This document shows, in pieces, positions 1 through 52,377 of a stretch of 52,377 nt of DNA. The notes beneath the pieces are model-generated. The model was given only the letters and a program-made list of their open reading frames with translations, had not been told where the DNA came from and did not search any database. The stretch is taken from positions 1-52,377 of IMG/VR virus record IMGVR_UViG_3300024239_000355. One strand, given 5' to 3'. Within the stretch, counting starts at the first letter, position 1; every line of letters starts with the position of its first letter. The position numbers and the translations under genes were made by a program. The DNA is from a virus.

Positions 1-336
1 TCATAATCGCGTTCGGCGCTTCTCCATGTCGGCTCGCATGTTGTCGTACATCTGCCGGTTTTTCTCTGCTGCTTTCTTCGCAGCCGTAATGGCTTCGTCC
101 AGATCATCCCACCGACATTCTACCAAGAATTCATCGGTGCGGCTGGATGGGAGACTTTCATACACCCATTCACCATCTTTGGTCAAACAGTTTCCGTTCT
201 TACAGATCGCCCAGCGATGTGGTCCAACATTACGTGCCCGAGCTTCAACCGTGATCTGGTCATAGCCCGTATAAGGGTCGCGCCACTGAACCATGAACGT
301 GGTAGCAAATGCGAGAAGTTCAGTCGTGTTCATCAA
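1..336 (-). CDS. hypothetical phage protein
   Basis: Open 111-aa ORF overlapping the upstream ORF end; no motif recognised. Confidence 0.7.
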   Translation of the reverse strand: MMNTTELLAFATTFMVQWRDPYTGYDQITVEARARNVGPHRWAICKNGNCLTKDGEWVYESLPSSRTDEFLVECRWDDLDEAITAAKKAAEKNRQMYDNMRADMEKRRTRL

Positions 337-655
337 GCCCGAGTTCCTTCGTAATAGATGCTTCGTATTCGTCCAGCATAGCTATGTATTCTGCGAGACT
401 TTTTTCGGTGGAAAAATCCCGGAATTTTTGGATTTCTTCTTCGCTGGCATTGTTCATGCGCATGGCGGTGACCACGCTTTCACACCCCGCATCCGCTTCT
501 AGACGGGCTTTCTCGATCAAGCGACGCTTGGTCTTCCCTAATACATCGCGGTAAAGCGGCACAAGATGCGGATTGTCCTGGCACAGTAGACGGGCAGTCA
601 GTGCCGCTACTGAGTAGGTCATCATGTTGAAGCTGTATGTGGAACTTTCGCTCAT
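320..655 (-). CDS. hypothetical protein
   Basis: 111-aa ORF, helical composition. Confidence 0.65.
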   Translation of the reverse strand: MSESSTYSFNMMTYSVAALTARLLCQDNPHLVPLYRDVLGKTKRRLIEKARLEADAGCESVVTAMRMNNASEEEIQKFRDFSTEKSLAEYIAMLDEYEASITKELGLDEHD

Positions 656-981
656 GGCGCCCTATGTCAAGAGGCGCCCCGAAGGGCGCCCCCGTTGCTA
701 TATTGGCAGATAAGACAGAAAAATGCCGAATTGGAGCCACCTGACGAAGTTCGGCGCTACGGGGTGTTTTGGACGCCAAAACAACCAAATCCACGAGAAA
801 AGCATTACGGTAGCTCTCCTAATACCGCGCGAGAGGCTAAAAAGCCTGTTTACACTCGATTGGCTCACGTCAATCCTGCCTGTCCCGGCAGCCCGGCTGT
901 TTCAAGGTTCGCACGGGTGGCTAATCCCGAGTGATTTGAAACGATGTGTGATCTTATTTAGTCGGACGGAATTCCGTCAAT

Positions 982-1011
982 AAAAAAGGCTCTCCGAAGA
1001 GAGCCTTTTTT
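982..1011. terminator. bidirectional intrinsic terminator
   Basis: AAAAAAGGCTCTC-CGAA-GAGAGCCTTTTTT; similar hairpins near 3470, 4525, 16485, 17240, 20875, 21820, 26390, 28160, 29350, 35590, 38895 and 41075. Confidence 0.85.
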
Positions 1012-1026
1012 ATCCTTGGTGGAAGC

Positions 1027-2319
1027 TTAGTTGATCTTCCACTCGGTCACGGTGTTCTGCTGGGCGGGAGCCGCCGGGGCAGCTACCGGGGTGGCAGCAG
1101 GGGTCGAAGACGTATCCTCGGTGATCTCCATGGCACCCGCACCCTCGTCGCCCTCGGCGGGATTGAAGGCATTGGTGTCTTCGGTAATCACCATTTTCTG
1201 CCCGTCTTCGTTGGTGATTTGCCATTCCGTCTCACTGACCTGTTCGACCACGGCATTGGCGGGGACCATGTTTTCGATGATCTGACCGTTGGTGTCGGGG
1301 ACCAGCACCGCGATCTGACCGGACGGGGTACGGGAAACCTGGGTGCCGTAGGGGGCGACGATCACCGGGGGTGCCGGTTGGTTGGCGATTTGCTGGGCAT
1401 GCACCGGGTCGGGGATCATGGCATCAGCAACCATCATACCTGCCACGCCCCCGGCGGCACCCGTGAAGAAGGTGGACATCGCGGACGGGGCAACGACCGG
1501 ACCATAGGCACTGTCGCCATAACCGTAGTGACCGTATCCAGGGCGATAACTGTAGCCGGGACGGTGGGTCCATACGTTCGGGTTGCTCTCAACCCACACA
1601 CGGCTGTTACGACGTGCGGTCCAGGCGTCGTATTCGGAATTGTTGGCACGGGCACGCTGGTATCGGGCATCCGACAGGGCGGAATTGCGCTGTTGACGCA
1701 GGTTGGCGATCTGCGCCTTGTTGTTGGCGAGTTCGGTCTTCTTGTTCTTATTGGCAGCCTGCTGCTTGACGATTTCGGCGCGTTGCCGATCCATCTTTGC
1801 CTTCATTTCCGCGATCTGGCGATCCTTATCCGCCAGCTTCGATGCAGTCGCCTGCTGCGTTGCCTTCGCTTCTTGCATGGAAGGCTTCTTCACCGGGGCA
1901 CAGCCACCGTTCTGGAACACCTGACCCTGCGCACAGCGAACCTGCTGTTTCTCGGGCTTGGCGCCGGTACCCTGCGTGCCGTACTTGTTGTCGGTATTCT
2001 GGCTGAATGCACCGAAGCCGGTTTTCGGCTTCTCGGGCTGGGCAGTGGGCGCCTGCTTCATTTGATCAGCACGTTGGCTCATGGCGTTGAAACCAGTGAC
2101 CGGCTGACCCACGGATTTCGGCGGCATGACTTGGGCGGGCGTCGGCTTGGGGGTAACGATAGCCGGGGCGGATCGCCGCGTCTCCACCTTCAACGGGGTT
2201 GATTTGGACACCGGGACGGAAGACTTCGAGTTGGAAGAAGTATTACCGGCGGCTTCCGCCATTACGGGTGCCAGCGCCACTGCGAGAGCAACCGCCCAGA
2301 GAATGGACTTGCGCATCAT
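1027..2319 (-). CDS. exported coiled-coil protein with signal peptide
   Basis: N-terminal signal peptide ending AEA, low-complexity linker, coiled coil, Gly-rich hydrophobic segment; sigma70-like TTGACA..TATAAC upstream. Confidence 0.8.
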   Translation of the reverse strand: MMRKSILWAVALAVALAPVMAEAAGNTSSNSKSSVPVSKSTPLKVETRRSAPAIVTPKPTPAQVMPPKSVGQPVTGFNAMSQRADQMKQAPTAQPEKPKTGFGAFSQNTDNKYGTQGTGAKPEKQQVRCAQGQVFQNGGCAPVKKPSMQEAKATQQATASKLADKDRQIAEMKAKMDRQRAEIVKQQAANKNKKTELANNKAQIANLRQQRNSALSDARYQRARANNSEYDAWTARRNSRVWVESNPNVWTHRPGYSYRPGYGHYGYGDSAYGPVVAPSAMSTFFTGAAGGVAGMMVADAMIPDPVHAQQIANQPAPPVIVAPYGTQVSRTPSGQIAVLVPDTNGQIIENMVPANAVVEQVSETEWQITNEDGQKMVITEDTNAFNPAEGDEGAGAMEITEDTSSTPAATPVAAPAAPAQQNTVTEWKIN

Positions 2320-2399
2320 TGGAAAGAGCCTCCAAGCTCAGCAATTATTGAGGCTGTTATACCATCCTGACGCGCAATGTCAATAGGTGGTTGTGGTTT

Positions 2400-2849
2400 C
2401 TATTCCACAGAATTCCATGTTCTACCAATTGTAATATGGTATTTCCAATTAGCAGGTTTGTCGAATTCCTCGCGGATACGGGACAGGAATGGGCATTCCA
2501 CGTCAACGAAGAAGTAATTGTCCGGGCGATCATTCCCCGTGGTATCACCAGATCGTCGGATTTCGTGGCTATAGTGAAATTCTATCTCCATGCCGTGGTA
2601 CTTACGCCACAGATGCATGAGATCGTCTCGTGGAATTTCACCGCGAATGACAGAAATGTGCGAATCCCATGAGGGATTGCACAAATCAAGCCGGGTTTCG
2701 CCAAACCATGTTGGATTTTGGTTTGCCCAGTACCGATAGTATCGCGTGATTTCGCGGTCAATGTCCACAATGCACCACCAATCAACCTTTCGCTTTAAGC
2801 GTGGTCGGGGTGGATCGTAGATTATGATTCCTTTTCCTTTGTGCCACAT
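2400..2849 (-). CDS. 2H phosphoesterase-like protein
   Basis: Two Hx[S/T] motifs: SHISVI and YHITIG. Confidence 0.6.
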   Translation of the reverse strand: MWHKGKGIIIYDPPRPRLKRKVDWWCIVDIDREITRYYRYWANQNPTWFGETRLDLCNPSWDSHISVIRGEIPRDDLMHLWRKYHGMEIEFHYSHEIRRSGDTTGNDRPDNYFFVDVECPFLSRIREEFDKPANWKYHITIGRTWNSVE

Positions 2850-2892
2850 GTGACCTGATATATTAGGTCACTATTGCTGAAGCAATTTTCTT

Positions 2893-3432
2893 TTAATCCA
2901 ACTCATGTTGTTTGCGTAATGCAGTCATCGGACCTTCGGTTTTTCTGGGATGATTCTCACGGTTATGCATGGAGGGCGGGTTTGACTTACCGCGATGATA
3001 CCCGAGCGGGTGTTCAAGTTCCCCATGAAGTAATGATACTACTTCCCAATCATCGAGATTTGTGAGAATTTTAATGGCGTTTGCACTAATACGACTGTAG
3101 TCCTTGAGGTACTTCAATGCATGTGTAAAGCGTGGATATGGTAATGGGCGCCCGCCTCGTTGTGACCGGACAACGGCGATGATTTTATCTTCGAACGCGC
3201 GTTGTTGTTGGTCAACGTCACGGTTGTAGATTCGTTTTTCCTTACGCACGTATGCATCAGGACGAATTTTCAAGCGGATTGTGCCGTTGATGTCATCGAG
3301 AGTGAAATCAAGCCATATATTGAATGTCTGTTCGTCCACCGTTATGCGAGCGGACGATAATTCGCGTAGACGACGGATTGTATCCCAGATGTCGTCTTGG
3401 GTGGCTTCTAAAATGATCTCGGCATAACGCAT
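2893..3432 (-). CDS. late protein with MRxxEI leader, unknown cargo
   Basis: Starts MRYAEIILE; TATAAATA at 3458-3465. Confidence 0.7.
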   Translation of the reverse strand: MRYAEIILEATQDDIWDTIRRLRELSSARITVDEQTFNIWLDFTLDDINGTIRLKIRPDAYVRKEKRIYNRDVDQQQRAFEDKIIAVVRSQRGGRPLPYPRFTHALKYLKDYSRISANAIKILTNLDDWEVVSLLHGELEHPLGYHRGKSNPPSMHNRENHPRKTEGPMTALRKQHELD

Positions 3433-3457
3433 ATAAACACTCCGATTTGATACGAAG

Positions 3458-3465
3458 TATTTATA
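3458..3465 (-). promoter_or_regulatory. T4-type late promoter TATAAATA
   Basis: Exact match upstream of 3432; TAAATA cores also at 5865, 8093, 9285, 13477, 16757, 29336, 37996, 38877, 46960 and 51799. Confidence 0.7.
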
Positions 3466-3512
3466 TGAAAAAGCCCCGCACAGTGTGCGGGGCTTTTGTT
3501 GATGGTTTTGTT

Positions 3513-4097
3513 TTAGGCGGCGTCCTCGTCCGGGTCATCCCCGTAGGGACGGGCAGGCGTCGGACCACGCTGTTGGCGAGCGATTTGGTTTTGCAAGCTG
3601 TCCAGTTCGATAAACATGTCCGCCTGACGGCGCAATTCATCAGCCACCATGGGAGGCTGCGAACGCACGGTTGAAACCACAGACACTCGGCAACCCTTGC
3701 GCTGGACAGCCTCGACCAAACGGCGGAAATCGCCGTCGCCCGAGAAGATCACGATGTGATCGAGGTGCTGGGACATTTCCATCACGTCGATGGCGAGTTC
3801 GATGTCCATGTTGCCCTTGATCTTACGCCGCCCCATGGCATCGGTGAATTCCTTGGTCGGCTTGGTGACCATGGTGTACCCGTTGTAATCGAGCCAGTCC
3901 ACCAGGGGACGGATCGGGCTGTATTCCTGATCTTCGATCAGAGCGGTGTAATAGAAGGCGCGGACAAGATGCCCCTGCTTGGCAAAAAATGCCAGCAACT
4001 TCTTGTAGTCGATGTCGAAGTTCAACGCCTTGGCGGCTGCGTACAGGTTGGACCCATCGATGAACAAACCAATACGTTCGGTCGGATAAAAATTCAT
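3513..4097 (-). CDS. NYN domain (LabA/DUF88, PIN fold) protein
   Basis: FIDGSNLY, KGNMDIELAID and SGDGDF motifs. Confidence 0.9.
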   Translation of the reverse strand: MNFYPTERIGLFIDGSNLYAAAKALNFDIDYKKLLAFFAKQGHLVRAFYYTALIEDQEYSPIRPLVDWLDYNGYTMVTKPTKEFTDAMGRRKIKGNMDIELAIDVMEMSQHLDHIVIFSGDGDFRRLVEAVQRKGCRVSVVSTVRSQPPMVADELRRQADMFIELDSLQNQIARQQRGPTPARPYGDDPDEDAA

Positions 4098-4199
4098 TGG
4101 TAGCCTCGTACCAGAGGTTTCGATACGTGTACTATACACGCTGAGATTATAACGTCAAGTACAATCAGAAGCCGAAATGTGTCAAAACAATGCAAACGG

Positions 4200-4481
4200 T
4201 CATTTAATCATGAAACGTCGGAAATGCACCTTCTGAAAATCCCATTCCACTCCAACCACAACTGCACCGGCTAACCCCTTCAAAAGGTTGATAATTTTCT
4301 CAAGTTTCGTATTTCTTTCTGGAAAAAAGAACCGTTCCCTGGTGGTGTTGGTTGATATTACAAGATGAAATCCAGTGTGGTCTTGAAGCAACACCACGCG
4401 AAGCAGGGCACGCTCAATTAGCGTGAGTGTTCCTTGAATAATCGAATCACGAACCAGTGTGTGAAAATATGATGCGCCCAT
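4200..4481 (-). CDS. hypothetical protein
   Basis: 93-aa ORF only. Confidence 0.45.
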   Translation of the reverse strand: MGASYFHTLVRDSIIQGTLTLIERALLRVVLLQDHTGFHLVISTNTTRERFFFPERNTKLEKIINLLKGLAGAVVVGVEWDFQKVHFRRFMIK

Positions 4482-4550
4482 ATGACTGATATAAATTAGG
4501 GTGTTTTGAAGGTCAACAAACGAAAAGGGCGGGTTTCCCCGCCCTCCCGA

Positions 4551-4814
4551 TTACCATTCAAACCCGAAGTCTTTCCGACGAATTTTTGCCATCCGTCCAT
4601 CCGGGTGATGAAAAACAAGACCTTCGACGCGATTGTTCGATAACCAGTCCTTAATGGCGGCAAACGAACGTTCCACCTCTACCGTCTCACATCCGTGCCG
4701 AAGAAGCATATGCCTGTCCAGCCCGAGCGTATTACCCTGAATACGGGGTCCAACGAGTTCGAAGGTAGCCCCTTCGACCATGCTACTTACTACAACAACC
4801 GCAATTTTATGCAT
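4551..4814 (-). pseudogene. C-terminal part of an RNA-ligase-like protein, possibly truncated
   Basis: FELVGPRIQGN and EGLVFHHPDGRMAKIRRKDFG nucleotidyltransferase-like motifs; no KxDG motif in frame. Confidence 0.45.
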
Positions 4815-4864
4815 CGGGTTAATAGGACGCGGATCATCATATCCTTATGGCGATTGGGATCACC

Positions 4865-5737
4865 TCACAGTTTTACGTGAATTGGTTTATTTACAGTGCA
4901 TCCAGATGCCCGTATATGTCCACCACCGCCATTAATCTTAGCGATTTCCGACACGTCTACCCCATCACTATTTGAACGGAACGAATACTGCCAGCGACCA
5001 TCGGCAAGTTGAGCGAATGTTGCGGCAAATGGGTACCCTTCACATAGTTTATTACCAAGGTCTGATGCGAAAAAGTTTGGTGCATTGCATACGGGAACAC
5101 GATACCCATTGATCATTGCCATAAATCGGTTCTCGTATAGATCGTCAACCTTTAATGCATTAAAGCGTCCGATGGCGTCACCTTCTTTGCGTAGTTTCTC
5201 TAACCCGCGCTTCGACAAAAACCGCTTCCATACCTCGAACCGATATGGGTGAGAACGTAGACCCATGGTTATTTCACGGGTCTGATCGAGTTCAAACCTC
5301 CACAAGTCAATATCCTGAATGTGATGAAACAACCGGGGGCAATCTTCTTCGTTATGCCAGTATAGCCATGCCATCATGGCACCCGACTGGTTCATATTGA
5401 ATAAAACCGTAAGATTGCCTTCGGTAGCACCAAACACGTCGGTCGAACCGTCGCTGTATTCTAGCATGGTAGAACGGTGGTGATCGATGATTATAACGCT
5501 TTGGGCAGTCTTTGCCATTTCTTCGACTAGTGGGCGCCGGTAAGCGAAATCTGCCATAAACACGTGGCGCCCGCTTACATCCGGGGGTAGTTCGTGGCGC
5601 ACACCGGGGTAGTATTCAAATTTGTTTCCGTGTTTGAGATAAAAGGACAGGGCAGCGCCCATTCCATCAATACACCCGCCGTCAAAAATCAATAGGGGTT
5701 TCGCGCTTCCTTTTTTATACGTATTCGGTCCTAGCAT
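4865..5737 (-). CDS. DHH/DHHA1 phosphoesterase
   Basis: CIDG, ADF, IIDHH and GGGGHIRASG motifs. Confidence 0.9.
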   Translation of the reverse strand: MLGPNTYKKGSAKPLLIFDGGCIDGMGAALSFYLKHGNKFEYYPGVRHELPPDVSGRHVFMADFAYRRPLVEEMAKTAQSVIIIDHHRSTMLEYSDGSTDVFGATEGNLTVLFNMNQSGAMMAWLYWHNEEDCPRLFHHIQDIDLWRFELDQTREITMGLRSHPYRFEVWKRFLSKRGLEKLRKEGDAIGRFNALKVDDLYENRFMAMINGYRVPVCNAPNFFASDLGNKLCEGYPFAATFAQLADGRWQYSFRSNSDGVDVSEIAKINGGGGHIRASGCTVNKPIHVKL

Positions 5738-5875
5738 AATTTTCTCAAGGTGTCATTGTTCAGTTCAGTAATATACACTACGCATTTTAACCTTCATAAT
5801 TTATTGTTTGTGCCAGACAACGGACCCATGTTTGTTGGTGTAATGCCAAAAATAGTTTGTGTCCTAAATACCTGT

Positions 5876-6673
5876 ATGAGTGCAGAAGAAATACGCCGAC
5901 TAATCACCCTACTTGAAACCCCAGAGGCGTACCACGGCACGCCTTATGACATTGACCGTTTCTCCACCGATAAGATCGGGACGGGGGAAGGCGCCCAGGT
6001 GTATGGGTGGGGGTTGTATTTCGCATCATCGGATGACGTTGCGCTCTGGTATCGGGACAAATTGACTGATTTTGATGAAGAAATGCGGACTGACGCCAAA
6101 GCTGTTAATTTCAACGGAAAGATTATTCCCACCAGTACACCGTCCAATAAATTGTCACCTATTGAGCGTGCTGCGCTTGATTATTTCTATTCTGGAAATG
6201 ATCTACATACTGCAATTACCGATCTGAAGCATAGTCTTCAATACATGAAACCAAATGGCGAAGCGTATAAAATGGACCTCGAAACATTACAAGCCCTTGA
6301 GGACGGTAAAGAAAGCGGTGTGTTCTTTGGAAAGGTAAAACCGGCTCGGGGTAATTTCTACAAGGTCAACATCATTCCGACAGACGAAAAATTCTTGTTG
6401 TGGGATGTTTCGCTGTCACAACAGACCCCATACGTCAAGCAATGCTTAGCTAAAATGGGCGTTGAATTGACCAACGAGATCGCAGGCGGTGCCGCTTTCT
6501 ATAAGCGGATGGCTGTCAAGCTTGGATCAGCAAAAGCCGCCTCCCTGGAACTACTGAAACACGGTATTCATGGAAATAGATACCTTGATGGGTCAAGTCG
6601 TCGCCGTGGTGAAGGCTCGTACAATTACGTTGTATTTGATGATAAAGACGTAGAGAAGGTTGCCGACGAATGA
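5876..6673 (+). CDS. ADP-ribosyltransferase-like (polyvalent-protein type) domain protein
   Basis: AYHGT...IGTGEGAQVYGWGLYF...NYVVFD; start placed 5 nt after TAAATA. Confidence 0.7.
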   Translation: MSAEEIRRLITLLETPEAYHGTPYDIDRFSTDKIGTGEGAQVYGWGLYFASSDDVALWYRDKLTDFDEEMRTDAKAVNFNGKIIPTSTPSNKLSPIERAALDYFYSGNDLHTAITDLKHSLQYMKPNGEAYKMDLETLQALEDGKESGVFFGKVKPARGNFYKVNIIPTDEKFLLWDVSLSQQTPYVKQCLAKMGVELTNEIAGGAAFYKRMAVKLGSAKAASLELLKHGIHGNRYLDGSSRRRGEGSYNYVVFDDKDVEKVADE

Positions 6674-7491
6674 GAATACGTGAAATCCTCAAAGAGTTGG
6701 CCGCCCATCCACGGGGTGCATCCAAATTCCAGAGCAAGGGATTTACATTCTACATCAGCCATCGGGTAGAAGGTGGGATGGTGCAATGTTCTGCATATGT
6801 CGCCGCACGACATCCGTTCGAACCCATCCGCGAGAAAGTGGCGGTGGTAAGTGCGTCAATCATTGATCGAACTGATACTGACCGGCGTAACAACATCCGG
6901 GTCGTGAGTTCCAAGAGTGTTGTGGACGCACCGTACCGGCGTATGGGTTTGCTCAATGCCATGTATGACCATTTGACCAATCATGGTTACGTCGTCTATC
7001 CAGCAGACCGGAGTATCGGGAACGATAGCGACAAGGTGCTTCAAGCACAGTCGGACGACGCAAAGGCATTCTGGGCAGCCCGTGATAAACGCACGACCGA
7101 AACGCGCCTGACCCCGGTCACGTCCGATGCTGAACTATACGGCTGGCGCGAATTCAACCCGTTCTCCGACGCCGATGAAGTATTGGGGATGCCAGTTATT
7201 GCCAAGCGCAAAGCCCCCGGATACCAGAACTCGATGCTCGTTCTCTGGTCCAAGACCTTTACGCAAGGCGAACAGGCGGTCGGCGTCATCTATGGCGAAC
7301 GGGGGTATCGCGTCGCAGTGTTTGTGTCCGATCCTCGCATAGGGGAAGAGGTTGATTTACCATACATTCGTGATGGGCACGTCAAATACTACTACCAATG
7401 GTTTGCGAGCAAGGTGAAGGCGTCCACAACGAAGATCGCCCTCGACCTTGACCAAAAACTCCGCAACGCCGAAATCGAAGCTAAAAGTTAA
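6670..7491 (+). CDS. MRIREIL-leader protein with GNAT-like domain
   Basis: VDAPYRRMGLLNAMYD acetyl-CoA-binding motif and QSDDAKAFW. Confidence 0.65.
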   Translation: MRIREILKELAAHPRGASKFQSKGFTFYISHRVEGGMVQCSAYVAARHPFEPIREKVAVVSASIIDRTDTDRRNNIRVVSSKSVVDAPYRRMGLLNAMYDHLTNHGYVVYPADRSIGNDSDKVLQAQSDDAKAFWAARDKRTTETRLTPVTSDAELYGWREFNPFSDADEVLGMPVIAKRKAPGYQNSMLVLWSKTFTQGEQAVGVIYGERGYRVAVFVSDPRIGEEVDLPYIRDGHVKYYYQWFASKVKASTTKIALDLDQKLRNAEIEAKS

Positions 7492-8047
7492 GTTTCGCCA
7501 GTAACGCTTTCATGGCGTCTATATCCGAACTACCAACGTTCTGCCCGGCAAAGCTTTCTGGTTGGATTTGCTTTTCGTCCAGCCAATAGCGGTGATACGC
7601 GACCAATTCTCCATTACAGCCGAGCAGATCATCCGCGAAGCCGATGATGAGGGTGTTGGGGTTCATGTGAGGGCGAATACTAAAGGCGTGATCATACGCA
7701 TCTGGGACGCTCATCCCATGTTGGATAAGAACTGCGATTGCAGTAGCGGTGCTGCGGCTGATTCCGGCATGGCAATGAATTAGAACGTGGTCATCGTCGG
7801 TGAATGTCTTGCTGAATTCGAGGATGCGTTCGAGGTTATCGCTGGCTGGCACTTTGTATTGGATCGTCAAATCCAACGACATTTCATCGGCCATGATGTC
7901 GTGGCATTTTTCAACGTGGTAGGGGATGGGGAGCGGCGGAACATTCGTATTGGGATCGACAATCCCAATCATCTTGGTCATTTGCGGTGCAAAGAAGTGG
8001 GCTTCCACCAAGCCGGTGATTTTGAGTTGAAACATAATAGTCCTCAC
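7481..8047 (-). CDS. protein tyrosine/dual-specificity phosphatase-like protein
   Basis: IHCHAGISRS (CX5R) P-loop and PN motif. Confidence 0.85.
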   Translation of the reverse strand: MRTIMFQLKITGLVEAHFFAPQMTKMIGIVDPNTNVPPLPIPYHVEKCHDIMADEMSLDLTIQYKVPASDNLERILEFSKTFTDDDHVLIHCHAGISRSTATAIAVLIQHGMSVPDAYDHAFSIRPHMNPNTLIIGFADDLLGCNGELVAYHRYWLDEKQIQPESFAGQNVGSSDIDAMKALLAKLNF

Positions 8048-8119
8048 GGTGTGAAGTGTTGTGTGAGGACTATTTATAAGCGTAGTTTTCGCTAAATATT
8101 TCCCGGAGGATTTATCATC

Positions 8120-8698
8120 ATGACCGCATCTGATCTACGTCGAACCATGAACCTGCTGGAAGAAACAACCCATCCCCGATTCAATGATGCTTTTCGCCTT
8201 TGGTTTGGTACAAGTAAGGCGGTAGATCGGGATGGTACTCCCCTGGTTTTCTATCATGGTACCCAGCGGGATATCCGGCGGTTTGAGCGTCGATCCGAGA
8301 GCCATGACGCTGGCATTTTTTTCACTCGCAATACTGAATATGCGGGTGGTTATGCGACCAATTTCGCGCAACATACTGGAAGGGAAGTTCCCGAGGGCGC
8401 GAATATAGTGCCATGTTATTTGCGGATAACAAACCCCTTCTACACCTTGACTAAACCAACCGATATTGAATTGAAACTAGGGAGCCGGGGTGCATTCACG
8501 GATGCGTGTATCGAATACTTAGAGAAGCAAGGCTACGATAGTGTGGTGTGCAGCATGACCCCATATGAAGTCCAACAGGGTTATCATTCCATTGCCGATG
8601 CCGAGGAAGTCTGTGTATTTCACCCCGGTCAAGTCAAATCGGCAATGAATAGCGGCGCCTTCGACCTTGATAATGACGATATCAGTGAGTCGTCTTAA
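8120..8698 (+). CDS. ADP-ribosyltransferase-like protein (ART-PolyVal-like)
   Basis: WFGTSKAVD..PLVFYHGT, IFFT, GYDSV, FHPGQVKS. Confidence 0.75.
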   Translation: MTASDLRRTMNLLEETTHPRFNDAFRLWFGTSKAVDRDGTPLVFYHGTQRDIRRFERRSESHDAGIFFTRNTEYAGGYATNFAQHTGREVPEGANIVPCYLRITNPFYTLTKPTDIELKLGSRGAFTDACIEYLEKQGYDSVVCSMTPYEVQQGYHSIADAEEVCVFHPGQVKSAMNSGAFDLDNDDISESS

Positions 8699-9279
8699 GA
8701 TTCCATGATGCTTGGTGCGCTAGGGTTCCATGTGCCCCGGTTGAACACCGACTTGATCTGAACGGGGCTGAAAACTGCAAACGTGGTACAGGGAACTTTT
8801 TTTGCGCTTGCGCCATCCCGCCAGTCGAATACGTTTTTGACAATCAATCCATCATAGCCTTTTTGACGGGCATAATAAACCAACTCGGGCATTTCGTAGA
8901 ATTGTCCGCGATAATAAATGTCACGCCAATTCTCCTTCTTTGCATTGACTACCAGTGGTTTTACCATCCGTAGATACACCGGAAGCACATGCCCGCCATC
9001 GCGATAGTTAACTGACCAGTCAAGTGTTTTTCTCCCCGCATATCCAGACGCATTGTCGGGGTGGTCAGTGAAGAAATGTGTATCGGTGGTTGCTCCGGGG
9101 TACATCTGGGTATTTCCAACAGCCGGATCAAAAGCGTCGAATTCGTGCGTGGTGCCATGGTAGACCATGAGGGGTCTACCAGCATCATCCACGACTTTGC
9201 TTTTCCCGAACCATACCCAGAAGGCATCGTTAAGGTTAGGGCGAGTAAATTCTTCGGTGATGATTTCCCACATACGCAT
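8695..9279 (-). CDS. ADP-ribosyltransferase-like protein (ART-PolyVal-like)
   Basis: WFGKSKVVD..PLMVYHGT, FFTD, GYDGLI, FSPVQIKS. Confidence 0.75.
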   Translation of the reverse strand: MRMWEIITEEFTRPNLNDAFWVWFGKSKVVDDAGRPLMVYHGTTHEFDAFDPAVGNTQMYPGATTDTHFFTDHPDNASGYAGRKTLDWSVNYRDGGHVLPVYLRMVKPLVVNAKKENWRDIYYRGQFYEMPELVYYARQKGYDGLIVKNVFDWRDGASAKKVPCTTFAVFSPVQIKSVFNRGTWNPSAPSIMES

Positions 9280-9287
9280 GTTGGTAT

Positions 9288-11546
9288 TTAGCTATTGAGA
9301 GCTTTCTTTGCCAAATTAGTAGCAATGTTATTGACCGGAGCATCCCACCGTTGTTGGCGTTTAGTGCCCAAGCTGTGCCCGACAATCTTTGTAAGATCGA
9401 GCGCATCAATGTCAGGATGTACGTCCGCCATCGCATTCGCAACCAGACTATCAATCCCGGCTTCTGCTAACAACCGTGCAGCAATTTGTTCACGAACCGC
9501 CGCCTCGGTGCGTTCGGTGAGGAAATCGCGCATGACAGGAGAGGGCGGGATAACCTTTTCGGTGTATTCTACCATTTTATCATCCAACCAGTCCAAAAAC
9601 TGCGGCGTGGTCATGGCGTTCAGTTCTACACGCTTAGTCTGAAGCCAATCGCTCCATTCCCACTCAAGGTATTTGGCAACGGGATATCGACGTTTGATGT
9701 CATCTTCCGAACGGTATTCTTCTACCTGAAGTCCCATCGCCAATGCTTCGTCTGGGTCAAGACCGAGGTTGATCACATTTACTTTACGCGCTCTACGCGC
9801 CTTTGTTGCCTCAGTCAATGCCTGAAAAATCATGGTTCCGCTGGCATCAGCATCATGAATGCAGAAGAACCAAATTGGACCTTGACTTTCGTCGTCGCCC
9901 AGCAAATCAAGAAGGTCGCGGGCAGCACGAGATGCGAATCCCTTACTTGTCATTAGTGCGCAATCGTGCCGTTCGGGCCAACCCGCGTCACGAAGGATCG
10001 GGAAGAAACCTTCCTTCTCCGAGTACAGAATTTTATTGAACGTCCAGGCAGGGCGTGAGTACCGCTCGACATTGATTGTTCCAAGCGGGATTTCTTCGCC
10101 TGTGTGTGGGTGGTAAAGCGTACCACGCGGGTCACGATAAAGACCCGGAAGATCACCGTATTCCGCCTCATAATTGGTTATGACCGTTGCGAAATAGGTA
10201 TAGTCAGGTTCTTTACCAAATTCATCAATGACCGCAGGACGCACGGCGTAAAACAATTGTCGAAGAGAGTAGCGGTACTGTCCCCAGCCGCTCGCCTTTT
10301 CAATGGCATCCCACAGTACCCTTTCAATGATGCCTTTTTGCTTAGGCAGCGGGTCACCACTCGCATTCATGCGTTTGGCTTTCTTTGCCGCCGATCCGAT
10401 AACCTTGTGCAGCGGGTCGAGGAACCGCCGAAGATCGGGTTCTTTACCGTCCGTTGTGATTGGCATGTAAGGCGTAATCACATTGATCACGATGGATACG
10501 GTTTTCCGCCCCACCTCGAACGCATGTGCTAAGCCGCATCCAAAAATTCCCACTTTTGCGCTGGTGTGGCGACTAATGCTCACTTCACCGGTAATGGGGG
10601 TGTGATTCACAAGAACAGTAATGCTATCTTTGTCCTTGCCGTCGTCCTTACCAACCACGACTTCGATCACATATGGAACTTGGGCAGGTGTATGATGACC
10701 AACCTCAATCATCCCATTTTCAATGGCATAGCCGTATTCACCACCCCATTTTCCCATTTTCCCAAGCAACGATGGTTTGGGCGCGGGCGAAAGGTTGCGA
10801 AGTACGTGCAACAAAAGATCAGCATGATCGCGGGTGATTTTCGCACACGATATGCTCTTCTGACCGAAGCTCTCTTGAATTACGCTTGATGCAATGTTGT
10901 GGGTAATGTTGCGGAACAATACCAACAGATCGACCAACGACCGATCACCAGCGGCATTGCACATTTCATAAAAAGCATTGCGGTCATACCACCAGGGTGA
11001 AGTTCCACCCTGATAGCTGTTCCCCAATCCAGCAATGAAAATGGCGTATTTTGCCCACGCCAACGGATCGAACCGAGTTGGGATACTCGGTCCAAATTTC
11101 ACAGCAACCAATGTACCTTCGGTACGGGCGCATGGCTCGCTTGTTGCTTCGGTAGACCCATCATCGCAGGGTGTAAGGGTATGGCGCTCCCCATGTGTTT
11201 CCACATACAACGAGCCGTGTGATGCCAGAATGGCACCGGCAACCACACGCAAACCATTTCCTAACGCCCCGCGCGATGGAAGGCGAACCAACTTGGAAGA
11301 AGTTAGGGGACGGCGGATGGAAAAAAGGCGTGCAATACTTTCCGCACCACCATCGATACCGGGACCGGTATCTTCAATCATATACCAGCCGTCCTGTTCG
11401 AAGACGCGACAATCGCCGCAGGCGTCTAGGGCGTTATCCGCCAATTCCTTGACCACGAGTGCAGCCAACTTCATAAGCGGAACGCCAGCTTTCTGCCCTA
11501 GCGTTTCAAGATTTCGGAATAGGGTCCAATCTTCGCGTTCGAACAT
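9288..11546 (-). CDS. fused GHKL ATPase + winged-helix/TOPRIM protein (topoisomerase VI/VIII-like)
   Basis: KELADNALDA, EDTGPGI and RGALGNGL (GHKL); RQLFY, SEKEG and HDADASG (Top6A/Spo11-like). Confidence 0.75.
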   Translation of the reverse strand: MFEREDWTLFRNLETLGQKAGVPLMKLAALVVKELADNALDACGDCRVFEQDGWYMIEDTGPGIDGGAESIARLFSIRRPLTSSKLVRLPSRGALGNGLRVVAGAILASHGSLYVETHGERHTLTPCDDGSTEATSEPCARTEGTLVAVKFGPSIPTRFDPLAWAKYAIFIAGLGNSYQGGTSPWWYDRNAFYEMCNAAGDRSLVDLLVLFRNITHNIASSVIQESFGQKSISCAKITRDHADLLLHVLRNLSPAPKPSLLGKMGKWGGEYGYAIENGMIEVGHHTPAQVPYVIEVVVGKDDGKDKDSITVLVNHTPITGEVSISRHTSAKVGIFGCGLAHAFEVGRKTVSIVINVITPYMPITTDGKEPDLRRFLDPLHKVIGSAAKKAKRMNASGDPLPKQKGIIERVLWDAIEKASGWGQYRYSLRQLFYAVRPAVIDEFGKEPDYTYFATVITNYEAEYGDLPGLYRDPRGTLYHPHTGEEIPLGTINVERYSRPAWTFNKILYSEKEGFFPILRDAGWPERHDCALMTSKGFASRAARDLLDLLGDDESQGPIWFFCIHDADASGTMIFQALTEATKARRARKVNVINLGLDPDEALAMGLQVEEYRSEDDIKRRYPVAKYLEWEWSDWLQTKRVELNAMTTPQFLDWLDDKMVEYTEKVIPPSPVMRDFLTERTEAAVREQIAARLLAEAGIDSLVANAMADVHPDIDALDLTKIVGHSLGTKRQQRWDAPVNNIATNLAKKALNS

Positions 11547-11571
11547 CTTTCACCTCTGCGTCAATTATATA

Positions 11572-12678
11572 CTACACGGAGGTTGAAGTCAAATCGTCGC
11601 CATTTGGTATCAGAATTGGTTCGAACTGCGTAACGTTCATATAGTCACCGGGTGCCGAAATCCGGAAGTTGGTGGTTGGGTTTCCGCATTTACTGCACTT
11701 GGTTGGGTCACGCCCTGGTGGAACGTTGCCTTCAAGGACATGGACGGTTTCGCAGTTGTTGCACGTGACAAGGCGGGGTTTGTGGGGATGGGGAACCTCA
11801 CCGACCGTCCGCTCGAACAGTCGAGTTGCGACATCCATTAGATGATCGCGCCATGCCAACTGTTCGATCCATTCAGTCGGGATACTGGACAGACCATAAA
11901 GTGATCCGGCGATTTGACCAGCAACCGCCGCCACGGTATCCGCATCAACCCCAAGATTGGCAGCAAGCAGCACCGCATCTTTGAAATTATCTGTCTGTCC
12001 TACCGCCCACTGTGCCGCTTCCAGTGTATGCACAACGAAACCAGTGGAATGAATATCGTCGCGTGACTTGGAAACAATTTCCATCGGGCACTGATAGCCC
12101 TTGCCCTGAATGTTGTTCACTATAATGTCAGACAGCGTGGTGACGGCAGTTAGAACCAGATTAGAGGCATGTGTAGTACGGCTGTGTTCGATGGACTTTG
12201 CACGTGCCATCTCGATATCGTCATGGAAGAAAATCGGTACGGGGGCAAGGCGCATGATCGAACCATTTCCGGATTCCTCTGGTTCGGTGCTTCCTGCGAG
12301 GGGGTTGCCGAAGAAGGGATTCCATGGGACATCGTTGCTGTATCGTTGTAATGCCCGCTTGACGGTAGCGCCCAGCCCAATTCCAATATTGGTATGGGTG
12401 TAATTGGCATTCCGTATCCAATCGACAAAGCGATCCATGATATCACGAGGATCAACGTCGCCTTTCGCCAGCACGCTATGGGCTAGTGCCAAAGCCATTG
12501 CCGTGTCATCGGTCCAATCGCCTGCCCGGAGCCTAAAATAACCGCCAGCACGCATGCCGGTCACCGGTTCGAACGTATCTCGCTTCAAGAATTCGACTGG
12601 GGCGCCGATTGCATCGCCCACAGCCAATCCGATGAAAGCGCCGAGTGCTTTATCCTTCATTTGCGTCCTCGCTGCCAT
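11572..12678 (-). CDS. ADP-ribosylglycohydrolase (DraG/ARH family) with C-terminal CxxC ribbon
   Basis: GLAVGDAIG, WTDDT, GNGSIMR and DADT motifs. Confidence 0.9.
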   Translation of the reverse strand: MAARTQMKDKALGAFIGLAVGDAIGAPVEFLKRDTFEPVTGMRAGGYFRLRAGDWTDDTAMALALAHSVLAKGDVDPRDIMDRFVDWIRNANYTHTNIGIGLGATVKRALQRYSNDVPWNPFFGNPLAGSTEPEESGNGSIMRLAPVPIFFHDDIEMARAKSIEHSRTTHASNLVLTAVTTLSDIIVNNIQGKGYQCPMEIVSKSRDDIHSTGFVVHTLEAAQWAVGQTDNFKDAVLLAANLGVDADTVAAVAGQIAGSLYGLSSIPTEWIEQLAWRDHLMDVATRLFERTVGEVPHPHKPRLVTCNNCETVHVLEGNVPPGRDPTKCSKCGNPTTNFRISAPGDYMNVTQFEPILIPNGDDLTSTSV

Positions 12679-12766
12679 GCTTCAATGATGAAACGTCGGG
12701 TGATGGTGAGAGAGTAATAATCTTTAATGGTTGGTCGTTTGATACCCGCTAAACGGCGTAATTCAT

Positions 12767-13231
12767 TTAATCTTCCCATTTTTCATCCAGTTCTTCCGAA
12801 TATTCATTGGACGCAACCAGTGGACCGCCATATTCCGGAAGATCATCTATCTTGAAATCAATGGACGAATAACTGAGCGTGATGTGGGGTTGGTATTCAT
12901 CCCAGTCCCATGATGCATTATAAGCACCCATCAGTTCTTGGTGGTGCTGCACGAGATCAGGAGAAACGAGTAACATCACCAATACATTCTTGTCTTCTCC
13001 AAACAAGTCAAACCCAGAAAATTTAATATCCCAATCAGGAATATTATTACCCAATGGTTCAAAATCAAAAACTGGTTTGCGTGAATAGAGAACCGTGGTG
13101 TGTATATCATCCCGACCAACCGGGTTGGGGATTTTGTTGTCGTTGATAAATTTCAGAATCGCATCAACGGTGGCATCGTTATACCGAACCCCGCAGAATA
13201 AACCCTTTTCAATTTCGGTTACTTTCATCAA
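12767..13231 (-). CDS. Acb1/T4 gp57B-like 2H phosphodiesterase
   Basis: IHTTVLYSRK and DWDEYQPHITLSY motifs. Confidence 0.8.
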   Translation of the reverse strand: MMKVTEIEKGLFCGVRYNDATVDAILKFINDNKIPNPVGRDDIHTTVLYSRKPVFDFEPLGNNIPDWDIKFSGFDLFGEDKNVLVMLLVSPDLVQHHQELMGAYNASWDWDEYQPHITLSYSSIDFKIDDLPEYGGPLVASNEYSEELDEKWED

Positions 13232-13284
13232 TCATCCTCTTCGAATATTGTTGACCCAAAAACGTCGCGATAGTGGACACAACA

Positions 13285-13467
13285 TCAATAATGTTGATTA
13301 CCTTCGCGATCAACACTTTCCGAGACATAGATTGTGATGCGCTTTCCGGTATCCGGATTTTCGAGATAATAGATTACATCACCACAAGATTTAGAAAAAT
13401 CGGTGTATTCGCCATACGACCATCCAAATGCTGGTCGCATGATCCTCTCAAAACACTCGATTGTCAA
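13285..13467 (-). CDS. hypothetical protein
   Basis: Short ORF only. Confidence 0.35.
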   Translation of the reverse strand: MTIECFERIMRPAFGWSYGEYTDFSKSCGDVIYYLENPDTGKRITIYVSESVDREGNQHY

Positions 13468-13490
13468 TTTACTTCATAAATACAAACACT

Positions 13491-14180
13491 ATGAAAATAC
13501 GCGAAATCCTTGAAAATACACAACGTCCCAACCTCAATGATGCTTTCCGTCGATGGTTTGCTGGAAGTAAAGTAGTAGATGCAAAAGGCAATCCGCTGAT
13601 TGTTTATCATGGAACCAACCAGACGATTGATAAATTTGCTACTAGACGATTAGGTGCAAACACGGGAACTGTCAGTTCCAAAGCGTTCTTTTTCACCGAA
13701 CATCCAGCCGAAGCGGGGGAATATGCCGCGTTGTCGGCACGTCGTCAGGTTAGTAACGCAGAAGAACGTGAGGAAAAGGCAGCATATTTTCAACGAGAAA
13801 TTAATCGTGCATATGCACGCAATGACTTTGATCGTGCTGAGAAACTTACGCTTGAATATGAGGCGTCAGAACAAGAAGTATTTGATGGTCATGATATTGG
13901 CGCCAACATTCTCCCGGTGTATTTGTCTGTCAAAAATCCGTTCGTCTTTGATATGGAGGGGAAAGACCTTTATGCTCTTTCTGCTGCGATAGATCATGCC
14001 AAAACAAATGGTTATGATGGTATGCATCTTAAGAACGTTTTTGACCCGGTGGATGATCGTCCCGAAGCATTTAATACAATCCAGTGGATCGTTTTCAAAC
14101 CTACGCAGATCAAATCGATATTCAACCGAGGTACATGGAATGGTCGTAGTGCAAAGTTGAGTGAAATGCTACGGTCATGA
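13491..14180 (+). CDS. ADP-ribosyltransferase-like protein (ART-PolyVal-like)
   Basis: MKIREILE leader; WFAGSKVVD..PLIVYHGT, FFFT, GYDG, FKPTQIKS; TAAATA at 13477. Confidence 0.75.
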   Translation: MKIREILENTQRPNLNDAFRRWFAGSKVVDAKGNPLIVYHGTNQTIDKFATRRLGANTGTVSSKAFFFTEHPAEAGEYAALSARRQVSNAEEREEKAAYFQREINRAYARNDFDRAEKLTLEYEASEQEVFDGHDIGANILPVYLSVKNPFVFDMEGKDLYALSAAIDHAKTNGYDGMHLKNVFDPVDDRPEAFNTIQWIVFKPTQIKSIFNRGTWNGRSAKLSEMLRS

Positions 14181-14605
14181 GAGTATGCGAAATCCTTACC
14201 GAGGCAAAAACCTATACAATACTGTCACGCAAACAGATATCCAGTCAGGAATGGCTTGGTGTATACCGCTTACACGATAACACCATACTCCACGTCACGG
14301 TCAAACCTCCGTACCGCGATGGCGATATCTATGTGAGTGCTGATGTTGGAACCGCTGAAGATAACCTGAAACACATCGGTTACTGTCTTTATCATCCAAA
14401 GACTAAAGCGGTTGAAGAGGTCGATGTGGACGAAGAATATCGACGGTGTGGGGTCGCAACTGTTATGTATGACCAGTTGGTTGCCTTGGGTTACAAAGTT
14501 CGTCCAGCCAAAGTACAAGAAATCGACGGAAAACTGTTCTGGGCGGATCGCAAAACCCGGCGTAAGTCGGTTGGAGTATTTACCCCGACAGAAGGATGCT
14601 CTTGA
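14177..14605 (+). CDS. GNAT-like acetyltransferase with MRVCEIL leader
   Basis: VDEEYRRCGVATVMYD...DGKLFW. Confidence 0.7.
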   Translation: MRVCEILTEAKTYTILSRKQISSQEWLGVYRLHDNTILHVTVKPPYRDGDIYVSADVGTAEDNLKHIGYCLYHPKTKAVEEVDVDEEYRRCGVATVMYDQLVALGYKVRPAKVQEIDGKLFWADRKTRRKSVGVFTPTEGCS

Positions 14606-14657
14606 CAATAGGGGCTTTGCACGTCTAATTTGGATTAGACCAAGGCGTGAGGCGAAA

Positions 14658-14951
14658 ATGATCACGGTGGCTGATCTGAAGTATTCGGTCAAGGATATCA
14701 TTGCCCTGACCATGCATCCATTGTTCTCTGGTTTTACCGCCGCTACATGTTCGTGCGGCGCATCCGCGAACGTTATTACCACCGTCCCCGGCTGGTTTTG
14801 TCCGTGTGGGAAATATAACGGGTTGCCCTGGTATGAAGAAACGGTTCCCCATGCCAACCCCACGTTTGGTCCTTCTGCGCGTGTCATTCGCAATGGCATC
14901 CGTATCGGACGGCTCGTTACCACGGTGAAGAACTGGTGGAAAACGCAATGA
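14658..14951 (+). CDS. small Cys-rich (Zn-ribbon) protein
   Basis: CSCG and CPCG pairs; GAGG Shine-Dalgarno upstream. Confidence 0.6.
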   Translation: MITVADLKYSVKDIIALTMHPLFSGFTAATCSCGASANVITTVPGWFCPCGKYNGLPWYEETVPHANPTFGPSARVIRNGIRIGRLVTTVKNWWKTQ

Positions 14952-14994
14952 AATACTTCCTGCTCTTGGTGCTGGCTCTTGTGATGTTCCTGAA

Positions 14995-15405
14995 TTGGAT
15001 CGGGAGCCATTTCGTTGCGTGTGGCTCGCCAGTCTGATTTATGAAGACCGAAATTACTTCGGATACTTCATGTTTGGCGGGGTCGCTTCGCTTGTCATAA
15101 CCGTGGTTGCTGCTTTGTTCACCACAAGGGTTTTGTCCGATAAGCGCCCACAATACCTGACGGCGGGCGTCTTTATTGCGGCGTATTGTTTGACACAGGT
15201 GGTCGGGATCAGGATGCATTACGAAGATGCGTCTGAGGGACCACGTTTATCAGCCTTGATGCGCGTCAATCAGGCATGTGAGCGCGATGCTACTCTCATC
15301 GGCTGTCCTGAAGCATTGGCACAGTGGAAGGCATGGGTTGCCTTAAATGATGCACGTACCCACCAAACCAATCAAAAAATCATCAATCGGTTAGCGAGTG
15401 AATAA
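14995..15405 (+). CDS. membrane protein, start uncertain
   Basis: Two hydrophobic segments; a hydrophobic N-terminus from ATG 14948 is out of frame. Confidence 0.5.
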   Translation: MDREPFRCVWLASLIYEDRNYFGYFMFGGVASLVITVVAALFTTRVLSDKRPQYLTAGVFIAAYCLTQVVGIRMHYEDASEGPRLSALMRVNQACERDATLIGCPEALAQWKAWVALNDARTHQTNQKIINRLASE

Positions 15406-15591
15406 ATGTTGCATCATTAGGGGGTAATCTCTATAAGGAACGTTGGTGGCGACAACCAGCGTTCCTCCACCCCTTTGGGTAGTGAAAGTCGCGCTTCTAA
15501 CATGCGAACTCCTTTTCCATGACGGGGTTCGGGCAATGGAGGACACCCGAGAGTTTTACTCGCACCGTCATGTGTGAAAGGGTGTTTGCTT

Positions 15592-16476
15592 ATGTTTTCT
15601 ATTTCCAATACGACCGATGCCAAGGCTGCTGCCAAGCGCCTGCGTAACCGGCTTGCCCGTGAGGGTATCAACATCAGCAATTCGCTGGCTCTCGAAACTG
15701 TTTCCGCCATGATGAACCACAAGAACTGGAACGTCAGTGCGGCGTTGCTGGATCAGCCTGTCCGTATGGCAAGCCCATTCCTGGGTGTACAGCCGTGGGA
15801 GAACGCCTCCTACCACGTGGTCGAATATACCGGGGAACAGCCCCGCGTACCCGAAGACCTCATAAAATTGATGAGCAATGGACCGGTGGTTTTAGAAGGT
15901 CGCCCGGCGCCTGGGCGCCTAGCCCTCACGAAAGTGGGGTCGAAGGACGATATCCAAAATCTGTTCCATGTCCCTGACATTCGATCCGCCGAACGCCTCG
16001 CTCTGACCCTGTGTGATCGTCGGTTCTCGGCGGTTTTTGATCCCACCAAAGTGATGGTCACTGAACTTGGTAATGAGGACCGTTGGGTGGCGTTGTTCAT
16101 TATGATCAATCGGCAAGCGAACACGATTGCCGCTTGTACCCGCCGGGGTGCTGGGAATGTTGTGCTGGTGTCGAACAAGCTCTATGAGACGAAGCTAAAA
16201 CCATGTATCGAGAATAGTACGCTTGGTATATGGGATCGCAATGACCCGGTGCATGTACAAGAAGGTGATTACACCATGTACTGTACCATTAATGGCTCTT
16301 TAAAACTGTATGGGTCCGATCACATCCCCGAAAACCGCGTTTACGTGGCGTATAAAGGTGGGGAAGACGATGCGGGTGCCTACGTCTACGCGGATGGCGA
16401 AACCCTGTACATGCACACTCCAATTCGTGGATTGTGCAACCTCGACAACTTCATACGAGCCATCCACATCAAGTAA
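15592..16476 (+). CDS. Glyoxalase_8-like N-terminal domain fused to a gp23 (major capsid)-like C-terminal region
   Basis: AKAAAKRLR...ALETVSAMMNHKNWN; TRRGAGNVVLVS, TINGSLKLY and VAYKGGEDDAGAY resemble the T4 gp23 C-terminus. Confidence 0.6.
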   Translation: MFSISNTTDAKAAAKRLRNRLAREGINISNSLALETVSAMMNHKNWNVSAALLDQPVRMASPFLGVQPWENASYHVVEYTGEQPRVPEDLIKLMSNGPVVLEGRPAPGRLALTKVGSKDDIQNLFHVPDIRSAERLALTLCDRRFSAVFDPTKVMVTELGNEDRWVALFIMINRQANTIAACTRRGAGNVVLVSNKLYETKLKPCIENSTLGIWDRNDPVHVQEGDYTMYCTINGSLKLYGSDHIPENRVYVAYKGGEDDAGAYVYADGETLYMHTPIRGLCNLDNFIRAIHIK

Positions 16477-16516
16477 AAAATTAAAGGGCACCGTAAGGTG
16501 CCCTTTCTTTTCAGGC

Positions 16517-16681
16517 TTAGACGCCCGAGCCGCCGTCACCCCAGTTGTAGCGGGCGAAACGCCCGGCGGACTTGGCGAGCATGCTCACATCGCGACCGTT
16601 GCGCAGAGCGCGGTTGATGGCGTGCTTCTGAGCGCGACGAACGGTGCGACGAAAGATGGACTTGCCCTTACCCTTGGTCAT
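16517..16681 (-). CDS. small basic protein
   Basis: Arg/Lys-rich 54 aa, AGGA Shine-Dalgarno, terminator downstream. Confidence 0.55.
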   Translation of the reverse strand: MTKGKGKSIFRRTVRRAQKHAINRALRNGRDVSMLAKSAGRFARYNWGDGGSGV

Positions 16682-16767
16682 GACACGTCGTCCTGTGAAG
16701 TTGTTGACCCATTTTATACAGGTCAAAGTGGCGTTTGTCAAGTTCCCACAAAGAAATAAATACCAGC

Positions 16768-17235
16768 ATGAGAATACACGAACTCTATGAAGATGCGGTC
16801 ACTTCACCAATGACCAAAAGCGATCATCCCTCATATAAATTTTGGGTCAATGCGGCTGGCGGCGACTTCATAAATTTCCCTGAATCGGATCAACATGCAT
16901 TGGTCGCGAAGGATTACCCTGATACGTTTGGGATCGAAGTCGCAGGGGATGAACGGTTTGAATACGAGGGTGAATGGTCCGACGCCATCATGCAGAAGAT
17001 GTTCGACCGTGGATGGGTACGTGGTGCCTATATCAATCGGCACCACCAACTGTTCTTACAATCCACCAATCTGGCGAACATCAAGAAAGTGGCGAGGCGT
17101 TTGTATGGTCTGATAACTCCGTTCGAAGTCATGATCGATGTCGGGGATAGTCTGACCAATTACGAGGCAACGTACTCGCTCTACAATTCCGACGAAATCG
17201 AACGTTTCATGAAGTTTGGGCGACTGCCCACATAA
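16768..17235 (+). CDS. late protein with MRIHELYE leader
   Basis: TAAATA 5 nt upstream; contains GWVRG. Confidence 0.7.
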   Translation: MRIHELYEDAVTSPMTKSDHPSYKFWVNAAGGDFINFPESDQHALVAKDYPDTFGIEVAGDERFEYEGEWSDAIMQKMFDRGWVRGAYINRHHQLFLQSTNLANIKKVARRLYGLITPFEVMIDVGDSLTNYEATYSLYNSDEIERFMKFGRLPT

Positions 17236-17269
17236 GAAAAAGGCGGGATTTTCTCCCGCCTTTCCCTCA

Positions 17270-17773
17270 TCATCCGACCGAGAGAATTCGGTCGGCGGCA
17301 TCATTTGCCGCGCGATCCAGCCGCTCCATCATCTGACGGATCATCAGATCGACGTATTCGGGGTGGCGCCAGTCGGCGCGTTCCAGCAGCATACGGTCGC
17401 GCTCAACGCGAGCAGCCTTCTCCCGTTCCGCGCGTTTCTTCCGCACAGCTTCTTCCCGCGCCGAGCGGTCGTTTTCGATCATTTCCGTGTGAAACTGATT
17501 GGCGGCGGCGATGTCGTCGTGCAGACCGACCTTGGTGAATTCATCCAGGCGCCGCGTGGTATAGCGTTCGGCAGACGAACAAATGTTCGTCAGGTAATTG
17601 TCAGACAGTCCATCGCCCTCACCATTCCACAGCCGATACCCGTAGATGACGTGTTGGTTTTCATCACGCCCCACGGTGATTATGACTGGCAATTTCTTGT
17701 GCAGCAGGGTTCCATCCAACAGAAGCGTCCAATTATCATAGACGCTTTGTTCATAGCTACGACCGTCCAGCAT
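17270..17773 (-). CDS. hypothetical protein
   Basis: GGAG Shine-Dalgarno, sigma70-like promoter, C-terminal coiled coil. Confidence 0.7.
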   Translation of the reverse strand: MLDGRSYEQSVYDNWTLLLDGTLLHKKLPVIITVGRDENQHVIYGYRLWNGEGDGLSDNYLTNICSSAERYTTRRLDEFTKVGLHDDIAAANQFHTEMIENDRSAREEAVRKKRAEREKAARVERDRMLLERADWRHPEYVDLMIRQMMERLDRAANDAADRILSVG

Positions 17774-17889
17774 GGCAAAGCTCCCAACTCGTTGTTGGGT
17801 ATATAATATGACGTGTGCAACTTTATGTCAATAGGGTATGGTAGTAGAAACGGATTTTTTATCACCTAATCAGAAGTAACGACATTGTT

Positions 17890-18339
17890 TTAGATGTCTA
17901 GCATTCTCTTGAAGTTGGGGTTCTTAGATAGGTAAAAATACTCGCCATTCGACACCCAGTAAATACCATCGGCGTCAGCGGGTTCCGTCTCGTCCCACCC
18001 ATCATATGTATCAATATCGTTGACAAAATTCGGATCGAGTGACAGGACAAAAGAATCATAGTCCTCAATTTCATCTTCGTCCCGATCAATCCACTTGATA
18101 ATACCACTATCGGCAAGCCATCGCACGGCAACCGAATGGATGACTTGAAAACTGTCCCAAACAACAACGACGCCTGATTTCGCAACAACCCCGCGAAGGT
18201 CAAATCGCTGAAGTAACGCCATAATGTCGGATCGACTCGGGTTTGCCCACGCCCATGGTTCGCCGTCGTCGTTCTTAATCAGGCGAGCTTCCATCATGGA
18301 TGTTTCAACAAGGCGTATGAATTTCTGAATATCTTTCAT
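17890..18339 (-). CDS. acidic late protein with DIQKFIRLVE leader
   Basis: Leader similarity to 5876, 8120 and 46990. Confidence 0.65.
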   Translation of the reverse strand: MKDIQKFIRLVETSMMEARLIKNDDGEPWAWANPSRSDIMALLQRFDLRGVVAKSGVVVVWDSFQVIHSVAVRWLADSGIIKWIDRDEDEIEDYDSFVLSLDPNFVNDIDTYDGWDETEPADADGIYWVSNGEYFYLSKNPNFKRMLDI

Positions 18340-18347
18340 GCTGTATC

Positions 18348-19046
18348 CTATATGAACCGGTACGGGTCGGCGGCTGCCCTGCTGATTTTCTTGACCATGC
18401 GCCATTTGATCGGTTCCGGGCTGACACAGTACCCAATCACTTCTTCTGCACCATGGGTGGTGAGGATGCGCTTATCATGCGCGGGGATCAGCCCGCAACT
18501 CACCAGCGCATCCGCGAAAGCAACAAAGTCCAGACCGCCTTCCATATGACCTTTGTAGATCACGTTGCGGGTATGAAAACTCTTTAAGCCGTGGAAGTAA
18601 TTGATTCCGTCAAGGCTCTTGGCCCATGAGTCCATCTTGGCGAATTGAACCTCGGACTTGAGAAATTGGTAGAACTCGGCTTTCGCTTCTACATCCTTAG
18701 CGTCATAATGATCGATCATCCGGAGCAACGCCGGGTATTTCTGTTTCACCGATGGTAGTTTTTGCGCAAAAGTTTCGAGGGAAATTCCTATAATGCGGTA
18801 ACATGTTCCGGTATACGGGAATACTTCAGCGATTGCCTTGTACTTCCAATATTCGGTACTTAGGGCAGTGCCCTTGCTATTATGCCACATTCCGGAAAAG
18901 AAACTGGTCGCATGGCTCAACACAACGTGGGCAGCGTAGGGAGTCCCGGCGTATTTTGAGAACCCTTCGGTTTGCAACAGTGCATTAGCCAATTGCTCGC
19001 GTTTCTGTTGTGCATCATCAGGCGTGATTACTTCATAAACCCGCAT
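18348..19046 (-). CDS. late protein with MRVYEV leader; possible ART-like fold
   Basis: GTCYR, SWAKS and AEEVI echo the R-S-E triad. Confidence 0.55.
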   Translation of the reverse strand: MRVYEVITPDDAQQKREQLANALLQTEGFSKYAGTPYAAHVVLSHATSFFSGMWHNSKGTALSTEYWKYKAIAEVFPYTGTCYRIIGISLETFAQKLPSVKQKYPALLRMIDHYDAKDVEAKAEFYQFLKSEVQFAKMDSWAKSLDGINYFHGLKSFHTRNVIYKGHMEGGLDFVAFADALVSCGLIPAHDKRILTTHGAEEVIGYCVSPEPIKWRMVKKISRAAADPYRFI

Positions 19047-19048
19047 GC

Positions 19049-19942
19049 TTAAATCACTGCCGCCCCAGATGCTACTGTACCAGGAGTACCGGGTAGTGTT
19101 GTGCCTGCAAGAACAATGCTTCCACATGCAGCGCCATTATAACTTTTTCCGGTGAAATTATTTCCCGAAACGATAGTTGCCGCACTTCCGAACCAAATAG
19201 TGCTTGATCCCGATACATACAAAAGGTTTGACCATGTTACTGGGTTCTTAAAGGTAATAGTCGTAGATGAAAGAACAACAGAACCATTAATGATGGCGAA
19301 GACCAAACTCCCGCCATTACCAGAAACATACAGATTATTGGTGTGCATAATTACACCATTACGGCTCGTATAAAAACCATATCGCCCGGTGCCAACATTA
19401 CCAATTTCGATGTTTTTTGTTTGTATAACACCGTAATTGAAAGCTGCAAATGCATCACCAGAAGTAGAGATTTTAACCCCTTCAATGAGCCATGTTCCGC
19501 CTTGAAGCGTAAAACCATTTGTCAGTGTTACGGAGGACGGATTGGCGGAATTGCCAAGAATTTTTACAGTACCACGTCCAACATACGAATTAAGTGTAAT
19601 ATTGTTAGTTGTATAGGTACCATCGGCTACTTCAATAGTAACATTGTAGTTTCCTATATCCAACGTATCAATAGCATTGACGGCTCGTTGGATGGATGCA
19701 AATGCCAAGGATGATGAAAGTCCATCATTTTCGTCTGAACCTGTGGTCGAAACATAATATGTTCGATCAGCATACAATGCTTCTCGGCACATATATGGCA
19801 ATGCTGACCATGTGGCATTCCCATTTCCAACTTTAAAACGATTTGTGTCTTTTTCGAAAGCAATTTCACCATCTGCCAGTATTGGATTAGCCAATATCCA
19901 ATTCAAACCAGTATCGCGACGAATTTGAATTTTATCAGACAT
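19049..19942 (-). CDS. tail-fibre/receptor-binding-like structural protein
   Basis: IQIRRDT..W...NPILADGEIAFEKDT.RFKVGNG (Mtd-N-like), YYVSTTGSDENDG, beta-helix-like C-terminus. Confidence 0.75.
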   Translation of the reverse strand: MSDKIQIRRDTGLNWILANPILADGEIAFEKDTNRFKVGNGNATWSALPYMCREALYADRTYYVSTTGSDENDGLSSSLAFASIQRAVNAIDTLDIGNYNVTIEVADGTYTTNNITLNSYVGRGTVKILGNSANPSSVTLTNGFTLQGGTWLIEGVKISTSGDAFAAFNYGVIQTKNIEIGNVGTGRYGFYTSRNGVIMHTNNLYVSGNGGSLVFAIINGSVVLSSTTITFKNPVTWSNLLYVSGSSTIWFGSAATIVSGNNFTGKSYNGAACGSIVLAGTTLPGTPGTVASGAAVI

Positions 19943-20135
19943 GACTTACTCCTTCCGTGGCAGACCCGCCATCATAAAATTGTACAAATGATGTTGTGTT
20001 TGCATCACCACCGTCTACAACTATATTGATGGTAGATGGTGCTGCATACCCTCCATCAACCATATTAGTTGGTTTAATAGAGGTTAAAATAATACCGAAT
20101 ACCTGTTTGAATTTGCCATTTATACTGATTGCCAT
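19935..20135 (-). CDS. small structural protein (DGG repeats)
   Basis: VDGGY, VDGGD and YDGGS; TAAATA upstream. Confidence 0.6.
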   Translation of the reverse strand: MAISINGKFKQVFGIILTSIKPTNMVDGGYAAPSTINIVVDGGDANTTSFVQFYDGGSATEGVSHV

Positions 20136-20242
20136 CTTGGTTCTCCTGTCTTCTCATATTTATGTATGTCGGGACTATATTGAGGGATTGTATAATTTGT
20201 GTATTGATGCTATTCTAATACTATCTACACGGAGTATTCGCC

Positions 20243-20713
20243 ATGCCATGGTTTTCGTTTTATGAGAGAAACAGCCCGTGTTTCTACATGAACCTGCGCG
20301 ATGCCGATGAAGCGACGGCGATATCACTGCGAATCTTCGGTAACGACACCAGCGCACTCCCGGCGGAACCCTACAACCCTGAGGACAAGGATGGTATGTC
20401 CAGCCTCCTTGGTTACATGAAGGGTCTGCGGATGTGTATTGTGCGCAATGACGCGGCTATCGAACAGCGCCGCCGCATGCTTTCGTCGCTCGATGAAATG
20501 ATCGCCACTCGCAAATCCGAGGGTAAAAAAACCGACTGGGACGAGAGCAATCACAGCCGTGATACAGGATTCTTGAATCGGCTTGTTGCCGATACAGACC
20601 GTCGTCGGACCATACTGGCATCGGCGGTAGCGGTGCTGTATGAAATATTTAACACTCAAGATAAGGATAATCCCAATGCCCGACATTGCCACATTCAGTC
20701 GCTATCTGGTTGA
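20243..20713 (+). CDS. hypothetical protein
   Basis: GGAG Shine-Dalgarno, 156 aa. Confidence 0.6.
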   Translation: MPWFSFYERNSPCFYMNLRDADEATAISLRIFGNDTSALPAEPYNPEDKDGMSSLLGYMKGLRMCIVRNDAAIEQRRRMLSSLDEMIATRKSEGKKTDWDESNHSRDTGFLNRLVADTDRRRTILASAVAVLYEIFNTQDKDNPNARHCHIQSLSG

Positions 20714-20902
20714 GGACTTGCAATATCATTTTGGAGTGGGAGCGCAGAAACGCGCCGACGAAATTCGGCAGTACCTCGCGGATGCCGCAAACGGCACTTC
20801 GGCTCTCCGAACGTTGCTTATGACCGAATTGAAATCGCTGGTCTGACCCTGGATGGGAATACGAGCAAACGAAAAAGGGCACCGCGAGGTGCCCTTTTCA
20901 AT

Positions 20903-21154
20903 TTACATTTGCGCATTCATAACATGGGTATATGCAGCGATAAGATCATCATCCGCCAATCCGCGCAAATAATTCTCGTCTGAATATTGTGCGTTCTGAG
21001 GGGGATATCCACACGCATCATATGTGGTAGAATAGAAATTCGCCGTATCCATGATACAGTGCTGGCGCAACGTACCATGATCCATGGATGAAAGCTTCGT
21101 CCGATCATCCGGATGGGAATAATGTTCCAACATCTTGGTCAGGATGCAAATCAT
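20903..21154 (-). CDS. hypothetical protein
   Basis: ORF followed by a terminator. Confidence 0.55.
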   Translation of the reverse strand: MICILTKMLEHYSHPDDRTKLSSMDHGTLRQHCIMDTANFYSTTYDACGYPPQNAQYSDENYLRGLADDDLIAAYTHVMNAQM

Positions 21155-21158
21155 TTAT

Positions 21159-21734
21159 TTACCCGTCGATCTGATGCATCACCACATAGTAATAGTCGGC
21201 ATCTTCCTTGACGACATCAACAAAGCTAAACAACCGATTGTCACCGAACGTCAGCGTCTTGCCCTGAAGGACATTCGCAACTTGATCGGGATCGATGTCG
21301 AAAGCCAACGTCCCACGGTCACGCCAAACGGCAATCAGGTGAACGTCGTCACCAAACTGGGCTTTGTGCTTCGGACGCGGATCAGTCTTGGTGAAATTCT
21401 TTTTGAAAACATCGCTAAAGTTCAGTTCGTCATCAATCGTGACAACGACCGGTTCGACGGTCTTCACCACCGTCACCTTCACAAAGCTGAAGTCGTCCTT
21501 CTTGAAGCTATCCCAGTTGGGCGAGGTCGGGGAAGCGTTGTACCATTCGGTGCTGCCACCGCGCAAGAACGTCTTGATCGACTTTTCATCCTTCAGACGA
21601 AACGGGATGTCCCCGTCTTCATCAAGGATGTATTCGTTCTCGCGGCAGCATTCGCCACCAGCATTCGAGGAAACGCGCAGTCCGAGAGTCTTCCCGTTGA
21701 CCTGAACTTCGTAATAGGTTTCGGTGGCTTCCAT
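21159..21734 (-). CDS. hypothetical protein
   Basis: GGAG Shine-Dalgarno, sigma70-like promoter upstream. Confidence 0.7.
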   Translation of the reverse strand: MEATETYYEVQVNGKTLGLRVSSNAGGECCRENEYILDEDGDIPFRLKDEKSIKTFLRGGSTEWYNASPTSPNWDSFKKDDFSFVKVTVVKTVEPVVVTIDDELNFSDVFKKNFTKTDPRPKHKAQFGDDVHLIAVWRDRGTLAFDIDPDQVANVLQGKTLTFGDNRLFSFVDVVKEDADYYYVVMHQIDG

Positions 21735-21842
21735 GATGACTCTCCCGCAGCAGAGATCATCTATAACACGTCAGGGTTTTACTGTCAAGATGGGACGACA
21801 GCCAGTCTCGGTAAAATAAAGGGCACCCGGTGGGTGCCCTTT

Positions 21843-22262
21843 TTATCCTTTTGCGCGTTTCGCCGCCGCACTCATGATGAATTGGAACGCGATGGTCAAA
21901 CTATAAGACCCCGGTTCATATTTCCGTCTAAGAACTTCGTATTTTTTTGCCAAGTCGAAAGGTATGGTTGCTTGTGTTTCTGTGATGCGGTAGAGCCGGA
22001 TAATGGATCGTTTTACAGCGGCTTCGGTTGTGGATTTCTCTTCAATGCAATCCAAAAATTCCCCAATACCCTTGGATGGCGTTTCTCGTTTATCCAGCAT
22101 CGTCGCAATGTGTTGGCAAAAATCCAACGGCAACGATTCCACATATTCGATGATGGCTTCCCCGAGTTTGATTCGATCTCGAATTTCGGTCACATCATCG
22201 AACATCAGATCACCGATCTGTTGCGACCACGGATTGGCAGCGTTCAGAATGCGAAGGTTCAT
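21843..22262 (-). CDS. hypothetical protein
   Basis: GGAGG Shine-Dalgarno. Confidence 0.65.
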   Translation of the reverse strand: MNLRILNAANPWSQQIGDLMFDDVTEIRDRIKLGEAIIEYVESLPLDFCQHIATMLDKRETPSKGIGEFLDCIEEKSTTEAAVKRSIIRLYRITETQATIPFDLAKKYEVLRRKYEPGSYSLTIAFQFIMSAAAKRAKG

Positions 22263-22281
22263 CGGTGCCTCCTATCGATTT

Positions 22282-22755
22282 TCATCGATTTTCATATTTG
22301 ATTTTGAGGCATTCCATTAACATGCAAAATTCAAACTCACCTCCGAATTCCCCAACCCCATCGCCTTCGATCATCCGAATGGCAGCAGAAATTCGTACCA
22401 GTTGGTGCGCAGGTTTGGCTTCGTCGTAAGTCAAACCAAACAACTTGGTGAGACGGCGTTCGGTTTCTTTCTGTGATAGGTCGCGGTTCCGTTGCCACGC
22501 TACATTGGTGACACGCTCTACGAATTCAGAAGGGTGGTGACCGTTAGAGGACAGTCGTTCCCACGCTTTCGCAACCTTTTCGCAAATGGATAAGGAAACC
22601 TCATCCATGTACTTGGTCATCAAAATTTCCAAACGATATCGAACGACTTCGGGATACGCATCCATCCCGTCCAGTTCGTCCGTATAGAGCGCCGACAGTT
22701 TTTTCGACCAAGGCTTCGAACTGGACATGGCACCCTCCGTCAAACCATGATCCAA
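22282..22755 (-). CDS. hypothetical protein
   Basis: ORF in a co-directional run; start probably at MSSSK. Confidence 0.6.
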   Translation of the reverse strand: MDHGLTEGAMSSSKPWSKKLSALYTDELDGMDAYPEVVRYRLEILMTKYMDEVSLSICEKVAKAWERLSSNGHHPSEFVERVTNVAWQRNRDLSQKETERRLTKLFGLTYDEAKPAHQLVRISAAIRMIEGDGVGEFGGEFEFCMLMECLKIKYENR

Positions 22756-22798
22756 TCCTACATTGTAGACCGGTAATTGTCAAGTAGCGGCCAAAACC

Positions 22799-23026
22799 TT
22801 ACTCAATTACCTTCAGTTCATCCTTGACCATCGCCAGAAGTTCCAGATTGTGCTTCGCATTCAAACTCTCTGGTTCTTGAGTACCGAACAAATTGAACAC
22901 GTGATCTGCGTACTGGCGCATCAATTCGTCTAGAATTTCTTTGATGTTGGCTGGGCGTACAGTGACGTTACCGCGCTCATACCAATAGAAATTGAACTTG
23001 TCGGTGGTGTTGGGAAGTTTAGGCAT
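22799..23026 (-). CDS. hypothetical protein
   Basis: ORF in a co-directional run. Confidence 0.55.
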   Translation of the reverse strand: MPKLPNTTDKFNFYWYERGNVTVRPANIKEILDELMRQYADHVFNLFGTQEPESLNAKHNLELLAMVKDELKVIE

Positions 23027-23032
23027 GATTTG

Positions 23033-23350
23033 TCACCACCGAGCCGTGTGAACATCTGGGTTGCCAATAAACCAAGTATCACTGTCATTGCGTTGAACGT
23101 ACCCAAAATGATCGGGGTTTTGTTGGATGAATTTTTCTAATACTTCCGCAATCTTTTTCGACGCTGCAATAAATCTAATGTTTGGTGGTGTCATCGGATG
23201 CCCCGCATCTTCCAACATCAAATCTTTTTCACGAACAAAGGTTGTATCCAGAAATTTTTCAAGGATTTGGAACGATTTTTTTTCCGGGCTGCATTCTACA
23301 TAAAATACTCGTCCAAAATCGTTCATTTTGACGATTGTAATTCTTGACAT
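23033..23350 (-). CDS. hypothetical protein
   Basis: ORF in a co-directional run. Confidence 0.55.
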   Translation of the reverse strand: MSRITIVKMNDFGRVFYVECSPEKKSFQILEKFLDTTFVREKDLMLEDAGHPMTPPNIRFIAASKKIAEVLEKFIQQNPDHFGYVQRNDSDTWFIGNPDVHTARW

Positions 23351-23466
23351 GGTTTAGCTCGCATAAATATAGGCAGCGGTGATCGTCTGAAGGTAGGATG
23401 TCAGACGAAATCCCACAGAGGATAGGACTGTCCCGCCGCCGGTATTTATAGCAGAGGAAAAGCCAT

Positions 23467-24191
23467 ATGACAGTAGTAATCTCTTGTGCAATTTGTGGGT
23501 CAGAACACAAATCGTTTGTGTCGTTGGTCAAACATCTTAAATTTCAGCAAAATTATCCGACTGCGCTGCTCAACAATGGGCAGACCGAGAAACAAACGGT
23601 GAAAAACAACGCATCATAGAGAAAACGACTGAAACAAATCGCCAGCTTATAGCCGCTATGACCGAGCAAGAACGCAAAGACCGATTTGGTTGGATGAACA
23701 AATTATCTACAGAAGAAAAACAAGAAAAAATAAAAATGCTTTTGGATAGAGGACTTGGTAAATGGAAACCAAAATCAGACGAAGAAAAACATCAAATATA
23801 CCAGAGAATTAGGAATAAAATGGTTACAAATGGTATTTGGTTGGACCGTGAACAACTGAATATGTCCGACTGGTATGATTATTCAAATATGGTGCGAAAA
23901 TTAACTGACGCCACATATAGAAAACACAAGCAACAGATTAACCCCAATAATTTACCTCGCCGACGAGGGTACTATCATGTGGATCATATTTTCAGTATAT
24001 ATGATGGGTTCATTCATGAAGTGCCAATAGAAGTAATGGCGGCTCCGGTTAATCTTCAAATGTTAACCGAAACCTCTAATAGTTCAAAAAATAACAAAAG
24101 TTGGTGTACGGTAAACGAGCTATATCAACGCTACAATGAATGGTCGGGCGTGGGAGGATCGAACTCCGTTCCTGTTCAGGAAGTAGCTTGA
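23467..24191 (+). pseudogene. HNH homing-endonuclease-like gene, apparently frameshifted near 23540
   Basis: N-terminal CAIC..H finger out of frame with the downstream YHVDHIFS...NLQML..NSSKNNK domain; AT-rich. Confidence 0.55.
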
Positions 24192-24226
24192 GAGGCTACC
24201 GACCGCACCAGCAGTCTTCACGCCCG
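24141..24226 (-). tRNA. tRNA with Glu anticodon CTC, 8/4 fold, long variable arm
   Basis: CGGGCGTG/CACGCCCG acceptor, loop CTCTCAA, T-stem GGAG/CTCC, encoded CCA. Confidence 0.8.
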
Positions 24227-24231
24227 ATAGA

Positions 24232-24315
24232 TGGTCCGAGGTGGGGGAATCGAACCCCGAGCCTTGCGGCGGCAGATTGAAGGTCTACTGATCATCCCAG
24301 TAATCTTCACCTCGG
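24232..24315 (-). tRNA. tRNA with Glu anticodon TTC, 8/4 fold, variable arm
   Basis: CCGAGGTG/CACCTCGG acceptor, loop CCTTCAA, T-stem GGGG/CCCC, CCA. Confidence 0.8.
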
Positions 24316-24320
24316 TAAAT

Positions 24321-24402
24321 TGGCAGCGCATGGGGGAATCGAACCCCAGGATGATCCACTCGGGTGAAAACCGAGCCGCCGTACCCAGCAGCATCATGCG
24401 CT
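24321..24402 (-). tRNA. tRNA with Glu anticodon TTC, 8/4 fold
   Basis: AGCGCATG/CATGCGCT acceptor, loop TTTTCAC, CCA. Confidence 0.8.
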
Positions 24403-24403
24403 A

Positions 24404-24478
24404 TGGTCCCCCGTATCGGATTCGAACCGATGTCCCTGGATCGAGAATCCAAGTGTCCTTCCCATAGACGAACGGGGG
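24404..24478 (-). tRNA. tRNA-Glu(CTC)
   Basis: 7/5 cloverleaf, loop TTCTCGA, TTCGAAT T-loop, CCA. Confidence 0.85.
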
Positions 24479-24489
24479 ATAACCGTAAA

Positions 24490-24617
24490 TAAGACCTAAG
24501 AAAAAACCTCCATGTTTACCTTTTTGGTCTTAACCTTCAATAAGAAGCCCAACCCGAGCTTCTTATTGAAGGTTATGTCCCTATCCTTTAACAAGCGACG
24601 CGCCAATTAAAGGATAG
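24490..24617. repeat. three consecutive inverted repeats in the tRNA spacer
   Basis: Includes a perfect 18-bp stem TAACCTTCAATAAGAAGC (24531-24575) and an 11-bp stem (24581-24617). Confidence 0.85.
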
Positions 24618-24698
24618 TGGTCCCCCGTGTGGGGGTCGCACCCACCTGAACCTCTCGTTGAAAGCGAGATGATCACACTAACCGCAATCCCACGGGGG
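24618..24698 (-). tRNA. tRNA-Glu(TTC), atypical D and T loops
   Basis: Loop CTTTCAA, T-loop TGCGACC, CCA. Confidence 0.8.
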
Positions 24699-24707
24699 AT
24701 ATTTTAT

Positions 24708-24782
24708 TGGTGACTCCGAGGAATTCTGCCATCCCATTGCCCGCTTGAAAGGCGAGTGTCCTTACTTTTAGACGACGGAGCC
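24708..24782 (-). tRNA. tRNA-Glu(TTC), atypical T arm
   Basis: GGCTCCG acceptor, TCGTCT..GGAC D arm, loop CTTTCAA, CCA. Confidence 0.8.
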
Positions 24783-24819
24783 ATAAAAACTTCAAACGTT
24801 ACTTGCACCTCAACCCATT

Positions 24820-24894
24820 AAAAAAGCCGCTTAGATCGATCTCTCTAAGCGGCTGCCGTTCACGCTGGACCTGATACCAGCATGTTGAGCAGCC
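24820..24894 (-). promoter_or_regulatory. attenuator: overlapping antiterminator and terminator
   Basis: GGCTGC..CATGCTGG/CCAGCGTG..GCAGCC hairpin overlaps the terminator AGCCGCTTAGA/TCTAAGCGGCT-TTTTT. Confidence 0.75.
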
Positions 24895-24927
24895 TTAACT
24901 TTCTTCTTCCACCACGAACACGAACAT
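24895..24927 (-). CDS. Glu leader peptide MFVFVVEEES
   Basis: AAGGA Shine-Dalgarno 8 nt upstream; GAA GAA GAA AGT TAA. Confidence 0.7.
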   Translation of the reverse strand: MFVFVVEEES

Positions 24928-25041
24928 CTTACTCATCCTTCTGCTGTGCTACCTTGTAGCACGATCATGCTATTTTCTAGTAAGGTCACCATGACCTTAC
25001 CAGTTTTAGGTAAGAGCTTACCAGAAAATGGTAAAGCTCCG

Positions 25042-25317
25042 ACCGGGTGTCCTAGACCGCTAGACGACCGCCAGGGAGTTGTTAACTTTACCCCGGCAGG
25101 CAAGGATTCGAACCTTGCGTTTCCCAGTTCTGGCGGGCTAATCAAGCCCGAAAAACTCCGGTGTCCTAAGCCTCTAGACGATCAACGGGCGATCAACTCC
25201 GCTGAGTGGGATTCGAACCCACGTTCCCCGGTTCTTGAGGGCACGTCTTGTGCATCGACCTTCCCGCTCGGTAACGATCCGCCTCGGTAGGGGAGTCGAA
25301 CCCCATCCCCGCACAAG
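25042..25317 (-). ncRNA. three circularly permuted tRNA-like modules (YrlA-like topology)
   Basis: T arm, then closed acceptor hairpin, then D arm at 25247-25317, 25156-25232 and 25042-25128. Confidence 0.65.
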
Positions 25318-25357
25318 CCACTCACCTTTCGTGGCGCCGAAGCGCCGTGCCCAACTC

Positions 25358-25921
25358 TTACACCAAGTCAGCCCGATGGCTCTCGATGTATTCTCTCACC
25401 ACCGAAGGAAGTGCCACGTCCCGAGTAGTTCCGTCCGGTTCCCCGCAGCATTCACAACAATGGTTCAACTCAGTGGTGATCCCGGTTTTGACAAATATTT
25501 CATCACCAACCTGAACCATCTTCTCATAATCGACAAGACTATTCACCGAAACCATAAACGGCACTGCCGTTTTTTTCCCACTCGGGGCAGTGATCAGCAC
25601 GTTCTTCTTGCCGACACGCCAGCCCCAAACTTCCTTACCAATGGTCAGGTTGCGCTCGCCTTTGGCTTTCTTCCGAACCAGTCGTTCGCGATTGGCGCAC
25701 ACATACTGGACCAGATGCTCCTTGGATAATTGCCAAGTAGCAAGCAGTCCGCATGCCTCGACAATATCCCATTCCTGCACAACCTGTTCTTTACCATCCA
25801 CTGGTGAGATGAAGATTACGTATTGTCTTCCCCAATTCACCCGCTTGCGGCGGTACTTCCACGTCTCCCCCTCCACGACGATTTCATAAATGGGGTTCAT
25901 CACTACTTTCTGTTTACCCAT
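25358..25921 (-). CDS. hypothetical protein inside the tRNA-Glu operon
   Basis: 187 aa with a CCECC motif, immediately downstream of a tRNA-Glu. Confidence 0.7.
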   Translation of the reverse strand: MGKQKVVMNPIYEIVVEGETWKYRRKRVNWGRQYVIFISPVDGKEQVVQEWDIVEACGLLATWQLSKEHLVQYVCANRERLVRKKAKGERNLTIGKEVWGWRVGKKNVLITAPSGKKTAVPFMVSVNSLVDYEKMVQVGDEIFVKTGITTELNHCCECCGEPDGTTRDVALPSVVREYIESHRADLV

Positions 25922-25948
25922 GATACTAGCCTTGCTCTGGGCTTGTTT

Positions 25949-26025
25949 TGGTGTCCCCAACGGGTGACGATCCCGTTTTTTCGCCTTGAAAGGGCGATGT
26001 TCTAACCAACGTAAACTATGGGGAC
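25949..26025 (-). tRNA. tRNA-Glu(TTC)
   Basis: GTCCCCA/TGGGGAC acceptor, loop CTTTCAA, T-loop ATCGTCA, CCA. Confidence 0.85.
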
Positions 26026-26106
26026 AAAAACAAAACCGCCTCACATTCGCGGGCGGTTCCAACTCTGCCATCAGGGCAAAATTAAAGCCGCCCTTGATGA
26101 GGCGGC
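26026..26106 (-). terminator. tandem terminators between leader peptide and tRNA-Glu
   Basis: GCCGCC..GGCGGC-TTTAATTTT and AACCGCC..GGCGGTT-TTGTTTTT. Confidence 0.7.
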
Positions 26107-26131
26107 TCGGCAAGCAGACATGCTCAACGAA

Positions 26132-26185
26132 TCACCCCATCGGGTTGCGTTCTTCCTCGCGTTCGCGTTCGAGCATGACAATCAT
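26132..26185 (-). CDS. Glu leader peptide MIVMLEREREEERNPMG
   Basis: AGAGGA Shine-Dalgarno; 5 Glu codons in 7 positions; TATAAATA at 26253-26260. Confidence 0.7.
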   Translation of the reverse strand: MIVMLEREREEERNPMG

Positions 26186-26413
26186 GGTACTAAATCCTCT
26201 GGTTCTTGCCGCTTAACGGCGTGTCTCGTTTGTGCCGACGTATCGACAAACCTATTTATACAAACAACGCTTTTTGGCGTCAAATTCTTTTTATGGTGGG
26301 TCGGGCGTTCTGCCCGACCAAGCCGCGTTGTGGTGGTATTTATACAAGCTGGTTCGTGGATGTCAACTAGAAATTTCTTAGATAACGAAAAGGCGGGTTT
26401 CCCCGCCTTTTTG

Positions 26414-27235
26414 TTACGCCGGTTGTTTCTGCGCCAGATCACGAATTACGGAGAAGTTCACCTGATAGCCGGGAATACGATAGTAACCTTCACCCAGGCA
26501 CCCGTGGTATACTTCGGTCAGGAAACGGGGCGGCATCTGGGCGACGATCCCGGTCAGGGTATCCTTATCAAGACCAAGAAGGTACTTGATGGGGCGCACG
26601 ATCACATGATGTCCGTCCTCACGAACCATCCGCAAATAATCGTCCGGTGACTTGATAGCGGCGAAATTCAGTGCCGCTTCGACATCAGGCGAATTGCCGT
26701 AATAGTTGGCGAAGTAGAGGAAGAACGCATCATTTTGCATACGTTCTTTTTCCAGAATCTCCACCAGTTTGTCTTCGTGGGTGCCGGTGATTCGCACATC
26801 ATCGATGAAGATCAACAATTTACCTTTCAAGAACTGCTTGTTCATGAAGAAGCGGTCATTGTCGATCAGACCCTTGCGTTTTTCCTTGGACAGGAACCCA
26901 TAGTCATTGGTGTATGACACCTTGCGATGGATGATCGTATATTCGACGTGACCACCGTTTGCCAGCACGAGGTGTTCATTCAGGCGATTGACGAAATGCT
27001 TCGTCATAATGGTCGCGGCGTTCTCGACATGATTGTACGGTGACGGGATCACCACACATTGATTTGCCAGCAGTACGTCGGTATGTGCGGCGAAGAAGGC
27101 ATCGGCAAGCTGATACCCGAACTTGCGGGCAATCACATCTGACCCGAATTTGAGCGCCGAATAGTCCGCAGGGCTGAAAGCTGCGTCTTCGAGGTCGTAG
27201 AAACCGTTGACGTAAAACCGAGAATGCGCACCCAT
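26414..27235 (-). CDS. phosphoribosyltransferase-fold protein (Ter-cluster type)
   Basis: LLIFIDDVRITGTHE PRPP-binding loop. Confidence 0.8.
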   Translation of the reverse strand: MGAHSRFYVNGFYDLEDAAFSPADYSALKFGSDVIARKFGYQLADAFFAAHTDVLLANQCVVIPSPYNHVENAATIMTKHFVNRLNEHLVLANGGHVEYTIIHRKVSYTNDYGFLSKEKRKGLIDNDRFFMNKQFLKGKLLIFIDDVRITGTHEDKLVEILEKERMQNDAFFLYFANYYGNSPDVEAALNFAAIKSPDDYLRMVREDGHHVIVRPIKYLLGLDKDTLTGIVAQMPPRFLTEVYHGCLGEGYYRIPGYQVNFSVIRDLAQKQPA

Positions 27236-27408
27236 TATTGTTTCCCTTTGTCAGTTTTTGTCGGCAAAACACACTCTTTTTCGGCGAAGCATACCCAGAA
27301 TTTACAATGTTCATCCAGGGTGATGTGACGATCATCGAGCGCACAACGCAAAGATAAACTTCGACGGCAATGATCACAATTCGAACATTCTTGGATGCCG
27401 TAATGCAT
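27235..27408 (-). CDS. small Cys-rich protein (57 aa, not in the ORF track)
   Basis: MHYGIQECSNCDHCRR..., TAATG-coupled on both sides. Confidence 0.55.
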   Translation of the reverse strand: MHYGIQECSNCDHCRRSLSLRCALDDRHITLDEHCKFWVCFAEKECVLPTKTDKGKQ

Positions 27409-28070
27409 TACAGAACCCCTTCAATTGCTGATGCGAGTTGTTGTGGTCCCTTAATAATGATGTGTGCCATCAAATCTTTTGGGTCGTCGCACACGGGGTT
27501 GTCACCGATGTGGGTGATGGGATCGGGGCGTGGAACTGCCGTATGATACTGGTTTTGTACCATTTGAAAGAACTTGGGGTTTGGTTTGGCACAGCCGTGA
27601 AGGTCGGAAAACACATAAAACAAGAAATCCAAGCCTAACGACGACAGATGTTTCGCGAGGATTGGTCCAGTGATGAAATTGGTGTTGCTGGCGATACTAA
27701 ACGTATGCCCAGCCGCTTGGGCAGCCTTGATTACACGAATGGCATCAGCAAGGACGGTCGGCGGCATTTCACGGAATTTCTGCTCGAAAGCAGGGCGCAT
27801 TCCTGTGAGCATGTATGTCACGTGCGGGAACGGAATATGTAGTTGTTTGGAGTATTCAGCCACCAACATGACGTATACTTCATCGGTGCGATATGAAATG
27901 CCTTTTTCTTCGGCATCATTGTCCACACAGGTTTTGACCGAAGTGTAAATTTTCTTGGCGCGTGATGAATCAATGTCGAGACGTTCGGCTAAGAAATTTG
28001 TCCGCCATTTGGCATATTCGGGATTGGGAATGAAGAGGGTGTTCCAAATGTCCAGGGAGATATGTGCCAT
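27408..28070 (-). CDS. HAD-superfamily hydrolase
   Basis: SLDIWNTL, ASN, AKPNP and HIGDN motifs. Confidence 0.85.
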   Translation of the reverse strand: MAHISLDIWNTLFIPNPEYAKWRTNFLAERLDIDSSRAKKIYTSVKTCVDNDAEEKGISYRTDEVYVMLVAEYSKQLHIPFPHVTYMLTGMRPAFEQKFREMPPTVLADAIRVIKAAQAAGHTFSIASNTNFITGPILAKHLSSLGLDFLFYVFSDLHGCAKPNPKFFQMVQNQYHTAVPRPDPITHIGDNPVCDDPKDLMAHIIIKGPQQLASAIEGVL

Positions 28071-28199
28071 AATGCGTCCCGCCATGTATCGAATCGTTAT
28101 GTATCGTATACCCTTCAATCAGTCAAGTCATTTACTCGGTATGGGTGTATGAAATAGAAAAAGCCCGCCGTTTGGCGGGCTTTTCCTTGTTTGGTCTGA

Positions 28200-28664
28200 T
28201 TAGTTCAGAGCCGGGATCGAACTTGCCATGACGCCGAGAACGTTGGCGATCTGACGCGCCACGCGCTTTTCGCCGTCATCGAACTTGCCGTCCGCGCCGC
28301 CAATCACACAGGCGAGCAAAACGCAAGCTCGGGACTGCTCATCGTTCTTTCCGCTGATCGCCTTGATCCAGTTCCAGGCTTTCTCGGCGCCCATGGTGGC
28401 ATCGAAATCGAATTCTTCCGCCAGTTCATTAAAGGTGTTCAGCACCTTGGTGCGGGGGAACGCCTTCAAGGCGTCATTACGCTCGCAGAAGCCGAGCAGT
28501 TTCTTCTTTTCGTCGGCATCAACGTTGCCATCCGCCGATGAAATCAGGTACGCGGAGGCGATAGCCGCCTTCAGGAAATCGTCATTGACGAAACGGCTGA
28601 CCGAAGCGGTCAGGTCATTGACGGCGGCGCCCAACATGTCACCAATCTTACCGAACAGACCCAT
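28200..28664 (-). CDS. TerB-family protein
   Basis: SADGNVDADEK and GADGKFDDGEK repeats. Confidence 0.85.
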   Translation of the reverse strand: MGLFGKIGDMLGAAVNDLTASVSRFVNDDFLKAAIASAYLISSADGNVDADEKKKLLGFCERNDALKAFPRTKVLNTFNELAEEFDFDATMGAEKAWNWIKAISGKNDEQSRACVLLACVIGGADGKFDDGEKRVARQIANVLGVMASSIPALN

Positions 28665-28722
28665 TTGTTTAACTCCTAACGACAAAACTCATGGGGATGG
28701 ATATATCGGTATAGATTCTATG

Positions 28723-29331
28723 TCAAAGATTCGTTTGCGCCATCAGGGTATATTCCTTCCGAATAATCGGTGGGATGTATGCATTCAGCTTGGGGTGTTC
28801 GAGTATTTTCCGTTCGACCGGGCTATTTGGAAATTCACGACAAATTTCCGCCAACGTTTCAATTGCCTTCGGAGACATAATAATGCTAACAAGGTATTTT
28901 GAAAGATTTTTAACCCCGCCCGGAATGAATTCTTCTGCTTCAGCGAGGGCGGAATATTTATGACGGTACCCATCGGTTCGTTCAACCGAATGAAAATATT
29001 CGTATGGGTAAATCTTGTAGTGGTTTTGAAGCTTATTCCGATCTAGAACGATTATTGCTTTGCGTTTATGAAACGGCTGTTCATCACTGGTTTCAATATA
29101 GTCCCAGGTTAGTGCAAATATTGGATTGCGCGTGGTACTTACGCCCCATAATTGCTTATCTTCACAATCGGATGGTTTTTTGAACCCGACACTATTTACC
29201 GGGACATCTTGTTTTAGGAGTATTGATGTGCGTGGGGTGAGTTCATCCCCACATAGAATATTCATCAGCCGTTGAACGGTTGTTGCGTGATAAAGATGGG
29301 GCTTGGGGATGGTTAATTCGTAGATGAGCAT
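28723..29331 (-). CDS. ART-like late protein with MLIYEL leader
   Basis: LYHATT, VSTTRN and EAEE; TAAATA 4 nt upstream. Confidence 0.65.
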   Translation of the reverse strand: MLIYELTIPKPHLYHATTVQRLMNILCGDELTPRTSILLKQDVPVNSVGFKKPSDCEDKQLWGVSTTRNPIFALTWDYIETSDEQPFHKRKAIIVLDRNKLQNHYKIYPYEYFHSVERTDGYRHKYSALAEAEEFIPGGVKNLSKYLVSIIMSPKAIETLAEICREFPNSPVERKILEHPKLNAYIPPIIRKEYTLMAQTNL

Positions 29332-29373
29332 GATGTATTTATGAAGAAAGCCCGCCAATTGGCGGGCTTTCTC

Positions 29374-29652
29374 CTAGAGCTTAACCAGAACGATTTCGAC
29401 CAAAATGGTTTCGCGAAGCTCTTTGGTAAGGGCAACACGCTCTTCCTCGATGTGCGGGAACGCCTCGATCACTTCCGCCCATTCAGTGGTGTTGGCGGCA
29501 AACGCCAACTTGGCCGCTGATTTGGCGAACGTGATGAATTCGTCAGTCTTGGCAGCGAAGTCGGTTTGTGAAAGTACCGTTACCACGGCAGCACCCTTGT
29601 TCTGGGTAGTCGAATCTGAATGAATATATGTCTCAATGCGACCAGTGCGCAT
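29374..29652 (-). CDS. mini EF-Ts-like protein
   Basis: GRIETYIH...SQTDFAAKTDEF resembles the EF-Ts core ETDFVA motif; AGGAG Shine-Dalgarno. Confidence 0.7.
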   Translation of the reverse strand: MRTGRIETYIHSDSTTQNKGAAVVTVLSQTDFAAKTDEFITFAKSAAKLAFAANTTEWAEVIEAFPHIEEERVALTKELRETILVEIVLVKL

Positions 29653-29667
29653 GTTCTCTCTCCTATT

Positions 29668-29735
29668 TGGGGTACTGGGTAGTCACGAACCACCGTCTCG
29701 CTTGCGCGTGTCCTTCTCTGTTTGACGACAGCACC
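29668..29735 (-). ncRNA. anticodon-less tRNA-like RNA
   Basis: GGTGCTG/CAGTACC acceptor, TCGTC..GGAC D arm, CGC-GCAA-GCG in place of the anticodon arm, GGTGG-TTCGTGA-CTACC T arm, then CCA. Confidence 0.65.
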
Positions 29736-29737
29736 GG

Positions 29738-30571
29738 TTAAAATTTCATGTCCTCAATTGCCATGACCCATTTGGCGACATCGCAAGCATAGAAACCTGC
29801 GGAATTGATGCAGTTGATCTCGATGACCTTGGGTCCAAGATCGGTCAACGCGATGTCCAGGCAGAACGCCCGATCCGGCGACCACGTATCGACCATCTTC
29901 TGTGCATACGCCCAGATGTCCGGGTCGATGTTGGTGTCATGGATCACCCGATCCCCCAATTTGTACTGGGAGCCGGTGACGATCACACCATCCACCACAA
30001 AGAACCGGTACTCCCGATAGATATCCTTCAACGAAGATGCCATTACCATAGTGTCGGGAGTGACCGTAGCGAAACACGCCTGTTCACCCAAGACCACTAC
30101 GTTATGTTGCCAGTCGGCAAACTCTGTCTTGTCCATCACGCGACCGCTGAAGCTCTTGGTGTCCTCGCATGGGCGAATGAAGAACGCCTCCCAGGACGGC
30201 TTCATGTCGGTATACCGGCACACCACCGAGTCCGGGTTCAGCAGATTGTCACCGTAATGCTCCAACCAGCTTTCATACCGGAAATCAGCGTTCGAGAAAG
30301 CACCAGGGGTCCAACCCCGAGCCTTGGCCGCTTTGATCATCGTGGTCGCTCCACAGACCATGACGTGACCGCTCTCATCGATCACGGCATCAGGGGCAAG
30401 CATGATGTCCTTGTCTTTCCAGGCGAACGTATCGAAGTCGCCCGGAAGCAGCTTGCTCGTTGTCGGGACGACCTTGACAAAGGTGTGGGGGATGTCGAAC
30501 CGCTCCAACGTGTTGCAGAGCGCCGTATAGCCGTATTCCGAATACAAATCTTTTTGGACAACCCAGAACAT
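29738..30571 (-). CDS. ATP-grasp domain protein (R2K/DUF4343-like)
   Basis: FFIRPCEDTKSFSG, EYRFFVVDG and KVIEINCINSAGFY motifs. Confidence 0.8.
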   Translation of the reverse strand: MFWVVQKDLYSEYGYTALCNTLERFDIPHTFVKVVPTTSKLLPGDFDTFAWKDKDIMLAPDAVIDESGHVMVCGATTMIKAAKARGWTPGAFSNADFRYESWLEHYGDNLLNPDSVVCRYTDMKPSWEAFFIRPCEDTKSFSGRVMDKTEFADWQHNVVVLGEQACFATVTPDTMVMASSLKDIYREYRFFVVDGVIVTGSQYKLGDRVIHDTNIDPDIWAYAQKMVDTWSPDRAFCLDIALTDLGPKVIEINCINSAGFYACDVAKWVMAIEDMKF

Positions 30572-30683
30572 TATCTTATCCAGTCTAGCTGGATAAATAG
30601 ATGTGGTAATTGGGATGCGCCAACATCCCAAAACCCGCTCGGTGAACCGGGCTGTCCCACGTGTCTATTTATCGGTGAAAACT

Positions 30684-30782
30684 ATGAACTACCAGCATGT
30701 TTATGACGTTTTGATTCTGCGCGCCATCAACCGCCAGAAGCCCAGTGGGTATACAGAACGACATCATATTCTCCCTGAATAC
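30684..30782 (+). pseudogene. HNH endonuclease N-terminal remnant
   Basis: MNYQHVYDVLILRA...GYTERHHILP, after which similarity ends. Confidence 0.55.
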
Positions 30783-31030
30783 CGGCGCCCAACGACGGCA
30801 CGGGCTTGTTTGTGCATCAAGCCCGTCAAACGCCGGGTTAGCGCGCGTTCTTCTTCGGTAAGCATCCGTACCGGGGCTTCCGTTTGATTCTCGGCAGAAA
30901 GCTGTTGCAGCTTTTCTTCGATAGCCTTCATTTCCGCCTTGTCAGCGTCCGTAAAGTTCACGGTTTGTTCTCCCCGTGCTACCGCCCGCATTTCGGCTTC
31001 AAGATCACCCAGTGTACGTTTCATCATCAA
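30764..31030 (-). CDS. hypothetical coiled-coil protein
   Basis: GAGG Shine-Dalgarno. Confidence 0.55.
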   Translation of the reverse strand: MMMKRTLGDLEAEMRAVARGEQTVNFTDADKAEMKAIEEKLQQLSAENQTEAPVRMLTEEERALTRRLTGLMHKQARAVVGRRYSGRI

Positions 31031-31074
31031 ACCTCAGGAAGTGACCCGGAGATTAACGTCTCCGGGTCCATTTC

Positions 31075-31692
31075 TTACTCAGCGAACTCTTCCCACTTGT
31101 TCCCGAAAACCTGTTTCAATTTATCGAGATAGGCGCGGGTCTTGACCTTCGCCATCCAAAGCTGGTGTCCAGCACCACCCTTGGCAATCACACCTTCAGC
31201 GCCTTCAGGAACGAATTCGCCGTTTCGCACTCGCTCGATGAACTCTTTGTTGAAGTTGCCCTCGTAGACAACTTCCGCAGCGAATTCAAGATCACCGAAG
31301 TGATCAAGGAACTCTTTCGGTCCCAGGAACCCTTTTCGATGTAGCTGAACATCGAACACTCGGAGTTCCTTGGTTTCGCCCTCGACGTGAGTTCCGGCGA
31401 ACGAGGATGGTCCGAAAAACTCTGCGAACACCGTGGCTTGTTCGAGTTGTCGGAAGTCGTCCCGCAGTACCTTTTCAAGAGGCTCTGCATATTTGGACAT
31501 GAACAACGGGATTGCTTCACCCAGTTGATCATCCGACGCATCAATCAAACGAGTGCGACTTCCGAACTTGTGAAAGCCGCGCTTTTTGGTCCATTCGAAG
31601 CGCAGATTGGAACCATCATACTTGTGGAAAGCTACACATGGCTTTCCGAGCGGAGCGCGAGCCGCGCCCACGATACTTGGATACGATTTCAT
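31075..31692 (-). CDS. RNA-ligase-like nucleotidyltransferase
   Basis: HKYDGSN, FAEFFG, VFDV, EGVIAK and KVK motifs. Confidence 0.8.
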   Translation of the reverse strand: MKSYPSIVGAARAPLGKPCVAFHKYDGSNLRFEWTKKRGFHKFGSRTRLIDASDDQLGEAIPLFMSKYAEPLEKVLRDDFRQLEQATVFAEFFGPSSFAGTHVEGETKELRVFDVQLHRKGFLGPKEFLDHFGDLEFAAEVVYEGNFNKEFIERVRNGEFVPEGAEGVIAKGGAGHQLWMAKVKTRAYLDKLKQVFGNKWEEFAE

Positions 31693-31807
31693 TGTTTACC
31701 TTCTTTCGCATTTGGTTATTGGTCTTTGCGAAAGTACACACAATGATGACCATGGTAAGTCCCCCTAACGTTTAATGGATCGACCTAACTAAGCCGCGTC
31801 CGTATAA

Positions 31808-31884
31808 TGGTGCGCCTGACGGAATTCGAATCCGTGATCTTCGCCGTGACAGGGCGACGGGGACAGCCTCTCCCCTACAAGCGC
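31808..31884 (-). tRNA. tRNA-Asp(GTC)
   Basis: Cloverleaf, loop CTGTCAC, CCA. Confidence 0.85.
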
Positions 31885-31889
31885 ATAAT

Positions 31890-31967
31890 TGGCGACCCAT
31901 GTCGGTTTCGAACCGACCTGATTATTCGGGAGACAACCGAATGACCACCCAAGCAGTCCCATGGGCC
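31890..31967 (-). tRNA. tRNA-Asp(GTC) with T37
   Basis: Cloverleaf, loop TTGTCTC, GCCA. Confidence 0.85.
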
Positions 31968-32126
31968 ATCTTGCCGATCTTTGACCGACAAATTTACTAA
32001 CAAATACAACAACCTACGTCCCGTCTGCGTCGTGATCTTACCGATCTTATTACCGATCACGACACAGGTACATTCCTCTTTATTATCAACAGCTTATCAG
32101 TATTTTCTCTGATTAACTGCCGATGT

Positions 32127-32234
32127 TGGCGGTTCCGGCAAGGATTCGAACCTGCGATCTCCACCTGACGCGGTGGCGGGGACGACCAAGTGTTTTGTTC
32201 GGCGCCGAACTCACACCAACTCCCCTACGGAACC
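32127..32234 (-). tRNA. aberrant tRNA-Asp(GTC) with a hairpin inserted in the D loop
   Basis: GGTTCCG/CGGAACC acceptor, 6-nt loop GCGTCA, about 30-nt D-loop insert, GCCA. Confidence 0.65.
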
Positions 32235-32260
32235 TAACCCATTGATATACAAGGGAAAAT

Positions 32261-32340
32261 TGGCGACTCGTAGGGAATTCGAATCCCTCTGAATATCCGG
32301 AGTGACAATCCGGCGACCACACCTAGCAGTCCCACGAGCC
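32261..32340 (-). tRNA. tRNA-Asp(GTC)
   Basis: Cloverleaf, loop TTGTCAC, GCCA. Confidence 0.85.
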
Positions 32341-32514
32341 ATATTTCCAAAAACAAACTCAACAACCACCGTTTCAATGACTACGCTTTTACTCTTCCTC
32401 GAAACCATCGTCAACAAAAATTTTCAATTAAACCAAATATTTCTTCGAAGCTCTTCAACTTATACTTTAACAATACTTCTCCGTTACTGACTTCAAGTCA
32501 GACACGCAGGCAAT

Positions 32515-32590
32515 AAAAAAAGGTCGCTTCCATTTGGAGCGACCTTTATCCCAGAAACCGGGCAATAAAAAAGTCGCTCGGTGGCGACCT
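32515..32590 (-). terminator. tandem duplicated terminators upstream of the tRNA-Asp array
   Basis: AGGTCGC..GCGAC(C/T)-T-tract-ATTGCC twice. Confidence 0.8.
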
Positions 32591-32615
32591 TCTTACGACT
32601 ACGTGCGCAAGTTGA

Positions 32616-32675
32616 TCACCACGAGGTGGTATCCTCGTTGGTATCTCGGTCAGCGGTGTAAGCGCGCATGGTCAT
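32616..32675 (-). CDS. leader peptide MTMRAYTADRDTNEDTTSW
   Basis: AAGGA Shine-Dalgarno; 3 Asp and 5 Thr codons; TATAAATA at 32743-32750. Confidence 0.6.
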   Translation of the reverse strand: MTMRAYTADRDTNEDTTSW

Positions 32676-32770
32676 AACTTCATTCCTTCATTGTTGGGCG
32701 AGCCTGGGTAACAAACGGGTCCAGCAGCCATCGCCACAATCCTATTTATACAGAGAGCGCAAAAACGGTG

Positions 32771-33070
32771 TCAAATAGAATTTTTCAGTTGCGATTCGTG
32801 CATTGCCGACTGCTCACACCAAAACCGTTCGTTAGAACCTACCGTTCGGATAAATGGGTGAAATGCAACCATGGCATCAAACGGATATGTGGGAAGCAAC
32901 TTATGCCGTTCGTTTTCATTAACCAGAACGATCCAATTATCCATTACGCCATATGACGCAACCCCGACAATACATCCCCGAACGATGTTGTTTGGATCAC
33001 CTCCCATTGCAACTTCAACTGCTTCTCCATTCTCGAAGACGGGTTTGCCGCTTTCAATTTTCATGATCAC
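32771..33070 (-). CDS. hypothetical protein
   Basis: AAGGA Shine-Dalgarno. Confidence 0.6.
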   Translation of the reverse strand: MIMKIESGKPVFENGEAVEVAMGGDPNNIVRGCIVGVASYGVMDNWIVLVNENERHKLLPTYPFDAMVAFHPFIRTVGSNERFWCEQSAMHESQLKNSI

Positions 33071-33090
33071 TGCATCCTTGAGTTTAACGT

Positions 33091-33324
33091 TTAGACTTCA
33101 AATTCAGGAACGGGTCGGTCTATACAACGTTTTACTTGACGTTGTATCGCAACTGCAAGAACTTCAATTTCGTTCCGGGTCATGTGATCAAGGGGAACGG
33201 ACTTTATATGGGTACCGTCTACCTTGAAAATGATGATGTACTTCCCATCACTGATGATGTTCCGTACTTCAAAACAATCTATTATTGACCCTGGAAAGCC
33301 GGGAAATATTGCGTTCATGCTCAC
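33091..33324 (-). CDS. hypothetical protein
   Basis: Overlaps the stop codon of the upstream gene. Confidence 0.5.
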   Translation of the reverse strand: MSMNAIFPGFPGSIIDCFEVRNIISDGKYIIIFKVDGTHIKSVPLDHMTRNEIEVLAVAIQRQVKRCIDRPVPEFEV

Positions 33325-34424
33325 CGCGAATCATTAGGCAGCTTTGTGTAGTGCGTATTTAATCTCATTTTGTATTCTGTTTCCCATATCGAAATAACCG
33401 TATATCCATGCTTTTGCAACATTTGTTCCTTTTTTATGGTATTATCGTACAATTCACCGAACGTTTTTTTATTTCGTTGATTTATATCGTTTCGCGAATA
33501 AACTAATGGGTTGCCATGCCAGTAATCCCCATAATATTCGTATACAGTTTTAGTATGTGGGTCGTATCCATCCACTTTAACAGTCATTTGGGATAATTTT
33601 AGTGTTACTTGTCGATTTTCGTCGGTAATACCATTCATCCGCAACCATTCTAACTCATTTCTAGATGATCGATGATGGCAAAACGGACATCCATGATTTT
33701 GTAAATGATGGGATGGGCGTTGCGTGAAAACGCCATGTTTGCTGCATAATATTGTAACGGGTGTGTATGCATTCGTGTATTGCGTTGATGAATAATCATA
33801 TGTATCTCCGTGGACAGTACGAGCTTCTTTAATGAACTGCTCAGTCGTTTTTTGTGCTTTTTTAGAGCAAATTGGGCATCCAACTCCATGTAGATGGTTG
33901 GATGGGCGTTGTGTAAATATATGTCCTTTCTTACATATAATATTCACATCTGTATTATTATTCACATAAATGGTTGAGGAATAGTCATATGTACCTCCGT
34001 GGACGGCGTGAGCTTCTTTTATGAACTGCTCAGTCGTTTTCGGCAAATCTCCAAAACAATAAGGGCAACCGTGCCCCGATACATGATCATATGGTCTTTG
34101 TTCAAAAATATGATTGGTGTGTTTTATTTTAACTTTCGTTTTTTGATTTTTATATTCTGATAGAGAATAGTCATATGTATCTCCGTGAATGGCACGAGCT
34201 TCTTCAATAAATTGTTCTGTTGTTTTTGGCAAACTTCCGCCGCACATAGGACACCCAATACCCTGTAAGTGGGATGAGGGACGTTGTTCAAACTCGTGAC
34301 TGTGCTGGCATTTGAGTTTAACTTTTTGATGTACACCATTGTATACTACATTGGTGTAATCATATTTGTCTCCGTGAATGGCACGAGCTTCTTCAATGAA
34401 GTCTTCGCGTGTTTTACGTTTCAT
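33321..34424 (-). CDS. putative homing endonuclease: four DUF723-like Zn repeats plus C-terminal nuclease domain
   Basis: Repeat KTTEQFI.EAR..HG.TYDYS...F.QRP..HL...GCP.C four times; VDGYD..YEYYGDYWHG...IWE; AT-rich. Confidence 0.75.
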   Translation of the reverse strand: MKRKTREDFIEEARAIHGDKYDYTNVVYNGVHQKVKLKCQHSHEFEQRPSSHLQGIGCPMCGGSLPKTTEQFIEEARAIHGDTYDYSLSEYKNQKTKVKIKHTNHIFEQRPYDHVSGHGCPYCFGDLPKTTEQFIKEAHAVHGGTYDYSSTIYVNNNTDVNIICKKGHIFTQRPSNHLHGVGCPICSKKAQKTTEQFIKEARTVHGDTYDYSSTQYTNAYTPVTILCSKHGVFTQRPSHHLQNHGCPFCHHRSSRNELEWLRMNGITDENRQVTLKLSQMTVKVDGYDPHTKTVYEYYGDYWHGNPLVYSRNDINQRNKKTFGELYDNTIKKEQMLQKHGYTVISIWETEYKMRLNTHYTKLPNDSR

Positions 34425-34489
34425 ATCTGATACCTCGCAGTTGTATCAGTATTTAGTAACCATGTTAGTTTTACCAACCCTCGGATGGG

Positions 34490-35155
34490 TTAACAAAAGG
34501 AAACGGCGGCGTGTATTGCTTTTATTAGTTCTATTTGGCATCTGAGCATATGTTTCAAATTTTCATACGCCATTTCCTGTTCTGGAAACCGCCGCTGTGC
34601 TGTTTTAATCATAGGTAGGAAATATTTTTCCACCTCTTCAATGTATTGTACTTGTTTTTCGTGTTTGAATACACCGATCATACTAGATATATTATACGAA
34701 CGATCCGCAGGCTTGACAATACTGGCGCGGGGACATCCCGCCATTTCAGCGAAGAAAGTGTCGTAGTCCTTTTCAGGAAACCGTTGCATTTTGGACTTTT
34801 TCGACACCAAATATACCGACCGACCAATCGGGGCGCCATAATCACGGGAAACGTCTTCTTCCGTTACCGAATGGTCTTCAATATCGTCGTGCAGTAGGCT
34901 GGTGGTCAGGGTACCGGGGGCGTCGATTAGCGAACTGCTGATGGTACGGATGAACAGACAAACCCCAACCTGATGATCGGCTTTCGGGGTGATACCATCT
35001 TTCCGAAAACCGCTATTCCGTTGTGTCGTCTCTTCCAGTGCCTTGACCGTTTTGAAGTATTCAGGATCATCGGCGGCTTGACCCAACAGCCAATAACGGG
35101 TAGCGATCAAGCGTTTTTGGAATTTGAGGGCGGCAACGGCTTTCCGGTCTTCCAT
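34490..35155 (-). CDS. HD-domain hydrolase, RelA/SpoT-hydrolase (SAH/Mesh1)-like
   Basis: RKDG.TP...H, LLHDDIED and VKPADRSYN motifs. Confidence 0.75.
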   Translation of the reverse strand: MEDRKAVAALKFQKRLIATRYWLLGQAADDPEYFKTVKALEETTQRNSGFRKDGITPKADHQVGVCLFIRTISSSLIDAPGTLTTSLLHDDIEDHSVTEEDVSRDYGAPIGRSVYLVSKKSKMQRFPEKDYDTFFAEMAGCPRASIVKPADRSYNISSMIGVFKHEKQVQYIEEVEKYFLPMIKTAQRRFPEQEMAYENLKHMLRCQIELIKAIHAAVSFC

Positions 35156-35295
35156 GTCCGTTCTCCTTTCGAATCTCCTATAGGATGCATGTATTTTTTC
35201 GATTACGCAATATTGTTTCCTAAATTTTATTTTTACCCCACCCATTGACCCATATAACGAAACTGATATTCTAGATAGGTTTGGTGGAGGATTGA

Positions 35296-35589
35296 ATGGC
35301 AGTAACTTTTAAAACGAAAGCTCATCGTGGGCGTGCGCGTCAAGCGTATCGCCGTCGTGGGTATTCGCCGCACTTGAGCTATGCGCAATTGTTGCTGTAT
35401 TACATGCAGTTGATCTTGGAACTATACAACGGTGACAGCGGGTTGAGTTGTGTCAACCCCGACTTTTTCACCCAGGATGAATTGAATGCCCTACATGGGA
35501 TGGCGGTAATGGCTGCGGCACGGATACCCAAAACCGAACAGCAAGAAGTTCGTGGGTTTTTTGATTCGACCCGCCATGAGATTGATTAA
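35296..35589 (+). CDS. hypothetical protein
   Basis: GGAGG Shine-Dalgarno. Confidence 0.55.
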   Translation: MAVTFKTKAHRGRARQAYRRRGYSPHLSYAQLLLYYMQLILELYNGDSGLSCVNPDFFTQDELNALHGMAVMAAARIPKTEQQEVRGFFDSTRHEID

Positions 35590-35620
35590 AAAGGGGAGGG
35601 TTTTTACCCTCCCCTAATCA

Positions 35621-37848
<2,228 letters not shown>

Positions 37849-38030
37849 GCACAATCCTTTTGTACGAAAATCCGTGTGTCTCGTCCACCGCTTACAAATT
37901 ATGTAAGTTTGTGCGGACCCGGCTCGTGGATGGCAGGATTTTATGGAGGGACGATGGCTAAGATCAATAATTTAATTTAATATGAGTGCGTTGATTAAAT
38001 ACTTCATACACAGCGAAAGGTTTTCTTGTC

Positions 38031-38438
38031 ATGCACATACACGAAATTGTTGAGAATGATGGGGTGGGCTGGTTATTTCACGGAACAAGTTTGAGGAATT
38101 TGCAAAGTATTATCGAAACCGGGATCGTCCCGGCTGAACCACCAGACTATTGCTGGCCTGAGTTTGATGACATGCTTGACGATGACGATGACGATGCCGA
38201 TAGTTCGCTTCCACCAGAAGCGTTTGAAAAACGAGCATTTTTTACAGAATCATTTAGAAGTGCATCGGAATACGCGGGAAATTATAATGATGGGATTGTC
38301 CTCCGCGTCCCGTTTGATTGTGCCAATTTTGGCGAGGGAGAAACCGATGAACCTTACTATTTCACGCGGGACACCGTACCGCCATCTGTAATACAAGCAT
38401 TCGTTAATAAGCAATGGATACAAATTTCAGGGTTGTGA
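38031..38438 (+). CDS. ART-like (KptA/Tpt1-like) protein with MHIHEIVE leader
   Basis: LFHGTS..NLQSI...GI, FFT, VPPSVI. Confidence 0.65.
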   Translation: MHIHEIVENDGVGWLFHGTSLRNLQSIIETGIVPAEPPDYCWPEFDDMLDDDDDDADSSLPPEAFEKRAFFTESFRSASEYAGNYNDGIVLRVPFDCANFGEGETDEPYYFTRDTVPPSVIQAFVNKQWIQISGL

Positions 38439-38466
38439 TAATAACGGATACGCTATTTGGTTGATT

Positions 38467-38871
38467 TTAAGGCAGTCGGTTACTAAACGTCTTAATGAAA
38501 TCTTCCCACGGGATAGCCCCGCCGACTGCGGGGTTACCTAGGGATTGAACCACCGCGTACCCATCCATTGTATGGAGGAAGCGCCAGGGGTTGTTGTTTT
38601 TGTCGGTGATCTTGATGGCACGACCTTCGTTGAGATCACGGATCATGTCCCATTCTTTGGCTCGTAAGGTACAGCCACCATATTCACTGGGGAATTTGAT
38701 TACTCGGAATGTCAACGTCTTGGACGGTGCCAGTTCCATGAGTTCATCTGCCTCAAGCTCCCGTTTGGTGAGTTCGAGCAAGCCATGTGACGACAGAATT
38801 GCGGCGCCAGACGTGATTTTATCGCGGGTGACTTGGGTATGACCTTGGGGGAGTAAATCTTTGAAACGCAT
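38467..38871 (-). CDS. late protein with MRFKDLL start
   Basis: TAAATA 5 nt upstream. Confidence 0.6.
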   Translation of the reverse strand: MRFKDLLPQGHTQVTRDKITSGAAILSSHGLLELTKRELEADELMELAPSKTLTFRVIKFPSEYGGCTLRAKEWDMIRDLNEGRAIKITDKNNNPWRFLHTMDGYAVVQSLGNPAVGGAIPWEDFIKTFSNRLP

Positions 38872-38933
38872 GCATGTATTTAGACAAAAAGAAAGGGGCG
38901 CTGGAAACAGCGCCCCTTCGCTTTTCCGGTTGA

Positions 38934-39911
38934 TTACCGGTCCAGCGGATCGATACGTGCGTAGTCGGCGTTGATCTTCTTGGCGGCATTGCGGATGGCA
39001 GTGGTTACCGGGTCCAGCATGCCCTTGCCGTTCAGCATGTCCGCGAGGGGCTTGCTGATGCCGATGGCGGAACGCACGGACATGGTGTCGCGGTCGCCCC
39101 AGCCCAGCAGGTTCTTGAACAGCTTGGAGCGGACCTGAACCTTTTCGTACACGCCGTCGTCGTCCAGATCACCGTCGCGAACGGTCGCCAGGGTCATCTT
39201 GGTACCCTTTACGCCCGCAGTCGGGTCCACGTCCTTCTGCATGAAGTCAGAAGTTGGGGAGCCGACGTAGAAAATGCCATCGACTTCATAGGTATTGCCG
39301 TCCTTGGAATTCAGCGCATCCACGCATTCCTTCCACGACCGCTTCTCGACCACCCGGTTGGCAGCGACATCGGCATAGTCGTCTTCCAGCTTGGCGAAAG
39401 CCTGGATTGTCAGAGCGCCGCCCGAATTCTTGCGGACGCACAGATTGCCCTTCTTCTCAAAATCATCGATGTGGTCGAAATTACCACCCTGACGAGTGAT
39501 GAGCAGAACCGGTTCGTCGTAGATATTGGCGACCTTTTCGACCACCGACTTGAAGTCGGTCAGGACGGCAGTGCCATCGGTTTGGTAGACCACGATATGA
39601 CAGGGGTACTGCTGACCACGAAAGGTGACCGGATTTATACCGGTCTTGATGGCGTTGGCACCCTTGATATTGGCGGTGGTGCCATCGGTGGCGATGACAT
39701 TACCACGGAAGCCATTGCTTTCCAGATGGTTGGCGATGGTCTGACCAATCTTCCAGTAGCCGCCGCCTTCTTCACCCGTGCAGATGTTCAGCACGGGGGC
39801 ACCGTTGACCACCTTCAGCGAGTTGTAGGGATTCGACTGCGCCATGGCGGACGTGGCGCCGAGGGCGAGAATGGCGCCCGCGATGGCGCCGAGAAACTTG
39901 ATACTGCGCAT
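38934..39911 (-). CDS. exported solute-binding-like protein (TAXI-like)
   Basis: Signal peptide ending AMA; ICTGEEGGGY, TDGTTANI, YDEPVLLITR, NSGG. Confidence 0.65.
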   Translation of the reverse strand: MRSIKFLGAIAGAILALGATSAMAQSNPYNSLKVVNGAPVLNICTGEEGGGYWKIGQTIANHLESNGFRGNVIATDGTTANIKGANAIKTGINPVTFRGQQYPCHIVVYQTDGTAVLTDFKSVVEKVANIYDEPVLLITRQGGNFDHIDDFEKKGNLCVRKNSGGALTIQAFAKLEDDYADVAANRVVEKRSWKECVDALNSKDGNTYEVDGIFYVGSPTSDFMQKDVDPTAGVKGTKMTLATVRDGDLDDDGVYEKVQVRSKLFKNLLGWGDRDTMSVRSAIGISKPLADMLNGKGMLDPVTTAIRNAAKKINADYARIDPLDR

Positions 39912-39990
39912 GGCTTTTGCTTCTCTCCGGTGACGGGATGTCACTAGATCGGAATAATAGCATGCAATTTTAGGCTGTCAAGTCTGTAAT

Positions 39991-40264
39991 AGGAAGAAAA
40001 GATAGAGAGGGGATAGCTCTAAACAACAAACAATCCAAACTGAAGCGTCTGGATGCCCTTGCGGGTCAATACAAGCTACAACGTGCAACAAACATCCGCC
40101 CGTGACCATAAACAACGAACAGCGGTTTTTGTGTCATGATGACGACGGTCACAAAAGCGTTTGGCGCGAGCCATCTTTGTTGAATAGTAATTGCACAAAT
40201 GCAATTACAGACCTCTCGAACCATAAGTTACGAGAGGTGAGCTTCCTTTCTCTCTATCTCTCTC
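39991..40264 (-). ncRNA. candidate structured ncRNA
   Basis: Ends pair (GATAGAGAG/CTCTCTATC, GGAAGCTC/GAGCTATCC); internal hairpins; TTGTT repeats. Confidence 0.5.
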
Positions 40265-40306
40265 GATTTGGGGTAGTTGTTCTACACCCGCCTCAATTCT
40301 TGGGGA

Positions 40307-40879
40307 TTAGATGATCCCTAGCGAACGAAGAAACTCAGCGTCCTCGTTCTCAATCTCGATCTCACTGCGAACATTGAGACTGAGTAACGTATCGTCAATC
40401 TCACGAACGCGCCGAGTAGCATGGAGGTTATGTGCCTCCAAAGCTTCGATGTCCGTCTTCTGAAGAACATTTGCCGTGATGGCTTCTTTACCGTGGTAGT
40501 AACCATCTCGATTCATTTTGGCCCGTTCAGATTCAAGCGACCGGGTGAGATGGTCAAGACCTTCAAATGCCTTGGCTTTATCAACCAATTTCAAGCGGCG
40601 AGTATTGCCACTCACCAATTTGGATTTTTCGGTCAGTAAACCATTGATACCGGTTTGGGCATTGGTAGTGCCAATTGCTTCCCGAATGCTGTATCGAATA
40701 CTCTCAAGGCGTTCAGCCTTTTCGAGGTTTGCAAGAACATCGGTTCTTGCCGCGTCTACGTCAGCAATTGCGTCCGTAACATGTACACTCACTTCGGTCG
40801 TGGAAGTGAGGGAAATTCGCTTCAACGCGTTCTCAATCTCTTTCTGGATCGCGTTGGCTTTGCGAAGGGAAACCTTCAT
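40307..40879 (-). CDS. long coiled-coil protein
   Basis: MKVSLRKANAIQ...IDDTLLSLNVRSEIEI helical hairpin. Confidence 0.7.
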   Translation of the reverse strand: MKVSLRKANAIQKEIENALKRISLTSTTEVSVHVTDAIADVDAARTDVLANLEKAERLESIRYSIREAIGTTNAQTGINGLLTEKSKLVSGNTRRLKLVDKAKAFEGLDHLTRSLESERAKMNRDGYYHGKEAITANVLQKTDIEALEAHNLHATRRVREIDDTLLSLNVRSEIEIENEDAEFLRSLGII

Positions 40880-41104
40880 GTGCAAATCACCTGTATTTTG
40901 TTCATAGGTGAACCTATTTAAAATTCGGTTCGTATTCAATAAAGAAATGCGGTAAAAATACGATTTCCAGTTAGTACCGGTTACATTCGCTAATATTTGG
41001 GTCGTTGCCGTCCCATGTCCCCTTGTTGGAGACGGATTTGATCTGGCTTACGCGGGGTAGACGTTTTGAAAATGGGGGCGGGAAATTTCCCGCCCCCACA
41101 ATCA

Positions 41105-42055
41105 TCAGAAGATCGGACGACCGTTGATCGCTTTGACAAAACCCTGACGATCTAGTGTCAGCCCATGATGAATCGGCTTCGGTAGAGTCAGTGCGCGGCG
41201 GCGGATAAACTGGACTTTCTTCGAAACGTTGGTAGTCACCGAAACAGCTTCGCCCATTTGTACACCATATGGGTAGGTCAAGCTGAATGCCTGATTATAG
41301 GTCATGTTCAGACGATGCCCAATCTCGCCATAGGTGGCACCGGCTTCGCGCATCAGCTTGGCGGCACAGAACAGGATCACCGACAGCGGAACGTTCAGCT
41401 TCGTCGCAATACGCTTGGGGCTAGAAGTTGCGGTCCACATTTCCTTGAATGCCACAAAAGTTTCGTGGTTTTCGGTAGCCTGAATGGCGCGGCGCCACTG
41501 GGTGACATCTCGATTCCACTTAGATTCCTTGGTGGTCAGCGGCTTGATTTCCGCCGGGAGCATGGTCTTCGACGGATCAGCAATTTTCGGCGTCGGGAGC
41601 GGTTTCTTCTTCACTACCACCGGAGTGATGGTGTTGTTGCGGGTGACAGTCAGCGACGGCGACGGTTGACGGGTCTTGATCAGGTCAAGAATGAGTTGAG
41701 CAGTCGTCGGCGCTGGAACTTTTGCCGCATCGACGGTAATCATGCCACGAATCTGTTTACGTTCTGCCAGCTTGCGCTTGGTGATCCCCTGACGGCTGAT
41801 GATGTTACTGATGTTAGTTTCGCTTTCGTTAAGTACATCAGCGATGTGCTGCATGGTCTTGCCGTCTTCTACCCACAGCTTGCGAATGATGCAAAAGCGA
41901 ATGACGGATTTACCAACCTTCAACATACGAGCGATATTGGCACGCGAAATCTTCTTTGTCCACAGGTTAAGGAACTGAGAATAAACGCGATGTTCACCAA
42001 GTTCCGCGATCTCACGAACCAACCTAGTGTCGTCCTGAGTAATAACTGAAACCAT
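41105..42055 (-). CDS. multi-HTH DNA-binding-like protein
   Basis: Internal duplication of paired HTH-like units separated by a Pro/Thr linker. Confidence 0.65.
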   Translation of the reverse strand: MVSVITQDDTRLVREIAELGEHRVYSQFLNLWTKKISRANIARMLKVGKSVIRFCIIRKLWVEDGKTMQHIADVLNESETNISNIISRQGITKRKLAERKQIRGMITVDAAKVPAPTTAQLILDLIKTRQPSPSLTVTRNNTITPVVVKKKPLPTPKIADPSKTMLPAEIKPLTTKESKWNRDVTQWRRAIQATENHETFVAFKEMWTATSSPKRIATKLNVPLSVILFCAAKLMREAGATYGEIGHRLNMTYNQAFSLTYPYGVQMGEAVSVTTNVSKKVQFIRRRALTLPKPIHHGLTLDRQGFVKAINGRPIF

Positions 42056-42130
42056 AGTGGGTATGTCCCATCTCTTTCTGACTACGATGCGGCTAAGAAT
42101 TTCATTAACCGCATCGCTTTGTCAAAATTT

Positions 42131-42829
42131 TTACACCCAGAGCGAATCCATATAACCGCGCATATATTGCTTCGCGGTCATCGTTTTCTCGGTGCCATGA
42201 TGAGTAACCCGGTTGTCTTGGAAACGGATCGTGACAGTTTTATCCCCACGCATTCCGCTCCCGACCTGTGCCTTTCTCTCTTCCGCTATTATGCCAGTGG
42301 TTTCACCACGGGCGGCATGATCTAGCGTCTTCAGGATGGCATCTTTAGCTTCCCGAAGATTAGCGTCACGATGTCTTCCTTGACGTGTCTCAACGATACC
42401 CGTTGGGACATGAATGACACGACACGAGCAAGCTTTTTTATTTCTGTGCTGTCCGCCAGCGCCGGTACCGGAGAACCATTCAACGCGGAAATCGCCTTCT
42501 TCGCGACGGAAGAAAGCGTTGTTGGATTGGACTTGGGGGTTAATGACGGCGACCGTGACCGTCGAGGTATGGACGCGCCCACGGCGTTCCGTTGGTGGAA
42601 TTCGTTGTATCCGTGTTCCACCGGCTTCTTGGTCTAATTTTTCGAGAGAGCGCCCTTCGACTTCGATGGCGATTTCATGATAACCCGCGTCACTGGGTCG
42701 TTCTCGAACGACGCGGTACTTTCAGCCAAAGCGGCTGAACAAACGGGTATAGGCGTCGGCAAGGTCTTTGACGAACATTTGAGCATCGGCACCACCTTCT
42801 GCCGACTTCACTTCGATAACTCGGAGCAT
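42131..42829 (-). CDS. class I peptide release factor (RF1-like, lacking domain 1) with in-frame TGA at 42722-42724
   Basis: AEGGADA, RIPPTERRGRVHTSTVTVAV, GTGAGGQHRNK and QVGSGMRGDK all in one frame across the TGA; GGAG Shine-Dalgarno. Confidence 0.85.
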
Positions 42830-42911
42830 ATATTGTCTCCCATATTTGGGGTTGATATCCGTATATTTATACGCAATAAATAGCTCAAATGCAATTAGGA
42901 GATTCGTTTCT

Positions 42912-43163
42912 ATGGAACCCGAAACCTGGGAAGGGGTTGCCCGCGCCCAAGGTCTGCACGAGGACATAATCAACTACCTCAAGCAAACCAGCGTGTATCT
43001 ACGAAACCATATGGACAATTTTTCGTTTGAACGCAGCACGTCGCTCGCATACCTGAGGTCACAAAGCCGTTCTCTCGGCTTCAGTCCGATCCTCGTGGAA
43101 ATCACCCAGAAACCCGCAAAGCCCGACTACCTTCAGATCACTCGGGAAGTAGTCGCGGTCTAG
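42912..43163 (+). CDS. hypothetical late protein
   Basis: TAAATA and AGGAG upstream. Confidence 0.55.
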   Translation: MEPETWEGVARAQGLHEDIINYLKQTSVYLRNHMDNFSFERSTSLAYLRSQSRSLGFSPILVEITQKPAKPDYLQITREVVAV

Positions 43164-43172
43164 CTGAACAAT

Positions 43173-43200
43173 AAAAAAGGCACCCTCGGGTGCCTTTTTT
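43173..43200. terminator. bidirectional terminator
   Basis: AAAAAAGGCACCC-TC-GGGTGCCTTTTTT between convergent genes. Confidence 0.85.
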
Positions 43201-43201
43201 A

Positions 43202-43621
43202 TTAACCGAGTGCCTTCCGGACACTTGCTAAGATTTCGTCACGGGCAGGGTCCGGTTTAGATATTTCGTCAATAATGGGCTTAATCCATCCGTACATCCG
43301 CTCTTTCAGTGCTACCAAGTCTTCCTGCGACTTGGTTAGCATCTGCTCCAACTCCACGATGGCAGGGATATCCCCGAGTGGGTTCCCGAGCGACTCTTCG
43401 ACCATTGTTTTAATTTCCGCAGCGCGGGTAATGCGCTTGGCGATCCGCTCGATGGTGACATTCAATTCACCTTCCCGGCGATGGTCGCGATACGGATCAT
43501 CCGCAATACAACCACCATACATGATCTGTGGGAATTCCAACCGTCCCAGTGAAGATGTTATATCATCCAATCGAAATTCCAAACGGATTAGATGGTCTGC
43601 AAGAAGTTCAGGTTTGCCCAT
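43202..43621 (-). CDS. hypothetical coiled-coil protein
   Basis: Directly follows the gyrB stop codon. Confidence 0.6.
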   Translation of the reverse strand: MGKPELLADHLIRLEFRLDDITSSLGRLEFPQIMYGGCIADDPYRDHRREGELNVTIERIAKRITRAAEIKTMVEESLGNPLGDIPAIVELEQMLTKSQEDLVALKERMYGWIKPIIDEISKPDPARDEILASVRKALG

Positions 43622-43622
43622 G

Positions 43623-45575
<1,953 letters not shown>

Positions 45576-45825
45576 TTATCCTCTTTGTGCCAAGTTTTTG
45601 CCAAATGCGCCATTGCGCACCCTCTATTTACCCTAGAAGCCTTGGCACATTTCCGTAAACCGCCTGTTTTTTCAATGTATCTAAATGCCAACGGATGTAT
45701 GGTTCGCCGTACACCAAACGACAATCCAAATAGGCATACGCATTCCCTTGAGTATTGGGTCAAACACATTTCGGTTGACCCTAATCGAGCTAGTCGGTAG
45801 TATTCAATAAACTTTTCGTGGGGTT

Positions 45826-46854
45826 GTGATGCGTAACCAGTTCAGGGGTTGCCTTATTGGGACAGCATTAGGGGATGCAGTCGGGTTCATGGTTGAAAAA
45901 CAAATGCCCGAAACGTGTGCGAATTATATTACCGACTGGTATTTGACTGGGAAACTTTCACAGCGTACACGCACTCATGGGTCTGGGGAAAGTCGTATAA
46001 CCTATTCTTTTGGTAGTTACTCGGATGACACCCAGCTTTCGCGTGAACTCATGTTCAGCATGACCGAACACAAGGGCTGGAACCCGGAAGATTACGCTCA
46101 ACGCATCGCTGTCATGTTCAAGGACAACAAGATCGTCGGCGCAGGCAAATCCACCCGTGAGGCGGCAGACCGGCTGAATGCGGGTGTAGTGTGGTCGGAT
46201 GCTGGCGCGGTTGCCCCGGCTGCCGGTAACGGCACTGCGATGCGTGCGGCTCCCATTGGGCTGTTCTATCGCAATGACCACAAGACGCTGATCCGCGTTG
46301 CCAAAGAACAGTCGATCATCACCCACTCCGACCCCCGATGCCAGAGTGGGTCGGTGCTGATCGCCCTGGCGGCGGCGCTCTGTGTCCTCCCCGAGACGGA
46401 ATGGATCAATGATTCTGGGGTGTTTCTGGACACCCTCATGTTGATCGCGGGCGAAAACGACGCCCTGGACCCCGACACCTATCAAGGGCTGCTGGTCCTT
46501 GATGATGTGCGCACGAAGTCGTTTAACGAAGCGGTGGTCGCCATTGCAGGGCTGGATAAGGAACGGGATGTCCAGGCGTGGAAATGGATTTCGCCCTATG
46601 TGACCACGACCGTCATGTGGTCGTTGTGGTGCTTCCTGAACCACATGGACAATTACGAAGCTGCCATGACCGCCGCTGTCATCTGTGGGGGTGATGTAGA
46701 CACAACTGCTAGTATTGTTGGGGGGCTTGTTGGGACTCGTCTTGGATTGGAAGCAATTCCAACTCGGTATCTCCCATTGATCAATGACAACGGCAAGTGT
46801 CGTTATGACGATCTCATTCGTATTGCCGATGATTTTTTCGACGCTTCGCTATGA
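45826..46854 (+). CDS. ADP-ribosylglycohydrolase
   Basis: GTALGDAVG, YSDDT, GNGTAMR and GGDVDT motifs. Confidence 0.9.
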   Translation: MMRNQFRGCLIGTALGDAVGFMVEKQMPETCANYITDWYLTGKLSQRTRTHGSGESRITYSFGSYSDDTQLSRELMFSMTEHKGWNPEDYAQRIAVMFKDNKIVGAGKSTREAADRLNAGVVWSDAGAVAPAAGNGTAMRAAPIGLFYRNDHKTLIRVAKEQSIITHSDPRCQSGSVLIALAAALCVLPETEWINDSGVFLDTLMLIAGENDALDPDTYQGLLVLDDVRTKSFNEAVVAIAGLDKERDVQAWKWISPYVTTTVMWSLWCFLNHMDNYEAAMTAAVICGGDVDTTASIVGGLVGTRLGLEAIPTRYLPLINDNGKCRYDDLIRIADDFFDASL

Positions 46855-46989
46855 AATCCGTCTCCCAAATGGACACAACGGTCTGTGCTTTTTGAACAGT
46901 CTTTACACACCACGAAGTCGTTTGCCGTATAGATGCTCTCTGCTGGCGATCATGGCTGATAAATAGCTAACACCGGTTTGGAGACGCAA

Positions 46990-47313
46990 ATGTCTGATGT
47001 TGAACAAATAAGAAATATTATTACCCTCATTGAAACTTCGGGTAATGTCAAACAAGTACCAAAAATCAGCGATTTTATTGCGAAATTACAAGCGATCAAA
47101 GCGGAGCATGGTGATCTTGAAATTTGGTCGTTTACCCATAGTGATGATTGGTGTGATCCTACCCGATACGATTTAGAGATCGTTGAAGGAAAAGAATTCC
47201 GTGGGTCTTTAGTACCAAACGACAAAACATCTGATTTGTCCAAACGCAGCCGTCATGTTCGTGACATGCATAATAGTGAAACGAAAAAGGTTGTTGCGCT
47301 GCGTCGATTATAA
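46990..47313 (+). CDS. late protein with QIRNIITLIE leader
   Basis: TAAATA at 46960, GGAG Shine-Dalgarno. Confidence 0.6.
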   Translation: MSDVEQIRNIITLIETSGNVKQVPKISDFIAKLQAIKAEHGDLEIWSFTHSDDWCDPTRYDLEIVEGKEFRGSLVPNDKTSDLSKRSRHVRDMHNSETKKVVALRRL

Positions 47314-47385
47314 GACGAAAAAGTCCAGCTTAGGCGCGATTGGCTTCAAAAAGTTGAGGGCGGTATTTAGCCGCCCTCAACCATT

Positions 47386-47706
47386 TTACGCAGCGTTCAC
47401 CACGATAATCTGCATGTTTGCTTTACGGATGGTATCAATTTCGTCCCAGATCGGGCGTAGTTGATCCCAAATACCCGTGATCGCCGCCAGTTTCTTGTGA
47501 ACCACCGCCAATTTCTCCCGGTGGGTCGTGCTGAAGCGGGCGAGCGCATCCGCGTCACCCGAGGCGGACGCCGCCAATACATCCTGTTCCGCCAGTCGGA
47601 CGGCTGCGATATGCGGCGACAATTCGGCAATCATCTGCCGCCGTTGATCGTTCAGCTTGGTGGCGTCCTTGTAAAGCCGACGGTAACGTGCGTCTTCGGT
47701 ATCCAT
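47386..47706 (-). CDS. hypothetical helical protein
   Basis: Translationally coupled to tyrS. Confidence 0.6.
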   Translation of the reverse strand: MDTEDARYRRLYKDATKLNDQRRQMIAELSPHIAAVRLAEQDVLAASASGDADALARFSTTHREKLAVVHKKLAAITGIWDQLRPIWDEIDTIRKANMQIIVVNAA

Positions 47707-48992
47707 TATTTCACCTGTTTCAAACGGACGTGGTTCTTGCGACCTTTGGACAGCTTGGCTTCGCCATCCTCGTTAAAGTCGGCGGGCTGAAGATGGCGTT
47801 CGATCAGCACGACTTCATCATTGAGGCGAACCGAACCCTGTCCAATCTGGCGGCGCGCATCCGATTTGGACGTGGCAAGCTTGCCCTGCACCAGCAGATC
47901 AACGATGGACGGTTTCGGGTTCAGTTCCGAAACTTCCACGGTGGGCATGTCGGCACTCATACCGCCATTGGCGAAGACCGCCTGGGCGGCATCCCACGCT
48001 TCCTTGGCAGCAGTATCGCCACGCACGATCCCGGTCACCGAATTCGCCAAGGTGACCTTGTGATCGTTGATCTGGGACCGATCACCAGTGACGAATGCGG
48101 TGCGCCACCCATCGATCACCACCGGATCAATGTCCGAGAACCGGTCGAGGAACTTGAACACGTCAAGATCATCGACGTTCCGCCAGAACTGCCAGAACTC
48201 GAAGTGGGACAGCTTGTCCGCATTGAGCCAGACCGCGCCGTTGACGGTCTTGCCCATTTTCTCGCCCTTGCTGTTGGTCATCAAGGGATGGGTGATACCG
48301 AAGACTTCGGCACCGGGCACCGACTTGCGCACCAGTTCCGTACCCATGGTGATGTTGCCCCACTGATCGGACCCACCGATTTGGATGTTCACCCCATGCA
48401 GCTTGTGAAGCTGAAGGAAATCGTTTGCCTGGAAGAGGCTGTAGGTGAATTCGAGGAAGGAAATGCCTTCCTCGCTCTGCTGGCGGCGCTTCACGCTTTC
48501 CAGGGCGAGCATGGTGTTGATCGGAATTTTCCGCCCAACGTCCCGCAGGAAATTGACAAGGTTCAGCCCGAGCGTCCAATCGCTGTTGTAGACGACCCAC
48601 GCCGAATCATCTTCGGCACCGGGGTGCAAGCCGAGGACGGACGCAACCGATTTGGTCACGCCACGGCAGTTGCGAATGATGGTTTCGTCGTCCAACAGCG
48701 GGCGCGCACTGTCCTTGCCGCTGGGATCACCGATCCGGGTGGTTGCGGTACCAATCAGCGGGATGACTTTGTGACCGTGCTTGCGGAAGATGCGCAGCAT
48801 CATCAGGGTGGTCAGGTTGCCGACATGCAGGGACTCGGCAGTGCAATCAAACCCAGCATAGACCACCATTGTCTCACCTTTGGTGAGACGTTCGTCCAGA
48901 CCGACGAGATTGGTGCATTGGTTCATGAAACCACGCTGGACCAATTCTTCGATCAGCGGAGACTTCCACTCGGGAATATGCTGGGTAGTCAT
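47706..48992 (-). CDS. tyrS: tyrosine--tRNA ligase
   Basis: YAGFDCT..SLHVGN, QIGGSDQWGNI, KMGKT, S4-like C-terminus. Confidence 0.95.
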   Translation of the reverse strand: MTTQHIPEWKSPLIEELVQRGFMNQCTNLVGLDERLTKGETMVVYAGFDCTAESLHVGNLTTLMMLRIFRKHGHKVIPLIGTATTRIGDPSGKDSARPLLDDETIIRNCRGVTKSVASVLGLHPGAEDDSAWVVYNSDWTLGLNLVNFLRDVGRKIPINTMLALESVKRRQQSEEGISFLEFTYSLFQANDFLQLHKLHGVNIQIGGSDQWGNITMGTELVRKSVPGAEVFGITHPLMTNSKGEKMGKTVNGAVWLNADKLSHFEFWQFWRNVDDLDVFKFLDRFSDIDPVVIDGWRTAFVTGDRSQINDHKVTLANSVTGIVRGDTAAKEAWDAAQAVFANGGMSADMPTVEVSELNPKPSIVDLLVQGKLATSKSDARRQIGQGSVRLNDEVVLIERHLQPADFNEDGEAKLSKGRKNHVRLKQVK

Positions 48993-49110
48993 CTGACCAA
49001 ATCCTAGTTAAAAATGGTCCGCAAGGATATCAGAGATTACCCCAGCCCGTCAATCAGTCGTGTAGTTATGTCGTATGGGACATATTGGCGGCTTATGTTC
49101 TTTGCGACAT

Positions 49111-49138
49111 AAAAAAGCCGCCCGAAGGCGGCTTTTTT
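49111..49138. terminator. intrinsic terminator
   Basis: AAAAAAGCCGCC-CGAA-GGCGGCTTTTTT. Confidence 0.85.
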
Positions 49139-49526
49139 ACTGCTGGTACCCGATGATGGGTACATCAGCGGCTCTCATTTTGTCCCACAACACCATCGCG
49201 GCATGCTTCGGGATGAAGGAGAACCCTTCGATGATTACGGCGTCGTAGATCGAGAAATCATGCTTAACCGCTTTCATTGCCGAAACCGCCGTGACGCCCG
49301 GAAATTCACCACGACCCAGCGCGGGATGACCTACCCACAGGATGCACCAGCACCCCTCGTTATTGAAGGTGCGAATCAACCGACGCTGCAAACCACACCC
49401 GATCCACGGATACGGCAGACGCTTGAACAGATTGACCACCGCTTCCGGTAAATGGGTATTCACCAGAAGCGGAGGTATCTGCATCGGCATGGGATTGAAA
49501 CGTTCAGGGATCATTTCAAACGCCAT
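49137..49526 (-). CDS. hypothetical protein
   Basis: Overlaps the cysS end. Confidence 0.55.
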   Translation of the reverse strand: MAFEMIPERFNPMPMQIPPLLVNTHLPEAVVNLFKRLPYPWIGCGLQRRLIRTFNNEGCWCILWVGHPALGRGEFPGVTAVSAMKAVKHDFSIYDAVIIEGFSFIPKHAAMVLWDKMRAADVPIIGYQQ

Positions 49527-50893
49527 ACCGTCCGAGTCGGTTTGTCCTCAAGGAGGATACCGTCATTCGCCAATTCTTCACGAACGGCGTCGGCATCCGC
49601 CCACTGTTTGTTGGCGCGGAACTCGTTGCGCTGGGCAATCCGCGCTTCGATGTGTGCCATACGCTCCGGATCAACGCCCCAATGGAACCATTCGTCCGGG
49701 GTCATCTGAAGGATGCCCAGCAGTTTGCCAGCACCCAGCAGGTTCAGCTTGAGACGGGCACGCTCTTTGCCGTTCTTGGCATTCAGCGCATTGTCCGCCA
49801 TCCGATGGACCCACTGGATCGCATCGGGCGTGTTCAGATCATCGAGCAGCGGTTCGAGAACGTGAGCCGGGTATTCCGGTACGTCGCCACGATACTCGTA
49901 GTCCCAGCATTCGCCCAGCGCACGATAGAACTTGTCCATCACGGCTTTCGCATCTTCCAGACGGCTCCACGACCAGTCCAGCGGCTTGCGATAGTGCGTA
50001 TTGAGGATCAACAACCGCGCAACTTCACCCGGAACCCGTTCGAGGATTTCGGTAACCGTCACGAAGTTCCCGGCGCTCTTCGCCATCTTGCGACCGTCCG
50101 CGAGGATCATGCCGCAATGCAGCCAGTAGTTCGCCAGTTCGACCCCATGGGCGCACTCGCTCTGCGACCGCTCGTTCTCATGGTGCGGAAAGATCAAGTC
50201 CTGCCCACCACCGTGAATATCGATAGTCTTCCCGAGGTGCTTTGCAATCATGGCAGAACATTCGATGTGCCAGCCCGGACGCCCGTAGCCCCACGGCGAA
50301 TCCCAACCGGGAATGTCACCTTCACTCGGCTTCCACAGCACGAAATCTGCCGGGTTTTTCTTGTAGGGTGCCGGTTCGATCCGGGCACCAACAAGCCGTT
50401 CCGACTGATCCTGACCGCTAAGCAGTCCGTGGCAGGAAGCCGCTTCGATCTCGAAGAGAACATGCCCGGCAGACGCATAGGCATGCCCCTTGGCAATTAG
50501 CGTCTCGATCATCGCGATCATTTCGCCAATATGCTCAGTGGCACGCGGTTCGATGGTCGGCGCGCGAACATTGAGCGCCCGTTCAACCCGGTGGTAATTT
50601 TCCACCGTCTGATCGGTCAGGTCGCGAATGGAAATGCCACGTTCCGTCGCACGCACGATGATCTTGTCGTCCACATCGGTGATGTTGCGCGCGTAGACAA
50701 CATGATCATCGCCGTAGACCGCGCCCAAGACGCGGCTAAGAACGTCGAAGACCACTGCCGGGCGAGCATTTCCCAGATGCGGCGTGTCGTAGACCGTAGG
50801 TCCGCAGACGTACATCGTCACCCGATCTTTGTTCATCGGAGTGAAGGGTGTTTTGTCACGACCGAGCGTGTTGAAGAGGCGAATCTGTGTCAT
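49511..50893 (-). CDS. cysS: cysteine--tRNA ligase
   Basis: YVCGPTVY..HLGNAR, GRPGWHIECSAM, HGGGQDLIFPHHENE and KMAKS motifs. Confidence 0.96.
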   Translation of the reverse strand: MTQIRLFNTLGRDKTPFTPMNKDRVTMYVCGPTVYDTPHLGNARPAVVFDVLSRVLGAVYGDDHVVYARNITDVDDKIIVRATERGISIRDLTDQTVENYHRVERALNVRAPTIEPRATEHIGEMIAMIETLIAKGHAYASAGHVLFEIEAASCHGLLSGQDQSERLVGARIEPAPYKKNPADFVLWKPSEGDIPGWDSPWGYGRPGWHIECSAMIAKHLGKTIDIHGGGQDLIFPHHENERSQSECAHGVELANYWLHCGMILADGRKMAKSAGNFVTVTEILERVPGEVARLLILNTHYRKPLDWSWSRLEDAKAVMDKFYRALGECWDYEYRGDVPEYPAHVLEPLLDDLNTPDAIQWVHRMADNALNAKNGKERARLKLNLLGAGKLLGILQMTPDEWFHWGVDPERMAHIEARIAQRNEFRANKQWADADAVREELANDGILLEDKPTRTVWRLK

Positions 50894-50925
50894 GCGCCCA
50901 GTATAAGGGGCGTTTTAGGAAATGT

Positions 50926-51267
50926 CTAGCCCCAGACCCAAAAATTACGCCGGGGGTCGCGCTGCATTAGTTCATTTGTTTGGTCGTATGCCTGCGCGCC
51001 GTAGCCATGCAGGATTGACCCCGTGTAACGCGACTGTTCTTCCAAGAGAATTACGGTTGCGGTAGAAGACATCCTAACAAGTGGCAGCGAAACCGGTGTT
51101 TCCGCGTGGTATTGTGGCAAATTCTCGTCGGTAGTTGTTTCAGCCTCGGGATTTAGAGAAAGGTCAATATTCCCGAGGAGTCCAATTCTCGACGCCCCTG
51201 CACCACCGTATGCAGATTTAGGTACTGTGTATGCCGATATGGAAGGTGTGCGTTGTATTTTGCTCAT
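50926..51267 (-). CDS. hypothetical protein
   Basis: ATGA-coupled to the NUDIX gene. Confidence 0.55.
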   Translation of the reverse strand: MSKIQRTPSISAYTVPKSAYGGAGASRIGLLGNIDLSLNPEAETTTDENLPQYHAETPVSLPLVRMSSTATVILLEEQSRYTGSILHGYGAQAYDQTNELMQRDPRRNFWVWG

Positions 51268-51791
51268 GCCGTCTTTTTCTTCAGGGCGACGGTCTTATAT
51301 TTCTCTATCGCTTGCTGTATCTTTACCATACTAGCGCGATCAGATGTCAATAATTGTGCCCCAAAGTGCAACGGCGACGGCCACTGTCCGAAAGTACACC
51401 ACCGGTACCCCTGAGTTTCCCAATTGATGTTGGGGTCAAGCCCAGGCTCGAACTCGTGCGGAACGACAACGAGATAATTGAAATACTGGAAGATGCCCGG
51501 CTTGTTGAACACGAAAAGGGGGATCATCTGCATGATCTGAACGTCGTGGCTGGTTTCTTCCATGGCTTCACGACGAACCGCGTCTTCCGGGGTTTCGTCG
51601 GAATCAATAGCCCCACCCCATGTACCCCACGTATGGGGCTGTTCGACATGCTTGGACCGATGCTGGAACAGGATGCGTCCAGTATCAGCCGCAAGGAACA
51701 AACATCCTGCACCGCGCCGACCCCAGAAGCCAGTGCGTTCAAGATGTTCTCTATGATCGTAGTCGTTTTCGAACAGTTCAATTAGTCGCAT
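51264..51791 (-). CDS. NUDIX hydrolase with MRLIELFE leader
   Basis: GGAIDSDETPEDAVRREAMEET Nudix box; TAAATA 7 nt upstream. Confidence 0.88.
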   Translation of the reverse strand: MRLIELFENDYDHREHLERTGFWGRRGAGCLFLAADTGRILFQHRSKHVEQPHTWGTWGGAIDSDETPEDAVRREAMEETSHDVQIMQMIPLFVFNKPGIFQYFNYLVVVPHEFEPGLDPNINWETQGYRWCTFGQWPSPLHFGAQLLTSDRASMVKIQQAIEKYKTVALKKKTA

Positions 51792-51862
51792 GATCTGTTA
51801 TTTAGTGATTTATTGACCTTGGGTGGAAACCGTCGTAAATAGACCGTCTCAACTCTTATGAG

Positions 51863-52261
51863 GTGTCTATGCGATCACCATACCAAGAGTTCCTGCGGGA
51901 GTGGGAACGTCGGTCTGGGAAGGTTCCGCCGCTTGCGGGGAGCCAACTATTTCTCTGTAGTCCCACTGGCGATGCGGTGCTGACTACCATTCAATCGGTC
52001 GAAATGCTCAGCGGGGGTGTGCCAACCCTCTTTGTGAACCATGCCGCCTATCAGGGCATGACCCTATTGTATCTGGCTCTGGATGCCGAAGGCAATTGGC
52101 GAGCCGTCTGCGATGGTGGTTATATCCACCGAGATCGCGAGAAAAAGGATGAAAAGGTCAAGCCGAACGTGCTGGTGACTTACCAGATGGATAAACGGCG
52201 GTATAAAAAGAAACTGGAATGGCATCCGGTGGATGTCGAGATTCTGGGGTACGTGCGATAG
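51863..52261 (+). CDS. hypothetical protein
   Basis: GAGG Shine-Dalgarno; terminator at 52263-52291. Confidence 0.6.
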   Translation: MSMRSPYQEFLREWERRSGKVPPLAGSQLFLCSPTGDAVLTTIQSVEMLSGGVPTLFVNHAAYQGMTLLYLALDAEGNWRAVCDGGYIHRDREKKDEKVKPNVLVTYQMDKRRYKKKLEWHPVDVEILGYVR

Positions 52262-52377
52262 CAAAAAGGCGGGGCATTTGCCCCGCCTTTTCTTTTATCC
52301 TCGCCATCCCTTCGGGGGCACACAGCCCGCAGGCTGCATACCAGGGAACGCATTGGGCATCGCGTCAGCATATTGCT

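Follow-up and report, generated by a model that had tools for sequence, protein, structure and literature searches.

The window analysed here, the whole stretch of 52,377 nt from the giant bacterial virus of record IMGVR_UViG_3300024239_000355, carries three minus-strand units that are probably ribosome-dependent attenuators, each gating the tRNA that reads its own control codons, with a shortage of that tRNA, which host defences may cause, as the putative signal. The predicted codon-sensing attenuators gating cognate tRNA arrays are well supported computationally; an anti-defence purpose, and a decoy role for broken tRNAs, are inferred. The original prediction had described each unit as a Shine–Dalgarno (SD) sequence, a short leader with cognate codons, one or more terminators and tRNAs for a single amino acid (Glu, Glu and Asp), and this arrangement was confirmed.

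Leader ORFs and promoters

The three leaders are short putative ORFs, each led by an SD sequence and predicted to be translated from the minus strand. L1 (MIVMLEREREEERNPMG; 17 codons, 26185-26132, SD AGAGGA) and L2 (MFVFVVEEES; 10 codons, 24927-24895, SD AAGGA) are Glu leaders, and L3 (MTMRAYTADRDTNEDTTSW; 19 codons, 32675-32616, SD AAGGA) is an Asp leader. All three contain control codons that match the downstream product (5, 3 and 3): Glu accounts for five of the 16 codons after Met in L1 (four GAA and one GAG), the three Glu codons of L2 are all GAA, and Asp9, Asp11 and Asp15 of L3 span the predicted antitermination window. By a binomial test the cognate codons are enriched in L1 (p=0.001) and L2 (p=0.01), and for L3 the count alone is not significant (p=0.10). 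Thr codons (five) outnumber Asp codons (three) in L3, and it is codon position that rescues the Asp signal despite its weak count, since the predicted window holds all three Asp codons and only one of the five for Thr. Thr was rejected as the L3 signal because its other four codons lie outside that window.

No homologs of L1–L3 were found in single-protein and alignment scans of viral contigs or with a tRNA-Glu pattern, so their folds have no covariation support; blastn against cultured phages gave matches to tRNA pieces only and no Glu or Asp leader homolog. One RNA run had almost no reads from the region, and the coverage of the stretch in runs X5 and X6 is too sparse to inform on expression.

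The context TATAAATAGG(T/A)TTGT, which had been reported before two of the units, is indeed present at 26260 and 32750. Unit 3 has a minus-strand promoter-like site made up of TTGACA, 18 nt and TATAAATA (32774-32743), and unit 1 has two in tandem on the same strand, TTGACA-16-TATAAATA (26366-26337) and TTGACG-17-TATAAATA (26283-26253); we take their elements to be sigma-70 and T4-late consensus. The promoter is not specific to the leader–tRNA units, because the 195 kb record has 15 copies of TATAAATA, most of them upstream of other genes. No promoter of its own was found for L2, which therefore possibly lies in series behind L1. A promoter scanner returned no minus-strand site, since TATAAA fails its rule. 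By eye, a possible internal promoter (TTGACG-17-TAAAAG) is seen near 32413 and could bypass L3.

Predicted terminator–antiterminator switches

An intrinsic terminator lies between the leader and the tRNA genes in all three units, and the distance from the stop codon to the terminator hairpin and U tract is 25 nt in L1, 41 nt in L2 and 27 nt in L3. Folding of the minus strand places an antiterminator and terminator T1 at 26145-26078 for L1 (T1 26106-26087), an antiterminator and terminator with a U tract at 24894-24819 for L2 (terminator 24853-24826), and an antiterminator and T1 with a U tract at 32625-32566 for L3 (T1 32588-32573). The L3 antiterminator would be the leader end paired with the 5' arm of T1, that of L2 shares 3-4 nt with the terminator base, and untranslated L1 RNA is predicted to form a 1:2 helix with the leader. 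L1 and L3 have a second terminator, T2 (26058-26027, hairpin ~26056-26036, and 32547-32514, hairpin 32544-32522, respectively), whose 5' arm is predicted to pair with the 3' arm of T1 in read-through RNA. T2 is probably a back-up terminator that is disabled after antitermination at T1, although this role is a guess, because in the folding the T1–T2 relay helix forms at every ribosome position.

An exclusive antiterminator that is free when a ribosome sits on the control codons is predicted in each unit, the switch being clear for L3 and L1 and partial for L2. It was assessed by RNA folding with a ribosome mask, which gives P(terminator) for every ribosome position. With the ribosome at the stop codon this value was 1.00 (L1), 1.00 (L2) and 0.98-0.99 (L3). 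It fell to <=0.10 in L3 only at D9-D15, staying at >=0.78 at all other codons. In L1 it was 0.01 at E6, 0.01 at E8, 0.59 at E10 and 0.10 at E11, and a stall anywhere from I2 to R9 is predicted to antiterminate. The codon-sensing attenuation originally proposed thus finds support in a folding switch on cognate codons, and in the match in other DNA described below, and falls short in two places: E12 of L1 lies outside the antitermination window (0.91), and L2 switches weakly at equilibrium (0.54-0.62 at E7-E8, 1.0 at E9).

Dinucleotide shuffles equalled the observed stall-versus-stop difference in 0/200 (L1), 0/200 (L2) and 3/200 (L3) cases. The 195 kb record holds 111 terminator-like sites, eight of them with an SD-led short ORF closely upstream; three of these eight are the tRNA leaders, all with the switch, and among the five non-tRNA sites a comparable dip was seen in one only, antisense inside CysRS.

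Codon/anticodon match in other phage DNA

An amino-acid-blind rule, set after earlier cluster results had been viewed, was passed by 68 of 505 tRNA clusters (168 sequences; 58 distinct, 45 families). A codon/anticodon match at other tRNA clusters had been set as a test of the original prediction, and it was seen across 42 leader families drawn from further phage and metagenome contigs, with the window left out: array amino acids scored a summed enrichment of 38.6, where the null gave -3.3 +/- 7.1 (p<=5e-5). The match is confined to the reading frame (+1 p=0.72, +2 p=0.44, reverse p=0.80), and persists when each locus contributes a single family (p<=5e-5, 35 loci) and when permutation is restricted to single loci (p=8e-4, 12 loci, window included). 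About 8-10 families bear the signal, the permutation giving p=0.002, p=0.048 and p=0.20 on removal of the top 5, 8 and 10. Matching sets include Pro, Ser, Glu/Tyr, Phe/His/Trp/Lys and Arg/Ser; the mixed leader L004 (MRTINKHKHFSKLNKWF) precedes a Phe/His/Phe/Trp/Lys array, and another, L153 (...YEGYYYEEE), a Tyr/Glu array.

Folding covered the 30 of 58 candidate leaders with a qualifying hairpin; 28 had none. The 5' arm of the terminator was sequestered upstream, and freed at the stop, in 24 of the 30 leaders versus 1 of 26 ordinary gene ends at a threshold of 0.7 (27/30 versus 11/26 at the looser threshold of 0.5). At equilibrium the terminator was lost in only nine of the 27 non-window leaders, and the remaining 18 keep it and so need a kinetic argument. 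In most leaders the antiterminator is free wherever among the early codons the ribosome stalls, cognate or not. Cognate codons make up 102/316 before the switch boundary and 8/147 after it (18 families); part of the depletion past that point is imposed by the antiterminator arm, which is G-rich. Among the Pro-leader variants the antiterminator folds in 11 of 11 with differing inner-helix sequences, the outer helix of this family being nearly invariant. The design is not universal: no leader candidate was found in an Asp-tRNA pattern set (10 loci, 0/28 clusters) or at ligase loci in genome contigs (80 loci, 0/18 clusters), and these two empty sets neither support nor refute the attenuators.

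tRNA arrays and neighbouring genes

Seven tRNA-Glu and four tRNA-Asp-type genes lie downstream of the leaders, all on the minus strand. L1 is followed by a tRNA-Glu(TTC) whose acceptor and D stems look canonical (26025-25949), and L2 by six tRNA-Glu genes (24782-24141; TTC 24782, TTC 24698, CTC 24478, TTC 24402, TTC 24315 and CTC 24226), every one CCA-ended, with the D arm atypical or the variable region long in four of them. Mutual identity among the seven is only 46-67%. Long hairpins are present at 24617-24490, inside the six-gene array. For the Asp array ARAGORN found one tRNA-Asp(GTC) at 32340-32261 and two at 31967-31890 and 31884-31808; an atypical tRNA-Asp-like gene (32234-32127), read by eye, has a D-arm insertion of ~30 nt, GTC in a 6-nt loop and a CCA end. 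ARAGORN called this gene Pro when introns were allowed, and its low-threshold output with introns was mostly noise. At least two Glu and at least two Asp genes presumably retain the usual identity bases. In the Rfam search of the record every tRNA hit lay inside the window. Array order appears to differ between strains from the same study.

An RNA ligase gene (31692-31075, minus strand; Pfam PF09414, E=1.5e-8; phrog_548) begins 116 nt past the last tRNA-Asp, with no intervening terminator seen, and is plausibly the only gene besides tRNAs under the Asp switch. The 'repair genes' first placed under the switch are thereby reduced to this ligase, directly behind the Asp array. Between the L1 and L2 tRNAs are a 187-aa protein of unrecognised family (25921-25358, minus strand; two distant relatives, 41-43% identical) and, on the same strand, three or four broken tRNA-like RNAs (~25366-25040; three T-arms, two Glu/Asp-type D-arms) with no clear anticodon and no CCA end. 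A PRTase/HAD/TerB/EF-Ts-like/R2K block is unlikely to belong to the regulated units and was rejected as a member, given intervening terminator-like hairpins; the 26.4-30.6 kb block has such hairpins of its own (28159-28184, 26413-26387 and ~29345-29370) that isolate it, and so is probably outside leader control.

No biosynthetic genes were found behind any of the three leaders, and where known attenuators regulate amino-acid biosynthesis or synthetase genes, tRNAs, the 187-aa protein and the RNA ligase are found instead. The record, ~63% complete, yielded neither a GluRS nor a class II Asp/Lys/Asn synthetase, and the suggestion that synthetase-targeting toxins are also countered is the weaker for it.

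Proposed mechanism and alternatives

A ribosome slowed on Glu or Asp codons would free the antiterminator, so that RNA polymerase could read into tRNA-Glu, or into tRNA-Asp and the RNA ligase; a ribosome moving quickly to the stop codon would allow terminator formation. The signal would be a shortage of working charged tRNA and not of the amino acid, because more tRNA cures the former and not the latter, and since added tRNA cures its own shortage the loop would be one of negative feedback. The likeliest cause of such a shortage may be cleavage by host defences, which sequence-diverse copies and a ligase could offset. Whether phages at large work in this way we judge a little short of evenly balanced, and tentatively propose that large phages carry modular, re-programmable tRNA surveillance, in which every array has a leader written in the codons it decodes, stalling reveals the tRNA destroyed by a host defence, and only matching resistant replacements, decoys and ligase are switched on.

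A somewhat unlikely alternative is that the same attenuator tops up tRNA-Glu and tRNA-Asp for heavy late translation of acidic virion proteins, unrelated to defence. GAA and GAT rank among the most frequent codons (3.8% and 3.9% of the 50783 counted in the record), the promoters join sigma-70-like and TATAAATA elements, and the mechanism is blind to why a tRNA is short. Supply, however, calls for copies of one good tRNA and not for seven Glu genes so divergent (46-67%) and with altered arms and loops, and the RNA ligase behind the Asp array and the apparent variation in array order also speak against it. It is improbable that the leaders are general sensors of translation speed (antibiotics, ribosome damage, uncoupling) in which codon content has little weight: most antiterminators are free for any early-codon stall, as in L1 from I2 to R9, but the codon match is in frame and array-specific, even within single loci, and the L3 window is confined to D9-D15. 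Very improbable, too, is a sensor of glutamate or aspartate starvation in which the tRNA-like RNAs act as decoys or signals and not as replacements, a reading that follows the logic of biosynthesis leaders as described in the available text of PMC1183508 and would suit the several genes with non-standard arms and the three or four broken ones. Against it, no biosynthetic gene follows any leader, and an amino-acid shortage would not be cured by more tRNA. The identity bases that we take to be usual are kept in at least two Glu and at least two Asp genes. Chance short ORFs beside ordinary terminators or processing hairpins, with tRNAs made from internal promoters or phage-driven antitermination, are strongly disfavoured and most unlikely: short ORFs are common, the L3 count is weak and 437 of the 505 clusters failed the rule, but the frame-specific permutation, the shuffles and the confinement of switches to tRNA units in the 195 kb record all argue otherwise.

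As ribosome-dependent attenuators, the leaders would carry leader-peptide attenuation over from enzymes to tRNA genes, so that the feedback loop is closed directly, and would add Glu- and Asp-sensing leaders to the known kinds. Why phages carry tRNAs is a long-standing question, and a switch thrown by codon slowing implies an inducible remedy for specific tRNA loss. Such leaders would serve as codon-specific tRNA-depletion sensors for discovering tRNA-targeting defence systems, and the switch offers a simple reporter for the stress that triggers the arrays. If the reading is true, a leader catalogue is a read-out of the tRNAs attacked by host immunity, and the tRNA-Glu and tRNA-Asp seen here point to nucleases still uncharacterised.

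Comparison with known systems

A literature search found no report of an attenuation feedback switch for tRNA genes. No Rfam leader family (Trp, His, Thr, Phe and Leu leaders; RcsR1) reached its gathering threshold, the best score being 31.7 bits against a threshold of 60 at 26029-26123 for RcsR1, which we take to be the S. meliloti trp attenuator RNA. The leaders thrL, ilvGMEDA and pheM-pheST are leader-peptide attenuators, and we know of no bacterial leader with Glu or Asp control codons. Others are, in the portions of the literature available, pheL and S. meliloti trpL/rnTrpL, and the amino-acid operon attenuators trpL and hisL (PMC1183508). The units described here resemble these in their SD-led short ORF, cognate control codons and antiterminator/terminator choice, with termination on fast translation and, as predicted for L1 and L3, also when untranslated. 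They differ in using Glu and Asp control codons, in having phage tRNA genes and not enzymes as output, so that the loop replaces the sensor molecule itself, and in having one leader per array and tandem terminators in L1 and L3.

T-box riboswitches also tie a terminator/antiterminator choice to the charging of a single tRNA, but, in the available text of PMC4695836, they bind uncharged tRNA directly and need no ORF, and tRNA genes under T-box control are not mentioned there. A search of 23900-33000 for T-boxes, marked by a stem I with specifier loop and T-box bulge, gave no match up to E=5. The Anabaena trn operon, as far as the accessible text goes (PMC8421152; TrcR, PMC10272220), is a normally silent array of back-up tRNAs, co-regulated with an RNA ligase (rtcB) and switched on under translational stress, features that the arrays here would share. 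Its control is by a repressor acting on direct repeats over the -10 box of the promoter and, unlike that predicted for the leaders here, is not codon-specific; 'attenuat' and 'leader' are absent from the main text of PMC8421152.

Phage tRNAs are known to counter defences, T5 tRNAs offsetting PARIS AriB and the Bas32 tRNA-Thr offsetting OLD (10.1101/2025.02.04.636281, 10.64898/2026.07.10.737580, in the available text), and T4 Pnk/Rnl repair is described, in the excerpts at hand, as a counter to tRNA-cleaving defence. The divergent phage copies and RNA ligase found here could likewise replace or repair cut tRNA. The accessible parts of the PARIS and OLD papers mention neither sensing nor any control of these phage genes, in contrast to the predicted codon-specific switch, and name tRNAs for Lys, Thr and Asn as targets, whereas the arrays here are for Glu and Asp.

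Leader ORFs and tRNA arrays in the window

The original prediction described three units in which a short leader ORF with cognate codons and a terminator stand ahead of tRNA genes for one amino acid, and all three are real and lie on the minus strand. Their leaders, L1, L2 and L3, quite probably function as attenuators matched by codon to the phage tRNA arrays behind them. Unit 1 runs from two promoter-like sites through leader L1 (MIVMLEREREEERNPMG, 26185-26132) and two terminators to a tRNA-Glu(TTC) gene, a 187-aa orphan gene and three to four broken tRNA-like RNAs. Unit 2 comprises leader L2 (MFVFVVEEES, 24927-24895), one terminator and six tRNA-Glu genes; no promoter specific to this unit was found, so L2 may gate the unit 1 transcript a second time. 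In unit 3 a promoter-like site and leader L3 (MTMRAYTADRDTNEDTTSW, 32675-32616) are followed by a pair of terminators, then by four Asp-type genes and a gene for an RNA ligase (PF09414). The match of L3 to its Asp array rests on three Asp codons, which are outnumbered by five Thr codons, and the Asp count taken alone is not significant (p=0.10). The promoter context that the original prediction noted in two of the units is not special to them.

Pairwise identity is 46-67% among the seven Glu genes and 47-70% among the four Asp-type genes, all of which carry a CCA end; in several the D arm is altered or the variable region is long. Long near-perfect hairpins run between tRNA genes on the minus strand (31965-32125, 24490-24617 and 24950-25050), and contigs from the same study carry small indels in or at terminators (24832-24836, 32521 and 32572). 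An endonuclease-like ORF on the plus strand (23658-24191) converges on and overlaps the last tRNA-Glu gene, a placement reminiscent of segB beside the T4 tRNA cluster; an HNH-like motif is discernible by eye, and its PHROG matches are weak and of unknown function.

Predicted switching of the three leaders

For each ribosome position, codon by codon, the uncovered part of the nascent RNA was folded, with a mask reaching 12 nt beyond the A site; using 9 or 15 nt instead moves the antitermination window by a single codon. In L3 the predicted probability of the first terminator is 1.0 without a ribosome and 0.99 with one at the stop codon, and falls to 0.10 or below only at codons D9 to D15, a window that holds all three Asp codons and leaves four of the five Thr codons outside. 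With the ribosome on each of the five Glu codons of L1 in turn, the first terminator has predicted probabilities of 0.01, 0.01, 0.59, 0.10 and 0.91; the value is 1.0 both at the stop codon and when untranslated. In L2 the predicted antiterminator covers just the base of the terminator, whose values are 0.62, 0.54 and 1.0 across the three successive Glu codons and 1.0 at the stop codon. Dinucleotide shuffles of leader plus spacer matched the observed difference in 0, 0 and 3 per 200 trials for the three leaders.

In L1 and L3 folding also predicts a helix between the two terminators, joining the 3' arm of the first to the 5' arm of the second while the latter is still incomplete. Because the position of the ribosome makes no difference to this helix, the second terminator could serve only as a kinetic back-up, which is our guess at its role. 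Scanning the whole record gave 111 terminator-like sites and eight spots with a short Shine–Dalgarno-led ORF immediately ahead. The three tRNA leaders are among these eight and are all predicted to switch; among the remaining five a comparable dip appears just once, antisense inside CysRS.

Leaders ahead of tRNA clusters in other phage DNA

The wider sample of 168 sequences (160 loci surrounding RNA ligase relatives, seven from named phages and the window) holds 505 tRNA clusters. Candidates were selected without amino-acid information, by a terminator-like hairpin no more than 220 nt from the first tRNA and the longest free-standing ATG ORF of 7-40 codons ahead of it, a rule fixed after preliminary inspection of clusters in this same sample. 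It was passed by 68 clusters, 58 of them distinct and forming 45 families. In the 42 families outside the window, leader codons are enriched for the amino acids of their own array (sum 38.6 vs a permutation null of -3.3 +/- 7.1, p<=5e-5), and no such enrichment was found in the two other frames or on the reverse strand (p=0.72, 0.44 and 0.80). The original prediction that leaders elsewhere should match their own cluster thus holds, in frame only. Enrichment persists with one family per locus (p<=5e-5, 35 loci) and under within-locus permutation (p=8e-4, 12 loci, window included). It fades on removal of the best eight (p=0.048) or ten families (p=0.20), and many candidates are therefore noise.

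The fetched loci include Pro-rich leaders ahead of Pro-only arrays, a MIAISISSLSSSSSSRG leader ahead of Ser arrays and a MNTFLEQLEHMEHQIH leader ahead of Glu arrays. One 642 kb phage (LR756502.1) has four different leaders at 6991, 9378, 22978 and 23616, each fitting its own mixed array (Phe/His/Trp/Lys, Arg/Ser, Glu/Tyr and Ile/Gly). No homologs of L1-L3 themselves were found, and two later locus sets gave leader candidates at 0/28 and 0/18 clusters. Further cognate leaders, mostly missed by the blind rule, were recognised by eye at fetched loci L032, L060, L063, L106, L136, L055 and L158; they comprise a Glu family (MTMFLEHLERMERQVH), Pro variants, and short ORFs right after TTGACA/TATAAT-type promoters with a weak or absent Shine–Dalgarno sequence, which are possibly leaderless. 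In the cultured Xanthomonas phage X1 (OQ427096.1) the tRNA region is headed by a 39-codon ORF (1705-1824) that uses 19 of the 20 amino acids and is followed by a terminator; its folding switch is weak.

At equilibrium the terminator is predicted to be lost in just 9 of 27 leaders from outside the window. A kinetic proxy, which asks whether upstream sequence has captured the terminator 5' arm by the time the 3' arm is synthesised, was applied to 30 of the 58 candidates (three from the window), the remaining 28 having no qualifying hairpin. It is positive for 24/30 leaders vs 1/26 ordinary gene ends at a threshold of 0.7 (27/30 vs 11/26 at 0.5). Cognate codons make up 102/316 ahead of the switch boundary and 8/147 past it (18 families), a depletion that arises partly because the G-rich antiterminator arm forces it. 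Among Pro leaders (12 aligned, one near-duplicate excluded) the antiterminator folds in 11/11 variants, whose inner helices differ in sequence; since the outer helix hardly varies, it yields no covariation evidence.

Relation to known systems and purpose of the switch

In predicted way of working and in anatomy the L1-L3 units are like the trp/his class of attenuators, from which they differ in their target, and they match no Rfam leader family nor the T-box family. In function the closest parallel is with the Anabaena trn operon, which is repressor-controlled and not codon-specific (PMC8421152). No attenuation of tRNA genes was found in a full-text search, mostly outside subscription papers, that combined attenuation and leader terms with tRNA genes, arrays, clusters or phage tRNAs; neither 'attenuat' nor 'leader' occurs in a jumbo-phage review from 2026. 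Codon-matched attenuation on phage tRNA arrays would be a familiar mechanism turned to a new target, with a new logic.

Such a switch would gauge how much working charged tRNA is available. Since additional tRNA would cure a loss of tRNA but not of amino acid, we infer a negative-feedback loop on tRNA supply. Its likeliest trigger is cleavage of tRNA by host defences, an anti-defence purpose that we put forward tentatively, as falling slightly short of probable. Three features point this way: the tRNA copies differ from one another, as those of a plain supplement would not, an RNA ligase gene lies behind the Asp array, and contigs recovered in the same study, which are not independent samples, skip or relocate tRNA-Glu(CTC) at 24404-24478, within 24401-24847. 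Phage tRNAs are established as substitutes for cleaved tRNA in the cases of PARIS and OLD (10.1101/2025.02.04.636281, 10.64898/2026.07.10.737580). A plain supply-and-demand role for the arrays is somewhat less likely; in its favour, GAA and GAT are among the commonest codons counted. A synthetase-targeting toxin as trigger, also raised originally, is unsupported, no GluRS or class II Asp/Lys/Asn synthetase having been found in a record that lacks a third of the genome. The broken tRNA-like RNAs of unit 1 are at most candidate decoys.

Gene content of the source record

The virus record spans 195,192 bases, is estimated to be 63% complete and contains the window as its first 52 kb. The motif TATAAATA, which is the T4 late-promoter consensus, occurs 15 times in it, and the record appears to derive from a large T4-like phage. 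All tRNAs found in the record lie within 24141-32340 and are Glu or Asp, the exception being a minus-strand tmRNA with tag ANDNGEVVALAA (74083-74432 of the record), downstream of a TTGACA-17-TATAAATA site. The window encodes TyrRS, CysRS, GroEL, an EF-Ts-like piece, and two ADP-ribosylglycohydrolases and an Acb1-like anti-CBASS protein (11572-13231 and 45826-46854), these last being probable further counter-defence genes. Between the tRNA units (26414-30631, minus strand) are genes for PRTase_3, a HAD hydrolase, TerB, the EF-Ts-like piece (92 aa) and an R2K ATP-grasp protein. Inspection by eye suggests that the record further encodes class I LysRS, LeuRS and EF-Tu.

A release-factor gene with PCRF and RF-1 domains and a GGQ motif (42131-42829, minus strand) lies behind a TATAAATA site and has an in-frame TGA at codon 36. 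The TGA stands at the same place in all five of its closest relatives among the fetched loci (48-52% identical) and is absent from six more distant relatives covering the site. It may sense low RF2 activity by read-through and would then be a second translation-feedback switch.

Follow-up and report, generated by a model that had tools for sequence, protein, structure and literature searches.

A candidate ribosome-read transcription attenuator ahead of six tRNA-Glu genes in a partial jumbo phage genome

The leader A element and the tRNA-Glu genes behind it

The virus record IMGVR_UViG_3300024239_000355 (195,192 bases, estimated to be 63% complete) is a partial jumbo phage genome, and its first 52 kb make up the window, that is, the whole stretch of 52,377 nucleotides analysed here. 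A first-pass annotation of this DNA had described a Shine-Dalgarno (SD) motif, a leader peptide, a competing helix, a terminator and tRNA genes, and all of these are present on the minus strand. The element measures 130 nt and begins with an SD-like AAGGA (24936..24940), placed 8 nt ahead of the ATG of a short ORF, hereafter named leader A, which encodes MFVFVVEEES and includes three tandem GAA codons (24895..24927, minus strand; ATG at 24927, TAA ending at 24895). Five of its nine non-initiator codons specify Phe or Val. The ORF is followed by a predicted antiterminator (24851..24894, minus strand), in which a 7-bp outer helix, GGCTGCU/GGCAGCC, encloses an 8-bp inner hairpin (24884-24877 with 24868-24861). 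The 5′ arm, GGCTGC(T) (24894-24888), lies directly 3′ of the leader A stop codon, and the 3′ arm, (G)GCAGCC (24857-24851), overlaps the 5′ arm of a predicted intrinsic terminator of 11 bp (24854-24825, with a U tract to 24820), the first 4 nt of which are common to both structures. No promoter was found by scanning directly upstream of leader A, such sites being present for the two further leaders described below, and leader A matched no leader family in Rfam.

The first-pass annotation had also counted six tRNA-Glu genes, and six tRNA-like genes with Glu anticodons (four UUC and two CUC) do follow the terminator, at 24782-24141 on the minus strand. Four of the six were called by ARAGORN with default settings, and relaxed ARAGORN and Rfam added one each. 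tRNA 1 (UUC, 24708..24782) has a 7/5 fold with an atypical T loop and was recognised by an Rfam tRNA match of 34.7 bits and its cloverleaf fold; tRNA 2 (UUC, 24618..24698), with an enlarged D arm and an atypical T loop, was called by ARAGORN and gave no Rfam match; tRNA 3 (CUC, 24404..24478) was found by both programs. The remaining three have an 8/4 fold: tRNA 4 (UUC, 24321..24402; ARAGORN and Rfam), tRNA 5 (UUC, 24232..24315; relaxed ARAGORN and Rfam), which has a long variable arm and C33, and tRNA 6 (CUC, 24141..24226; ARAGORN), which has a tRNA-Sec-like body and scored 49.4 bits with the Rfam tRNA-Sec model. The 8-bp acceptor stem, 4-bp T stem and extended variable arm of tRNAs 4-6 are also those of the 8/4 allo-tRNAs, which, according to the available parts of the reports, are charged mainly with Ser or Ala (PMC5389517, PMC7609411); the tRNAs described here differ in their Glu anticodons, although PMC5389517 may list such anticodons too.

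A search for 8/4 tRNA-Glu genes led to six viral and 47 metagenomic loci. Together with the window (24141-24402), loci L003-L008, many of L145-L190, and L243, L244 and L252 contain an 8/4 Glu-anticodon tRNA family with a common D arm, comprising 28 distinct sequences (retrieved with a pattern that included the anticodon), of which 26 keep all eight acceptor pairs despite varied sequence. An anticodon-free search with the D arm gave four tRNA matches and one genome match, all UUC. Two other structured stretches were noted on the minus strand of the same region. Long hairpins, possibly processing sites, lie between tRNA 2 and tRNA 3 (24480-24612) and are kept, in a shifted position, in a second strain. 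Upstream of leader A, 25035-25135 can adopt a circularly permuted tRNA-like fold consisting of a T arm, a loop-closed acceptor-like stem and a Glu-type D arm, with further loose copies of T and D arms at 25140-25320. This arrangement resembles the fold of the YrlA Y RNAs; that identity was rejected, there being no match to Rfam RF02553 and no Ro60 gene in the 63%-complete record.

Folding of leader A with and without a ribosome

The first-pass annotation held that a ribosome reaching the stop codon masks GGCTGC so that the terminator forms, and that a stall at the GAA run leaves it free, and it named RNAfold with constraints as a check. In our folding model the ribosome footprint was masked codon by codon and the extent to which the four base pairs at the foot of the terminator were formed was read out. 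The main runs used a footprint of 29 nt with five upstream lengths and two temperatures, i.e. 10 settings, and all values refer to equilibrium. With the ribosome at the second and third GAA codons, terminator pairing was 0.03-0.47 in all 10 settings; at the first GAA it was 0.05-0.47 in eight of them, and 0.61 and 0.82 in the other two. With the ribosome at the Ser codon it rose to 0.87-0.97, and at the stop codon to 0.97-0.98, so that with this footprint the boundary of the switch falls directly after the third GAA. When all RNA 5′ of the ribosome was masked, pairing did not exceed 0.04 as far as the second Val codon, took values of 0.45-0.48 over the Glu codons and reached 0.97 with the ribosome at the stop; under longer masks the third Glu codon already closed the terminator (0.87-0.97). 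The proposed outcomes, i.e. a terminator with the stop masked and an open structure upon a GAA stall, were therefore reproduced in silico.

The antiterminator is predicted at −25.6 kcal/mol, against a mean of −12.7 for shuffled sequences (none of 500 shuffles was as stable), and only one of 300 shuffles of the spacer gave an equally large ribosome-dependent switch. The free leader A RNA folds as the antiterminator, with terminator pairing of 0.00-0.07, and a ribosome at the upstream Phe and Val codons (codons 1-6) also opens the terminator in most settings. A protector helix formed from the Phe-Val codons was considered and rejected, as the corresponding folds reached −32.0 and −34.1 compared with −44.7 kcal/mol, a cost of approximately 10 kcal/mol. 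The 'classical geometry' assigned to the element by the first-pass annotation thus stands with respect to the leader codons, the terminator, the mutually exclusive helices and the outcomes of stall and stop, but not with respect to an effective protector hairpin. In the folding model, leader A is a two-state design without a protector, and the mechanism put forward earlier holds. The lack of a protector hairpin implies that untranslated leader A would read through and that any earlier stall should open the terminator; since Phe and Val stalls have this effect too, specificity for Glu would come from the codon content rather than from the structure. Transcription completes the antiterminator ahead of the 3′ arm of the terminator, an order of events that would probably shift the balance further towards read-through.

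Leaders B and C precede another tRNA-Glu gene and a tRNA-Asp cluster

Two further leaders are encoded on the minus strand of the window. Leader B (MIVMLEREREEERNPMG), which is Glu-rich, is followed by two hairpins (26030..26185) and precedes a seventh tRNA-Glu gene (UUC, 25949..26025; ARAGORN). Leader C (MTMRAYTADRDTNEDTTSW; 32675-32616), which is Asp-rich, belongs to a region with a promoter-like site and two terminator hairpins (32512..32774), ahead of a cluster of tRNA-Asp(GUC) genes (31808..32340), three of which were called by ARAGORN. Within this cluster, 32127-32234 (minus strand) is tRNA-like with an enlarged D arm and is called by ARAGORN as an intron-bearing tRNA-Pro. Among the 121 short ORFs of the record with a strong SD, two are Glu-rich and one is Asp-rich by thresholds that were chosen after the leaders were known; these three are leaders A, B and C, and each lies before tRNA genes for the same amino acid. 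Similarly, three consecutive Glu codons occur in only two of the 271 short SD-led ORFs that a looser rule yields for the 195-kb record, leaders A and B, both of which precede tRNA-Glu genes. The presence of three cognate leader-tRNA pairs in one genome is the strongest support for the attenuator reading.

The first hairpin of leader B was paired at 0.72 in the free RNA, at approximately 0 over most of the Glu stretch and at 1.00 with the ribosome at the stop, and the second hairpin was disarmed at equilibrium once the first had been passed (0.00-0.37). For leader C, terminator pairing was 1.00 in the free RNA, at codons 1-7 and from codon 17 onwards, and 0.02-0.41 at codons 10-15, which correspond to the Asp/Glu stretch. 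Untranslated leader B would consequently terminate only in part, whereas leader C would do so fully, and in the model leader C behaves as a textbook attenuator. Leader B scored 31.7 bits with the Rfam family RcsR1, below the cut-off of 60.

Four copies of the motif TTGAC-N16-19-TATAAATA are present in the record: two lie ahead of leader B, one ahead of leader C and one ahead of the tmRNA gene. The two promoter-like sites upstream of leader B (26253..26366, minus strand) would be the nearest candidates for a transcript reaching leader A, and since no minus-strand terminator was found by scanning between leaders B and A, leader A is probably located inside the transcript that starts ahead of leader B.

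Strain variation

The region was found in four DNA sequencing runs of one study, of which X1 may be the source of the record, and in no RNA run among those listed. A second strain (X4 contig) shows only two substitutions in 24847-25100, one changing the leader A stop codon from TAA to TAG and the other an upstream in-frame ATG (24936) to ACG. Both preserve the stop and the SD-ATG arrangement and leave the modelled switch unchanged, and the loss of the upstream ATG supports a start of leader A at 24927. At two in 254 nt, such changes are no rarer than in the strain background, with 90 in about 4,080 nt. The surroundings are more divergent: the allele of the adjacent protein is 43% identical (P0124), and behind the terminator arm a block of 368 nt is replaced by one of 708 nt, which includes at least one further tRNA, with a different tRNA order. 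The anticodon of tRNA 3 is UUC instead of CUC in this strain, and the anticodon stem of tRNA 4 shows a compensatory change from G-C to C-G. In the X3 contig, a change and indels, possibly including a compensatory pair, affect the upper terminator stem; these are strain-level variants only. With so few changes, all within the background divergence, strain variation lends weak support to the attenuator reading.

Leaders before tRNA genes in other genomes

None of the search routes led to a diverged homolog of leader A, so that variants of the antiterminator are limited to the strain level. The exact leader A motif had no match elsewhere, and a DNA search against annotated phages gave three single-tRNA matches and no homolog. 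The family of the adjacent 194-aa protein led to none in two collections, and neither did the neighbouring PRTase as a single query; searched as an alignment, the latter identified 13 loci, two with tRNAs and none with a leader. A pattern combining a Glu run with tRNA-Glu retrieved 96 loci, at none of which a short Glu leader was accompanied by a terminator, and the antiterminator/terminator pattern retrieved 35 loci, one of which (L223) is directly before tRNAs and none of which holds a homolog.

Other leaders did come to light at tRNA loci. L157 and L160 have a sigma-70-like promoter, a YYYEREE leader and a terminator before Tyr/Glu(/Arg) tRNAs, the two leaders being homologous to each other; in the folding model they showed no switch, with terminator pairing of 0.84 or more throughout. 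The record G001 (L156/L003/L136) encodes a leader of 36 codons in which Tyr, Ser, Cys, Glu and Gly are frequent, ahead of tRNAs for Ser, Tyr, Glu, Gly and Cys. In L223 (1450-1583), Tyr and Leu tRNAs are directly preceded by a Leu/Tyr-rich leader, which lacks an obvious SD, and by a terminator, the helix ends resembling those of leader A. The leaders of L156 and L223 displayed a partial switch only.

A whole-peptide test of codon match on 64 cluster leaders was null (two rows with p<0.01; 665 of 2000 permutations as good). A run-based test on 12 rows of leader, terminator and tRNA, taken from 94 tRNA-bearing loci, found that codon runs match the downstream tRNAs, with none of 5000 permutations as good, also for the nine rows outside the window; this score was designed after the whole-peptide null result and after the data had been seen, the loci were chosen via Glu tRNAs, and two rows are homologs. 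Applied to 18 tRNA regions from five large phage records, a strict detector yielded no leader with a clear match; the G001 leader, the terminator tail of which did not pass the filter, escaped it, and a Ser-rich row was scored in the run-based test only. A Ser-rich leader (MSSISS...) with a hairpin is encoded on the minus strand of L135 near 12536, about 310 nt before two tRNA-Ser genes. Most of the large tRNA arrays examined had no such leader. L159 (the 1.46-Mb contig Ga0308158_10000004) carries at least 23 tRNA genes arrayed in repeated units, all for Glu, Asp or Arg, with no leader in the stretch examined. In L163, L169, L185, L187, L188 and L189, a conserved structured non-coding stretch and a terminator are located ahead of arrays that start with tRNA-Trp.

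Comparison with known systems

In attenuators of the trpL type, a short leader contains tandem cognate codons, antiterminator and terminator helices are alternatives, and the position of the ribosome decides between them (PMC4615214, PMC7968998). As described in the accessible parts of these reports, a leader left untranslated results in termination at the trp attenuator (PMC4615214), and ribosome-mediated attenuation operates in alphaproteobacteria, the case being trpL/rnTrpL of S. meliloti, Rfam RcsR1 (PMC7968998). Leader A has in common with the trpL leaders of E. coli and S. meliloti the tandem cognate codons, the alternative helices and an outcome set by ribosome position. It differs in that its targets are phage tRNA genes, not enzymes or synthetases, in that it would sense Glu, and in that, without a 1:2 protector, its untranslated RNA is predicted to allow read-through where that of trp leads to termination. 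Going by the folding model, leader A likely works like trpL, but it stands apart from that class in its missing protector and its target genes. Further leader-peptide attenuators are the his, phe, leu, thr and pheST leaders.

T-box riboswitches make termination depend on the charging state of a tRNA (PMC4052509, in the part available); they bind the tRNA directly, whereas the sensor of leader A would be a reading frame, and a T-box identity was rejected as there was no Rfam T-box match. The uORF of E. coli topAI-yjhQ is a short ORF that reports ribosome stalling, according to the available part of PMC12121999; in leader A, by comparison, the codons match the regulated tRNAs and the output is an intrinsic terminator. 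No report of a leader-peptide attenuator controlling tRNA genes was found in a literature search that lay mostly outside subscription journals, and what is new here is likely the application of a known principle, ribosome-mediated attenuation, to tRNA genes. If true, attenuation would extend from enzymes and synthetases to tRNA genes and create a loop that closes itself, the molecule sensed being the product.

Proposed mechanism and alternative explanations

We consider it probable, on the modelled folds, that leader A is a ribosome-read transcription attenuator that admits RNA polymerase to the six tRNA-Glu genes when GAA is decoded slowly. Host RNA polymerase would transcribe leader A with a ribosome following behind. 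With ample charged tRNA-Glu, the ribosome would reach the stop and cover GGCUGCU, the full terminator would form and transcription would end near 24820. If the ribosome were instead detained no later than the third GAA, GGCUGCU would stay free to pair with the foot of the terminator, and read-through would follow; the same would be the default whenever leader A is not fully translated. The six tRNA-Glu, once made, would presumably relieve the stall and close the switch, i.e. a negative feedback.

Three other explanations have to be weighed. The element could be a ribosome-coupled switch that reports any failure of translation, such as an initiation block, antibiotics or stalls at Phe or Val codons, with no real preference for Glu. 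This would fit the absence of a protector and a terminator that is open, in most settings, in the free RNA and with ribosomes at codons 1-6, as well as the different 708-nt block with at least one further tRNA that the second strain has behind the same leader A; we nevertheless regard it as rather unlikely, given that EEE is found in two of 271 short ORFs, both before tRNA-Glu, that the boundary of the switch lies directly after the Glu run, and that the Asp cluster has an Asp leader. It is very unlikely, in our view, that the terminator is an ordinary or leaky one, with the short ORF and the competing helix present by chance and the tRNAs made through read-through or from an unseen promoter: short ORFs are indeed found ahead of 31 of the 359 terminator-like rows in the record, and sequence conservation is seen at the strain level only, but chance would have to account for three cognate leader-tRNA matches in one genome, for the outcome of the shuffle tests (1/300 and 0/500) and for a promoter motif whose four copies precede leader B (twice), leader C and the tmRNA. 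Finally, the ribosome might be uninvolved and the helices might serve the processing or stability of a long precursor RNA, or be recognised by a phage antitermination factor. The abundance of other hairpins (24941-25360 folds at z −4.2, and long hairpins separate tRNAs) would fit this, yet we hold it to be scarcely probable at all, since it leaves the SD-led run of Glu codons, the distance between this run and the helix and the matching Asp leader unexplained.

If leader A is an attenuator that responds to slow GAA decoding, additional tRNA would be useful only if the tRNA itself were limiting, and the likely trigger is therefore a loss of host tRNA-Glu rather than a shortage of glutamate. On-demand expression of this kind would point to the replacement of depleted host tRNAs and not to steady codon compensation, and would bear on why phages carry tRNAs. 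One possible cause of such a loss is a tRNA-cutting defence, although no tRNA-Glu-specific defence of this host was identified. Phage tRNAs offset the tRNA-cutting defences PARIS, retron Eco7 and Septu (PMC11464382, PMC12673091, PMC13096335, PMC10264068), and, as far as the available parts of these reports go, they are, as the tRNAs behind leader A would be, phage-encoded replacements with altered sequences; unlike leader A, the tRNAs described in those parts are not linked to a demand-driven transcription switch. HipA inactivates GluRS, according to the accessible text of PMC8262856 and PMC7029023. Tentatively, leader A might act as a counter-defence alarm, in which stalling at GAA detects the destruction of host tRNA-Glu and releases a set of six Glu-anticodon tRNAs of differing build, of which some would escape the nuclease; those of the 8/4 type may be charged by another synthetase and keep ribosomes moving if GluRS is inactivated, and the parallel Asp switch would cover the remaining half of the GAN box. 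This is a possibility that we rate as doubtful. The leader codons would in that case name the tRNAs under pressure, Glu and Asp, and would allow the target of such a host defence, if there is one, to be predicted.

The phage and its probable host

The window encodes GroEL/ES, topoisomerase II, TyrRS, CysRS, an Acb1-like protein, an ADP-ribosylglycohydrolase and an RNA ligase. A gene scan of the rest of the record, which took in 107 ORFs and left out seven that span region borders, added class I LysRS, ArgRS, EF-Tu, DnaK, GcrA and a T4-type terminase. The record also carries a two-piece tmRNA, which together with GcrA and class I LysRS makes an alphaproteobacterial host likely, judged by the usual distributions of these three features. 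Neither GluRS nor an AspRS-type class II synthetase was found in the 195,192 bases of the 63%-complete record, in which the convincing tRNA genes are for Glu and Asp only; the remaining third may hold others. Genes for TyrRS, CysRS, LysRS, ArgRS, a MetRS-like synthetase and EF-Tu are present (window 47706-50893; record 57856-66720, 80886-82124 and 182795-184102), with no leader found ahead of any of the synthetase genes and no matching tRNAs in the 63%-complete record. Directly downstream of the tRNA-Asp cluster, the minus strand (29374-31692) encodes the RNA ligase, an ATP-grasp protein and a short EF-Ts-like protein.

Follow-up and report, generated by a model that had tools for sequence, protein, structure and literature searches.

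A tRNA-Glu gene of a jumbo phage is preceded, on its own strand, by a very short reading frame rich in Glu codons and by two hairpins with CCGCC/GGCGG arms. The question raised by this locus is whether the phage makes its tRNA-Glu in response to the supply of the very tRNA that the gene encodes. The window analyzed here is the first 52 kb (52,377 nucleotides) of virus record IMGVR_UViG_3300024239_000355, a jumbo-phage contig of 195,192 bases that is about 63% complete. Among cultured phages, those nearest to its terminase are the Sinorhizobium phage Phosso (55%), PA5oct-like phages (54%) and Atu_ph07 (49%). Since the record encodes a permuted tmRNA of the alphaproteobacterial type, its host is likely an alphaproteobacterium.

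At the default threshold of ARAGORN the tRNA genes of the contig specify Glu and Asp only, and all of them lie in the window on the minus strand; no tRNA-Arg rose above this threshold in the part of the genome that the contig covers. Genes for TyrRS, CysRS, GroEL/ES, an RNA ligase and an EF-Ts fragment are found near the tRNA genes, and a search of the contig for GluRS and for a class II Asp/Lys/Asn synthetase found none. A 92-aa protein (29374-29652, minus strand) that matches the start of the EF-Ts domain has the Glu tRNA block on one side and the Asp tRNA block on the other.

The leader in front of the tRNA-Glu gene

The leader region, in the following called gate A, is listed in Table 1 together with the other features discussed below. 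The elements that an earlier note had read from the sequence, i.e. TATAAATA, AGAGGA, the short ORF, the CCGCC/GGCGG motifs and the tRNA-Glu, were all recovered base for base, with CCGCC at 26105 and 26056 and GGCGG at 26092 and 26040 on the minus strand. The contig has 15 TATAAATA sites, and 4 of them are preceded by TTGAC: two at gate A, one at the Asp leader described below and one at the tmRNA locus. A GC-rich hairpin (26337-26284, minus strand) separates the two promoter-like sites of gate A and would be carried by any transcript from the upstream one.

Table 1 Positions of the leader, hairpin and tRNA features in the window.
Feature	Positions	Strand	Basis
Upstream promoter-like site: TTGACA, 16 nt, TATAAATA (26366/26344)	26337..26366	-	putative promoter function
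Proximal promoter-like site: TTGACG, 17 nt, TATAAATA (26260-26253)	26253..26283	-	sequence; putative function
Shine-Dalgarno-like AGAGGA, 9 nt 5' of ATG 26185	26195..26200	-	sequence
Leader ORF A, 17 codons, MIVMLEREREEERNPMG then stop	26132..26185	-	sequence; predicted ORF
Segment 1 (codons 4-7), predicted partner ~26119-26130 without ribosome, so that T1 forms	26166..26177	-	folding
Antiterminator strand (end of ORF A), 9 bp with 26096-26104 = T1 5' arm	26133..26141	-	folding
T1, terminator-like hairpin, 9 bp, -16.2 kcal/mol, broken U-tract	26085..26108	-	folding
Relay helix Y: T1 3' arm 26093-26088 with T2 5' arm 26056-26051, enclosing 12-bp hairpin 26086-26058	26051..26093	-	folding
T2, terminator-like hairpin, -15.0 kcal/mol, U-tract 26035-26026	26026..26058	-	folding
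tRNA-Glu(UUC), 7/5 cloverleaf, encoded CCA	25949..26025	-	ARAGORN; Rfam 52.8 bits
ORF187, 187 aa	25358..25921	-	ORF; two homologs, 41% and 43%
Three tRNA-like elements with T-arm and no regular anticodon arm; D-arm-like fragments	25026..25367	-	tRNA searches
Gate B: leader MFVFVVEEES then stop (24927-24895), competing 7-bp helix, single terminator 24854-24825	24815..24927	-	folding
Six tRNA-Glu-like genes behind gate B: 4 UUC, 2 CUC; several with 8/4 or long variable arms	24141..24782	-	Rfam, ARAGORN
Leader C switch: antiterminator, tandem terminators and relay before three tRNA-Asp genes	32514..32675	-	folding

The leader ORF of gate A (leader A) carries Glu at codons 6, 8, 10, 11 and 12 (four GAA and one GAG) and Arg (CGC) at codons 7, 9 and 13. 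Its Glu excess, 5 of the 16 codons after the start, has a binomial probability of about 0.001 given the phage's own codon use, and when the control codons are scored against the downstream genes leader A outscores 34 of 34 other tRNA sets. A Shine-Dalgarno-like sequence and a short leader ORF stand upstream of the tRNA-Glu as expected for an attenuator, with putative control codons that fit the gene downstream, and the stop codon lies 106 nt from the tRNA. The tRNA itself has an unusual T-loop, in which A54/U58 replaces U54/A58, and T-loops of this kind are also found in further tRNA clusters of phages. The earlier view depends on this tRNA having no promoter of its own past the terminators, and our results agree with this: a scan of 26190-26026, i.e. 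inside leader A and up to the tRNA, gave no promoter-like site, and there is no room for a separate promoter because the U-tract of T2 directly adjoins base 26025 of the tRNA.

Predicted folding of leader A

The leader A region is more strongly folded than expected (z = -3.7, with none of 200 shuffles as extreme), and two terminator-like hairpins with U-tracts are predicted to terminate transcription between the leader and the tRNA. The second of these, T2, escaped a simple terminator scan because of a bulge. The U-tract of T1 is interrupted (3 U, 2 A, 4 U) and doubles as one strand of the 12-bp hairpin between the terminators. T1 may terminate leakily or do no more than relay.

Ribosome positions were modeled by placing a 12-nt footprint on each codon in turn and folding the RNA outside it. 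If no ribosome is present, T1 forms with a probability of 1.00, codons 4-7 being paired with the stretch 3' of the stop codon. With the ribosome at Glu codons 6, 8 and 11 the T1 probability drops to 0.01, 0.01 and 0.08, whereas it is 0.60 and 0.83 at Glu codons 10 and 12 in the equilibrium calculation, and from codon 13 to the stop it is back at 1.00. A 15-nt footprint gives antitermination at Glu codons 6, 8 and 10 only. When the transcript is ended before the T1 3' arm, the T1 5' arm is sequestered through codon 13, all five Glu codons included. For T1, an exclusive antiterminator exposed by a Glu stall is thus predicted at three of the five Glu codons at equilibrium and at all five in the truncated transcript. 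When the upstream RNA was shuffled 150 times, the complete switch pattern appeared in one shuffle. Until the T1 3' arm emerges, the antiterminator forms even with no ribosome present, and the switch window includes the three Arg codons.

Relief of T2 is a different matter. The read-through fold is more stable than the terminating fold (-51.6 vs -45.3 kcal/mol), but once T2 has been fully transcribed a long hairpin between the T1 5' arm and the T2 3' arm (-59.9 kcal/mol) beats the read-through fold at any ribosome position. The relay helix forms earlier, yet it is not the equilibrium fold after T2 completion. Since the long hairpin wins at equilibrium, T2 relief depends on kinetics, and read-through requires the early helices to last while the polymerase passes the U-tract; the barriers toward the long hairpin are estimated to be 9.5-11.8 kcal/mol. 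This weak point could be a flaw of the folding model or a filter that requires a long stall.

The earlier note had proposed an attenuator whose shared arms could cross-pair, with no definite antiterminator. By folding we find both an antiterminator and a relay that extends its effect to T2, which supports and extends the proposal. On these predictions gate A is most probably a ribosome-coupled transcription attenuator, predicted to admit the polymerase to the tRNA-Glu genes only during a stall at Glu codons. Transcription would start at the TTGAC/TATAAATA promoters and the leader ORF would be translated. With ample charged tRNA-Glu the ribosome would reach the stop codon and cover 26141-26133, T1 and T2 would form, and transcription would stop short of the tRNA-Glu. 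During a Glu stall, 26141-26133 would instead pair with the T1 5' arm, and the freed T1 3' arm would take the T2 5' arm, so that a single stall is predicted to disable both hairpins. Read-through would then yield tRNA-Glu(UUC), ORF187 and the tRNA-like remnants, which follow in this order and presumably lie on a single transcript, before the polymerase arrives at a second gate, which precedes six further Glu tRNAs and would likewise sense GAA. In the last and least certain step, the tRNA product would replenish the sensed pool and close a feedback loop, the likely trigger being that a defence nuclease, or decay driven by infection, removes the tRNA-Glu of the host.

Classical leader-peptide attenuators include trpL, hisL, thrL and pheM-pheST. 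Like these, gate A has a short ORF with control codons and mutually exclusive 1:2, 2:3 and terminator helices, and termination is predicted without translation or with a ribosome at the stop codon. Unlike these, it would control phage tRNA genes, so that the output would be the sensed molecule; in addition, a predicted relay helix links two terminators and a second probable attenuator follows in the unit. T-box riboswitches, which bind tRNA directly and need no ORF, read tRNA status by a terminator/antiterminator choice, as gate A is predicted to do. A T-box as the identity of gate A was rejected, as no T-box family in Rfam matches up to E = 1. A full-text literature search, confined mostly to papers outside subscription, found no description of attenuators before phage tRNA genes.

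The Rfam family RcsR1 (RF02552) matches the T1-T2 region with 31.7 bits, below the cut-off of 60, T2 being the part that resembles the RcsR1 terminator at this sub-threshold level. According to the accessible text of PMC6614838, RcsR1 is the trp attenuator RNA of Sinorhizobium, trpL/rnTrpL. Besides this score, leader A has no Trp codon and is followed by tRNA-Glu instead of trpE(G), and identity with RcsR1/rnTrpL was rejected; as far as sequence goes, the likeness hints at an origin of gate A from a host attenuator. One could also imagine that the region acts in trans, as a small RNA or peptide like rnTrpL, or that it is the shadow of a protein gene on the plus strand. The weak RcsR1 match agrees with the former, as does the accessible text of PMC6614838, where attenuator RNAs can act in trans, and a 210-codon plus-strand ORF across 26018-26650 agrees with the latter. 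However, a role in trans would supplement attenuation rather than replace it, the three overlapping ORFs have no Pfam match, and the long ORF is antisense to a clear PRTase gene, and we consider both forms of this explanation extremely unlikely.

A second Glu gate and an Asp leader

ORF187, missing from the earlier note, lies between the tRNA-Glu and the tRNA-like elements and has no Pfam, PHROG or Atlas match. The region upstream of it is non-coding, because its two homologs share the start Met at 25921; for the same reason a 251-codon extension from a TTG start, running through the tRNA, was rejected. The tRNA-like elements may be decayed tRNA genes or, going by their shape, decoys, and they look alike under both readings.

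Gate B lies about 1.1 kb past gate A. Its leader contains three GAA codons and no Arg codon, and its competing helix half-disrupts the terminator (0.45, 0.35), a behavior seen in 1 of 300 shuffles. The two Glu leaders had been described as unrelated in sequence, with which our alignments agree (303 of 500 shuffles align equally well). In the direction of transcription, gate A is followed by tRNA-Glu(UUC), ORF187, three T-arm-bearing remnants, gate B and six Glu tRNA-like genes. No TATAAATA-like or TTGAC-type site was detected across the 1098 nt separating the gates, and no minus-strand terminator was called between them. It is therefore probable, judging from sequence, that the two gates are wired in series on one transcript; the earlier note had inferred a two-tier control. 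Both gates read GAA, and therefore any tiering must stem from the stall length or from the failure of the first tRNA; that they act as graded tiers in either of these ways is hypothetical, and we rate it as a possibility somewhat short of even.

The tRNAs behind gate B had been called an exotic set. This holds for part of them: two of the six are drawn by ARAGORN with an 8/4 arrangement, but two others are drawn as ordinary 7/5 tRNAs. The accessible text of PMC5389517 describes 8/4 allo-tRNAs with an 8-bp acceptor and a 4-bp T-stem, a geometry shared by some of the gate B tRNAs, which, unlike the allo-tRNAs described there, bear Glu anticodons. Three tandem tRNAs with Glu anticodons (24141-24402, minus strand) have tRNA-Sec as their best Rfam score (49.4, 36.7 and 34.5 bits), and with their long variable arms they may be charged by a different synthetase. 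A long perfect hairpin (24580-24529, minus strand) lies within the same tRNA block.

A sister switch, leader C, repeats the tandem design of gate A and precedes the three tRNA-Asp genes. Its ORF (32675-32616) has 19 codons with Asp at codons 9, 11 and 15, and folding places the antiterminating window at codons 9-15, exactly from the first to the last Asp (1 of 150 shuffles); the Asp count by itself is not significant (p = 0.1). The barrier is 7.1 kcal/mol and T2 of leader C wins at equilibrium. Leaders A and C have no common sequence outside the promoter. Leader C also holds five Thr ACC codons. Elsewhere in the Asp region (32774-31808, minus strand) a tRNA-like element is found near 32200-32120, and the RNA ligase gene (31075-31692) lies directly behind the region. 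Between the leader C terminators and the first tRNA-Asp the eye finds TTGACG, 17 nt and TAAAAG (32415-32387, minus strand), a possible weak internal promoter that did not pass the promoter scan.

With the three leaders at hand it can be considered whether gate A is an attenuator that senses general translation speed or several tRNAs (Glu and Arg), and whether gates A and B are independent rather than tiers. At equilibrium codons 1-9 all allow antitermination, Arg codons 7 and 9 among them, and the leaders of other phages described below mostly match several tRNAs at once; moreover, the promoter scan would overlook any phage promoter of a different type located between the gates. Still, gates A and B precede Glu tRNAs only and leader C Asp tRNAs only, leader B has three GAA codons and no Arg codon, and the contig, as far as it is complete, lacks a tRNA-Arg at the default threshold, all of which makes a general sensor unlikely.

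What purpose a Glu-specific attenuator would serve is suggested by other systems. Host defences that cleave tRNAs and are countered by phage tRNAs include PrrC, PARIS and retron systems. For the tRNA-cleaving defence OLD, rescue by phage tRNAs is reported in the accessible part of bioRxiv 10.64898/2026.07.10.737580; there phage tRNAs replace cleaved host tRNAs, which is probably what the Glu and Asp arrays are for as well, whereas tRNA-sensing control of phage tRNA genes does not appear in that part of the text. The accessible text of PMC13191261 names no bacterial Glu-specific nuclease. An inducible tRNA array, the trn operon of Anabaena, is described in the accessible part of PMC8421152, and in that of PMC10272220 it is controlled by the TrcR repressor. 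Going by these texts, the unit behind gate A would resemble it in being a spare tRNA set turned on under impaired translation, while the Anabaena array differs in being under a protein repressor at initiation and in not being codon-specific; the word "attenuat" is absent from the accessible text of PMC8421152. Counter-defence as the purpose of gate A is plausible, and we lean slightly towards it. The joint reading, in which the phage senses anti-tRNA immunity and escalates its response, is more tentative, and we would sooner doubt it than accept it. In a first stage, a long GAA stall would pass the two-terminator kinetic filter and yield one working tRNA-Glu; if decoding were still failing, gate B would in a second stage free rebuilt tRNAs with Glu anticodons that the nuclease could not recognise.

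Codon-matched leaders in other phages

A homolog of leader A was not found in viral contigs, metagenome contigs or cultured phages. ORF187 as query gave a single weak match in viral contigs, without tRNAs nearby, and its alignment nothing in viral or metagenome contigs; the neighbouring PRTase found no relatives of the locus, the best terminase identities were 63%, tRNA patterns gave other tRNA clusters or coding matches only, and in blastn against cultured phages the tRNA alone matched.

The arrangement, as opposed to the sequence, could be looked for in the tRNA regions of phiCbK, Atu_ph07, Phosso, X1, RsoM2USA, LR756501, five IMG/VR loci and the present window. A leader was defined as an ORF that starts with ATG, has 8-50 codons and precedes a terminator, and tRNAs within 2 kb were scored. 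Such an ORF with a terminator was found at 36 of the 148 tRNA blocks, the other 112 having none. The summed match between ORF composition and tRNAs was 166.5, whereas shuffling the pairings gave 83.1 +/- 10.0 (0 of 5000 permutations), and about ten of the 36 leaders carry this signal. Leaving out the present genome and phiCbK, which had been picked with the answer already known, the match was 120.4 vs 70.7 +/- 9.0 (n = 30, 0 of 5000). Both results carry the reservation that some leaders were already in view when the score was devised, that a single background was used and that some loci are related. A detector requiring a Shine-Dalgarno sequence and 6-35 codons gave no clear leader outside the present genome; both phiCbK leaders, which a second detector missed, were found after the requirement was dropped.

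In phiCbK 41 of 44 leader residues are drawn from seven tRNA species, and in Atu_ph07 the run RAEAAMFWYPI precedes tRNAs for A, R, F, P, I, Y, W, M and E. Most leaders in other phages are multivalent. The 735-kb phage LR756501 has four codon-matched leaders (L133, L134, L135 and L137). In Phosso, MMSSSSAQR (L111, near 15857) stands before two tRNA-Ser genes with its terminator distant from the stop codon, and its switch point was not found. About 1 kb of unannotated sequence in the tRNA cluster of phage X1 (L002, 4979-6005) contains many short hairpins and may be a large non-coding RNA.

A fresh set of loci was collected with a pattern for the unusual T-loop of the gate A tRNA, giving 39 loci of which 13 representatives were examined. 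An ORF with a terminator was found at 5 of 35 blocks, and all five, from three families, were codon-matched, as assessed without permutation; their antiterminators are visible only in the truncated-transcript view. At five loci where the same tRNA-Glu type opens the block (L140, L159, L145, L154 and L171) no leader was found. Related multivalent leaders occur at L143, L146, L158 and L167, 100-370 nt upstream of the tRNA that opens the block, and their matched residues track the tRNA set. Each of them has an EG dipeptide, the codons of which copy the terminator 3' arm. Between L158 and L167, which belong to a leader family other than that of leader A, one helix change on both sides was seen by eye.

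Counted from the end of the matched stretch, the codon that frees the terminator arm falls at -5 to +4 in 13 of the 15 leaders examined; this correlation is partly a length effect, and the tRNA sets used for it had been enlarged manually. Two of the 15, leaders A and C, both from the present genome, have tandem terminators. These results bear on the explanation that the hairpins of gate A are a constitutive dampener that fixes a low read-through, or a signal guiding tRNA 5' processing, with the ORF present by chance. The long hairpin, as the equilibrium fold at every ribosome position, would suit a dampener, and the U-tract adjoins the tRNA 5' end, the place expected of a processing leader. 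On the other hand, three matched leaders lie within one window, the shuffle and permutation results speak against chance, and the switch point follows the matched codons in most leaders, so that we regard this explanation as very unlikely.

Why and when phages use their own tRNA genes is a long-standing question. With a codon-matched attenuator of the kind predicted for gate A, a phage would monitor the supply of specific tRNAs and make them on demand, which would favor the replacement of lost tRNAs over a constant support of codon usage. Similar mini-genes matched to the tRNAs that follow them occur, by their sequences, in several distantly related phages. To these the gate A locus would add the sensing of a single amino acid, a two-terminator relay and two attenuators in series. 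Since the same leader layout is found in the cultured phages phiCbK, Atu_ph07 and RsoM2USA, it is testable now. If the escalation reading were true, the leader codons across phages would list the tRNAs that are attacked in each host.
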